Assembly (NCBI RefSeq): GCF_021028975.2
Contig: NC_059428.1
Coordinates: forward strand, 90,396,001-90,460,000
Length of the DNA: 64,000 nucleotides
Source of the DNA: Sphaerodactylus townsendi
Lineage: Eukaryota
Reading direction: 5' to 3'
Shown: positions 1-64,000 of the stretch, in pieces
How positions within the stretch are numbered: the first letter of the stretch is position 1
Layout: each line of letters starts with the position of its first letter
The notes under the pieces: generated by a model
What the model was told of the DNA's origin: nothing
What the model saw: the letters and a program-made list of their open reading frames with translations, nothing else
Database searches by the model: none
Made by a program: the position numbers and the translations under genes

Positions 1-416
1 TACATACATGCTCTAAATGCTTTAAGTAAATGCCCCATCCCCTTTCTTTCCCTCCTCCCCAGGGTGGGTGGGTCTTAACCAGATTATGGGCCCCCTTTCA
101 GCTTCCCTAACTCTCATCCCAGGGTGGGTGGGCCATGACCAGATGCATATGATATCAGGACAGGTAATCTCTCAATTTTTATTAATTTTCCATGCTCTGA
201 GAATTTGCTGTACTCATGTTCAAATTTATTTATGGATGATTCTGTATGGACCAAGTAAAACAGGTTGAGGCCCTTTTCAAAAGCGTTTTGGGGGAAATTT
301 CCCAAAGGACTCCCAAGTGCTTCCAACCTGTTTTAGTGGCCAGAACCCAGTTTAAATGAAAATCACTAAATTAGCAACTTTCTGTCTTTAACCCAGATTG
401 CAAATGCTTCCTGCTT

Positions 417-590
417 ACCTGTGCGAACTACGGCAAGCAGGAAGTATTCAATCCCCAACCCCTTCTGTCCATCATCATTTCGTACCTTCAAGTATCCACT
501 CTAATGGCGGCCACCTGGGAAATTCACCATAATGATGGACAGAAGGTGTTTGGGATTGAATGCTTCCCGCTTGCCGTAGTTCGCACAGGT
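417..590. repeat. Inverted repeat (~60-bp arms), probably part of a palindromic non-autonomous DNA transposon
   Basis: acctgtgcgaactacggcaagcaggaagtattcaatcccc...tgtccatcat (417-478) is the near reverse complement of atgatggacagaagg...gttcgcacaggt (529-590). It is followed by short (g)gggtggattgtc tandem repeats at ~600-645. Confidence 0.7.
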
Positions 591-929
591 TCTAAGGTGG
601 AGGTGGATTGTCTGGGGGTGGATTGTCAGGGGGTGGATTGTCAGATAGGGATTCTTGGGGTTAAATTCTTGGGTGGGGGATTCTTGACTGTGCCGTTTGC
701 ACAGAAACATCATTTCCATGTGAACCTTGCTGTCTTCTGCCTCTGGGATCCCAATATTCCTGGCTGGCCCCTGCACCAGCCATTCAAATGATGGCACAGG
801 CAACTGAAACAGGTTCCATGAACCCAGGTTGCTGGTGCAGAATCAGCCTATGACTTGTTATAACATGTACTGATAACTACCTATTTCATGAACAATGAAA
901 AGGTGGTGTGAAAATGGAGGATATTTCCT

Positions 930-1290
930 CTGCAATTCTCCTCAATGTTGGCAATTTTTCCTCTATGCTCTACTTCTTTTTGCTCTTCCTTCTCCCTGAC
1001 AGAATCCTTCCCCAACTCCTTATGTGCCTTTCTTGACACTAAATCTTCTCATTGTTTCCTCTCTTTCCTTTTGCACCTTAGCATTGCCAAGGAGTGTAAA
1101 GAGATGTCGCCAATGTATTTCTGCTTCATCTGTTCAGGCATTGCCTTTCTCCATTATAAGGGCTAATGAAACACTTCCACTACAATGGCTTATTCACCCA
1201 GGTTTGGGGTAATAGATGTTGCCTACATTCTCTCATGTCCTAAAACCATGTCTTCACATTCTGTAGAGCATGACACAAATGAAACACATT
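930..1290 (-). mobile_element. Possible highly degraded RTE-clade LINE 3' ORF remnant
   Basis: Minus-strand fragments resemble the RTE C-terminal pattern (W.LGH..RM...PK ... SVKKG...EKEE). Many stops and frameshifts. Confidence 0.3.
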
Positions 1291-1313
1291 GCAAACATGT
1301 ATTCTTAATAATG

Positions 1314-1858
1314 AATAGAATAGAATAGAATAGAATCTTTATTGGCCAAGTGTGATTGGACACACAAGGAATTTGTCTCCGGTGCATATGCTCTCAGTGT
1401 ACATAAAAGAAAATACATTTGTCAAGAATCATAAGGTACAGCACTTAATGATTGTCATATAGGTCTAGTAAGCAATCAGGAAACAATCAATAGTAATAAA
1501 AACATAAAATGTAAAATCATAAAATAAAATGAAATGTCAGCACAGGCTATAGTCATACAGTCATAATTGGGAGGAGATGGGTAATAGGAATGATGAAAAA
1601 AGTAGTGCAGTAATTATATAATAAATATATAATAAATAGTTTGACATTATCGAGGGAATTATTTGTTTAACAGAGTGATGGCATTCGGGAAAAAACTGTT
1701 CTTATGTCTAGTTGTCTTGGTGTGCAGTGCTCTGTAGCGACGTTTAGAGGGTAAGAGTTGAAACAGTTTATGTCCAGGATGCGAGGGGTCAGTAAATATT
1801 TTCACAGCCCTTTTTTTGACCCGTGCAGTATACAGGTCCTCAATGGAAGGCAGGTTAG
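1314..1858 (-). mobile_element. Rex1/Babar LINE, 5'-truncated 3' end (copy 1)
   Basis: ORF 1659..1892(-) gives LPSIEDLYTARVKKRAVKIFTDPSHPGHKLFQLLPSKRRYRALHTKTTRHKNSFFP, the typical Rex1 C-terminus. (CTATT)n tail at 1314-1335. Confidence 0.85.
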
Positions 1859-2998
1859 GAAGGAAGGCAGGTTTAAATGATAGTAATAACACCAGTATTA
1901 GTAGTCATTATATCTGATGTGATTCCTGATACTAAAAAAGCTGCCATACAAATTATGCTCTGCTGCCAATAAGACTAATGCCAGATTTCAATATGTGTTC
2001 CTGATAATATACAAAATTGATTGATTATCATCTAGAGTACTGAAATGAACCATTAAGAAACTCAGAAGTTGGCACAATATAGACTTAATAATTACAGAAG
2101 GTCACCCAAAGAAACAAAACTAATTACTAACCGATGTGAATTTTAGATAGATGTCTAGAGAAATGGTGATTTGAATGATAGAAATTCAATTGTTCTTGCA
2201 TTCCCATACTTCAGTATTGCATTGATAGACTGGTGTGTATTCCACAATGCCTTGTGCATTACAGACTAATAGACAGTTGCCAGGATTTCCAAGAGAAAGG
2301 CATCAGCAGCCTTTATTAAACCCACTGTCACTTCATGCCTGAGTAGCCAGACTGACTGCATTTGTTTCAACAGCTCTGCAAATGTGAGTTAGTCACCCTG
2401 TTTCGTTACAGCAAATTTAACCATAAAGAGGTTCCCAATGCACAATGAAAAGGGGAAAAAAGAAATTGCACACAAATCCTAGCTTGTGTTCCAGGCTTCT
2501 ATAGTTTTTCACAAATGCTCAGTGGCTTTGCACCATGGAATCAGAACACACAAAAGATAAGAAGAGACCTTTTTTGTATAGGCCACATCATCTCTAAGGC
2601 ACTCTGCTGTATTATCTGCTGGATCTTTTTAAATTCACAGTAAAGAAGAGATTTGCTATTGCCTGTATTAATAATGTAACCCTATTGAGGAAACAGCTCT
2701 CTCAAGGAAATATGCAGATGATTAACAAGCATTTGACCTCTATAGGCACTGCAGGTTTTGGTTAACTAGGATAAGTAGATTGATCTTTCGTCACTTGTTA
2801 GGTACCAAGGAAACATTCATGAGAAACACTAAAACACATATATCAGATTTTGGCACAGAGATGTCTGGAATAACCACGGAAAAATCCAACTGTCCTGAAA
2901 AAATTGACTCTCAACCACTATTCCTCTCTCATGAATAAATGCAATCCTAAAATCCTGAAAAGAGAGGAAACATAAAATGTATAAGTCTGTGGTTTCCA

Positions 2999-3062
2999 GT
3001 GATTGCATTTGTTTTATGTGATTGCATTTGTTTTATGCATTTGTGATTGCATTTGTTTTATG
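2999..3062. repeat. Short tandem repeat, gtgattgcatttgttttat x~3
   Basis: Direct inspection. Confidence 0.8.
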
Positions 3063-6000
3063 CTTTAAAATTACATGCAAAAATTATGAATCGAGCAAGA
3101 ATAATTATTGTCCCACAGCTAATAGATCTTCTTGATACCTTCACGGAGTGATAATACAGTATCAATGCATATCTGGGGTGTATCATCAGTTAGTGTTGAA
3201 TTGTGCAGTGTCCAATTTGGAAATATAGATTCTTGGGAGAAGTGGAGAATGTCATTGGACCAAGCTGATCAGTGCTTTCTTACAAATCTTGTCAGTATAA
3301 GTTAATGACAGCAAAAGTCAGCCTAACTGAAAATAATGGGAAGAGCTGATCTCAGCACCTTGGATGATAGGAGAAAGGGAACAGAGATCTGTTGCAGAGG
3401 TTGTCCACAGAAACAGGCAAGCTCAGGAGCAAATTACCTCCCCTCTTCTTATTGCATGTATTGCATTAGTGAAACAACTGTAATGTGAGTACTTCCCTTT
3501 AGCAGACTTCAGTGCAATTTTCAGCAGTTACACCCTCCTAAACCAATTCTGATGCCAGTCATGCCTACAGAATTAAAAGCTTTTCTGCTCGCACCCCTCC
3601 AGACAATGTTATATGGATGTCTGGGGTCAACAACATCCAACCCAGCCTCTCCTTTCCTGTGGCCTCTATGCCTTGCTAGGTGGCTTTACAACTGAGCCAG
3701 ATGCTGCGGTCAGCAGGTCTGACATTACACAAGCTCTCTTTTCTGTCAATTCATCCAGCAAATATCCTGACCAGAGAGGAAGATACAGCATGGCTCCAGG
3801 TTCCCTGACAAGAAGCAAGCTCTAAAATCTCAGAATCAGCAGAACTATGGTTACCAGGGGGTGAACTCATAATCCAGCAATGCAACAGGATAGAAGGGTG
3901 AAGAGGAGCCTCAACTGAAACCAGCTGTCAGTGTGGCAGATCTTGCTACTCCCCAAAAATAGCCTGGCAGCAATAGACAAGTTCAAGGACCATACCCAGT
4001 GGTGTACTAAGGAGACCACAGAGCAAAATTCCAGCAGAAGTTGCTACATGGAAGGAGCTGCAAAGGTAAAGAAGAGGACCAGTCAGATTGAGGAAGGAGT
4101 AGTACTTCAGAGGTGGTAATCCAGGTGATGGCACATATGGTAAGGGCAAGGCTAGGAGGGTGAGGCTGGGCCTTATTGAAGGATTAGGAGAATGCATTTT
4201 GGGAGACTCCAGAACCATGCCAGGCAAGGGGAAAGGAAGTGTTTCTGCACAGTCTCACCTGAACATTAACTATGCTGACAATGCCAACTGTCATTCACCT
4301 CCCAGCATGTTCTGCTCTAGCAACCAAAAGTTTGGTCGATGCTGGTCTACAGCTCACTCTGTGATGAAAGTGACCATTTTGCTTGTACATTTGCTATGCC
4401 TTAAGAGACTTCATTTTGATTGCTGAAAGGCCTACAAAAATCCTGTTTTTCTTTCTCTCTTGTTTTTCACATAGATTAGAAGCAGTTGTTTGCAGTTATA
4501 GATTGACTGTACTAACCACCAAGGTCAGATTCCTCATTATGGGAATGGTAACTTGCTCACCGTCTAAAGTGTTCTCACCAACTTGATATTTGATTAATTG
4601 GTTGATTGTTGGGGCCAGTCTATGCCATAAATTAATCACATCAAAGTTAGTAGACATCTTTCCTTTGTCTTTGTCTATGTTCCCCTTTGCTCAGCTTGAA
4701 GAACTTTGCTAATGCACTGAGGACTTCTACTGTATTTTATTTGCAAGTATCTTTTTAGTAAGTAAGCTTGAATTTTTGTTGTTTTATTGTGTTCCTGAAA
4801 TGCACCTTATGATTATATGCTCACTGTGTATTTTAAACCTTCTTTTGCAACCTTTATTTTAATAAAAAATTATTTAAAAATAATTTTGTGATTTGGAGTA
4901 CAGGTTTAGAGCCCAGAACTTGGCATTGCTACCACCCAAAGAGCAGGTCAGGTCTTTAAATCCCAACCCCTTCTGCGAGTAGTTTCTGATGGGCTATGGA
5001 ATATCATTGCATAGTAGTATTCCCAAACTGCATCTATGAAACAAGTCTACTTAAACAGGCACCATATTAAAAGCTCCTATCATTATTTACCACATGTTCT
5101 TAATCTTCTGGATCTACACAGCATAATTTTGAGAGAGATAGTCAATAACTTGCCGCAGCTTCATTAAAAAATATCTTACATATTGCATTGCCTTGAATAC
5201 TATTTTAATCATCAGTCCTAGCTTTCACATTGCTTTTGCATGACTTAAGAATCACAAAATATGGAACCACAGATGCAGTGACAGATGATGTACAGACAGT
5301 TCCAACCTCATGATGGTTTTGCTTCTGCTGAAAGAGTGTCACACATTCTGCTCAGTTCTCACAGCTCAGTCTGTTATTGTTTCTCAGACTGTCTTCCCTG
5401 TTTGATAATCCCATTTCCCCCAGACAATTTTCAACAGTGTGATACAGACCTCATGATGTTAAAATTCATATTAGATTATTTGTTTTGTGTGTCTGTGGCA
5501 CAATGGAAAGTATAGTTTCCTTTTCTACCTTTTTGATTCCATGTCTATTGTTCTGTGAACTGTGAATTCAGAGCCATAAGATATTTTCTTCCTTCCCACT
5601 ACAGAGATAGAGTTTGTAATTAGACAAGGATCTGGAAGATCCAGATTTTAATCCACACTTCACTATGTAAATTTGCATGATCACAGTGTTAGGAAACATG
5701 TTAAGGTTAGAGCCTTGCTTGAGGTATCTATGTAAACTGCATATTTTAAAATGTGAATGTTCAATCACAATATGAATGTCAATGTTCAATCACAATGTTA
5801 AAGCCAATTAAATTAATAGCAACTAAAGTGACTAAATTATTAGCATGGTCAGGAAAGAGCAGTTTATGAATCAATCAAAGAAACCTGGGTTTCAGGTATA
5901 TTTTAATGACCAGGACATCTGTCAGTTAAGGGTCATTTTTGCTTGTTTTCTTCTTGTATTCCCAATAAGGGAGTAAAAGGATAAAGGAAGAGGTTAAAAG

Positions 6001-6123
6001 GAAAAAAAATGGGTTAGCCATTTACCCCATTTCAAATGTGATTGCAAACATCATTTCTCACTGTGATACCTTATACCCAGGCTACCAAAGTTAATAGCCA
6101 GAGCCAGAGTTAATAAACACAGT

Positions 6124-7118
6124 TAGAATAGAATAGAATAGAATCTTTATTGGCCAAGTGTGATTGGACACACAAGGAATTTGTCTCCGGTGCATATGCT
6201 CTCAGTGTACATAAAAGAAAAATACATTTGTCAAGAATCATAAGGTACAACACTCTAATGATTGTCATATAGGTCTAGTAAGCAATAAGGAAACAATCAA
6301 CAATAGTAATGGAAACTTATAAAATGTAAAATCATTAAAATAAAAGATAAGAAATGTAATGTCAAAGCACAGGCTATAGTCATACAGATCATTAAAGTGG
6401 GAGGAGATGGGTAATAGGAATGATGAAAAAAGTAAGTGCAGTAATTATATATAATAAATATATAATAAATAGTTTGACATTATCGAGGGAATTATTTGTT
6501 TAACAGAGTGATGGCAGTATTCGGGAAAAAAAACTGTTCTTATGTCTAGTTGTCTTGGTGTGCAGTGCTCTGTAAGCGGCAGCGCTTTTTAGGAGTGGGT
6601 AAGAGTTAAGGAAACAGTTTATGTCCAGGATGCTGAGAGGGGTCGGTAAATATTTTCACAGCCCTCTTTTTTTTGAGCCACGTGCAGTATACAGGTACTC
6701 AATGGACGGCAGGTTAGCAGCAATTATTTTTTTCTGCAGTTCTGATTATTCTCCTGAAGTCACCAATGTAAGTCGATCTTTGTTTGGGTTGCCAGAACCA
6801 AAACCACACAGTTATAGAGGTGCAGATGACCAGACTCAATGTGATTCCTCTGTAGAACTGTTTCAGCAGCTCCTTGGGCAGTTTGAGCTTCCTGAGTTGG
6901 CGCAGAAAGAACATTCTTTGTTGTGCTTTTTTGATGACATTTTTGATGTTAGGTGACCATTTTAGGTCATGAGATATGATGGAGCCTAGAAATTTAAAGC
7001 TCTCTACTGTTGATACTGTATTGTCTAGTATTGTGAGAGGAGGTAGGATGGGAGGGTTTCTCCTGAAATCTACCACCATTTCTACGGTTTTAAGTGTGTT
7101 CAGTTCTAGATTGTTCCA
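6124..7118 (-). mobile_element. Rex1/Babar LINE, 5'-truncated (copy 2), with many small insertions
   Basis: ORF 6714..7079(-) gives (NNLELNTLKTVE)MVVDFRR...VESFKFLGSIISHDLKWSPNI...KKAQQRMFFLRQLRK. Same 3' UTR and (CTATT)n tail as copy 1. Confidence 0.88.
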
Positions 7119-8211
7119 GTGGCACCACGAGGTTAATAGCCACAGCCAGTGTTAATAGACCTCTCCAGAATCCTAGAAGTACCACTGGGACCCAGGAAGA
7201 TATGGTAACTTCTAAGGTGCACCCTGTATCTTTGAAGCCAAAGTTACAGCCACTGCTGCCTGGTGTTTTCACCAATCCTGGTTTTCATGTTGGTTTGCCC
7301 TAAGATAAAAATAATGAAATATGGATCCAGCTCATCCCTTCAATTATGCCAGACATCATGCTAGAAAATTAATAGCATTTCACACCTTCCCCAGTGGATT
7401 CTGGATTGAATAAAAGCCTGTTTTGCAAATGGAAAAATTAATACACTCACTCATTTTCATCCAAAATAAATATGGTGATACTTTTTTTTACAATTGGCTA
7501 GTTCATACAAAACAGAAGTTAGTCAACTGAAAAGTATCAACATATTGGCTTTGGGGACATGGGGTGACTAATGTTCCATATATTTAATAAGCTTGAGTAC
7601 AGATGTACAAATCAAGCCCCAAGTCCATATGTTTTCCACTTAAAGTAACCTTCATAAGGCCATTTAATAAGATCCATAACAACAGTAGAATGAATATAGG
7701 TGGAGATTTCATGAATCTTTAAAAGTATATCTTGCTTTTTAACAGTTTATGAGGGGATCAACGCAAAGGAAGAAAGCTTGCAGATCCTTTTATTTTTATG
7801 GGTCCAAAGTGTACACATTTCGCAAGGCATGCACTAATAATTCACCAGAGATAATTATGATTCATGATGAATGAATACATGTACTTCCTCCCCACAGTAG
7901 ACTGAAACAAGGTCAAAGTAACCTTACGAAATAACGTCACACCATAGAATACTCTGGATCTTGATTTTTTTCCCTTTTCCACTAGCTCTTTAAATAAAAT
8001 GTTTCTCAGTGAAATCTTTTTACATAACAATGATAGGAATACTTAGTTATTATATAATAATAAAGAGCTTCACATCCGTACTCTGGGATCCAGAGCAGCA
8101 TTTCCTTAGGTGCAAAGATTTTGGTCCACATAGTACAAATTCCTTATCTCTCCCCCACCTGCACTGCATTATCCAATAACCCCCAAAATTTTGCTTTAGG
8201 AAGAATATTTC

Positions 8212-11200
8212 TTTTTTTTAATTAATAAGTTTATTAGTAAATTAAAATATAATACAATAATAGATATCTTGCATTATACATAAAAAAAACCTTACTGTAT
8301 ATAAAGTTGGAAATAATACATCGTTACAGTCTAACGGCATATTTCTTAAATTTTCTTATTTAAATTCTCCCACAATGGGGAGTATGTTCGCCGAATAGTT
8401 AAGTAGGCTTCTCTTCCTCATTAACAAATTAACAAATTAACCTATTATCAGTAAAATACGGAAAGTATAACTTTTAGAGCTTCACTTTCTATGTAAAACA
8501 TGTACAACTAATAATTTTGCAAAACATTCAGCGTTGAATTTTGACTTTCAATTCATTTCTGTCTTGTTTTGAAAAAAAAAAAGGTTTTCAGGGGTGTCCA
8601 AATATTTTCTCTTTTCTTTTGTATCTTCTTCCTGTAAAGATAATGCAATGCAATCCATATCCATAAGCATGTAAATTTTTTTCTAACCATTCATCTAAAA
8701 GATGGAACCTTTCTTTACTCTTCCAGTTGGCTTCGCAATTAGTAAACCTTGCTGTCACCGTAAGGCAAGTTATGCTTAGAATGCGTTGGAGTTCTTTTAT
8801 GTCATTGTATAAATTCCCTAACAAATATGTAAATCCCTGGTTCCATCTTTTATATTGTAAATTAAGAATTTTGCATTTGAAAGTATGTATATTTTACACC
8901 AAAAAATCTCTTAACTTTTTTTGCAGTGCCACCAAGAATGGATGAAGGTACCTTACATCTCTCTCGTGATTTCCAACAACATATTGGGTATGTATTGTTC
9001 ATTTTCGCTATGGCTACTGGAGTTAAATACCACCTATGTATCATCTTATATGCATTTTCTTTTATGTCCATACTTAGAATGGATGTATTTGCTCTCTTCC
9101 AGACTGTTTCCCATTCATTTAAATCAATGTTTCTTCCTAAGTCTTTGGCCCATAGTAACATAGTATTTTTCACTAGTTCGTCTTCTGTTTCTAGGTCTAT
9201 TAGATACATATAGATCCTGCTTATTAGTTTTTGTTGCCTTTAGATAGAATCTCATCAAATTTAGTGGGTTTATGGTGGAAACCAGTATATTTTTGGTCTT
9301 TTTTGAAACAGTCGGTGAGCTGCAAGTAGGTATACCAATTGCATTCTTTCCCTTCTATTTGGATGTCGGTTCTTTCTTTTAATTTGGGTTTTCCTCCATC
9401 AAATTCTAGTGTTTCTTTATATGTTGGCCATCGGGTGTTTCTCTGCCAGCCTTTCATATTTATTGCTTCTAGACTTGAAAGCCATAAGGGGGTAGTTCTA
9501 TATAGCAATAATCTATATCTATCCCACACTTTGATTAATGCTTTCCTTATGTAGTGCTGATTAAATTATCTATATTTTTTGTTCTCATCTATTAGCCAGA
9601 GTCTTTCGTGCCAGCCATAATTTAAGTCATAGTTTTCCAAATTTAGGATGTTTATATTGGACAACTCTATCCAGTCCTTTATCCAAATTAATGCATTCGC
9701 CACATAGTATAAATGTAGGTCTGGCAAAGACATACCTCCCCTTTCCTTCCTGGAAATCATTATTTTGTAATTTAACTTCAGGGGGTTTTCTCCCACTTCC
9801 ATATAAATTTGTTAATATCTCTTTTCCATTCTTTGAAGGGTTTTAAGTTGTCTATAAATGGAATAGATTGTAATAGGTACATCAGTTTGGGTAGTATTGC
9901 CATTTTGACCAATGCAACTTTCCCTAGAGTGGATAAGTTAATGTTTGTCCATTTGTTTAGATCTTGTTTAAGTTTTTTCCATAATCGTACATAATTGTTC
10001 TTATAAATGTCCTGGTTTTTTTTGATAAGTTGATTCCTAGATATTTAACCTCCTGGACTATTTTACAGCCTGATATCTCTGCCAATTGAGTTTCTTCTTT
10101 TTTTATTCAGATTAAATGCTAGAATCTTTGTTTTTGCTTGGTTAATTGTGAACCCTGCCAGGTTGCCAAATTCCTCTATTGTCTGCCAGAGATGTTTAAT
10201 TTTGTTTATTGGATCGTCTAAGATGATCAACGTGTCATCTGCAAACACCTGTATTTTATAATTTATTCCTCCAATTTGTAATCCTTCTAATTTTTTGTCT
10301 TTTCTGATGTTTTGTAGTAGCAGTTCTAAAACCCATATGAATAGTTGGGGGGAAATTGGACATCCCTGTCTCGTACCTCTATATATATTAAATTCATCAT
10401 GAGCTTCACCATTTATTTTTAAAGTGGCCTTCTGGACTCTATATATTAATTTAATTATATCCAAAAAGTTCCCTTTTAATCCTATTTTTTCAAATAGTTT
10501 TAACATAAATAGCCAATTAATTTTATCGAAGGCCTTTTCGGCATCTAGGAAAATGAGGGCAAGTTTTTTATTTGGTTTAGCTTTCAGGATCTCAATAATG
10601 TCAATAGTCGTTCTGAGGTTATTTTTACTATGTTTGTTTGGTAGAAAACCTCTTTGCTCTTCTTTTATCCACTTTACGGATAGTTTTTTTTAGTCTTTCT
10701 GACATTACTGATGTCAGAATTTTATAATCGACATTTAATAAGCTAATTGGCCTAAATTTGTCTACTTCAGGGATTTCATCTATTGTTTTGGGAATTAATA
10801 TGATATGATTTCTTTTCCAGGTATCTGGGATATCTCTAGCCCAAGTTATATTGTTGAAGAGTTCAGTAAGTATGTTCAAATTTTCTTCTTTGTATGTTTT
10901 GTAAAATAATGATGTAAAACCGTCTGGACCTGGCGACTTATTTAATTTTAATTTATTAATTGTTTGTTCAATTTCTGTCTCTGTAAATGGGCAGTTCAGC
11001 CCCCTCGAGGTCTTCTTTGGGGTATATATATTTATATGCTTTGTGGCTGTCTAAGTAACTATCTATCTTTTCTTCTGGTACATCAATCTTTTTTTTGATA
11101 TAAATTAGAATAATAATCATTCAGTTCCCTTTTAGCCATTATTTTTGGGTCTGTTATATTTATACCATTTTTTTAATTATATTAATAATTTTTTACTCTC

Positions 11201-12476
11201 ATTTATCTCCCTTATTTCTTTTGAAGAGAGCCATTTCCTCGATTTATTAGCCTGGGGCAAGTAATTGCTATATTTGGATTCAAGGCTTTAAGTTTTGCAT
11301 TAGGAGATCTTCTATTTCTTTCTTCCAATTGTTCTCTCTTATTAATTCTTATATTCTTTTTCAGTTTTTTTTGTTTAGGGTTTTTTTTGGAATTCCAATT
11401 CTCGAGATTTTGAGGTTTGACCATAAATTTTGCTCTGTTGATCTCCAGATTTTTTTCCCTGTTTTATTTCTTGGCTTATATATGAGCCTCCTCGCAAGAT
11501 GGTAGCTTTTAAAAGTTAATCCCAGGACATATTTAAATTATCTATGGAATTTTTTATTTAAATCCCAAAACTCTCTTTGTAATTATTGTTTCTTTGGCTT
11601 TGTGCTATGATGTTCTTCCATTTTAACTAGCCAATTTTTTTAATTTCCATAGTCTGATTTTTCTTTTTCCTTTGTGCCACTTTCTAGTTCAATCAGATTG
11701 TGATCTGGACAAGAACTTTGGCAAGATCTTAATATCTGTAATTTGTTGGTTAATCTTTTCCTGTTGCCCAAACCTATGTCCAATCTTGAGTGTATTTTAG
11801 TGTCTATAAGAGTAAAAGGTGTAATCCCTAGAATTTCCATTTTTGAGTCTCCAAACATCCTTCACTTTAATTCTCTTCACTAGTTGGAAAAAGATTTTTG
11901 TAAGGACATTATGTCTCTTTTTTGGTCTTTTTTTTAACTTTGTCTTGTTTCTTTCCTATCTATTTCGGGGTTTATTAGGCCATTAAAGTCGCCCATTATT
12001 ACTAAGTTGTCTTCTGTAAATTCTAATAGCTTGTTTAATAAGGTAGAGTAATAATTGTTTTTCTTGCTTGTCTCTGTTGGGGCATAAATACCTACCAATA
12101 TAGTTTTTTCACCCCTTATTGAAATTTCTATTATTAAAGTTCTTCCTTCATTGCCTGTAAAAAGTAGTTTTGGGTTCAGATATTCTTTTACATAGAATAC
12201 AACTCCCCGTTTTTTTTTTCTTACTAGAAGCATGGAAAACTTTCCCCAAGGTATCATTCTTAAGTAATCCCACGTCATTCTCCTTAATGTGTGATTCTTG
12301 GAGACATATTATGTCATAATTTCTCTTTTTTAGATATTGGAACAGTTCTTTTCTCTTCCTAGGATTGTTAAGGCCATTTATATTATCAGAGTATAGTTTA
12401 CAATTCATAATTACCTTTGGTTATAACAGATAACAAAATTAATAATATTTCTTTACTCACTAATACCCTTCTTGAC
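8212..12476 (-). mobile_element. L1-clade LINE, 5'-truncated just upstream of ORF2, with poly(A) and 14-bp TSD
   Basis: APE endonuclease (NINGLNNPRKRK..IICLQESH; GIYAP; MGDFNG). RT motifs KSPGPDGF, FRPISLLNVDYKILT, FLDAEKAFDKINW, RGTRQGCPISP, FADD. C-terminal Cys-rich region. AATAAA(-) at 8230-8235 plus A-tail. TSD aggaagaatatttc at 8198-8211 and 12477-12490. Confidence 0.95.
8588..12408 (-). pseudogene. L1 ORF2 (endonuclease-reverse transcriptase), frameshifted in this assembly
   Basis: Collinear ORF pieces 12148..12408, 11934..12278, 10628..10879, 10063..10506, 9566..9802, 9224..9529, 8862..9209 and 8588..8824 on the minus strand. Confidence 0.9.
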
Positions 12477-12699
12477 AGGAAGAATATTTCAAAGGGTTCT
12501 GGGGGCTTTAGTGGGAGAGGAAGAGGAAGATTTGCTCCATGGGTGAAAATTCTTACACCCAAATTGGGCTTATTGCATCCCCAGTTGTTTTTCCATTTAA
12601 TGCAAAGTAGTGTTAATGTAATGTAAAGGCCTAAGAGAATTAAATGTCCCTGATTTTAATGAATTTAGTGGTCTCACCTTTGGAATCTTATATGACCTA

Positions 12700-13706
12700 C
12701 TAGCGGGCCTGACCACGCGTTGCTGTGGCAATTGTCCTTCTCATCACAGTCCGCAACCCACACAGATGTCCATGCAGGTCCAATGATCTCCAGCATAGCC
12801 TTTTGGGGTGGTCAAATGGAATCCCTCTTTCCCTTTTCAATTCACATTGTTATATGGTGCTGTCTTTTTTTTAGTATAAGGTAACCCTTTCCATTCCACA
12901 ACGGAACTGTCCAGAGTGTGAATCCCGCTGTCCATGAGGCTGGTTGATACGCACAGTCCTGGCTTGAGTAAGGCAGAAGTGGGGCAAGGAGGCTATCCTA
13001 GTCAGGCAGCAGAGGCAGGGTGGTGAGGTGCTCAGATCGAGGCCACCTCCCTGGGTTCTTAAAGGGCCACATGCAAAAGAAGTGGAGCCGGTAGTGTTGG
13101 TTCGCCCCCACCCCACAGCTTTTCTTAGAAGAAAAAGGCAAACTCCAGCTCGCTTTTAGTAAAAGAGAACTGTAGCAAATATGGGTGAGGAAGTGGGTAA
13201 GTGATGGTTGGATGTGAGGGAGGGCAGAGTGAGGTGTGTGAGGATGAGCTGGATGTGTATTGTGTGGTAGCAGTAGGTGAGGCACAGAGAGTGAAAGTTA
13301 CCTGCGTGTAAGGGGGGGAACCCAACTGACATCTCACACGGCAAAGTGTGTAAGTGTTTCACTTCCACTCGTATTACCTAACAGTATTACCTATTTACTG
13401 TTTTCACTGCTCATCTCTGGCCATCTGAGCAAACATTCTAAAGGCATCCCAAGCCCTCAGGCCACAGACAGACAGGCTGCGCGAACATTCTAAGGGTGAC
13501 AGTTAAACACAGCCAGCTTCATGGCCTGGTGCGCCAGGAAAAAGACGTATTACCTGGCTCAGGTATGGACTTTCGGCGATTTGAAGGTCCAATTACCTTC
13601 CTGCAACAGGGAGGGATGTCCTGTGAAAAATTGGGGGGCAATCCATCCAGCAGCTTCTGAGGGAGACCATCAAGGACAAACACACTGTTCAATTTATATA
13701 GATAGA
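12700..13706 (-). mobile_element. Non-autonomous Helitron (rolling-circle transposon), ~1.0 kb
   Basis: Minus strand starts A|TCTATCTATATAAAT and ends gccacagcaacgcgtggtc (hairpin)-aggcccg-CTAG|T. Inserted between A and T with no TSD, matching the canonical Helitron termini. Confidence 0.85.
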
Positions 13707-13914
13707 TTTCTAACTCATGGGGATCCTATGTAGAGTAGAGGGTGAATTGGTGACTTGATTGGGAGCAGAAGTTTCAGTTACTAGATAACAGTCCCTGGAG
13801 CTCAGTAAACTGGAGCTAATAGGAAAGGCTAACAATCATTTTGTGGAGAAATTTAGTGTGAGACTTTTAGAAAGGGAGGTCTATTTAAGACTACTATTTA
13901 AGACTACTAAATAT

Positions 13915-14520
13915 AGTTGGTCAGGGAGTTTCTGCAGTCACCTGCAACAGCTGTGGCATGTTTGTTTTTTGCTAGAAGATGTGGGTGGCTCTACCTTCAA
14001 CAAGTACAAATTGGTTGCTCTTTTGGAAGACAAGGTCCAGCAGCTTGAGGTGCACATATATACTCCTCAGCACATTAAGAAAAATTAGGTTTCCCTAGAG
14101 AATGGAGCTGACAGTACTGGGTAGAGAACACTCTGAGGAGTTCTCTTAGTGAGAGGGCAGCTCTCAAACACAGGAAGTGGGTGGTGTTTGGAGGAATGTT
14201 GCACATAGAAGTAGAGGGACCAGAGAATATTCTGTGAGTTTGAAGCTATGGAATCAATTTGAAATTCTCTCCTTTGCCAGTGAGGATAAGGAAGAAGCAC
14301 ATGAGCAACTGTTTTGGAGAATGTGTAAGTGAAAGAAGGTTCCGCGCATGGAATGGCCCCTGCAAAACCCCTGTAGGTGATTTACAGAAGCAGTGATTTA
14401 CAGGCCTGACAAGATGTCTTGAGAGGTGTGCTGTCTACCTGGGGAAAAGTCCATGATGTCACAAAGAAACTGCCAAGACTTGTCAAAGCCACCCTTTTGA
14501 TCCATGTGGGAACAGATGAT
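13915..14520 (+). mobile_element. CR1 LINE ORF1 remnant (zinc-finger/leucine zipper plus esterase-like domain)
   Basis: KYKLVALLEDKVQQLEVHI leucine-zipper-like segment. Frameshifted (V)CCLPGEKVHDVTKKLPRLVK...LLIHVGTDD esterase motifs typical of CR1 ORF1. Confidence 0.75.
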
Positions 14521-14636
14521 ACGTTGATGGTGTTATATCCAGCACCTCCAATTGCCCCCCAACATTGGAAACATAGCCTGAATTTACTGCTTGTAAGTCA
14601 TCCAGTGGCTAGATCTTAACCACTACACTATGCTGG

Positions 14637-16901
14637 AAAGCCCCACACTATGCTCCCATCTGAATCCCCCCTACGCACCAGCACACTTGCAAAGCTTACT
14701 GAGAAATCCACAGGAGCCCCGGCAGAGATTGTTCACAGTTCCAAGCATCCCATTTGCCACTACTGACGGATCGCATCCAATGCTCGCAGCTACTCACTGC
14801 TGAGCCACAAAGCAGCAGGCAAATTCACCCCGCTGGCATAGTAGGCAGGGATTCCCAAGCAATTTCCCCAAAAAAGCATCTCAGCCCGTGTAACCCAACA
14901 CTGCCTGGAGTGAGGCAAACAGGGTTTTGGGCACTGCAAGGGCAAAGGGGGCTGGTGCCAAACAAGGAAACCCCCCTCCCCAAAGACTTCAGCCTCTAGC
15001 TCTCCCTGGCAGTGCCAACTGATTGCTTCCATGGTTTGCAATGCAGCACATGATCTTCCTCCTCCTCTGGTGTTTCTGGGAAAGCAGGAGAGCCCAGCTT
15101 TGCGGAAGATGCCCAGCCCAGCCCAGCCCAGCGACCAAGCGGCACCTGAGAAAAACAAGTGGCTCTCTCAAACCCAGGGAGTGGTGCCAGTGCATTCCAG
15201 CGGGATGCTCCCCTGCAGCAGCCCCCTGCCTATTCAGCCACTCCTATGGGCACAAACTCAAAACAAACAGTCATGTATTCAAGTCTGGCATGGGGCAGAT
15301 GCATTTCCCTTGGGGCGGGGGTCACAGCTGTCTGTCAAGCCCCATGCTGCCTTTCAGGGATGCCCCCCCAAGGTGCCAGTTGAGCGTTGCTCCCCTCCCA
15401 CTTCTTAACTTGCTTAACCTGCCTGCTGCAGGGTCCTACCTCAAAATCCCACTTTTACAGGAGAACCCCTGCGCCTGGGGGCTGGGTTGTGGGACGCAAA
15501 GCCATTTCTGCAGACTGGCATGTATGTGTGCACACCCATGGTGCTTCTGGGGGAGGATCTGCAGAGCGGTTGGGCTGGGGGGAAGGAGGTTCAGCAACAG
15601 CAGCAACCCCGGGCGGGGGGAGGGCACCGCCTGGCATACACATGGCAGTGTTTGTGTAAAAATAACCCATGGCACCTGCAGGCGAGCATGAACAGAAAGG
15701 AGCATCTCACAAACACATACACACAAACACCACCCGAGCTGGCACCTTTAAGCCCGAGGAAGGGAAAGCCAGGCATTGCAACCCACCCCTGAACTTTGAG
15801 TTTGTCCTCCCAGGCGCGCGAAAGCTCCTCCTCCCTTAGTTTGACAGGGGACCAAACCCTCTCCAACAAAGGGCTGCCAAGGGCGCCGATCCACTCGCTT
15901 CTTGTGGGAATGCGTGTCTTGTGTCCCCAGCGTCCCCCCCCCCACTCCAGAGAGTGCAGCACCCCTCCAGGAGGGCAGCAGCAGAACCTGGGGGCAGCGG
16001 GGGGGGGGACAGGGAACTCTCCCCGCCCCACTCCAAGCCCAGCCCTGGCAAAGGGAAAGAGCAGGGATCTGGACAGCAAAGGGGATGCTGAAAAAGAGGA
16101 GTGGCAGGAGGAAGGGATAGGGTGCAGTTTGGTTTGCTGGGTGGAGAGACCCTCACTCCCACACAGGGAACATTGGGTGGTCTAGGGGCTCCTCCTCAGC
16201 TCCCCTCCTCACCTGCCCCCAGCAGTGTTGGCTCCTTGAGCGCACCCACTGTCTGGCTGTGTGTGGGGGGGGGAGAGATGGCTGCCAGTGCCTCTCACCT
16301 GCCTCCAGCGGTGCTTGGGCGCCCACAGTTTGTCCGCATTGCTGGCCCATTACTCCCCCCCTCCACAGCCGGACTGGTTCCTGTGGGCCATGGGCGCGCT
16401 CGCGGAGCAAACACTGGCGAGGCGGGTGAGGCCAAGGAAAGGCTGACAAGTCCGGCTGTGTGTGTGTGGGGGGGAGCGATCATGGGCTGGTTCGCTGCCT
16501 CGCTCACCTGCCACCACCTGTTGTTGCTGCTGCTGGGCTCCCACTTGGCTTCCCTTCTCAGCTTTTGCCTTCTTCTGTGCTGGCCAGCCCGGGGAGAAGT
16601 CTTGTGACTGTTTGCAGGCCGGCCGGAAGAGAAGGCAAGGCATGCCGGCTCAGAGGGAGGAGGAGCTCCCGCCTCCGAGGCTTCTGATCTTGATGACTCA
16701 CAGCCCCTGCAGAGGTCAGGAGAATGCCTGGGAGGGTGGGGATTTTGCACGCCCCCTGGACTGGACATTCCAGGCCACCGTCCTTGCTGGACTGAGGCAT
16801 GGTGGGTAACTGTGGGGGACATTTTGGCGCCCCCCATGTGACTTTAATCGGTGCGCCTGGGGACAAGGGGTACCCCACGTCCCTAGGCAAATTCACCACT
16901 G
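14637..16901. other. GC-rich block of unknown origin ending in a hAT-like terminus
   Basis: Abrupt rise in GC and CpG relative to the flanks. The right end ...ggcgcccc...ggggacaaggggtacccc...aattcaccactg resembles the ends of the elements at 31014-31287 and 18215-19134. Left terminus and TSD not found. Confidence 0.5.
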
Positions 16902-17310
16902 TAACTTGCATAAGTCCGTTAAGAAGGGAATACCGTGATCACTAAAAGTCAATATAACTTTCTCAAAAACAAGTCATGGCAAAGTAATATTATCCACTCT
17001 CTTTTTTTTCTTTTGATAGTATGACAAGTTTGGTAGGTAATGGGAATGCTGTTGATATAGTATACATTGACTTCCGAAAGGTGTTTGACAAGATCTCCCA
17101 TGATATTCTTGCCAGCAAGCTAGTAAAATGAATGCTAAAAAAGCTACTGTTAGATGTATTTGTAATTGGTTGACTGACCAAATCCAAAGGGTGCTCACCA
17201 ATGGTTCATCTTTAGTGATGAAAGTGACTAGTGGGATGCCACAGGGTTCTGTCCTGGGCCCAGTGCTATTCAGTATTTTTATCAGTCATTTGGATGATAG
17301 AACTGAGGGC

Positions 17311-17376
17311 TAATTTATTTTTATTTATTTATTTATTTATTGTTTCAATTTCTATACCGCCCGATCCCCGAAGGGG
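17311..17376 (-). mobile_element. Very short L2-type 3' tail with (TAAA)n inserted in the CR1
   Basis: (ttta)n...ctataccgcccgatccccgaagggg matches the L2-like tails at ~51950-52030 and 63230-63250. Confidence 0.6.
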
Positions 17377-18214
17377 ATCAAAGTTGCAGATGACACCAAA
17401 TTAGAAGGGGTAGCTAATATGTCATGTGACAGGATCAGAATTCAAAATGGCCTGGACAGATTAGACAACTGGCCCAAAACTAACAAAATAAAATTCAACA
17501 GAGATAAATGTAAGATACTACATGTTAGCAGAAAAAGAATGAAATGCACGAATATAGAATGAGTGACCCCTGGCTTCACAACAGTACATGTAAAAGGGAT
17601 CTGAGAGTCTTAATAGTTTACGAACCAAACATGAGTCAGCAGTGTAATGTGGCAGCCAGGGAAGCCAACATAATTCTGGGCTGCATGAACAGGAGTATAG
17701 TGTCTAGATCGAGGGATGTAATAGTACCACTTTATTCTGCATTGGTCAGACTTCACCTGAAATGCTATGTTTACAAGTTCTTTGTGCCACAATTCAAGAA
17801 GGATATTGAAAAGTTGGAATGGGTTCATAGGAGGGTGACCAAAATGGTAAAATGTTTGGATTTCATGCCCTATGAGGAACAGCTTAGAGAGCTGGATTTG
17901 TTTGGTTTGGAGAAGAGGAGATTAAGGGGTGACATGATAACCATGTTTAAATATTTGAAAAGATGTCATGTTGAAGATGGAGTAAGGAGTAATTTATTCT
18001 AGGTGCAGGAAAAGAAATTCCACCTAAACATTACAAAAAAACCTTCCTGACAGTAAGGGCAAATGGAATACACTGCTTCAAAGGGAGGTGGTGACTCATT
18101 CTTTGGAGGTTTTTTTTTAAACAGAGGCTGGATGGCCATCTGTCAAGGGTGCTTTGATTGTGTATTCCTGCATGGCAGGGGTTGAACTAGATAGCTCTAG
18201 TGGTCTCTTCCAAC

Positions 18215-19134
18215 CAGGGGTGTAACGAGGCAAACTGTAGCCCTGGGCAAAACCTGAGTTGGATGCCCTCCCCCCCCCAAGGGCCAATTTTTTTTGCACC
18301 AGGACATTGGTGCCTGCAGGGGGTGCATTTTTAGACATATCAGCACCAAAAATTCAGTGTATCATCAGGAGACTGTCTTTATACTACTCCCCAAGTTTTG
18401 TGAGGTTTGGTTCAAGGAGTCCAAAGTTATGGACTCCCAAAGGGGGTGCCCCTATCCCCCATTGTTTCCAATGGGAGCTAATAGGAGATGGGGGCTACAG
18501 TTTTGAGGCCCCATAACTTTGCCCCCCCTGAACCAAACTGCACCAAACCTGGGGTGTATCATCAGGGCAGTCTCCTGATGAGACCCTGAAAGTTTTGAGA
18601 CTGTGACTTCAGAAATGTGCCCCCCCAGCTTGCAACCCCCATTGACAGCAATACAGAAAACTCAATGCAGAACAAAGATTCTTGGGCAAATTTCTGAGAT
18701 GTTCCTGCAGGGGGTGCATCTTTGGATATATTGGCACCAAAATTTCAGGGTACCATCTGGAAACTGTCCTTATGGGACCCCCAAAGTTTGGTGCAGTTTG
18801 GTTCAGGGGGGTTAAAGTTATGGACACTCAAATCTGTAGCCCCCATCTCCTATTAGCTCCCATTGGAAACAATGGGGGATGGGGCACCCCTTTTGGGAGT
18901 CCATAACTTTGGACTCCTTGAACATAACCTCACCAAACTTGGTGGGTATCATAGGGACAGTCCCCTGATGATACGCTGAAAATTTGGTGCCACTAGCCTA
19001 CAAACTGCGCCCCCTGCAGGCCAAAAATTGAAAACCACTAAAAATACATAAAAACGAACTCTGCATTTTGATGCGCCCCACAAGGTGATGTCCTGGGCAG
19101 CCGCCCACCTTGCCCAATGGGCATTATGCCTATG
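18215..19134. mobile_element. Non-autonomous hAT DNA transposon with nested internal palindromes; 8-bp TSD
   Basis: Perfect TSD cttccaac at 18207-18214 and 19135-19142. Imperfect TIR caggggtgtaa / ttatgcctatg. Interrupts the CR1 3' UTR. Confidence 0.85.
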
Positions 19135-20168
19135 CTTCCAACTCTAGGATTCCAGGATTCTATCTCTTATGTAACCATCACATGCCTGTGGGACTGGACA
19201 AATGGTACATGATTCACTGCTGGTAATGAGCCAAAAATATTTTACAAGTTGGAAAGAAACTGCCAGATGAATGGCTTGTGAAATGCCTATTAGAGTTGAG
19301 CAAGTCATGAATGATGTCATAAACGAAAGTTGGGTAACTTTATCTCTGACAACAAAGCTGATTAGCATCTAAATGGAGATTTCATGACAGCAGACAGACA
19401 ATGTTCTAAATACTTCCTGGAAAGTCTTGATCAGAGAAAACTGATAGATGTGTCACTGAGTGTTGCGAAGAGGATTACCCAGATAAAATGAAATAAACAG
19501 AGAGACTGCTTAGACCAGCTTGTTTAAAACCAGGGTTAGTAATAGCCACTTCAAAGAAAATCAGGATCATTTCAAAAGTGTTTGAAGTGGCAGAGAAGCT
19601 TTAAGGAATTTCATCACAAAATATCAGAAAAAAGCAGGATATTCCACAAGGCAGTGCTATTGTTGATTTTCAGTCATTCTGTGGTAATTTATTATTTCCA
19701 GTGGGCTGTGAAAGGTGCTGTGTATTGATTGGATCAGAATAGGGAGAGCAATGGCTCGGAGTTAGTTTTGCTTGGGCTAGCAAGTTTCAAAGTTCCACAC
19801 AGTATTTTATGTAATTTTAATGATGCATCAGCAAGACCTCAATTCCTTAGCAATGCCTCCAAACCTTCAGCATTATTATGTTACCTAAAGTACACTGTCT
19901 AGGAATGAGTAATAGTTATTGTTAAAATAAAATTATACTCGGCAGTGCACTGACCAATTGTTTGTTTCTGTTCACATCTGCACAGATTGTGATTTAGAAT
20001 GCACAGGACGAAACCACTGGATACCTGAAGGAAGAAGAAATTAAGTGAAAAACAAGTATTATCTCTTCCATATTTTCCTATAGGTAAACAACAACATCAA
20101 CAAATGAGGAAGCTTAGCAGCAGATATAATTGCTTTCTCAGAAAACATTTTGACCAGCTGCATCCTTT

Positions 20169-20172
<4 letters not shown>

Positions 20173-20225
<53 letters not shown>
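20173..20225. repeat. (AG)n microsatellite
   Basis: Direct inspection. Confidence 0.97.
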
Positions 20226-20228
<3 letters not shown>

Positions 20229-20547
20229 CCAGTGATAAACTACAGCTGTTCAGTTCTGGAGTATAAATTAGGGATGGGTGAATATTTTATCTCTTCATAT
20301 TTGTTCATATTTTTGCCTCAGAGTTTAGTTCTCTGCTTTTTATACATGATTTTATAGACACATGTAACATAAAGGGGACTGATTGTCAATGTATGTGTGT
20401 GAAAATTCCCCCCTTCCACTGCAAACTACTAGCTTCTCCCTTCATGCTGTTATTACAGTCCTTGGCTCCCAAAGAGCATCTTTTCAGTGCTGTAACAGGT
20501 CAGGAAAGCAAGTAAACTGTGAGTGAAGCATTAAGAACTAAATCTAC

Positions 20548-20910
20548 CAGACCAAGGCCCAGAAGCATGTGTGTGTGGGGGGGGGGATGGTGCCTGGGAA
20601 CAACTCCTTCAGTGGGGCTTGGGACTTGGAGGCGCTGACCTGCACTGAGACCACACTCAGGGGTGGGGGGCGGAATTTAGGCGTGGGGCCAAGCCAGAGC
20701 CTCAACCTATGTGCAGGCCAGCTTTTGAATGCTGGCCGGAATGGAGGCAGGGGCATGGCTTGGGGTGGGGCTGCACCCTCCTGCACTCAGGGGCATGGGT
20801 AAGGGCAGGGCTGAGCCATGCCCCCAGCCTCCGTGCAGGCTGGCTTTTGAAAGCCGGCCTGCAGGGAGGCAGGGGACATGGCTTGGGGGGGGGGTGCACC
20901 CTCCCATGCT
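20548..20910. mobile_element. GC-rich non-autonomous DNA-element fragment with internal direct repeat
   Basis: Two copies of gtgcaggc(c/t)(a/g)gcttttgaa...aggcagggg(a)catggcttgggg (20711-20780 and 20833-20900) in an AT-rich background. Confidence 0.45.
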
Positions 20911-22239
20911 CATCACATGTGCTATTTTACAATTTCAGTCCATGAAGAAAAAACAAGAGGGCACAGCCAATGACTAGTAATTGTACAACTGAGGGTTCTT
21001 ACACCTATTCAGTTGGGAAGTGTTCAAGTTAATAGAAACAGAATTAATATTCACCTCAAGTCCACTTTGCACTGAGTACTAGAATGATTTAGAGGGTTTT
21101 GACTGTGTGGAAATGCAAAATTCACACACCATATTTTCACTTTCCTATTTGGAGGACAAGCTGACCAAAACAATGGTCTGCTAGGAAGACTGCCAAGTTT
21201 TAATGTATCAGTACTCTCTGCATGTCAGTCTTACAGCTGTGCTCCACAGATATCCTCCTGACACCCAGTAGTGCTGCATTTTACATTTTAATAAGACGTG
21301 GTGGTAATGCATCGCAATGGTGTGGCAACAGGGAAAGTGCCTTGTAAAAATGGTTTGGGAACACAAACAGCTATACAGCAGATTGCCCACAATAGAGGGA
21401 AATATATTGCAATATCATCGGAATGAGATGAAATGCAAAGGTTTTTTGTCCTTCTGTATGCTGGCAAAAAAATATGATCCTTTGTATTCACTAGTGAGCA
21501 CAACACTCGCTGAAAGATAATCAGGTTGAACGAAATGGAATAAAAAAACAAAAAAAATGTTCTTGCTGATTGCCAGCAATTACATTCTTCCCAGGGAACT
21601 CTGCCATGCACTGCGACATTCCATGAGAATCATTCCAACCTTTAAAAAATGTTTCAATTCATAGAAGGTACTACTAGCAGCTCTTTTTGCTTCTTACAAA
21701 AACCAGTAAGGGCTTGTCTTCCTTTTTTCAGTCTAATTTCACCTCCAATGCATTTTGCTCATGTTTATGCTCATGTTTATGTCACGAAACATTGTGTGTA
21801 AAATGTACAATCTATATTCACTTAATGTGTATCTGGTTCTGTTGATTCCCAAAGGAAAACATACACCGTGCTTTAGGGTTGATTTATTAGCTGAAGTGAT
21901 GGGCTATCACCTGTATTTGTTTTCACTTATTTGATATTTGACTACTTTAAAAGCTGTCAGTGATAAAATATTTTTGTTTAATGTGTGATGTATCTGAGAA
22001 AAATATTGTACTTGCACTCTGAAATAAAGCTATGAAACAAAGAAATGGGGTTACACAAGGTTATTATTAGCTGATATGCTACCATAAATTATAAACAATT
22101 CCATTCCACCCATTGTCAAGCATGTTAGCATAACTATGGACAGCAGCTTGGTTCTCAATGATCAGAGAACCTCAGCCTGGCTTTAACTTCACTATGCAGT
22201 ATTATTGAGTCTCTTGTATCATCACTTGCTCACCGAAAT

Positions 22240-22760
22240 ATTTGGGGAAGAGAAGGCGGCCAACCTAATCCTCATTGATCTATGCTGGTTGGGATTAGAC
22301 TTCAAGCAATGCCACCAAACTGCAAGAGAGTATCTCTGCCCTACTTGGTCAGCTTTGAGAGGTTGGAAATTGACAGGGCAATTGCCCTTCATAAGAAGGT
22401 ACTTGCCATTTTTTCTTATGCCTGTTGTCATGCTGCTCATACTCACCCTTTTTAAAACTAGATCTCTTCCCCAGCAGGCAAAAAGCAGGCAAAAGAGGAA
22501 TTATGCCTTTTCATCAGTCTGGAATGATTCCTGCTTGATCCCAAGGCAGAATTGCAAAATCTGGACTGGGCAATTCTTGGAGATTTGCATGTGATGCTGG
22601 GGAAGATGGAGTTAGGGGATGGGTAGGAGTCAGTCCACTCACTACTAATTGTGTGTGGGTTCTTTCCTTTGCTTCCCGAAAAACTGGCCATTTTTCTTCT
22701 CAGTGCTGCTTTTGTGAATGTCTCCAAGACTGGTAATTATCACCCTTGCCAAAATGCTAT
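22240..22760 (+). mobile_element. Possible ancient DIRS-like (tyrosine recombinase retrotransposon) remnant
   Basis: Weak peptide resemblance only: EEKAANLILI..W, LRGWKL, TLFKTRS, Y...VW, KLAIFLL in DIRS-like order. Confidence 0.25.
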
Positions 22761-23054
22761 CCAACCACCTCCTTTGTTCTCTAGTTAGCTTTTGTCAACT
22801 TTACATGTATATGTATATGTTGATCATTTGCAATCCATTTGATTTTATTAATATATCCCATTCCAGTTACAATCACTGCTATTTATCACTTGGGACAATA
22901 CAGGTTATTGATCCTAGTTACTCTCTCTTGCTCTGTCTTTAGTGAATTGCCCCTATTTAAGTGGAGGCTGTCTGCCAGGGGTAATATAATGTTAATGTGA
23001 TATGACTCTAGGACATGTTTATCCTAAATTCTTTATACCAGATAATTTATCCTC

Positions 23055-23410
23055 TGAAACTTCCAGTTTCCTTCATAGGAGCTGATATCTGTGGTCTGGA
23101 GATCAGTTGTAATTCTGAGAGATCTCCAGGGCCCAACTGGAGGCTGGAAACTCTACAAGATACACTGGTATGATGGGCATGTGTGCATGCAACCAAAAAC
23201 TTCTATTAGAGATGCCAACAAGTTGAGAAATACTTATGATTTGCAGGTGGAGTCTGGGGACAATGGGGTTGGGGAAGAGAGTGGGATCTAATGTCATAGA
23301 AGTCACCCTCCAAAGCATCAGTTTTCTCCAGAAAGTGATCTTTATAGGGTGGAGATAAGTTGTAGTCCTGGAAGTTCTTCAGGCTCCATCAGGAAGCTGG
23401 AAGCCTTACC
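23055..23410 (+). mobile_element. Two degraded copies of a short squamate MITE-type repeat
   Basis: Repeated module ctgatctctgtggtctggagatcagttgtaattc...ccaggnccnactggaggctggnaancct at ~23080-23155 and ~23335-23408. Confidence 0.55.
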
Positions 23411-23594
23411 TGATGTAAAATGACCCTGTGCAGCTCCTTTTTGATTGACTGCTCACATGAGAGAGTCAATGACTCCCCAAGAGCCAATAGTGTTCTTAGA
23501 TCAGGGACTGGCATAAAGGAGCATTTCAGCCACACAGGATGGGAGTTAAACAGTGGCCTTGGTGGTCCTGATTGGGAAGAAATTTGTAAATGAC

Positions 23595-23788
23595 CATATA
23601 TGAAGCTGCCATTTACTGGGTTGGTTCATCAAGATCTGTACTGTCTATCCAGACTGGCAGTAGCTTTCCAAGGTCTCAAGAAGATGTTTTTCGTGTCAAC
23701 TACTGCCTTGTTCTCTTAACTGGAGATGTCAAAGATTGAACCTTAGACCATCTGCAGAGGCCCTTTCAGTGAGCCACTGCCCCTCCCC
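23595..23788 (-). mobile_element. tRNA-derived squamate SINE (Squam3-like)
   Basis: Minus strand has a ggggaggggcagtggctcactg head, B-box-like ggttcaatc, body gagagctactgccagtctg and tail ggcagcttcatatatg. Confidence 0.7.
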
Positions 23789-25059
23789 TAAGAAAAATGG
23801 GATATAATTTTGGATAGAAGTAAGATCAACACAGTTGACTCGCCAGGTGATCACTATGAAGCATTTAATAAGAACAGAACATTAGTTTGCCATGTTTAGA
23901 CCATGTTATTAGTAAGATGGAATGATTATGAAAGAATAATTTAAAAGAGAATGAGAAACTGCTTCTGCTGCTGGAACAAGGTATAACAATTCTCAAAATA
24001 TCTACATACCATTATGTCTGTCGTTCTAAAGTCAGCAACCTAAAGTATGATCTCCTGAATGGCTGTGGTAGCACAACACTGACAGATTAAACCTCAGTTC
24101 AGCAGACAGAATCCCATTTGCTATTTAAGTGTTCAGTGCAAGAACAGTATAGTAGTTTTTTCTGCAAAGAACTATCATATTATAGTGGTTACAAAGAAGA
24201 CAACTTGTTGAGAGTGCAGTTTGTACTGATTTTGTACCGATACTCCTACAAGTTATACAATAAACTGCTTGATGCTAAAATGTGCTTCCATTATCCATCT
24301 GCTGTGTCTGAATCTTCCAAAATGCAATCTCATTCCTGCTTCTATGTATATTTTGTAGTACTTAGCAATATGGCTCTGCAACCTGTTCAAAGTCTGTGTG
24401 TAATGGTAATTCAAACAGACAAAGCAATAATTCACATATACTTTTAATACAGTTGCAGATGCAAAATACTGACCTATAAACCTGATTTTGAGTGAATTTA
24501 TGTACTACAAATACAATGCTAGAAACTGGGAGCATTCAAGGCAAGGATTAAGTTAGTAAAATAAATCCACTGGCCATGAAAGCAAGCCATACCACATGCT
24601 AGTATAATACTGTTGGAGATAGAATTGCTTTATCTTTTTTGCTCACAATTGTCAGATCCAATAAACACCATAGCACTAATCTTTCAAACAAACTCTATTC
24701 GGATACTTTTAATTGCCCTCTTGCATGCTATTATCAACATTATTCACATCAACAATTGCAAGCAGCAACATAAATGAAAAAAAAATCAAAGCCATCGTAT
24801 GAGATAAATAAAAAGGCCAAGCTTATTTATCTTTAAACTGAACCAAAAAAGGAGGGATATTTGTGCTACTGACAGGCAAGCACCATTGGCCCCCACTCAT
24901 AGTGTGGGCACTTGGTGAGATGCAGAGGACTAGCCCTCTTTACTCATGAATCCCAAGTTTCACAGGTGAGGACACACAGGTGGATTCCACACAGCATAAA
25001 TATAACATTTTAGGACATTTTAAAAAGATCTGTTCTGGAACTTTGTGTTCCCACAGTGC

Positions 25060-25560
25060 GGGACCTTTTTTCCTGCCTGCTGCATGGAGCTCTTGTCAAT
25101 TCCATAGTGGTGCCCACTATTTTGTATGCTGCAGGAGAATCTCCATGGAAATTCCCCATGGAGGTTTCCTCTGCTTGCAGCTCATCTGTTTGCTACTTCA
25201 TTGTCAAAAGTAGATAAAGTTTGTTTAGCCTAGTGATTCTGTGTAGTTTTTCCTTTTTGTGTGTGTGGAGGGGCTGTCTGCAAAGCTACAGCAACACAAA
25301 TTTGCCCAAAATTGGAGCTTCTCTAGCGGTGTTGCCATCGCTTTGCAGATAGCCCCCTACAAAAAGAAAGAAAGAAAAGCAACACATGCAAGGCTAAACA
25401 AACTTTATTCAACCATTTTTTACAGTGAAGTAGCAAATGGATGAGCTGCAAGCAGGGGAAACCTCCCTGGGGAATCCCCATAGATATTCTCCTGTAGCAT
25501 GCTAAATGGCAGGTGTGAGCACCGGAAATGACAATAAGGGTTTTGGACAGAAGAAATACA
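25060..25560. mobile_element. Palindromic MITE-like element
   Basis: Arms 25125-25230 and 25392-25502 are reverse complements. Inner hairpin ggggctgtctgcaaagc / gctttgcagatagcccc. Confidence 0.7.
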
Positions 25561-28500
25561 ACATTTCCTGCCTGTTGACTTCCACTCAGCAGGTAGAAAT
25601 CATCCTCAACCTGGGTTGCAGGGTGGGGGAGAGATTACTAATTTAGTGACCTTTGAAAAACATGGCTCAGGAGACATATGACAGCCTGAACTTGTTTTGG
25701 GAAGAGGGCTGGGAGAAGTTTTTTCCCCAAAACACTATAGATAACATCATAAAGACAATGTATTTGTGATGTAGAATCCACTACTGACTCCAAGCCTTGA
25801 ACAATAATATGTGATGAATCAGGGTCCTACTAGTCAAGCCTTTCAAGCACATAAGGGAGGTGTGCCATGCCCTCACCTCCTGGGCACAGAGCATATGGGA
25901 TGAGGATAATGACATCTTTCAAGGGCTTCCTGATTCAAATTGTTTGCAGAACTAAGGCTCCATGCTTCATCTGAGGATTACCCTTTCACCCTCAGGGTGC
26001 TCACCTAAGCTATATTGTGTAACCACTCAAGCACTACAGGCAAGTGTCCACTAACCCTACCATACCCTTGATATACTGGGAAGCAGGGAGGAAGTATAAA
26101 GGTAATCTGCTCTAATTTCTTGCAACTGTGGCAAACCCACCCCTTCCCCCCACCTTACAAATGAAGGGTACAGAATGGTATTCATATATGCATATTTGCA
26201 GTAACCTGCATTAATAGCCCATGTGTGGTATTCTATTGTCATGTTTTTCTCCCTGCAAATGTGGAAATGCTGGCAATTTCTGACAGAAGGCAGACTCAAA
26301 GGATCAGATAACCATATCTGGATTTGCATTCCAAAGTCCATGACACAATGGGTAACATTCATTCACAGATGTCATAGAACACAACATGATAAATTGCACA
26401 TATCCTGCTTATTTTATTATGTAGAGGAAGTATTCAGAACCAGGACATATGATTTCTTTTCCTTCTATGATGGCAAGTCTATATTCTTGGAGTATGTTAA
26501 TAAACTTAACTTGTTCATTAAGCAAGCCTTTGTGTTCTAGGCAAAGGGAGACAGAGAATTGTCCCTGACCTTGAGCTGCTTCACATTTACAACTTTGTCC
26601 TCACTTCCAAGTTACTGAGAAATTACATAGTAACTCACTCTTTAGGGAAATTATTCCATTAGAGATTGAAAGCTGGAGGTGTAACTCACATTCTACTTAG
26701 ATCTTTTCCACATAGTCCATAAAACAGTCCAACTGTTCATGAACTCAGGAGGTGCTAGGAACTTTTAAAAAGGATTTTATGGCAGATTTCATCCCAAAGG
26801 TAAATCTGGAGGAAGTAGAACATTTCTGATCTGGTTTAACAAGTAACTTTCTAGGTGTCAGAGTAATGACTCTCCAAAGGATTTCAGGGATGTTACAATA
26901 CCACCCAAGATAACCTCATGCTCAGGTTTTCATGTTCCTTGTCAGCCTTTCATCTTAATACCTGAAATTTTCAGAGCTGACCCAGTATGTTTTAAAAGGT
27001 AAAATAATGGTTAGAAGATCAGAGAAAATCTACCACTTATAGTCTGGAGAAATATGCATACTTCTACTACACCTCATATAATAACTAGTTCTCTCTCTTC
27101 GGCTTCTGCCTTTCCATTATCCAGTACATTCATTCTTTCCTTTTCTAATAAGTACAAAGAATAGAAAGGGGTTTCCTCTGATGTCGCAAGCAAAAAAAAA
27201 AAAGCTGTCTCTAATCAGTACTTCTAAGGGAATGGCTGCCAGTCGAAGTGAAGTGATTACTATAGCAGTGGGCATTATCATGAGGAAAATAATTTGAATG
27301 GGAATTTTGAGAAGTTGAATATGATAAAATGTTGTATTTACATGGGGGAATCTGTTTTATTGAATGCTAATGTTCAGAGGGGTTACAATTACTGTGATGT
27401 TTTAATTGATGTTGAATTTGAGGTTGCTGTTTTTTTTACTTCCTATTGTTAGTTGCCTCAATCAGGTTTCTGAAAATGAAGAATACCAATCTTTTAAACA
27501 AATAAATAATGAACTTCTTATTTAAAGAAGATTTTTTTTTAGCTTTCACATTAATGGTTCCAAGGGTGTCTGGACTTTGACCCTCTCAGTGCTTATTTCC
27601 TTCACCTCCCAAACTCTTAATATTTCTGTATGCAGCTGTAAATGAAGGACTAAGCCAAAATACAGAAGTTGCAAATCGTACTCCGATGTCTCCTTGGTTT
27701 GTCTTCCTGCTCTCTAATCATTGTTTCAAGGAAAATGAAACACACACCTCTACCATGACTTCTACATTTTGTATTAGTTTAAGGGAACACGCAAACTCAT
27801 GAAAAATAACTCTAACCAAATATATAAGCAATAGTGGTTAAAATGAAACCTCCTACCATCAGGCAGTGCATTTCAAGGGGTAGCAATGAGAGAAAGACAG
27901 TTGCAAAATTTGTAACCTGCTCCTGGACTTTCTTGTACTAATGGAATATTGAACTCTGTATCTGATGTAACTTAACTCTTACATTCTAATGTCTGTGCAT
28001 CTGGGCTTTTATATGCACGGATCCCTTCTACAACATGCCAGAGTGACAGGAACTCCCCCTTTCTTACTTGCCACAGCAAGGTGAGTGACAGTGGGGGGCC
28101 AGCTGCCAGGGCCTGCCTGCAGCCAAAGCTGTAGGCCATAATTGAAAGAGCAGCAGAAACTGGGGAAATGATAAGTGGCAACCCAGCCCCTTCTCCTGGT
28201 TCTCAGAAAGGCCAGCTGGAACAGCCAGGCAGAATTGGCCCAGGAATGCCAGCAGACAGGAAGATGGGGGTGGGGTGAGGAAGGACGGAAGCAATGATAG
28301 AGACACCACTGGGAAGCCCCAAGGTCAGTAAAGGACTTGAGATTGGAGGTGAAAAAGTCATGTGGGTGGATGGGTAGTCTGAGAAAGGTGCCAAACAAGG
28401 CACAAAGAGAAGGGCCTGGCAGATAGTCAGGCTAGCATGGACAAGTGTTTCTCATAAGGGGAACTTAGGAAAGAAGTCCAAGAAGCTAATTGGGTGGTGA

Positions 28501-28707
28501 GGGAGGGATAGAACAAAAGCCTTAAAACCCCTAGATTAGCCAAGACCAGGAGGATGCAGGCCAAAAACTTTCTGCCAGGACAGTGAACCTTGCATCCGGG
28601 AAGGGAGAAGAATCTTTTCTGTCCTCTCCCAACCAGTCTGAGGACAGTGAAGAGCTTGAAGAAAGGTGGTTTGAGATGCTAAAGGAGGCAAAGGTAATGG
28701 GCTAGGA

Positions 28708-29596
28708 CACTGATAGCGAACCTTTTCGAGACCGAGTGCCCAAACTGCAACCCAAAACTCACTTATTTACCGCAAAGTGCCAACACGGCAATTTAACTTG
28801 AATACTGAGGTTTAAGTTAGTCGGGAGTAAGCTTGGTGGTAGTCGGTGGCTTTGTTTTGAAGCAACCGTGCAATGTTTCAAATGGATGAATCACACCCCT
28901 AGGAGGGTTTACTCAGAAACAAGCCCCATTGCCAGCAACCGAGCTTACTCCCAGGTAAAGGATCACACTTTAGTTTTTCCCATGAAAATCAGTGGGGTTT
29001 AACAGCGCTTAACAGGGTTACCTACACTGCTTCCCCAAAACTAGGTCTGAAGTTTAATGCTAATAATCTCCCTGAAATAATTACACTAATTACCCTGGGG
29101 GGCTGGCAGGGAAAGGGGGAGGAGTGCGGGGGGAGAGGGAAGTAAAACTTTCACTTTCTGAAACCCAATAACCCCACCACCACAAAATAGAAGTAAAAAG
29201 GCAGTGAAAGAAGGCAATCCTAAGCAAGAATGCTGTGAAAGGGGTGGGATAACTTCAGGAAAGCTAAATTTGTGGAGCAGCCATCTGATCTGCGGTTTTT
29301 CCTTCACATGTCATCACGGCATTTGACTTCCCACAAAAATGCAACAGGAACAGAAAAATAAAAGCATGGAGAATATTTTGAAATGGACCTCTCTGTTGCA
29401 CATTTCCCTCTGTCAGAATGGCCTTAATTCAGACAAGGGGGGTGGGGAAGGGATGCTCAGGGCGGTAAGGGATGCTCCTCTCCCTTTCCTGTCAGTTGGT
29501 TGGGGGAAGGGGGAGGGGGAGATGATGGCACGTGTGCCCACAGAAAGGGCTCTGGGTGCCGCCTCTGGCACCCGTGCCATAGGTTCACCATCACAG
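28708..29596. mobile_element. Non-autonomous hAT (Charlie-type) transposon, TIR consensus ~CAGTGATGGCGAACCT
   Basis: TIRs cactgatagcgaacct / aggttcaccatcacag. 8-bp TSD ggctagga (28700-28707) / ggttagga (29597-29604). Sub-terminal ggcacgtgtgcc..ggcacccgtgcc repeats. Confidence 0.85.
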
Positions 29597-30267
29597 GGTT
29601 AGGAGGTAGGCACTCACAGTAATTATCATTCTCAGTGCCTGAGTCCCCTGCTTGGGAATAAGTTCCCAGAAAGAGGACTGGGCTGTTATTGTCCACGGTA
29701 ATTCCCACCTCCATCCCCTGCTTAGAAAGTAGTTAGGAACACAATTACATGTTTTAATCTCTAGTAGAGGGAAAAATTACCGGTTGGAAAAATAATGGCT
29801 TTTTACTGGACAGATGCCTAAATGTCATTGTTAATATTTGTTTAAAATTACACAGCTAAATTAGCTTCCTAAATGAATTGGTGTAATTTACCTGCCTTAT
29901 AAAACATGCTTCATAAATCACATGCTACTAATGCAGAGATGCTCTGCAGAAAACACTATATGAACTATCATCAAATGCTTTTCAGTTTGCCATTCCTCAA
30001 CTTTACATATTTCTCCCTTTATATATTAGTTGATCTTTTAGTAGAGATCTACTACTACTACTATCTAGCTGCAAGCTGCAGTTCTGTTTCAGAGTTTTCA
30101 TGGAACAAATATCTATTTATAATAAATCAGTTTTTCTGGCTAAAGAAAAAAACTAGCCAATTTCTCCCTTTTTTCTCTGTTCAGGGGTTTTATCATTCTA
30201 TCTCATTACCGAGAAGAGTTTTACTTGTTATTTCTACAGATTCATGCAATTGTTCAATATTTTAGGG

Positions 30268-30800
30268 AAAGCACTCCTGACAGATGGCCATCTAGCTTCT
30301 GTTTAAAAACCTCTGAAGAAAAAGACTCCACCACACTCTGAGATAGTGCATTCCACTGTCAAACAGTTGATACATTGTTCCTGATGTTTAGGTGGAATCT
30401 CTTTTCCTTCACCTTGAACCCATTACTCCTGGTTCTAGTCTCTGGAGCCACAGAAAACAAGCTTGCTCCTTCACCAAAGTGACATTCCTTCAAATATCTA
30501 AACATGGCTATCATGTCACCTCTTAACCATCTCTTCACCAAACTAAACATACCAGCTTTTTAAGTCTCACCTTGTATGGCACAGATTTCAGACCTTTTAC
30601 CATTTTGGTTTCCCTCCTCTGGACCCATTCCAGCTTGTCAATATCCTTCTTGTTATGGAAATAATTCAGAGTCAGTAACAATATGTATTTATCTGAGCTT
30701 ATCTTTTTTGCTTTTAAAACGTTATTGTTTGCTGTGTTTTGTTGTTCTATTTATGCCAATATCTTTCTTGAATTGTGGTTCCCAGAACTGTACACAATAC
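30268..30800 (-). mobile_element. CR1 LINE 3' segment (minus strand)
   Basis: ORF 30359..30550(-) gives MFSLVKRWLRGDMIAMFRYLK...RTRSNGFK..EKRFHLNIR. YCVQFWEPQFKK at 30765-30800. Confidence 0.88.
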
Positions 30801-31720
30801 ATAGATACATTTGTAATTGGTTGACTGGCCCAACACAAAAAGTGCTCATCAATGGCTCATTTTCATCCTGGAGAGAAGTGAGAAGTGGAGTGCTACGGGA
30901 TTCTGTCCTGGGCCCAGTGCTATTCAATATTTTTTAAATCAGTTTCTTGGATAATGAAATAGAGGGCATGTTAATCAATTTTGCAGATGATACCAAATTA
31001 GGAGATTTATCTACAGAGGCGTAGGGGAGGAAAATGGCACCCAGGGCAAAATGGTGCCCAGACCCTGCCCCCCATGGGTTCCTGTGCCACCTTCCCACCG
31101 TGCCTCCCCTTCTACCCACTTACCTTAGTTCTTTGCAGCTGGCTAAAAAGCTTCTGCCAGGCCTGGTGGGGTGGGATGAGGGGGGAAGGGGGAGGGGTGT
31201 GGGGGGCAATTTTCTACCGTCATGTGACTCACTGGGGAGCACCCGGGGCATTTGTCCCTGGATGTCCCCATTATAGCTACGCCACTTGGTAGCTAATACC
31301 CTGGAGGACTGGGACAGGATTCAAAATGATCTGGACAGGTTAGAGAACTGGGCCAAAACTAACAAAATGAATTTCAACAGAGATTAATGTAAGATACTAA
31401 ACTTAGGCAGAAAAAATGAAATGCACAGATATAGGATGGGTGACACCTGGCTTGACAACAGTACATGTGGAAGGGATCTGGGAGTCTTAGTAGACTGCAA
31501 GCTGAACATGAGTCAGCAGATATGGCAGCCAAGAAAGCCAATGCAATTCTGCGATGCATTAATAAGAGTGTAGTGTCCATATTGAGGGAAGTCATTGTAC
31601 CACTCTACTTTGCATTGGTCATACCTCACCTAGACTACTTTGTTCAGTTCTGGGCACCCCAAGTTAAGAAGGATACTGACAAGCTGGAACGTGTCTAAAA
31701 AAAGCAAACAAAATGCCAAA
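30801..31720 (+). mobile_element. CR1 LINE RT segment (plus strand)
   Basis: RYICNWL...[40 protein letters not shown]...VPLYFALVIPHLDYFVQFWAPQVKKDTDKLERV. Confidence 0.9.
31014..31287. mobile_element. Short hAT-type non-autonomous element inside CR1 RT
   Basis: Termini cagaggcgtag / ctacgccact(t). Interrupts the CR1 between gataccaaattaggag and ggtagctaataccc. TSD not evident. Confidence 0.65.
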
Positions 31721-33064
31721 TGAGCTTAATGAAACCTACTTTCTATGATACATACTTAGGTCTACGGCCTTAAATGCAAGTGGTAGAATATTTTAAAGGT
31801 TCCCATCATCATAACTGAATGATGCTGTATTATTTTCATCATTCAGTTTAATCAAGACCAATGGGTCTCACTTTCGAACAAAAATTTGTAAATATAACTA
31901 TCTCTTCCTTGAGCAAGAATAATCACTGTAGCATTTTTTAAAAAATAAAAGGAAATGCTACTTTTTACTTCAGTTTTTTTCTAAACTAGTAGTTCAGCAG
32001 AAATATCTTTCTTTCCTTTTATCAACTCAATTATGAAACAAGTCTGATAAAAAGTTCATGAATCATGCCCAAAGGTGCTACTTTAATGTTACTTCCTCAA
32101 AGGCGGCTAGCGTATCTAAATCTTTCTGACATTTTATACCTTCACCTGCGATATATGACAAGACCTTCAAATGAGACACAATGATATATCTTTGAACTCT
32201 GTCTAGATTTTATACTAGGATAGGGCAACTCTGATTAACTATGATACATTGCTGACAGATCCTTCTAAAGCACTAAGGAACAGAGAAAAAGAGAATCAGT
32301 GGGGCAGCTGAAGAGTAAGTACCAAGGAGAAGAGGATATGAAAGACTGCAGAGTCTACTACTCTTTCAGAGGCATACAAAACTGCAATTTCAAACACAGC
32401 CATAATATACAACTATATCTCATCCAATTTCTCTCAAGTGGGTCTTCATATTACTTCCATAGCACATGTCCTATGAATCTCAAAAAGTCTATGATGGTCA
32501 TTGTGAAAGAAGCTTGCTTGAGTCATCTGCTGTTCTTCTCTCCACAGGCACATATTCTTTGTGTAGTATCTTGTGATTTGGATTATATATGCTTGATCTA
32601 TGAGAAGCTGACATATATGTACTCCAAGCAGGCAACAGGGGCCTGGAATGAAACCATTGGCAGCTTTGCCAAATGAACATTTGTAACAATGATTGCATGA
32701 AAAGTGATTGATTGAAATGGCTGCCATGCTTGCTCACCTACCTGCAGATGTGGGTTGGGTTATTTTGCCCTAACCTTGTAAGAGGAATATGCAAGACCAT
32801 TCAGTGTGGCTTAGCTTCATGTGGCTTAGTCATTCAGGACTGGCAGTGACACTTTATTTAAGCACTCACTGTATGTCGTCATGTATTTTGAGCAAGTGAT
32901 GTATCCATTCAATGCTATGAAAGGGTATGATTAGTCAGTTCCCAAGGAGATGAAGAGAATTCATTCTATGATTGGTTATTGGCTATAGTTCTTTAAAAAA
33001 CTTACTTCCCAATAATTGTACCCATGCTGACAGACTTGCAGAGATTGATCCAATAACAATTCAC

Positions 33065-34715
33065 TTTTTTTAGTTCAAAGACCTTTATTAGGCATTAATA
33101 CGTAGCAGAACTAGGTAATCCAAATACAGTTTAACAAATAAAACAGGTACTCCTGTTTCATAAAGTGCATACTTCAGAGAGAAAGAGGAACCCAGGAAAT
33201 TATTTTGTAATTGTGAGCAAAAATTTGGCTGCTATGTCCAGTTGCTTAGGATTCTTTGTATTCAGAAGACAGTTCAATTTAAGATTAAAAAGGCTTGGGT
33301 GGACCAGTAAGGGATCTCCTAAAAACAGGTTTGGTCTAAAATCGTTAAATTTTGGACAGACTAATAAAATGTGCTCCAATGACTCCTCAGAGGTTTGACA
33401 ATATTCACAGATACGCTTTTGCTGTGAAGGTACCATGAATCTATCTGGGGAAAAGATTAGTGGAAACGTGTTGGTTCTCGCTCTGGTTAATAGCCACCTC
33501 AACTTAGGGTCAGGCAAGATGCTTAAGTATGCAGCTGTCCTGCATTTCCCGAGCATGATGTTAAAATGGGGGGAGGGGGGGAGAGAACAAGTTCCTTGCT
33601 TTACTAACTAGATATTGGTGTTCCTGATCAAATAGCTGTACCTTGATACAATGTCGTGTCTCACTAGGAGAAAGCATAAGGACCTGGTCCCAAGAAAGAC
33701 CAAGGGAGGAAATCTTTGATTTGATATGAACCCACCAGGTAGAAGATTGAAGTTCGTGGAGGGTGCAATAAATGAGACTATTAGGGTTATTAAAGAAACA
33801 TAACCGAATCCAAAATTTAAAGGTGGCCCACCATGCTTTTGTTTCCAAGAGGTGTAGTCCTGCCTCGAGGCAGAGGGCAGCGTAGGGTACACAATGGGGG
33901 ACTCCGAAAAGCTTATATAAAAATTTAGATTGTATTCGCTCCAAGGATATATGCCAGGCTTTGATCCATAGGGAAACCCCATGGAGAAGTTGTTGGGACA
34001 CATTGGAATTAAATACCCTTAAAGCGGCAGGAATAAATCTGCCACCCTTAGTAAAGAAAAACCTTTCAATGTCAGCAGAAGTGATTTGACAACTCTTGAC
34101 AACAGTTTCCCTATGTTTGACCCAACTAGATTTGTGATGGAAATTAATGCCCAAATATTTGAAGAACTTAACCTGTTCAATAGAGTCATTATCAAAGTGC
34201 CAGTTAGAAATCTTGAAGGTACTTGAAAAGACCATGATCTTAGATTTGAGAGGGTTAATTGACAGCAGGTTGTTATTACAATATTCGCTGCATTTATGTA
34301 AGAGGCAAGATAGACCAACCTTGGTGCGAGATAGTAAGAGCGCATCATCAGCATAAAGCAGAATTGGCAGTGGCATGTTCCCTAATGAGGGACAGTGTGA
34401 GTCAATTGGTCTCAAAGTAGGGGCAAGGTCGTTTAAAAACAGATTGAACAGGAAGGGGGCCATAACACAACCTTGTTTGACTCCTTTGGTTACTCTAATT
34501 TGGGGGGTCAATAGGCCAAGAGGCGAGCATTTCATTTGAAAGGTGTTGTTGGTGTACAGGGCTTTTATAAGCGCTAAAAGTTTGGGATCAATTTCCAGTG
34601 CCCCCAGTTTCTGCCAGAGAAGCTCTCTTACGACTGAATCAAAAGCTCCTTTTAGATCGATAAAGGCACTTATAATTAAGCCTCCATGGTTTTTGGGTAA
34701 CTTACTCCAAAGTAA
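33065..34715 (-). mobile_element. RTE-X-like LINE, 5'-truncated, with poly(A)
   Basis: AFIDLKGAFDSV, KGVKQGCVMAPFLFNLFLNDL, LLYADD, FKYLGINF, and C-terminal RICEYC..EESLEHILLVCP (CCHC). AATAAA plus A-tail at ~33065-33090. Confidence 0.8.
33200..34535 (-). pseudogene. Non-LTR reverse transcriptase plus C-terminal zinc-knuckle ORF fragment
   Basis: 324-aa ORF 33561..34535 and 118-aa ORF 33200..33556, separated by a frameshift in a G/C run. Confidence 0.85.
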
Positions 34716-36064
34716 GTATACATAGGAGGTTGATATTTGACAGATTTAAAACTGTTTAGGTTTATATGAAGTTACAATCTTCTATCCATTACAATCTCAC
34801 TTCCTACCATGTAAGATACAAAATGGAGTTCTCACTATTTGAAATGTATTGTCATAAGATTGAATCATAAGATTGAATCATAAGATTCCTTGGCAAAAAT
34901 GGTCTTGGTGCCTCATAGTATTAAGTGTTATCAGTGAACTACTTCAATACTTGCTGCCTTGCCTGTGGGATAATCTGGTTATTATATGAGAGAAACAAGA
35001 TTGCTATTTTTACTTTGATGCCTGTCAAAATGGCCTGGAAGGGGATCTTTTAAAAATGTTTACATTATTCTACTATGTCATGAAGCTTCCTGGGTGAATT
35101 TGAACCAGACTCTCTTTTCCAACCAAACCTCCCTCACAAGATTGTTGCTAGGATAAAATGGAGGGAAAGAAAAATGTGTGCACTGAACTAAGCTCCTTGG
35201 AGGAAGGGTTGGATTGAAAGTATGATTGATAGTCAGAAAATTACACTCAAACCAATGGATATGAAAAATTCTTTTATATCTCTATTCAAGAGTACCCCTC
35301 GGCCAACTATTATAAGATGCCAAAAAAGGTAGCAAAGCAACTGAGTGCCATTGAATCGTGACATGTATCTTGTCCTCCCACATCCTGAAATGATGGCCTC
35401 AGATAAAAACAAGAGGACTTAATGGTCTGATTGTAGTATCTGGATCTTCAATTATATATACTGTATGTTTTAAAGTAATTTCTGTAGGACTATCATTGGA
35501 AAAATAGGTTTATCATAACTTTATAGCAACCTGTAATTTATGAACTTTTCTGAATAGAATTTACAAGAAAATTGAATATCATTAAGAAGAAGCTATTTTT
35601 ACTAGGTCTGTCTGAGGTCAGAGTTGCTTTAGAGAGTAAATGGCTACGTCTGCCCATCTTGAGTAAATTGCTTGTGAATGACTTTGTAAAGCAGAATTGC
35701 TTTAAAACAGACAGTTGAAATTGCTTTCCTAGCTGTTAGCAAACCACCGAGGCTATGTAATGCATGTAAAACAATTCCTGAATGAACAGACAGAAATTCT
35801 TGCTGTATCTTGCAGAATGCTGATTTTAAAAAAAGCTTTAAAAAACCTTCCGTAAAATAGAGATCAACATTATTGACCTATAGGGCAGACTGATTCAACA
35901 TATGTATATACCTGTTCAGGTATACTTAGATATCTACCATACTCAATGGCTATATTCAACTTTGCAACAGTAGTGAATTTCTAAGATCATTGAGAATAGT
36001 TTAACAACTTAACCAAAACTAAACGTATAACAATAAATAGAAACAAAAATAAAAAAATAAAAAG

Positions 36065-36515
36065 ATGAAATAGAACAGGAGTCCTTCCAGAGACAACAAA
36101 GATTCTTCCTTTAGTCTTACCCATTATTTTATCCACATCAATGCAGCCGCATCATGGTAGGATTGAAAATCAGGAAGATTGTATCCTCTTCTCTTTTTTT
36201 CATCTATTAGATGGACATACTTCACTCTTTGCTTTTTTCTGGCCCAAATGAATTTCGCTATTTGTTTCCTGCAATTCTCAAACAATTTACTCAGGGTGAT
36301 AAATGGGATACATTGAAATAGATATATCAGCTTTGGTAATCTCATCATCTTGAATACAAATAATCTGCCATATAAAGAAAATTTCATTTCCCCCCATTTA
36401 TCCAAGCTTTTCTTGATCGCATTCCATATTTTAACGTAATTATTTTGAATCAGTTTTTTGGAGCACTTGTCTATGATCACCCCTAGATATTTTACTTTCC
36501 TTACTAACAAATAAA
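36065..36515 (-). mobile_element. L1-clade LINE ORF2 internal fragment
   Basis: KVKYLGV...LSLYGR-like, LPKLIYLFQCIP, FIW, GYNLPDF..Y..AA.L.WI. Homologous to part of the L1 at 9700-10060. Confidence 0.85.
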
Positions 36516-37403
36516 TAAATCCAAAGAAAAATGTATTTGATATTGTGAATTACAGTCAGAAATCCGACAGGTAAATGTAATATAATTTCAATGTCCAATC
36601 TTACTCATGAGGTAATCTGCATACTCTCGAACTCTGTATCTAACCTTAAAGAAAAAATGTAAGAAAAATAAAAAACAATTACTAATGAGATATAGTCAGA
36701 AATTCAACAAGTGAGTGTTAGTATCCAACATTAGTATCCAACTCTGGTAATGTAACCCTTATTCTTCATAATTTTATTTCATCCATGGAGAAAGACTGAA
36801 TGATACATATCTATAGACAGCAGACAGAAATCCAACTGGCAAATGCAGTGCAATATTTATCTCCGACTCTGGTATTTTCTCTAATAGAATGATGCATAGT
36901 CAACTCATCTTCTGAAGACTGGAAGTCTTGGAACCAACCAAGACTGCAAAACCATTTACTCAGAAGATTTGCAGAGACAAAAAAAAAACCCATCAGTGGC
37001 GCATCAATGGAATAGTGCTAGTCACAGGATAATACTAGCTACTTTTGGCATGTCCTTCATCAGTTTCCACCTTATTCACATCCACATCAATTTATGAGAA
37101 TTAACTCCTCTTAACAATATCTCCATGAAGAAAAACAACGCAAAGGCTCTTGATAATACATAGCTCAATGCTTTTGGAGCCCAAAGAATGTTACAAACTG
37201 GTAGGAAGCTCCCCCTCTCACCTGCCTGTCTGCTGGGACTGCCTCTGCTGGCATGTTGTCAGCTCCAAGAATGGGCAAAAGGTAGGGGGAGAAATAATTG
37301 ATTTTAGATGGGCTGAGAATGGTTGAATTCCTTTCACTTTTGGAAGCCCTCACCTGGCAAGAAAAAAAAATCAGAACATTTTGTTGCAGGTCCTCCACTT
37401 CCT

Positions 37404-37883
37404 CCATGGCTTTCTGTTCTTACCAGATCACTCCACTGTGAAAGGCCCCAAGCTGCCATTTTGCTCACCCTCTGCTGACGTGCTACTCCCTTTTGGATAC
37501 TTTTTTAAAAAATCCATATTAAATGTAGTATATCAACGGATTAGAGAGTCCATTGCTCCAGCGACATAATTACAGTCTGCAACTTCCTTTTTTCAGTCCT
37601 GGGATGGGATAATCTCTTCCCTGCCATCAACCATGCACAACAACAACTTCCCCATGGCTTTCTGTTCTTACCAGATCACTCCACTGTGAAAGGCCCCAAG
37701 CTGCCATTTTGCTCACCCTCTGCTGACGTGCTGCTCCCTTTTGGATACTTTTTAAAAAAATCGATATTAAATGTAGTATATCAACGGATTAGAGAGTCCA
37801 TTGCTCCAGCGACATAATTACAGTCTGCAACTTCCTGTTTCAGATAATCTCTTCCCTGCCATCAACCATGCACAACAACAACT
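37404..37883. repeat. Tandem duplication of ~240 bp of apparently unique sequence
   Basis: Unit 1 (37404-37648) and unit 2 (37652-37883) are near-identical apart from a short indel and a few substitutions. Confidence 0.95.
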
Positions 37884-40724
37884 CTGTGGCCAGAGATAAA
37901 GAGGGAGAGAGAACAAGGCTTGAAGCCATGGCAGCAGCAGAGATCTGCCAGTACTGTGGCCAAATCAGCCCTTTTGTCTCTCTCTCTTTCTCTGTCTCTC
38001 TCACTCAATTTGAGCAACCTTCTCTCTCATTTTGATCCATGTCCTGGCCAGGAGTGACCTCTGAGCCTGCACTGCAGCAGTCTGCCTGCAAAGGGGGAGG
38101 AGGAGGTGTCTCAAAGGAAGATGCATGCTCACTGCTATGCTTTCTCTACACAAGTACAATTTGCCTACTTTTGCAAAATGTGCTGCTTATGGGATTTGTG
38201 GTGCAGTGAGTTGGGGGGGGGGGATAAAAGATGACTGTAGGTAAAACTTTGCCCCCACAGGAATATGTGCTCGCTGCAGGGCAGATCACAGGTGCAGGAT
38301 TGGCTTTAGTTTAAAGAAAAAACAGGGACAGCTCAAGACCACAATTTACAGGAAGATCAAAATCAACTATTAAATCAGAATAAGTTAAAGAGACAATTGT
38401 CAGAGGAACAGCTCTCCATGTTAACTATGGCAAAGAATTATTTTTGGCAAGTTATTAAAATTCAGTAGATGTGATGTCAGGTGAATTTATTTATGAAAGG
38501 AATTTCATAGTTGTGGAACCATAACAAAGGAGCCACTTTCTTTAGTGTTTACCCCCCCCCCTTCTTGTGTCTGATAGCAGAATTTCTAAAGTAGCACTGT
38601 CATGAGAAGTTTTTTAAAATTACTTTTTCATTATAGTCACTGATTCATTTATGTTCTTCTTTACCATTTCTCTAATTTCTCTGTGCCATCTCATGGTATT
38701 TTTCTATCTTACTTCTTTGTGCCCTTTTGTAACTTCAACCCCTGCAGGACTTATGTTATACACCACAGGGTGGTGCTGTAGTAAAGATATAGGAAATTTG
38801 GGGAGGCTTTGACTGCCTCTGAGCATCTGCAGAGTAAAATTCTTAAATTTTGCAGACGCTCCCTTCCTGGATCCCTGCCTTTGAATTTTTCTTTTCATCA
38901 AAATGGAATTGATTTGAAAGACTCCAAATTCCTAAAAAAAGAATAAAAAATGGTTTGTTATATTTCATGGAGAAATAAAGTAAATAGGAATTAAGGACAT
39001 CTCTGTGACATCTAATCTGAAGCAGAATAAACGATGAAAAGCCATTATGCATCACATTGAATTGTGGTTTCGTTTTGAGCCAGTCTCTATTTTGAATGGA
39101 GCAAAGATTCCAGTGGGGCATAGAATGGGCCATTTTTTTCCTTGCTGTACGTCTCAACCAGTTGGGAACAGTTTTTAAGATACCTCTGCCTGGTGCATGT
39201 TGGTGCTCTAAACTGGCCCACCTACCTTTTCCATAGGATAACATAGGATTGGCTGGTCACCCTTGTGGGACTAAGAAAGAATTGGGAGGAGGGGTCAAAT
39301 TAGCACAGAAAGGGGAATTTTTTTCACTTGCTCTGCATCATTTCAGGGGCTTCTGGATAACCATAATTAGGTATGTGATGTTAGGCCATAGTAGGAATGC
39401 TTCTGTCCCAGCTGTGACTGATTTTACATTCAGTGTCTTGACATGGGCATAGGCATTTGGAGGAGTTACAATTTGTACATGTAAGGATGCATAGGACTGC
39501 TCCCTGCAGAATTAGAGGTACTTATTGAAATTAATTTCATTTAATCACTTACCTAGGTGATTCACACAGTTACTTTATGTTTCTGATGTACCTTAAGCTT
39601 TCACACATCAGAAGGCATAATAATACTAATTCTAGTGACTCCACTACAATTGTACTTAATTCTTGTGTGGGAAACATGTTTATATATACATTCTTAAATG
39701 TAGCATTCCTTCTGGGGCTATTTTACCCTTCCTGCTTTAATAATTTATCTTGCTTTATGACACAGAATGTTGATCTGTAAATCAAACTTTCCAAGTACCC
39801 AATTTCACTCCAAGGCTATGTAAATTCCTCAGCCAGCAAGCACTAATGCTACTGGTTTAGGTGCATTTTCTATGTATATTAAGAAATATGGAATCACATT
39901 CAGATCTATACAGAATACATAAGTACTTCACATTTTTTTCTGCAATTGTGTCATGCCCATGTATGCTCAGTTGTAGCCTATTATAGAATAACCACACTAC
40001 CATTCCTCCCAATTTTACATTATGTTTCTGTTCTAACTGGTGATTGACTTCAAATTCCATGCCTTATGTCTACAAAATGAAATGGGCTGATAGTGGATAA
40101 ATGCTTTGTTTTCAGTGCACATATTATAACAATGTATGCTCAGCATCTTTTTTAAAAAAATCCAAAATATTTAGCAGAGCACTTTATTTTGTTTTAAAAA
40201 ATCCCATTTCCATTAGCTGTAATGAAAAAGGAAGTAAACATCAAGGGAATGCCCACATCTGTTTCGAATGGATGTATGCATCAAAGATATATCCATATTC
40301 AGATTCTTGTACATATCTATATTCATGGCACCCACCATTGCAGTCTATGCAGCAGCAGCTTTCATGCTTTCAGCATGCAAAGGAGGCTCTGATTTTTTTG
40401 ATGTATGAGCTTGCCAGCATCCTGTATTTTGTATTTAAACCCTGCACAAAACTTGGATGTGCTTTTTTGCTAATATCTGAAGCTAGGATTTGTCAGATAC
40501 CAAGTAGGATTAAGAAAACACAGGTACAAATATAATGTTTATCTGCTTGCCTAAAAATTCAGCTGAATGGAATTACTCTAAATGGGCTTACGTTTGACAG
40601 GTTCAAAGTTCTTTCTAATCACATCAATACATTGTTTTGCCCAAAGGAAATTACTTATTTTTTGTTTAAATACAAATTTAGGGCAGAATGCAAGCAAAAT
40701 GGCACATTAAAATTCCACAGGCAT

Positions 40725-40725
40725 T

Positions 40726-40772
<47 letters not shown>

Positions 40773-40805
40773 GACTGCCCACCCCTGAAGGGCTCCTGGG
40801 GGGGG
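40725..40805 (-). repeat. (TTTA)n microsatellite with L2-like tail remnant
   Basis: (ttta)n followed by agactgcccacccctgaagggctc. Confidence 0.75.
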
Positions 40806-41146
40806 GGCAACTATTTTTAACCTTAAAGCTGTAGCTCTATGAAGCTTAAATGGACTTGGATTGCATAATTAGACCCTCTGTATGGCAGAGGGCAAATAAA
40901 CTGCAAGGTACTATTAGATGGAATCAAAAGGGTACAATTCTGCTAATGGTGAACCTTCCTCCAATTCAGTTATGTGTGTGTATATGTATGTGCCTTCCTC
41001 CAATTCATCTTTTCCATGAAAGTAGCTGGTGAAATGCCCATTGCATTGGAGGAAGTTTCTACCAAGAGTCTTTAGATACTACCATTTTAAATTTACTCCT
41101 GTAGTTGATAACTGAGAAGGACTGGTTATGTTCCACCTCTCCCTAA

Positions 41147-41636
41147 AGCCATTTCCTCATGGCCAGCTGAGCAGGGGTGTTATTGGGAATGCTTAGCCAT
41201 TTCCAATAACCCCCCAGGACCATCTCCTCGCATGGACGCTTTTGCTTAGCACAGGCTGTGCCACTCCCAAATGGCTCTTAACTCCTGTCACCTTCCGTCG
41301 CATTGTGGAGGCCAGGGTACATGCCCCCATGGCCAGAGCGACGGCTCTGGGGTTGGAGGCCAGGAGGTGTGTCCCCTGGCCTCCACAATGCGACAAAAGG
41401 TAACAGGAGGTAAAAGCCATTTGGAAAGACTGTGGGGAAAACGTCAGCTTCCACACAGTGCCGTTTGCTTGGCACCAAGTGGAAGCCAGCATTTTCAAAA
41501 AGCCTCGCCCCTCAAGTGGGGTTTAAAAGTGGAGTATTCACGCCGCTTGGGGGGGTGAGCCTGCTGTGCGAACAGCACCCCAGGGACGGTGTTTTTACCA
41601 TCCTACGGCACTGTTTTCCACCCGTGCGGAAACAGC
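41147..41636. mobile_element. PIF/Harbinger-type palindromic MITE (right end at gap edge)
   Basis: Preceded by TAA. TIR-like agccatttcctcatgg / cccgtgcggaaacagc. Internal hairpin gtcgcattgtggaggccaggg / ccctggcctccacaatgcgac. Confidence 0.65.
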
Positions 41637-41781
41637 NNNNNNNNNNNNNNNNNNNNNNNNNNNNNNNNNNNNNNNNNNNNNNNNNNNNNNNNNNNNNNNN
41701 NNNNNNNNNNNNNNNNNNNNNNNNNNNNNNNNNNNNNNNNNNNNNNNNNNNNNNNNNNNNNNNNNNNNNNNNNNNNNNNNN
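41637..41781. other. Assembly gap (N run)
   Basis: Run of n. Confidence 1.
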
Positions 41782-41840
41782 TATCTATCTATTGAGCTAC
41801 CTATACATACACACAAACACTCCCTCACAAACACCATATT

Positions 41841-42301
41841 TAAACCACATTCTGAATGGAATATATACTAATTTATTTTTCAGTGTTTGTCTTGAAGTCA
41901 CTTCAAAAAATGAACTATTTGCAAAACTCAATGTTGTTCAATTGCACATGAAGGGAGGACTAGGAATGATATCTATTATCAAACATGTTTTTCCTTCCTT
42001 CCTCCAAGGACTTCAGAGTAATGTACATAATTCATTTTTTTGCCAAATTAATATTTAGAATAATCCTGTGAGATATGTTAGGATGAAAAATGTGATCAGC
42101 TGAGGGTTACCTGATAAAGTTACCTTATAAGGTTCATGTCAAAGTAAATCAAGTGAAAATTTAGACAGAAATCACAGTCTGATACTTTAGCTACATGGTG
42201 CAATTGAACAACATTGTGTCTTGCAAATAGTTCATTTTTGAAGTGGCTTCAAGACAAACACTGAAAAATAAATTAGTGTATCCCATCCAGAATGTGGTTT
42301 A
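41841..42301. repeat. Long inverted repeat, ~110-bp arms around a ~240-bp spacer
   Basis: taaaccacattctg...gttcaattgcacatg (41841-41950) versus catggtgcaattgaac...cagaatgtggttta (42194-42301). Confidence 0.9.
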
Positions 42302-44399
42302 CATCATCGAATCATAGAATGCTTGCAGTTTACACTCTATTTGCAACTGAGCAGTCAGATATAGAATTAAATTATATATTATAATTATATATAAATTATA
42401 ATTAAAATGACCACTAATATATACATTTTTTGTGCATATGCTATCAGCTATATGTGTTCATGATGTGATTACAAGACTATGTTGCAACCTCGATTAAGTT
42501 CAAGGGGAGACACCAGCAGCTCCCAGACACACCTGTGTGGTAGATCTGTGTAGTAGATCTCATTTCTTAATAAAATCTTCAACAAATGGTATTTTAATGT
42601 GCCTTTTTAAAAGTAAATAGGGGCACATAGGGAGCAGGGAGTGGGAGAAAACAAATTAACTTGGTAGCTTTTGAACATTTCAGCAAATGATTAGACCATT
42701 GACCAGGACATAAAGCTGAACTGGCTAGTGATTTAACTTGTATTTGCTATAACAAAGGAGCAAGACTCCTTTTGTCTGAATAAGTCCATTCAGAACATGT
42801 GTTGATATTTCTTAGCAAGTAAGTTAGTGTTAAATTAATGTATTTTCCAGCAGTCTTATATATGTCAACTTCTTTCATCCTTACCTAATTATTTAAGGAG
42901 CCTAATGACAACCAGGATTGTCTAAGGGTAAAATGCCAGCCCCATAATACTGAAACAAATGTAAGAACTAAATCTATTTTAAAGGTATTAGAATATTTCA
43001 AATACACATGTGTTTGTATTTAATTAAAGAAGTATATTCATTTTTTTTCCTGAGATTGAAAATCTCCTGTCATACCTGTCTTAATTTCCATTAGATGCTT
43101 CTTTTCCTGTGCAATCTAAAGGGGTATGCTGAAGTCACATTGGAAGTGGCACCAGAACCTGCACCATTGCCACCAGTGCCATGCAAACAGGCACAAATGC
43201 TGATGCAGAGACACCTACCTTGCTGGTGGGACATCATGCAATGCTCAAATTTAGAAGTTCACTCATGGACCAGAGCTCTTCTACTGCACCAACATGGAGA
43301 GGGGGTGTTCTGGGGCTGTTCCTCAATATCACACCAACTTTAGTCAGCTCCCAGAGGAGTTTCAGCCTGGGAATGCCTTTTCTTGTGGTACAGACTTACA
43401 CCACCAAAAAGTGTGGCATAAGTCATTTCAGATTATGGGCTTTTTTGGGGAGGGAATAGGATTTTTTCCTCTCTTGGTGCCAACACCACTTATTGCATCT
43501 GTGGAGCTGGTGCTGTGGCACTGCCCCCAGCCACTGCTCTACCCCCCTCCTAGACTGAGCTGTCAATAAATTCTTTGCAAAATAAAGGAATTAAAAAACT
43601 TCAGTAAAAAGGCTATAATTATAGTTCTGTATGGTGCTATAAAGATGCAGTGTGGACTTGTGATTGAATTTCTACTATAAACACAAATTCTCTGGCATTT
43701 TCAGACTGAGTCAGATGCTAAATTCAATTAAAGTAAAACTGTTACTTTGTAATATAATCTGTTCTCTAATCTATTTTCTAATCAAATCAAATACAGCTCA
43801 TATAGTATAGCCATTGGCAAAATACACTGCCAGGAACCTTTATGTTCAGTGTCTGTTGTTTATAAGGCACCAGATTATGATATAATTACAAAAAAGTAGA
43901 TGATCATCTAAGTCATTAGTGTAAACATGTTGTTTGTTTGCAGTAAGATCAAATAATAGTACCAGAATCTGATCAGAATTTTTTCTATTGTACTATTTGT
44001 GCACAAACCCTGAGGTTGTGTATACATGGTCACTAATGCTGTCTCCCTTATGGTACCAGTGTAGCTAGCTTGAGGAGTCTTTTGAGTTATCCTGTTTATG
44101 ATGTGTGTAATGCTTCCAGTAAGAGAAGGGTGTTCTGTGCTCATATTAATGTTTCCAGATTAATTTCTGGAAAGGTAGGGACCAGCTGCTAAAGACCAAG
44201 GCTGAACTTTGTTTTCCCTCAAAGCATTTGCAATAGCATGGATTATGAGCAGAACTGCAAGAGCACAAGGGTTTTTAGACTAGATCTTTTGTATTTTAGG
44301 CATGAATCTTCCTCAGGAATTTTGAACACACTTACTCAACTCCCATTCAACTTCTCATGATAGTAGTAGGGGTACTATTCCCCTACAAACCTGTCTGTC

Positions 44400-44750
44400 A
44401 GCTGAAGCTTCGCCGCCTGCACTGGCTCCCAGTGGAGTTCTGGATAGTCTTCAAGGTGCTAGTATTGACCTTTAAGGCCCTTCATGACTTGGGGCCCTCA
44501 TACCTGTGGGACCATGTCACCCCATATGTCCCAAACAGGCCGTTGCATTCTGCAACGGCGGAGCTACTGGAGGTCCCCGACCCTTCCATGATGCGGCTGG
44601 CCTTTACCCAGGACAGGGCCTTTATGGCCCTGGCCCCTGCCTGGTGTAACACTCTTCTTCCAACTGTCTGGGCCCTGCGGGACCTTGGTGAGTTCTGCAG
44701 GGCCTGTAAGACCAAGCTGTTCCACCGGGCTTTGATGAGGCTAGCAACGG
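44400..44750 (+). mobile_element. L2 LINE ORF2 C-terminal fragment
   Basis: LRRLHWLPVEFWIVFKVLVLTFKALHDLGPSYL...RAFMALAPAWCNTL...FCRACKTKLF, the canonical L2 C-terminus. Confidence 0.9.
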
Positions 44751-45703
44751 ATTGGCTGATTGTGGAAAAACTGCTACTTTCAAGCACATGAGAGTCTAGT
44801 TCCTGGGTCTCATATATAATGAATTAAACTTGTGTAGCTGAAAGCAGAGTTTTGATCCACTTTATCCATCTGCAAAAGAGTATGCATTTTAATTACTGTC
44901 ATTCCATAGAGAATTGGCAATGAATTTTCTTTAACTTACTAAGGCAGTGAAATATCCTCTTAGGAACACTTCGATACCAGAAGGGCATACTTGGCATGTT
45001 TGTGAAATTCCTTGAGGCCTCTTTTTTTAATTAGGTTCTGAAACTGTTCAGTCAAGGTCACAATTGTTGCATCCACCTCACTTTATTAGGAGTTCTCGTC
45101 TTTTTTGTGATGCTAGTTTCAAATGCATACCATGATGCACTAAAAGTGGCTGTGATAAGTGCACACTAACAGATACTTTAAATTAAAGATTTACGCTATC
45201 TGGTCATGCAGCATCAAGAGCAGCCTATTGTTCTATGACTATCTGTTCTTTTCTCGCTGTTAAACTGAAAATCTGTTGTGCATAATACACTGTGAAAAAT
45301 GAAGGAGTGTATATGCAAATGGATTTCACATGGATAGGTTTCAAATTTGAGCCAGTTTCTTTCAATAGTTGTGCAACTGGATTAACAATAATATGCTATT
45401 TACTATAACATGCAAGAAATACTCAATGTTGTTATTAATAAAGTACACTTGCATCCTGTAAGCATGGACGTATAATCCTGGTGGTCACTTCAAATCCACA
45501 CAGTACTGATTCAAGAATGTGGGGATAGGGAGATAAGACTTCCACAGCCAAAAATTGGGCTTTGTCTGTGACTTGGTATTGTCCATTTTAGCCTTAGCTG
45601 TCATACCTTGCTACCTTTTATTAAAGCCACAATGATCCAAAGTTGTGTCAGTCAGACCATACTGGTCAACTGATGTCCTAAACTATAATTAAAGGTCTTA
45701 ATT

Positions 45704-46086
45704 CAGGAGTTGGCAACCTTTAGCACCCAAAGAGCCATTTGGTCCCACCTCCGCAAGCCCTGCCCCTGCCCCTGCCCCCGCCCTCCCCAAGGCCTGCCTT
45801 CAGCCAAGCAGGCAGGATAGACAGTGGCAGCAACGCCAACCACGGCAAGTTGCACTTGGGACGCAGCAAGCATACTTCCTTCTTTCCTTCTTCTCTCTCT
45901 TGCGTCCTTTCCTCTCCTTCCCAGGTGCCAGGCGAGGGTAGGAGGGGAAATGACACCAGAGAGAGTGAGGGAGGGAGGAGGTGTGCTCGCCACATCCCAA
46001 GTGCAACTTGCCATTGTTGGTGCCACCGCTGCAGAGCCACAGTACGAGGACGAAAGAGCTGCATGCGGCTCCGGAGCTGACTCCTG
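45704..46086. mobile_element. hAT-type non-autonomous element with internal inverted repeat
   Basis: Begins caggagttggcaacct..aaagagccatttgg and ends gagctgcatgcggctcc...ctcctg. Internal IR ggcaagttgcacttggga / tcccaagtgcaacttgcc. Confidence 0.65.
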
Positions 46087-46139
46087 ATTTCAATAATCAT
46101 TTTTGTTTTTATGTGGAATTTTTAAAAATTGAGAATCTG

Positions 46140-46580
46140 GTACAAATAACCTTTTGGCACAACTGACCATTGTCAATCCCTTCCTAATATTCCCCAGCAT
46201 TGAGTTCCACTGCACATTGAGTTAACACTTTCAATAAAAAGTCTACCATGACTGCAAACATTCTTTCATCTCCAGCTCAGACCACAGTGGCATATTGTAA
46301 TTAGTCTGATGCAAGGTTATATATGGGTGAGTTAGAAAGCAAAGTTAGAAAGTCCCAGTATAGATCCAAGCAGTGATAAAAGCCAATTTATTTCTACCTT
46401 CTGCTTCTGCTTCTTTAACCAACTGCAAAGGATCTGACCTCTAAGTCCCGGATTGCTGAATTTGATTAGGAACCTCTAGTGAGAGACTGTCAAATGATTT
46501 GTGGAAATCCAACAATATAATTTCTACTAGTTTTCCCTTTGACAAGAATTTTAGAAGCTTAGTGAGGTTGAACTTCCCTT
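46140..46580 (-). mobile_element. Old CR1 RT fragment
   Basis: KGKFNLTKLLKF...KGKLVEIILLDFHKSFD is a degraded CR1 KGKSCLTNLLEF...VD.VYLDF.KAFD. Confidence 0.65.
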
Positions 46581-46824
46581 TGATGACTTGTCTGGCATTT
46601 TCTTCATTTGAGTAGAATGGTGAGATATGTTGATTGCATTTTATTATACTCTTTAATACCAAAATATTGCATATATGGTGCAGCATAGTTCTTTTGATTA
46701 CAATAGGCTTTGCTTGCATCCGGTGCATGCATAGCTGCTTGCCTATACACTGCAGGCCTTCACTATTTGTGATCCACCAAAATGAACAATGAACAAAATC
46801 CATGAAGCCATTCTTGTTGCCTGG

Positions 46825-47827
46825 TATAACGTAAGGCACTATATATAGGAAGGATCCCCGGTAGTTGGTTCTAAGGAACCCTTCCTATTATTTCAGTTGT
46901 TTTGTTCTTCGCTGCCACCAATATAAATTAAAGCCCACAAAAACTGATTTTAAATGGTCACCACCTCCCTTTTGTTTGGGGAACACACAGACACAGACAG
47001 AAATAATAAACTGGAGCTGTTTATAAGATGAACACAAAACTTAAAACGTTTATTGCTGGCTTTAACAGAGGCTTCTCAGGTAAACTGGAGAGGATGTAAG
47101 CGTATTGGTTTCAGAGGAAGTTTCTTAAACTTAACGGTTTCAGAGTAAGTTTGTGTTAAAGCTTAATGGTTGCAGGTACTTCACTTTAAGTTTTAAATGT
47201 ACTTGAACACTCGCAGGTGGCACGTTACTTAAAATTTTACTTCAGGAAAAGATGTTTCTTAAAAGATGTTACTGTGGAGATTTCACACTCCCTCATAAAA
47301 TAAACTTCAGTCCGCTGTACCTCACCACAAAATAAAACACCCAGTCCACACCCAGTGGGATTCAGGCACAACAGCCTCCCTCTCCCACACTCCCAAAATC
47401 TGGCTTCTCTGCCACAGGAATTGGGCCTCCCAAGACTGGTGCTAAATGTGGAGGACAGACTTATAGACTAAGAGGTTTCCCTCAAAAACAAAACACCTGA
47501 GGGCGAACACTCGCCTCCAAACCCAGGGTTTTAGTTGACTCAATAGCTTCCTCAGCTATTATCTAACAACAGCCATGAGAGATCTTGCGGATTCTCCTCA
47601 CGCTGCTACCAAAAAGCACCCGAGGGCACACAAGCTCACACCGAGCCAAAAAGTCAAAAGACTCAAAAAAGAAGAACCAAGATTCAAGAACCCCTCAGCA
47701 CTCTCACTGGCAGTATTTATAGTATCTGCGTTTTTTTTCTCTGGCCAATCAGGGCTGGCCAGGGCTTAACTCTTTCAGGAGCGGTTCCACCCTGTAACCT
47801 GAATGCAGGATAAGTGCATTCGTCACA
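46825..47827 (-). mobile_element. Solo LTR (~1.0 kb) with 5-bp TSD
   Basis: TSD cctgg at 46820-46824 and 47828-47832. Termini t(a)taac...gtcaca (TG..CA type with one mutation). On the minus strand, ATTGG (47745-49), TATAAATA (47714-21) and AATAAA (47049-54) lie in U3-R-U5 order. Confidence 0.8.
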
Positions 47828-49279
47828 CCTGGCAAGGGATCAATAGCCTTCCCATTTCCATACCCAGAAGCAGAAAGCAAAATAGGACATATATTTAGCC
47901 CTTATAATCACAGTCTATGGCTGGTGGACTTCAGTTTCCTGGGTTACAAACTTTGGTATAAACATAATCCTGCAACCTAGAAAGAGATGCTATATGTTAG
48001 TTGTCTGGCCACAATTTCTTGCAACCCTTGATACGTATTTTTGGCAGACAAGATGTTTGCTGGAATCCATGTTAAGATAGCAAACCTAATGCTGTCACCT
48101 TTGGAAAACAAAGCAGCTGTGTACTTATTTAATTATTTCTGGCAGTAGATAAATATAAGGAACAAACTATTAACAACAGTTCACCAACATATGGTCCTAC
48201 CTAGAGACAGTTGCTTCTAGGAAAACAACTAAGTCATTGTCTGTGTATAATTAAAAGACTTGATGGCAAGTTTATTGATATGGCAGGAAGAAGCATCCTT
48301 TTTGTGGTGATGGATTACTTAACTTTACATTGCAACTCCCTTTGGCAAAAGCAGGCAAGATTTATGTAGACGTGTGACTATCTTGTGCAACTCCTCCTGC
48401 GTGACAAGGTAAAGGATGACTTCTTCCATATCTGGCTCAGTTTTTGTGTTTGATGGATTGGACCTTTCCAATAGGAGCTATATCTAGTTCTATCCTTCTC
48501 AAGGAAAAGAAGTCAGAACTTTTTGCCCTTGATGAGGCCAGTTTTCATTTGGTGAAAGGTTTGCCTTTCAGAAAGTGCCACAAAGACAAGAGAGCCGTGA
48601 TACGAGCCCATTCAAAGGATACTGTTAAGTCATTTTTTCCTGATGAGTAAAAGAGATGATCGGATAGGAAGTGCTTACTGTTGAATAAATAGCTCTTTCA
48701 GTGAAGATTCCATTGACCAGATGTGTCTAATCTTGGGCAAAAAAAAAGATAATGTAAACATTTCAAAAACATGTATTAAAAATCTCATAGTCTATTTGTA
48801 TATACTCATCTCTGTGTTTACTTGGTGTTCTTTCTCCCCATTCATTCCATGCTCTGAATTATAACAGAAAAAATGTTTTTTTTTAAAAAAATTACATAGT
48901 TTCATTTTATTTGTTGCTGGGGTAAATATGTACAGTGAAAATAGTAAATCACAACATGACACAGAAGAGCTGCAGAAACTGTTATATCAGTTGTGTTGCT
49001 TATTCTTTTAAAATACTCTGCACATAGTATAATATCTTGTATATAGAATATCTATCGGTCAATTTTGGTTGCCCCGATTAAGCTGAGTGACAATGATGCT
49101 TCTGCAAGAATGTTATCAGCTTCCCAATGAATGCTGTATCTACTGAACTTAGCTTGTTCAAACATGTTCCTTCCCAACAAATCTTGTTACAAAATTGCTT
49201 TGTTGGTGATACTCAATGTCCAACTGAAAACCCATGCCAAACAGCTTTGTAGCTGTACAGTGCAACAGAATCATACCTC

Positions 49280-50712
49280 ACCAGATAGTAAGGGGGCATG
49301 AGGGGGCAAGAGCCCCAGGTGCCACTTACTGGGAGGGCACATATCTGCACCCCCTCATACCCCCCTAATTCCCCTGTTCTGGACAGGACAACCTTTAAAG
49401 GCCAGCTATTTCTGCACTCAATGTGGACTTTGAGTGCAGGGGCAGACATTCCACCCAAATCTCCACATGGAGTTTGTAGGGGCCGTTTGCTACTGAGCCC
49501 AGCTGGCTGGGATCAGCTTTAAACTGCTTTAAACTGCCTTGCTGAGGCCAGCTTTAAACTGCCTTGCTGAGGCCAGCAGCAAACTGAGCACATATCCTGT
49601 TCTCCACTATTTTTATACTGTTGGCTCCATGGCTTCACTCCCAAGCTCCACATCCAGTCAGGTGTAGATGGGGGATTGGAACCTACAGTATAAATGTAGA
49701 GGAAGACAGCTGTGTGCTCAGTCTGAGATTGGCCTCAGTCAGGCTGGGATTCAACTTTCAGTTGCAGGCTTGCAGCTGGATTCAAACCTAAGTAATGCCA
49801 GGCTCAACAGGCCCTTGCTGGTCCAATCTCCACATAGAGATCCAGCATGGTTGGCCTTATAGCTGACCTCCATGTGAAGATGGGGATAGGGCAGCCTGGC
49901 TAGCTGGGTTCCCAACCTCCAGGTGGAAGTTGGGGGCAGGGTCACCTGGGCTTGCCCCACTCTCATCTCTAAGGTCCTTTCTGCACATGGGCGGAAACGC
50001 ACCTCCATGGCATGAATTATGCCGGTGGAGGCTCCGAGGCTGTTCGCACCGCAGCATGCGAGCAGCCCCTGACTCTCCCCCCCAGCCGGAGAGGCGGCTC
50101 CGCACAGAGCCACCTCTCCTCCGGTCCCCTCCACTGATCTCGTCTTCCAGTGTCACTCTGGAGAGCTGTAGGGACCCACCCACGCTGCCCTCTGACCTCC
50201 AGGGGTCAGAGGGCAGTGTGGGTGGGTCTCTGTAGCCCTCCAGAGCAACGCTGGACAGGCAGGTCAGTGGAGGTGACGGGGGAAAGCAGCAGTGTCCCGG
50301 CGGTGCAGTTCGCACCGCACTGGCGGGAAGCCGCCGCTTTGCAAAAACCTCACTAGTTTTGCGAGTTTAAAGTGGTGGCTCCATATCACCTCTGGGGCGG
50401 CTAGGACTCCTGTGTGAACGCTTCCCCAGGGATAGCATTTTTGCCATCCCTGGGGTGCTCTGTTCCGCTTGTGCGGAAAGAGCCTAAGTGAAGATCGGGC
50501 ATGGGTCATACCTGACCTCCATGTGGAGATGGGGTGAGGTGGCTCCAGCTGACTTCTATCACAACTTCCATGTGGAGTTTGGAGGCAGGGTGACCCCTGT
50601 GACCCCTGTTCACTGCACTCAACTGCACTCCCCAGTGAGCATGGTGCAGCTGTGGGGGGACATGGCACCAAAGGATTTCCCTGGGCATCATTTTAACAAG
50701 CTATGCCTGTGT
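49280..50712. mobile_element. Larger degenerate GC-rich hAT-like element hosting the MITE at 49973
   Basis: Repeated ctccacatgga / tccatgtggag modules on both sides. The right end ...ccctgggcatcatttt..agctatgcctgtg resembles the hAT ends seen elsewhere in the window. Boundaries approximate. Confidence 0.45.
49973..50484 (+). mobile_element. PIF/Harbinger-type MITE with TAA TSD and central palindrome
   Basis: TSD taa at 49970-72 and 50485-87. TIR ggtcctttctgcaca / tgtgcggaaagagcc. Central palindrome ~50135-50270. Confidence 0.85.
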
Positions 50713-51699
50713 CAAATAAGTTTAATTTACTTCTGTGCCACAGCTTGCAGATACTGTTGCAACTGTGCACCTGTTGAACTCAATTTTCTTAGTCATTGGA
50801 AAAGACAGCATATAACTTCCAAGTTCAGGGTCATTAAAATGATATAATTTTAATGACAGTTCACTCATAATTTGACTGTGTGAATTTATGCTATTAGAAC
50901 CATTAGGCTCTTTTACTTTTGCTTGTGAATCTCAGTGAAATCTGCTGTTGCAACAATGATTGAGGTGCATTCTTTTTGGTAATTTAAAGTTTTTAAAGGT
51001 ATTTTTGTAAAATACTAAGATGGGGAAAACATGAATAAAAACAATTAAGGCAAAGCAAACAGAGTAATAATTTTGGTTGAAAGAGTTAAATTTCTCTCCC
51101 CCTCATACTTGTTTGCCTCTTAAAATTGAGGACCAAATGATAGAAATCCATGTTTTAGTCAAGAAAAGGGATTACAGAATTATATATAACATGGTATTTT
51201 TACCTCAGTATATAGAAACATTTAAGACAATGAAATTATTGTTTGTGAAAATAAAAATAATAAACTAAAAAGTCAAAAAAATTGGAATAAATACAATTGT
51301 TGAGGGAGTGACATAGAAAGAGAAGCTTGATCACCCCCCCACCCCACCCCCCCATGCTGCGCCATTTTGCGTTCCTATGCTTTCTGTCAATAAACTCTTC
51401 GGCTATGGCCAATTTTTTGACCCACATAATATTGTTGTCTGGCATTTTAATTTAAGGGTTGGAAGTTATGTTGCCTGAGCTCCCCCTAACTAAAGGCCAC
51501 AACAATTTAAATCGTCTTAATGAAACTCAGCAGCAATGTATTCCCAATTAGGCCTGGACCTCTGCATGCATTGGTAAAAGTACCATAAGGCTTGGAAACA
51601 AATTCTGTGTAATAATAACACTTTATAGTGAGTTCAGAGGCACTAAGAAAACATTCCAGGCTTCATGAATCATTCTTTTTAGTTTGTTTTTGAAGTTTA

Positions 51700-52055
51700 T
51701 TCTGTATAAACTGGCCCCCTTCCGCTGGCCCCTTTCGCTGGCCCTTCCGCCGGCCTCTACATCTGGGCCTATAACATCTATCTAGACCTACCGTTCTCCC
51801 TGGGGGTGGAAGAATTTAATATTAGGCACCGGGCGCCACCTACACCTATGCCTATATTTATTTTACATTTAAATGCTAATGTTTAGCTAGTTTTCGCTGC
51901 TTTTATAAGTTTTAGCCTATTTATGATGTTTTAAAATTGTATTTATTATCTGCTGTACACCGCCCAGAGCCCCTCGGGGATGGGGCGGTCTAGAAGCCCA
52001 AAGTATAAATAAATAAATAAATAAATAAATAAATATAATATAATATAATATATTA
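51700..52055 (+). mobile_element. L2-type 3' UTR/tail ending in (TAAA)n(TAATA)n
   Basis: tgtacaccgcccagagcccctcggggatggggcggt...(taaa)n. Confidence 0.65.
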
Positions 52056-53404
52056 TGGTAAATCTGTGAGTAACAGGGCAGCAACCATCCATTGGTTGTA
52101 ACCAGGTCCAGGACACTAAATATAGTAGCCCCCCCCCCCATAGTCCTGCGAATCCATGATAGAATCCACTTCATGATGCACATCTTCTCCAATTCACTTG
52201 GAAGGGGGCACTTCTAACCTTGGATGCCAATGAAAGGCCAAGGGTGCCTTTTTTAGCAAGCTGCAATGGAACACAGGATATATACCACGTATGTTCTTGG
52301 ATAACTCTAATTCGATTGCTACAGGGTTGATTACTCTTCACAATGAATTTGTGCCCCAGTTTTTGGCTCCCCTGTAGCCCTCTCAGGTTTTTTTTGTGGA
52401 CAGATAGGCAAAATCCTCCCTTTCATACACCATCTTTCGATGTTTCCTTCGCCTTCTGTAACGTCTCCCTTCACCTTCTGTAATGTTCCCTGAATGATTT
52501 TCCAGGAGTTTCATAGGTCCATGACCATGACCCACACCTGCAACTTTCCTGGCTCCTACCCCCACTGTTCCAACAATGGGAATGGCTTCCCCTCCTGGCC
52601 ATATACCACTTGAAAAGGGCTCTTGCCCATTCTGCTATGAGAAAAAAGTAGAAAGATCTTACTTTTACCACAGAGCAAGAATTTGAATGAAGGGAACAGA
52701 ATTTTCATTTTCCACTCATTTTGCATCATTCCTACCTATAATTCATTACTTCAGGAACTTATCCTCCACCTGGATTCACTTCTTATTTCAGTTGTGGGTT
52801 GGAAGAAAAATGTCTGAATGTGAGGAACAGTGAAGTATGGCAGGTGCCCACACCCAAGAGAGAGAAAGTGGCTTAAGCTCTCATCAATAAAATACCCTTT
52901 TTTATATAAAATGCAAGTCCTTCAATATTAAATGTTGTAGACATGGGAAGAACAAATTTGACCATCAAATCCAGTTTAGCCCAGAAAAGTACAGTAAATG
53001 CATATTTGGGGCAAGGATCAAGTTAATATAGAAAGGATGTTTGATGGTACAGTCCCTTAGGTTTTCACATATTTCTGTTCCTGAAAAAAAGCAAGGCCAA
53101 ATGTTTACTAAACAACTTCAACAAATGATGTGGATGAAAGTCAGAATCTTGGATTTCCTGAACTGGAACATCCATCATGCTATAAAAATGATCATATCAT
53201 GCAATTTCTTCTGTACAGATAATTAGTTACCTAAGTGTGCTTCTTCAAATTCTTGAGTGTTCAAATAATCAGTTGACTAGTTAGAAAACTCCACCAAATG
53301 AACAGATGATTAATCAAAAGAAAAGTATGAATGCACACAGAAGGAAATGTTTTCAGATATACATGTTTTAAGATTTAAAGTTATAAGTGTTTTCAATTTT
53401 AATG

Positions 53405-55150
53405 TCAACTCTAATATGAGGGGCAGGGAACTAGCTAAGATAGTGGTAGACAAGGAAGAAGTTCTGGCAGCCATTGATAAACTAAATGCTACCAAATCCC
53501 CTTGCCCAGATTGCATTCATCCAAGAGTTCTTAAAGAGCTCAAGCATGAAATTGCTGATCTTCTCACTTTAATATGCAACTTATCCCTGAAATCAGGCTC
53601 TATCCCTGAAGACTGGAAGATGGCCAATGTCACACCAGATTTTAAGAAAGGATCTAGGGGGGACCCGGGAAATTACAGGCCAGTCAGTTTGACATCTGTT
53701 CCTGGTAAATTAGTAGAATCTATCATTAAAGATAAAATTATTAAACATGCATAAAAGCAAGACCTGCTGAGAAAGAGTCAGCATGGCTTTTGCAGAGGCA
53801 AATCCTGTCTTACAAACTTACTAGAGTTCTTTGAGGGTGTAAACAGGCATGTGGATAAGGGGGAACCAGTGGACATTGTCTACTTGGATTTCCAAAAAGC
53901 TTTTGACAAAGTTCCTCACCAGAGACTATTGAGAAAACTCAGCAATGAAGGAATAAGAGGGGAAGTCCTCCTATGGATTAAAAACTGGTTAAGAAACAGG
54001 AAGCAAAGAGTGGGTGTAAATGGGAAGTTCTCACAATGGAGAGATGTGGGGAGTGGTGTCCCCCAAGGATCCATTTTGGGACCAGTGCTCTTTAACCTAT
54101 TCATAAATGACCTGGAAGTAGGAGTGGGTAGCGTGGTGGCCAAGTTTGCAGATGATACCAAATTATGTAGGGTGGTGAGAGCCACAAAGGATTGTGAAGA
54201 GCTCCAGGAGGACCTTGAAAAATTAGCTGGGTGGGCTAAGAAATGGCAAATGCAGTTCAATGTAGCAAAATGCAAAGTGATGCACATAGGGGCAAAAAAT
54301 CCAAACTTCACATACACGCTACAAGGGTCAGTGCTATCAGTCACAGACCAGGAAAGGGATTTGGGCATCTTAGTTGATAGTTCCATGGGAATGTCAACTA
54401 AATGCATGGCAGCTGTGAAAAAGGCAAACTCTATGCTGGGGATCATTAGGAAAGGAATTGAGAATAAAACTGCAAAGATTGTCATGCCCTTATATAAAGC
54501 AGTGGTGCGACCGCACTTGGAGTACTGTGTCCAGTTCTGGTCGCCGCATCTCAAAAAGAATATTGAGGAGATAGAAAAAGTGCAGAGAAGGGCAACGAGG
54601 ATGATTGAGGGACTGGAGCACCTTCCCTATGAGGAGAGGCTGCAGCGTTTGGGACTCTTTAGTTTGGAGAGGAGACGGCTGAGGGGGAATATGATTGAAG
54701 TCTATAAAATTATGCATGGGGTAGAAAATGTTGACAGAGAGAAAATTTTCTCTCTTTCTCACAATACTAGAACCAGGGGGCATACGTTGAAAATGCTGGG
54801 GGGGAAGAATTAGGACTAATAAAAGGAAACACTTCTTCACGCAACGTGTGATTGGTGTTTGGAATATGCTGCTACAGGAGGTGGTGATGGCCACTAACCT
54901 GGATAGCTTTAAAAGGGGCTTGGACAGATTTATGGAGAAGTCGATTTATGGCTACCAATCTTGATCCTCTTTGATCTGAGATTGCAAATGCCTTAACAGA
55001 CCAGGTGCTCAGGAGCAGCAGCCACAGAAGGCCATTGCTTTCACATCCTGCATGTGAGCTCCCAAAGGCACCTGGTGGGCCACTGCGAGTAGCAGAGAGC
55101 TGGACTAGATGGACTCTAGTCTGATCCAGCTGGTTTGTTCTTATGTTCTT
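53405..55150 (+). mobile_element. Young CR1 LINE, 5'-truncated, with intact 3' end
   Basis: Near-intact RT: KSPCPDCIHPRVLKEL, GNYRPVSLTSVPGK, VYLDFQKAFDKVPH, SGVPQGSILGPVLFNLFINDL, KFADDTKL, RPHLEYCVQFWSP. 3' end ...ctgatccagctggtttgttcttatgttctt. Confidence 0.97.
53410..54813 (+). pseudogene. CR1 ORF2 reverse transcriptase domain (one stop at ~53752, frameshift at ~54800)
   Basis: ORFs 53347..53754 and 53851..54813 (320 aa) are in the same frame. Confidence 0.93.
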
Positions 55151-58100
55151 CTGTAGGGAAGGCAGGATTGTGGCCCTTTTAGTATAAAAATGAATCTGAC
55201 CAGAGAACAGGTATTTCAACTTGCTTTGAAACTGGATTGTTACCACCTTTCAGTACATGTGCCTGGGATGAGCTCTGAGCATTCCTAGGAAATTACTATG
55301 AACTTTGCAGCCTAGATTGACTTGTTGGAAGGAGGTAGCACTTTGTAGGGGTGTGTGATGAGAAGAAAAAGAGGGAAAAAGCCAAACATTACAGTTTTGG
55401 ATCTGGGCTTCAAGGCAGGGAGGGGGGATTTTACCATGATTGTTTCATTTGGTGGTTAGTTCTATATTGGTTAGTTATAAAAATCCTGTATTTCTGCACA
55501 CCTGCATTGCAGACATTACTCTTTTCAGGACACTGCCACTTTACAGTGCCACAGGCCACCAACAAAATCACTTGAATTGCAGTTTTCTCTCTCTTCTCCA
55601 GATCCCTTGAATCCCAACCACATGCAGCAAAGCCATTCCATTTTACTAGTCCCCAAAAATGTAGATTATTTCTGTGCACATTCCCCTTTCTATAGTATAG
55701 ACTGCTACTTTGGGGAAATTATGGGGAGGACTGTCTGACTACTAGTGAAGTAGAGGAAGAAACCTTCTGGCTACTGTGTGTGCATGTATAACCCCACCCT
55801 TTATTTAGCAGAAAAGTAGGCTATAGTTGGAGACAACGAAAAATAGATACCCGGGACATTCGTGTCTTGCCTATGAATGCCAGTTTATCTCTTTATTTGC
55901 ATTCACAATTGAGCCTTTTTTTACTGTTCCTGGAAGAAGACAACTCACAGAAAAACCCAGTGGGACACTCTGCCCCATAAACACATAGTCCCCATGTTAG
56001 TTGTAGTTCCTCTTTTCCATTGTTTTAGGATAAGAAGAATTCCCTTGGGGAGGATTTAGATGGTTGCTACCACCATCTTGTTGACCATTTATTTTTCTAT
56101 CAATAAACCAATAAAAGTTGAGAACATGACTGTCTTCTACCTCATACTATATATTAATGGAATCTATGGTTCCTCCCTGGTCCCTTCTTAACAGTCCCAC
56201 AGCAGCCACTGTTCAACCTGGCCTTTAATCAGACCTCCCACCCACCCCAAGTTTCAAGCACAGACAACAGTGGGGCTCCTTTTCACCAGACCCTGAAGAA
56301 CTAGCTAATTTTTGGTGCACATTCACTTCCTCTAGCAGGGCAAGAAAGAATGTGTGTGTTGCACAAGTGGAGGCTGGCAGAAAGAGACTTTTTTTGATCA
56401 CAAAGTTTCAGTGCATAGTATATATAAGGCAACAGGTGGGGGCCATTATAATCTCTACCCACCAATAGTTTTGACAATGGGGAGGATTTCCAGTGGTGGG
56501 TGGATCCCTTTCCTTGTGACTTCAAGAAGTGGCACTTGAAGAGGCTTGGACACAGCTGGAGTCCAAGTCCTGGGATTCTCCCAAGCAACCATAGTAGCAG
56601 ATGCCACCAGTTTAGACTTGAGCAAAATTGTTTAAAAATCGGTAGAATTTGGATTGGGGTTTCTCAGGCTTTCAAATTATTGGGAAACCTGAAAAACTCA
56701 AATATCTGATCCAGGAAACTCAAAAATATTAGAGAAAAAAACTGGAAAAAATATTTTTACAGATGTGTTATTTTTTTACTGTTTTTATTTTCTGTCTTGG
56801 TATACATACTATGTGTTATGTGTTTATGTTCCATGACAATACCTCAGTTCTAAAAAAAACAGTAATTCCACAGGTTCCAGCTGAACAGGGTTTTTTTTGT
56901 CCACAGTACATCCACCAGAATAGTTCTATTTCCATTTATGACACTAAACGTGTTTTTGGTGCATGAAGTTCAGCAAACTGATTACATCAGATGCAACAAT
57001 CCAATTTGACATGCATTCAGCCACACCTGAATGCATGGCATTCAGATAGTAAGAGGTACACATGCATTCTATGCATTCTCTTTATGCAGCTTGTCTGTAA
57101 GGGTGATTGACTGGGAACACAAGATCCTTCCCACGATTCAATTCCCATGATTCAAAGAAGCATGCCATTGCCTGAGAATACAAGCAGATACAAATAACAG
57201 CACAAAATGTGAATATGCATGTTCCTGCTAGCTTGGTTTTGTTTCTCTCAGAATTCCGGATTCCTAATACCGTTCTAGGAACCAACATAACAACCCAAAA
57301 GAGCAATTTCTGTGTACATTTTAGCTTGGGATTTCTGCTACACATGCCTGCATTCTTCCTTTGCCAGACTGCATTCTTCCTTTGCCAGTGGAAATTACAT
57401 AGATTACATAGACACAGAAAGGTTCAACTACAGCAATACTGAGCTTATTTCACTCATGCCCTGCCTATGTTTGTTTGTTTAGAAAACTCTGTAGGCAACA
57501 CATGGTCTATTTCAGTGATAACTTTTAAATCAAGAGCTACTGTCATAATGAAAGAACATGTGAGATACCATTGTTTTGGGACAATGGCAACCAAGAATAA
57601 AAAGCATTCCATATAGTTTCCTTTGCTTTTTATGCTTACTAAAGTGCTGAGTGTGACCTTTATGGACGAGCCAGAGGACAAGAGCCAATAAGCTCACTAG
57701 CCACTGAGCTACCATAACTACAAACCACCTACAATTTGAAAAAAAGTTGTGATTATGCAGATTTAGTTGCTTAACAAAAATGAGCATCACCTGAACATCA
57801 TTGTCTCATGTCTCCATTTTGAGCTATATTGTACAATAGCTAATATTCAGTGGTGCTTACAGAGGAATGGATTTGCCAGTTGCCCAGTACAATCACAATG
57901 TGTGAAGAGTTGTTCCTTCACTAATCACATATTCAGTCACTTTACTGGACCATAAAAACTTCAGAGTTACTTTTTGCAATGGTACAGCTAATAGTTCTAA
58001 GAAAATAAAAAGCTCAGTGTAAAATCAAGGAAATGTTTTGTTGCAATTACATTAGTTTCCAACGCTGACTAACTTCTATGCATATTATGACGCCTTATGA

Positions 58101-59559
58101 ACACTCGTGGGAATTATAAGAAATCAAAGATAACCAACTTAAAGACTCTGCTGACACTGAACAGAGTGTAAATGGTATTTCAACAGATGATATTGGCAAC
58201 CGATGTTCAGCACTGCTTGGTATTCACTCTGGATGCTAATATGAGGCATTATTCATGTTATGCATATTTGGTATTTAAAGTTTCCCTACTCCATCCTCTG
58301 AGAATTAGAGCTGTGTCACCACATTTGAAATGGAAAATCTTTCCTTTGGTTAAAAAATGCTATTTTGCATGTAGATATGCTCCAAGAAACATATTTAGCT
58401 ATGCTGCTTAGAATTTCATAATTGGCAGCTGAGCTTCACAAGTTGCTGAAGCTATTCAAAGACCTTTAGTAATCTAGCTCTTTTTGAGCTTCCAAATAAC
58501 CTGAAAACATATTTCCTCACCATTTACATTTATTTGCTTGGTTTTTAAATGGATCATTGCTGAAATTTTGTTATTGTAGTACAGCATATGTGTTTGCTCA
58601 CTGAGAACTGACTTATTCTTCTTCCCTTGATTTGCAAAAAATATAAATATGCTATATGTTTACATTATATTTCAGTAATAATCATATTATCAGATTTCAG
58701 CAAATACACAGTGACCATCTTTACATGTGTACTTAAACTGAAGTAAAATCTTGAGTGTCCCATTGGGTTTGCCTGTGGGTGTCATAGGAAGCATGAGAAT
58801 TGAAATGAAATGTGACATGGGCATATAATGGTCATAAAATTTAACTGACATGCAATGGAATATAGTATTTGATCACTGAATTATTTAGTGTCTCTCCTAG
58901 TCTTTTAATCCTGATGCTTAAACAGCTGATGCCATAGTGCTTGTTAAAATAAAAATACACAAGAGATTCAAATAAATAATTGAGTCTGGCCAATTGCCTT
59001 CAAGTGCTACCTGGAAGAAAACCAAACAGGTTTTCCCAGTTCCTGCTATAAACAGCTTCAGCTGCAGATACAGACACTTCTGATTGGTTACCATTTTCCT
59101 ACAACTACAATAACCACCAAGGGTGGCACCTGGCTGAGGGGGAGAAGCAGTTTTTGTAGCCCTGGTGGATAATTTGTTATAACTTGATGAATGTGTGGTG
59201 AAATGCTGTCCCCCCTAGAATGCATTAAATTAATCTAACCATTGGGTTACACTGTATTCATAGCGTAAGAACCCTCTGGAAATCTGGTAGAGAATACAAG
59301 TGATGATGCATTTATCCTTCAAGCACAGACCACTCACACTCTTAGTTATGCAAATAGCAGGCTGGGGGCACAACAAAATGTTCACAATCTCATACCTTGA
59401 TAGTATGTCATGCTTAAATGGACAGTCATGGACAGCCATTTTGCCAGATATTATGCCCCAAGTCTGTGGAATGATCTCCCCCCGAGGTTCATCAAACATC
59501 TTCTTTATATGCATTTAGAAAACTAATAAAGGTGAACCAATTTTCCCTGCCCTTTGGCT

Positions 59560-59826
59560 GAAGAGATGGTTGTCCCCTTCTTGTAATACGAATTTTTAAA
59601 TAGGTTTTACGAATTTTTTAACAGGTTTTATGAATAGTGATAGGTTTTAATAGGTTTTATGGATTTAAAATAAGTTTTATTGTCGTATTGTCGTAACTCC
59701 CACCATGCCAGGGTACTGCTCGCTAACATCAGTGTATGTTGTAACCTGCACTGAGACCTTTGGTTATAAGGCAGGCTAAAAATACAGGTAGGCAGGCAGG
59801 CAGACAGACAGACAGACTGACTGACA
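59560..59826 (+). mobile_element. L2-type 3' UTR/tail with (GCAG/ACAG)n end
   Basis: T-rich UTR, then tgtaacctgcactgagacctttgg...aggcaggctaaaaata followed by a tetranucleotide repeat. Confidence 0.5.
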
Positions 59827-61609
59827 GTGTTCTATTTCTATTGAGATATGAAGATTGACATGGCTCCAAGGAAGGATGTACTCCCAAATGGAGATTATAA
59901 ATTCCAGGTCAAGGAAATAAAATTCTTCCATATAACTACTGTGGGAAAAGGAAGTGAAAGCAATTATAAACCTTTTTGAGACTTCTTAAGGTAGAGAAAA
60001 GTGAGGTATTAAAACCAACTCTTTTCCTTCTTTTTGTACTTTAGTGGAAAAAACCATACAGGATTAAGTTTTTCTGTTAGGATTTTACAACTGCCTGCTT
60101 TGTTCAGTTATTCAAGAGTTGACTGCTGCAGTATGTAGACAGCATACTAAAGTCACATGCCTAGAATTTTTACGGCAAAATTGAACTGGAGTGGAACTTG
60201 GATCTCACATACTGGCATAATTTTGCCCTATTTTGTGCTTCCGCATGTCTCCCCCCTTCTGTTCTACTTCTGCCCCGTAATGCTCCAGTTGTTTCTGCAT
60301 GAGCCCAGGGCTTTTGGAGTTGCACCACAATCCCAACTGTGCATGCACAGACAACCTCCATTTCCTGCATTTCCAGCATTCTGATTGACTGTTGTTTTAC
60401 AGGGCTGACTACAATCTGCACTGGCCCTTGTGGCTGAGAGCTGAGCGCTCTCGTGTTGCCAAACTTTGGGAGTCGTTGGTGGCCTGCATCAAACAAGCAA
60501 ACCCATGACAAAATGACAAACTCATGACAAGTCTATTCCACTTTTACTGTGGTGATGTCACGCCAGGGCAGCAGGGCTCATCACTGTCAGCTCTATCTTT
60601 TGCACAAAATGAGGGGACTCCCTGAGGTACAAACAGTTACAGACCTGACACTGGGGACAGCTTGAGTAAATGTCAGTGCCCTCAGTGCCAAGCCTCCCCA
60701 TGCCCCACTTACTCATCGGGGAGCTACCAGAGATGATGACAGCTGCCTTGCAAAACAGCAGGCAGCTCGACTGGGGAGCCTTGGCATGGAGGGAGCCGCC
60801 AGGCGCTGATCTGCTGCCCTCTCCGGCCTGCCTGCCAGGCATGGGGTCCATCCTCGGGCCTGACAGGGTGGTCAGGGAGACCAGGAGGGTGGTGCCCAGT
60901 GGCTTCCTCCATACCAGAGCACTGCTTACTGGCCAAGTCATCTGCTGTGTCAGCAAGCCTGTTGCCCTCCCCAGCTGTCCTGCCAAGCCTGGGAACTGCC
61001 TCCATGCCTGACAGGCAGGCTGGGGAGGGCAACAGGCCTGCTGCTGCATCAGGCAGCTCTGCCGGCTGGCAGCACTCCAGCATGGTGGGAGCCACTGGGT
61101 GCTGGCCAGGTTCTTATGCCTGGCCTCTCTTGCAGTGCGTTACACGTCAACTCCCACCATACCAGGGTACTGCTCACTAACATCAGTGGATTCAAACTGC
61201 CCATTTCCCCCCTTAGGGCCAACCTGGCTCATGGCCACCCCCACAAAAATGCAGCACCTATTGATTGGCCACCCCAGAGTAGCGAGGTGGGAAAATACTC
61301 CTATTTTGCTCCTGTTGAGTTTGCATGGTATATGGTTACACAGGGGTATTTGAAAAGAGCTTCCATTTTTGTGATTTTTGAAAGTTGCAGTGCAAAGGGA
61401 ATATTGCTGGGTAGCCCCAGGGTGCAGACCTGTGCAGACCTGCTGCAGCTCTGGGGACAGTGTGGAATTCTCAGCTGCACAGGGATATTTTTCATGCTCA
61501 CACTGGGACATTTTGACCATGCAAAAATGGCCTAAGTCACCAAGTGCTGCTGTTGTCGTCAATTCTGAACCAGTATCTTGAGGTCAAATCATTGAGGCCA
61601 TAAAATAAT

Positions 61610-62200
61610 GGTGCTACATATGATTTAGCAAAATTTCTGGCTGCACAGTTACAAATCCATATTGGACTCACCACATACTACATTAAGGACTTAGTCCACT
61701 TCTTAGAAAAATCAGCAATATAAAACTCAACCCCAATGACAAACTGATCAGCTTTGATGGGGTTTCCCTAGTTAACAAGGTCCCCATAGCAGACACCATC
61801 ACACTCATTAACAGGATTTTCCCTAAGGACATCACAGTTCTGTTTCAACATTGCTTTACTACAAGCTACTTCCAATGGGATAATTAATTCTATGAACAGA
61901 GAGATGGGGTAGCCATGGGTAGCCCTATTAGCCCTGTAATAGCAAATTTTTACATGGAACACTTTGAAAAACAAGCCCTGGAAGCAGCATCAAAAAAGCC
62001 CACTATATGGTTCCATTTTGTGGATGACACATGCCCAATTTGGAGCCACGGTGAAGAACTAAACAAGTTTCTGAAACATATCAACAATATCCACCCAAAC
62101 ATCCAATTTAATATGGAAAAAGAAAATGAGGGGAAACTACCATTTCTAGATGTATTAGTCATCCACAAACCCAACCAACAATTGGGCCACACAGTCTACT
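61610..62200 (+). mobile_element. Penelope-like retroelement reverse transcriptase fragment
   Basis: TYDLAKFL...LISFDGVSL..KVP...YEQRDGVAMGSPISPVIANFYMEHFE...WFHFVDDT...HINNIHPNIQFNMEKE.EGKLPFLDVLV, the Penelope RT signature. Confidence 0.92.
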
Positions 62201-62315
62201 GAAATTTTACAGTTTTATTTGTAATGCCCTTCATAATCTGACATCTATATATCTACAAGATCATATCTACACCTATGAATTCATTTATGATAGTTACAGT
62301 GGAATCCTAAAGAAA

Positions 62316-62839
62316 GGCCCTTTCCACACGAGCCATTTACAGCGGCCCAGGGATGGCAAAAATGCCATCCCTGGGCAGCTGTTCGCACAGGAGGCGCTGC
62401 TGGATTGCAGCAGCGCCATCCTGGCCGCCCAGGAGCAGCGTGAAGCCGCTCCTAATAACCTCGCTCGTTTAGCGAGGTTATTCTAAAATGCCATCTTCCT
62501 ATCGGCGCAGTGCAAACCGCACCACTGGGAAGACATGCTTTCTCTGTCCCCTCCACTCACCTCATCCTCCAGCATGCTCTGGAGGCTGTCAGGGACCTGC
62601 CCACACTGCCCTCTGACCTCCAGGTGTCAGAGGGCAGCGTGGGCGGGTCCCTGACGGCCTCCAGAGCGACACTGGAGGACGAGGTGAGGGAGGGAACACC
62701 ACTTCTTCTGCACCGCCACTTCTTCTGCACCGCCTTCTGCAGGACCGCTTGCACGCTCCTGTGCGAATGGCCCCCACTCCTCCACCGGCATAATTTTCTG
62801 CCGGTGGAGAGGCACCCTTTCCGCTGTGTGGAAAGGGCC
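62316..62839 (-). mobile_element. PIF/Harbinger-type MITE, same family as 49973-50484, opposite orientation
   Basis: Perfect 14-bp TIR ggccctttccacac / gtgtggaaagggcc. Same internal modules in reverse order. Nested in a short acagtggaatcctaa...gttactccagtctaag element. Confidence 0.85.
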
Positions 62840-62883
62840 CAAGTTACTCCAGTCTAAGTCCATTTATTTCAGTGGGCTTAAAC

Positions 62884-63250
62884 TTTACAGCTCTGGCCCC
62901 TGCCTGGTGGAACGCTCTACCTCCAGCTACGCGGGCCCTGCGAGATCTTAATGAATTTCGCAGGGCCTGCAAGACGGAGCTGTTCCACCGGGCCTTTGGG
63001 GAGGTTGGCCGCTGATGCCCCCCCTCTTTCTAAAATCTGTGGACCCTGCCGTTACCCCTCCCTCTTCTTTCCTCCCCCCCTCTTTTCTTAGGGGACTACG
63101 AGTAGGACGCCATCGGTAATTTTAATAGATGCTGCATTTTAATGGGGGTCGATTTTAACATATAGAGCCATATTTAATAACTATTTAAAATTTGATTTTA
63201 TTTGTGCTCTATCTATTTGTTTGTTCTCCGCCCTGAGCCCTTCGGGGGAG
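62884..63250 (+). mobile_element. L2 LINE 3' end (runs into gap)
   Basis: FTALAPAWWNALPPATRALRDLNEFRRACKTELFHRAF plus 3' UTR ending ctccgccctgagcccttcggggg. Same family as 44400-44750. Confidence 0.88.
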
Positions 63251-63384
63251 NNNNNNNNNNNNNNNNNNNNNNNNNNNNNNNNNNNNNNNNNNNNNNNNNN
63301 NNNNNNNNNNNNNNNNNNNNNNNNNNNNNNNNNNNNNNNNNNNNNNNNNNNNNNNNNNNNNNNNNNNNNNNNNNNNNNNNNNNN
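63251..63384. other. Assembly gap (N run)
   Basis: Run of n. Confidence 1.
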
Positions 63385-64000
63385 CTGTTAGTCTCTGCTG
63401 GAGTCCTCACATTTTTTAACCTACTGTGGAATAAGCTATAAGAAGAGAAGAGAATGCTTTGTCACTCCTTAATTTCCTTTTCTCCAGAAGAAGTATTTGG
63501 CTGTTTTGTTTGGATAGGCTTTTAATGAGGTTTGAGTTGGGTCACTGGAGGACTTTTGGAAGGAGTTTTTTTTTGTGCAGTGTTCACAATTTTTGTTGAA
63601 TAGGATATAAGTTAATTTGAAGAAAGTCTGGACATATTTTAAGTAAATAAATGACTTCTACTATGAATCTTAAAATAAACTTATCATATTACAAATTCAC
63701 ATTTAAGTTCTAAAAAGTGAGTATCTGCAAAGTTAGAAGTACTAGAAATTTTTGTATGGATGCATCTGAAATGAAGGTGAGAAATCTTTATATGATGAAA
63801 GCTAGCAGGATAGGATAGTGGCAGCAAGGAGGGGGAAATTTTAAAACAGGTGATGAATGCAATGGTAATAGAGTTGTGGCAAGACACATTTAATTAATGT
63901 ACTTTGTTGTCATAGTAAAGCAAACAGGAATATGTTTTTGTGCCCGTTTCTTCTGATTGAAAGTATATTTTGTTGGTAGATTTAGGCTACTGCTAAGTAT

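Follow-up and report, generated by a model that had tools for sequence, protein, structure and literature searches.

The window analyzed here, a 64,000-nucleotide stretch of the genome of the gecko Sphaerodactylus townsendi (contig NC_059428.1, positions 90,396,001 to 90,460,000), contains a 1,007-bp non-autonomous Helitron on its minus strand (Table 1). Read on that strand, the element opens at 13706 as ...agaaa/TCTATCTATATAAAT, with TC starting directly after an A, and closes at 12700 with ...CCACAGCAACGCGTGG, a further 9 nt, and CTAG/t; its flanks are without target duplication, as a preliminary description of this DNA had noted. Just left of the Helitron, decayed LINE reverse-transcriptase and endonuclease frames are visible by eye (8862-12308), and others lie at 33200-34745 and 53314-54813. 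The segment at 15000-16900, 1.3-3 kb from the element's 5' end, is GC-rich (55-66%) with modest CpG, and no gene was identified in it.

Table 1. Features of the Helitron copy, in positions of the 64,000-nucleotide window
Feature	Position	Strand	Remarks
Whole non-autonomous Helitron copy	12700..13706	-	1,007 bp; 5.0% from family majority
5' terminus (TC, TA-rich)	13610..13706	-	83.5% over 97 columns to 5' end of RepHel-bearing L051
Stretch common to sister non-autonomous family (L060)	13527..13609	-	no origin found
Two short antisense pieces of the second autonomous lineage's 5' subterminal region	13383..13526	-	82-96% over 28-54 bp
5' non-coding DNA and one CA/CT-rich minisatellite unit of autonomous lineage	13164..13359	-	L061, L047, L051, L059
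Captured piece 1	13140..13163	-	L125 2281-2258, ~1,050 bp upstream of SH3PXD2B ATG; 1 mismatch/24 (family majority)
Captured piece 2	13075..13148	-	L125 1735-1652, ~515-430 bp upstream of ATG; 11 mismatches/74 columns, 3 gaps
Captured piece 3	12986..13075	-	L125 1595-1506, ~375-285 bp upstream of ATG; 7 mismatches/90
Captured piece 4	12877..12993	-	L125 780-664, inside intron 1; 85% over 117 bp
Junction sequence without explanation, ~21 bp	12856..12876	-	
L051-type 3' end	12700..12855	-	91% over 157 columns; L051 deletion derivatives 85-95%, 19/19 further loci
Subterminal hairpin, imperfect, 16 nt	12713..12728	-	9 nt before CTAG

The hairpin reported before CTAG is present, although its spacing is 9 nt rather than about 8 and it is imperfect and weak by energy. 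At -3.7 kcal/mol it is matched by 18 of 200 shuffles, so that energy alone is unexceptional, and a longer stretch around it favours a different weak fold. The same hairpin is kept in several families and in RepHel elements, and it is because hairpin and ends are repeated across copies, not because of folding energy, that they exceed chance expectation. By analogy with the cited portion of PMC4778049, the hairpin is likely a termination signal. TC and CTRR termini, insertion between A and T with no target duplication, and a hairpin of 16-20 nt about 10 nt before the 3' end are features of Helitron1, and the element has each of them, the hairpin being weak by energy. Among 57 distinct full-length copies, T follows CTAG in all 50 in which CTAG could be located, and of the 49 with a pattern-placed start, 37 have an A in front of TC, starts being ambiguous in TA runs; the many copies at A/T sites for which the preliminary description had asked thus exist. 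Helentrons (Helitron2) are marked by subterminal inverted repeats and insertion in TT. The A/T sites and the lack of an inverted repeat between the two element ends speak against membership in that group. An Rfam scan of 12500-13900 gave no match at E<=1, tandem repeat calling found none inside the element, and the element's 3' motif is absent from viral contigs. One empty site, paralogous and with a 3-base gap at its junction, was recovered among 43 copies tested. The orthologous empty site that had been predicted was not found: runs of organisms A, B, and D seem to carry the window insertion, a reading based on only 12 element bases in the compared stretch, with run X1 maybe the source.

The element belongs to a large family. 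We observe 39 other near-full-length matches at 90-93% identity (40 scored among 4,587 candidates), which bears out its identity as a Helitron. An interior 24-mer has 1,629 exact matches in the genome (control, 0), donor and window copy included; the first 30 of these places in genome order are all family copies, 26 of them with both ends, in keeping with the dispersed copies with linked ends of Helitron1. Since the exact 24-mer survives in 23 of 29, 5 of 8, and 14 of 20 members of copy sets chosen in other ways, correcting for mutated 24-mers raises the estimate from at least 1,600 copies to a likely 2,000-2,600; another search, with the element's cargo, returned 2,326 candidates. The suggestion of a squamate Helitron family holds for both lizard host and family. 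The 57 full-length copies, which are mostly best hits, lie on average 4.3% from the family majority (3.1% outside CpG), and the 30 genome-order copies 4.8%. With 3.1% and a borrowed lacertid substitution rate of 2.56e-9 (PMC12001565, Table 1), the main burst would date to roughly 12 million years ago. The window copy holds 20 CpG sites and the majority 34, and this decay, as in methylated DNA, suggests silencing.

Several related elements accompany the family. Exact matches to the last 25 bases number 227 in the genome; of 30 such places examined, 11 belong to the SH3PXD2B-cargo family described below and 19 do not, those compared among the latter belonging to a second non-autonomous family of ~730 bp (L066-L093, e.g., L077 and L078) with the same last 30 bp and another interior. 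In a sister family (L060:6513-7481), the 5' 450 bp are in common at ~78% and a purine-rich repeat interior replaces the cargo. In a subfamily (L152, L157, L165, L167, L175; also L114-L116 and L169), 320-340 bp of a common genomic repeat, presumably SINE-like, are inserted at element position ~904-911 and flanked by short duplicated words; the presence of this insertion in 6 of the 30 genome-order copies indicates that it was amplified inside the Helitron. Head-to-tail Helitrons of the same or different families occur at L002, L174, L187, L065, and L124, the last with several Helitron copies, one of them partly inverted.

The interior is a mosaic, as the preliminary description had it, and the GT-rich tract singled out there exists, but the blocks are shared by the whole family and are not unique to the window copy. 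The idea that the interior could be captured sequence stands for about 290 of the 1,007 bases (12877-13163), which are host DNA; it fails for the GT-rich tract, which by its matches is Helitron-derived non-coding DNA and not cargo, 13164-13359 deriving from the autonomous lineage of L051 and L046. Two antisense pieces come from a second autonomous lineage (L049, L052, L053, L054, and L062); in L062, at 2620-3010, we also observe an inverted duplication of the element's own 5' end. Within the 3' end, 12767-12839 also matches another high-copy repeat (runs X8 and X12), and the autonomous lineage probably acquired it earlier. No RepHel coding remnant was seen, in agreement with the first reading, the element matching RepHel loci only in their non-coding parts, and six-frame translation of the cargo yielded nothing recognizable by eye.

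The cargo consists of four collinear same-strand pieces of a single-copy donor locus, L125 (G000:C3:97.71 Mb), spanning 1.6 kb, so that single-copy host matches for interior blocks do exist. Donor and family are 76-96% identical across the pieces. Pieces 1 to 3 lie upstream of the ATG of SH3PXD2B, in either its promoter or its 5' UTR, and piece 4 in intron 1; junctions between pieces overlap at short shared words. Piece 3 contains CCCTTTAAG, which we take to be a TATA-like motif. Two large stretches deleted from the cargo match only the donor (1 candidate each) and are thus single-copy. The largest holds a 24-codon exon 1 with a GT splice donor, the next exon being 24 kb away. The peptides of exons 1 and 2 coincide with the N-terminal residues of proteins that carry the name SH3PXD2B, and an SH3PXD2B record labelled Sphaerodactylus townsendi shows 100% identity over the last exon; by these matches the donor is the single host gene SH3PXD2B. 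The donor was found via the loose end of an organism L contig that matched the element only at 13008-13069, its piece 3 match continuing on both sides into donor-like sequence. Among the 29 other loci retrieved by a direct cargo search, there were only family copies. The gene was not detected in a Pfam scan covering 138 frames around the donor, was absent among the matches listed from a genome-wide PX domain search, and gave 0 hits in a PDB search with exon 1. In intron 1 of SH3PXD2B, antisense to the gene, lies a broken endogenous retrovirus with gag and protease matches (L130:1-5370; G000:C3:97.700-97.705 Mb).

An origin of the cargo from spliced mRNA is ruled out, given that its junctions fall at short shared words and not at GT-AG and that piece 4 is intronic. 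We also considered the reverse direction, in which the SH3PXD2B locus would hold decayed pieces of a Helitron copy. The identity of donor and family, which is below that among copies, could be read in this way. However, the donor locus is without match to the Helitron ends or other element parts, its pieces are spaced by single-copy DNA including coding exon 1, and organism L carries the SH3PXD2B locus in the same form, so that we regard this reading as very improbable and already largely refuted.

Capture of host DNA by the Helitron is thus the direction we adopt, and elements that may have moved the family are present in the same genome, which holds 22 Helitron_like_N profile matches. One of these elements, L051, is 7.3 kb long and shares both ends with the family, providing the RepHel partner with the same ends that the preliminary description had proposed to look for; its RepHel is broken. 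Another, L046 (4015-8577; G000:C6:121.15 Mb, minus strand), has a 1,520-codon RepHel frame without interruption, with domains Helitron_like_N (Rep) and PIF1, shares its 3' hairpin with the family, and is a candidate for a recently active autonomous Helitron; its 5' end matches that of the family at only 78% over 63 bp. Partners with like ends, as known for Helitron1, are therefore L051 and L046/L047. Since the RepHel of L051 is broken and the 5' match of L046 is weak, both are no more than candidates for the exact mobilizer of the family. The closest named relatives of the L046 RepHel are from the Anolis lizard (72%) and insects (up to 71%).

We are confident that the window element is one of at least 1,600 non-autonomous Helitrons carrying four pieces from the start region of SH3PXD2B, likely mobilized by the RepHel of a related full-length element. 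The history we propose takes as fixed points what is directly observed: termini, A/T sites, copy number, a like-ended partner, a single-copy donor, its gene identity, and the loss of exon 1. A Helitron 5' end would have come to sit upstream of SH3PXD2B, and ~1.6 kb of genomic DNA would have been read through in the sense direction of the gene; because an intron is included, the captured material was DNA and not mRNA. An L051-type 3' end would then have been added to the captured stretch. Before the main burst, three deletions, each at a short repeated word, would have cut the cargo to ~290 bp, removing the ATG exon and the splice donor. The RepHel protein of a related full-length element then probably copied the family around the genome. 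Sense-strand genomic cargo behind Helitron 5' DNA fits the read-through model tested for bat Helraiser, where, in the cited part of PMC4778049, the 5' end bypasses the terminator and takes downstream DNA. No copy with the deleted donor stretches was found, the 121 loci examined holding no further donor sequence, and the order of capture and deletion is accordingly one that we infer; several separate captures from the one SH3PXD2B locus are an alternative.

Family copies might also act as dispersed promoters or exon traps, by analogy with HelibatN3 in bats. Of the long pieces, piece 3 has been preserved best, and it is oriented with the element, and bat Helitrons with gene 5' ends are stated in the cited part of PMC4224331 to reach higher copy number. 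Such a role nevertheless appears unlikely here, as the cargo has lost exon 1 together with its splice donor, which makes exon trapping in particular unlikely, a simple pattern scan of the window copy found no donor-like site downstream of piece 3, and the CpG decay is that of methylated DNA. The window copy is most likely inert, and any remaining promoter activity is only putative.

The single-copy donor provides a rare ancestral reference for the fate of DNA inside a Helitron, here short-repeat deletions and a loss of G that is biased by strand. Read along the TC-to-CTAG strand, the family majority differs from the donor at 34 sites, 19 of them from a donor G and 3 from a donor C, where 56% from G would be expected (p=0.004; outside CpG, 13 vs 1). 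By type, there are 9 G>C changes versus 1 C>G, and 8 G>A versus 1 C>T. As to direction, the organism L contig, read manually, agrees with the donor at all 4 readable sites, and the donor G is still segregating among copies at 3 sites. Across 85 copies, variants confined to a single copy show strand symmetry (138 from G, 183 from C; p=0.69). Those present in at least 4 copies, which are not polarized, share the tendency of the cargo (33 vs 21; p=0.013). At fourfold sites, GC skew is -0.43 to -0.65 in five RepHel frames of the L051/L046 lineage, -0.13 to -0.34 in the second autonomous lineage, and -0.26 in one host exon. Six of the 9 G>C changes fall in GYW (p=0.003), the context expected if cytosines on the opposite strand were deaminated. 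It replicates only weakly, GYW holding 5 of the 12 G>C variants that copies share, compared with 38 of 182 sites, and autonomous elements display no GYW depletion. The loss of G from one strand may point to biased mutation during rolling-circle copying. More specifically, rolling-circle transposition could carry its own strand-specific mutation signature, with G lost while the DNA is carried in the element rather than once it has inserted, its composition moving toward that of the G-poor autonomous elements; we put this forward tentatively and at somewhat less than even odds, the pattern coming from one capture and 34 sites, with thin controls, and having been noticed after looking. If true, Helitron-captured host DNA would be a readable record of the copying of the transposition intermediate or of host attack.

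The element or a part of it is present in 19 runs under 12 organism labels, of which 8 runs were compared; no RNA data set is among the listed runs that hold it. Contigs of organisms H, J, and L carry family alleles. These observations raise the question of whether the capture took place in another lizard lineage, the element and its cargo then being horizontally transferred into (or out of) this gecko. The donor-like contig of organism L differs from the G000 donor at 16 of 60 loose-end bases (manual count), and another contig of the same organism, aligned to 12820-13040, departs from the window copy at 8 places, the 7 listed being all family alleles; family alleles in an organism whose donor flanks have diverged so far would allow for such a transfer. 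Contigs of X12 and X17 differ from the window copy at 39 and 45 places, close to the spectrum of window copy versus majority (42 places); they are nearly absent on the window flanks, and those of X12 also on the element ends, a lack of cover that was given no weight as evidence. The mix of lizard and insect sequences among the nearest named RepHel relatives points the same way. On the other hand, piece 3 of the family is nearer to the G000 donor (3 of 62, majority) than to that of organism L (11, window copy; manual counts), X12 comes from the same study as family-rich runs and X19 also holds family pieces at a depth of 2.5-3.7, so that cross-contamination is possible, contigs collapse copies into a consensus, and the compared organisms bear code labels that carry no information on kinship. 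We therefore consider transfer between lineages possible but rather doubtful. If the hint were true, vertebrate regulatory DNA would have been moved between species by a transposon, a possibility raised in the cited part of PMC2997563.

Our literature search found no paper joining Helitrons with SH3PXD2B or with the element's hairpin word, and the matches listed included no title dealing with gene capture by gecko Helitrons or with strand bias in Helitrons. The gecko element is indeed a Helitron1 of the non-autonomous kind, the host cargo of which has been identified, and its closest counterparts, as far as the cited portions of the respective papers describe them, are found in bats, frogs, and lizards. 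Young and abundant lizard Helitrons are known as the Anolis non-autonomous families Helitron-1/2_AC and HeligloriaB (PMC3014272, PMC2997563), Heligloria and Helitron-2_AC being delimited by more than 80% identity across their final 30 bp. Among named relatives of the L046 RepHel, one from Anolis is the closest. The cited parts of these two papers present the Anolis families as internal deletions of autonomous elements, one being a composite with Poseidon and SINE fragments, and describe no host-gene capture, a distinction drawn from the written descriptions. Heli1Xen1 is likewise a Helitron1 with TC/TA-rich and CTAG ends, occurs in lizards, and captures mostly gene 5' ends; its hairpin (CCCGTTA...TAACGGG) is absent from the gecko element, and its captures are described in Xenopus, with up to 17 copies per gene (PMC12001565). 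HelibatN3 and other promoter-capturing bat Helitrons (PMC4224331, PMC4778049, PMC2997563) also took genomic DNA from the 5' end of a single-copy gene, intron 1 included, and reached more than 1,000 copies. HelibatN3 keeps six codons and the splice donor, whereas the gecko element has lost the first coding exon together with its splice donor, and it further differs in its gecko host, its SH3PXD2B donor, and the division of its cargo into four pieces. Helitrons that capture the 5' region of a gene and multiply it in large numbers are thus known not only from bats and frogs but, through this family, also from a gecko, and here the donor gene is named.
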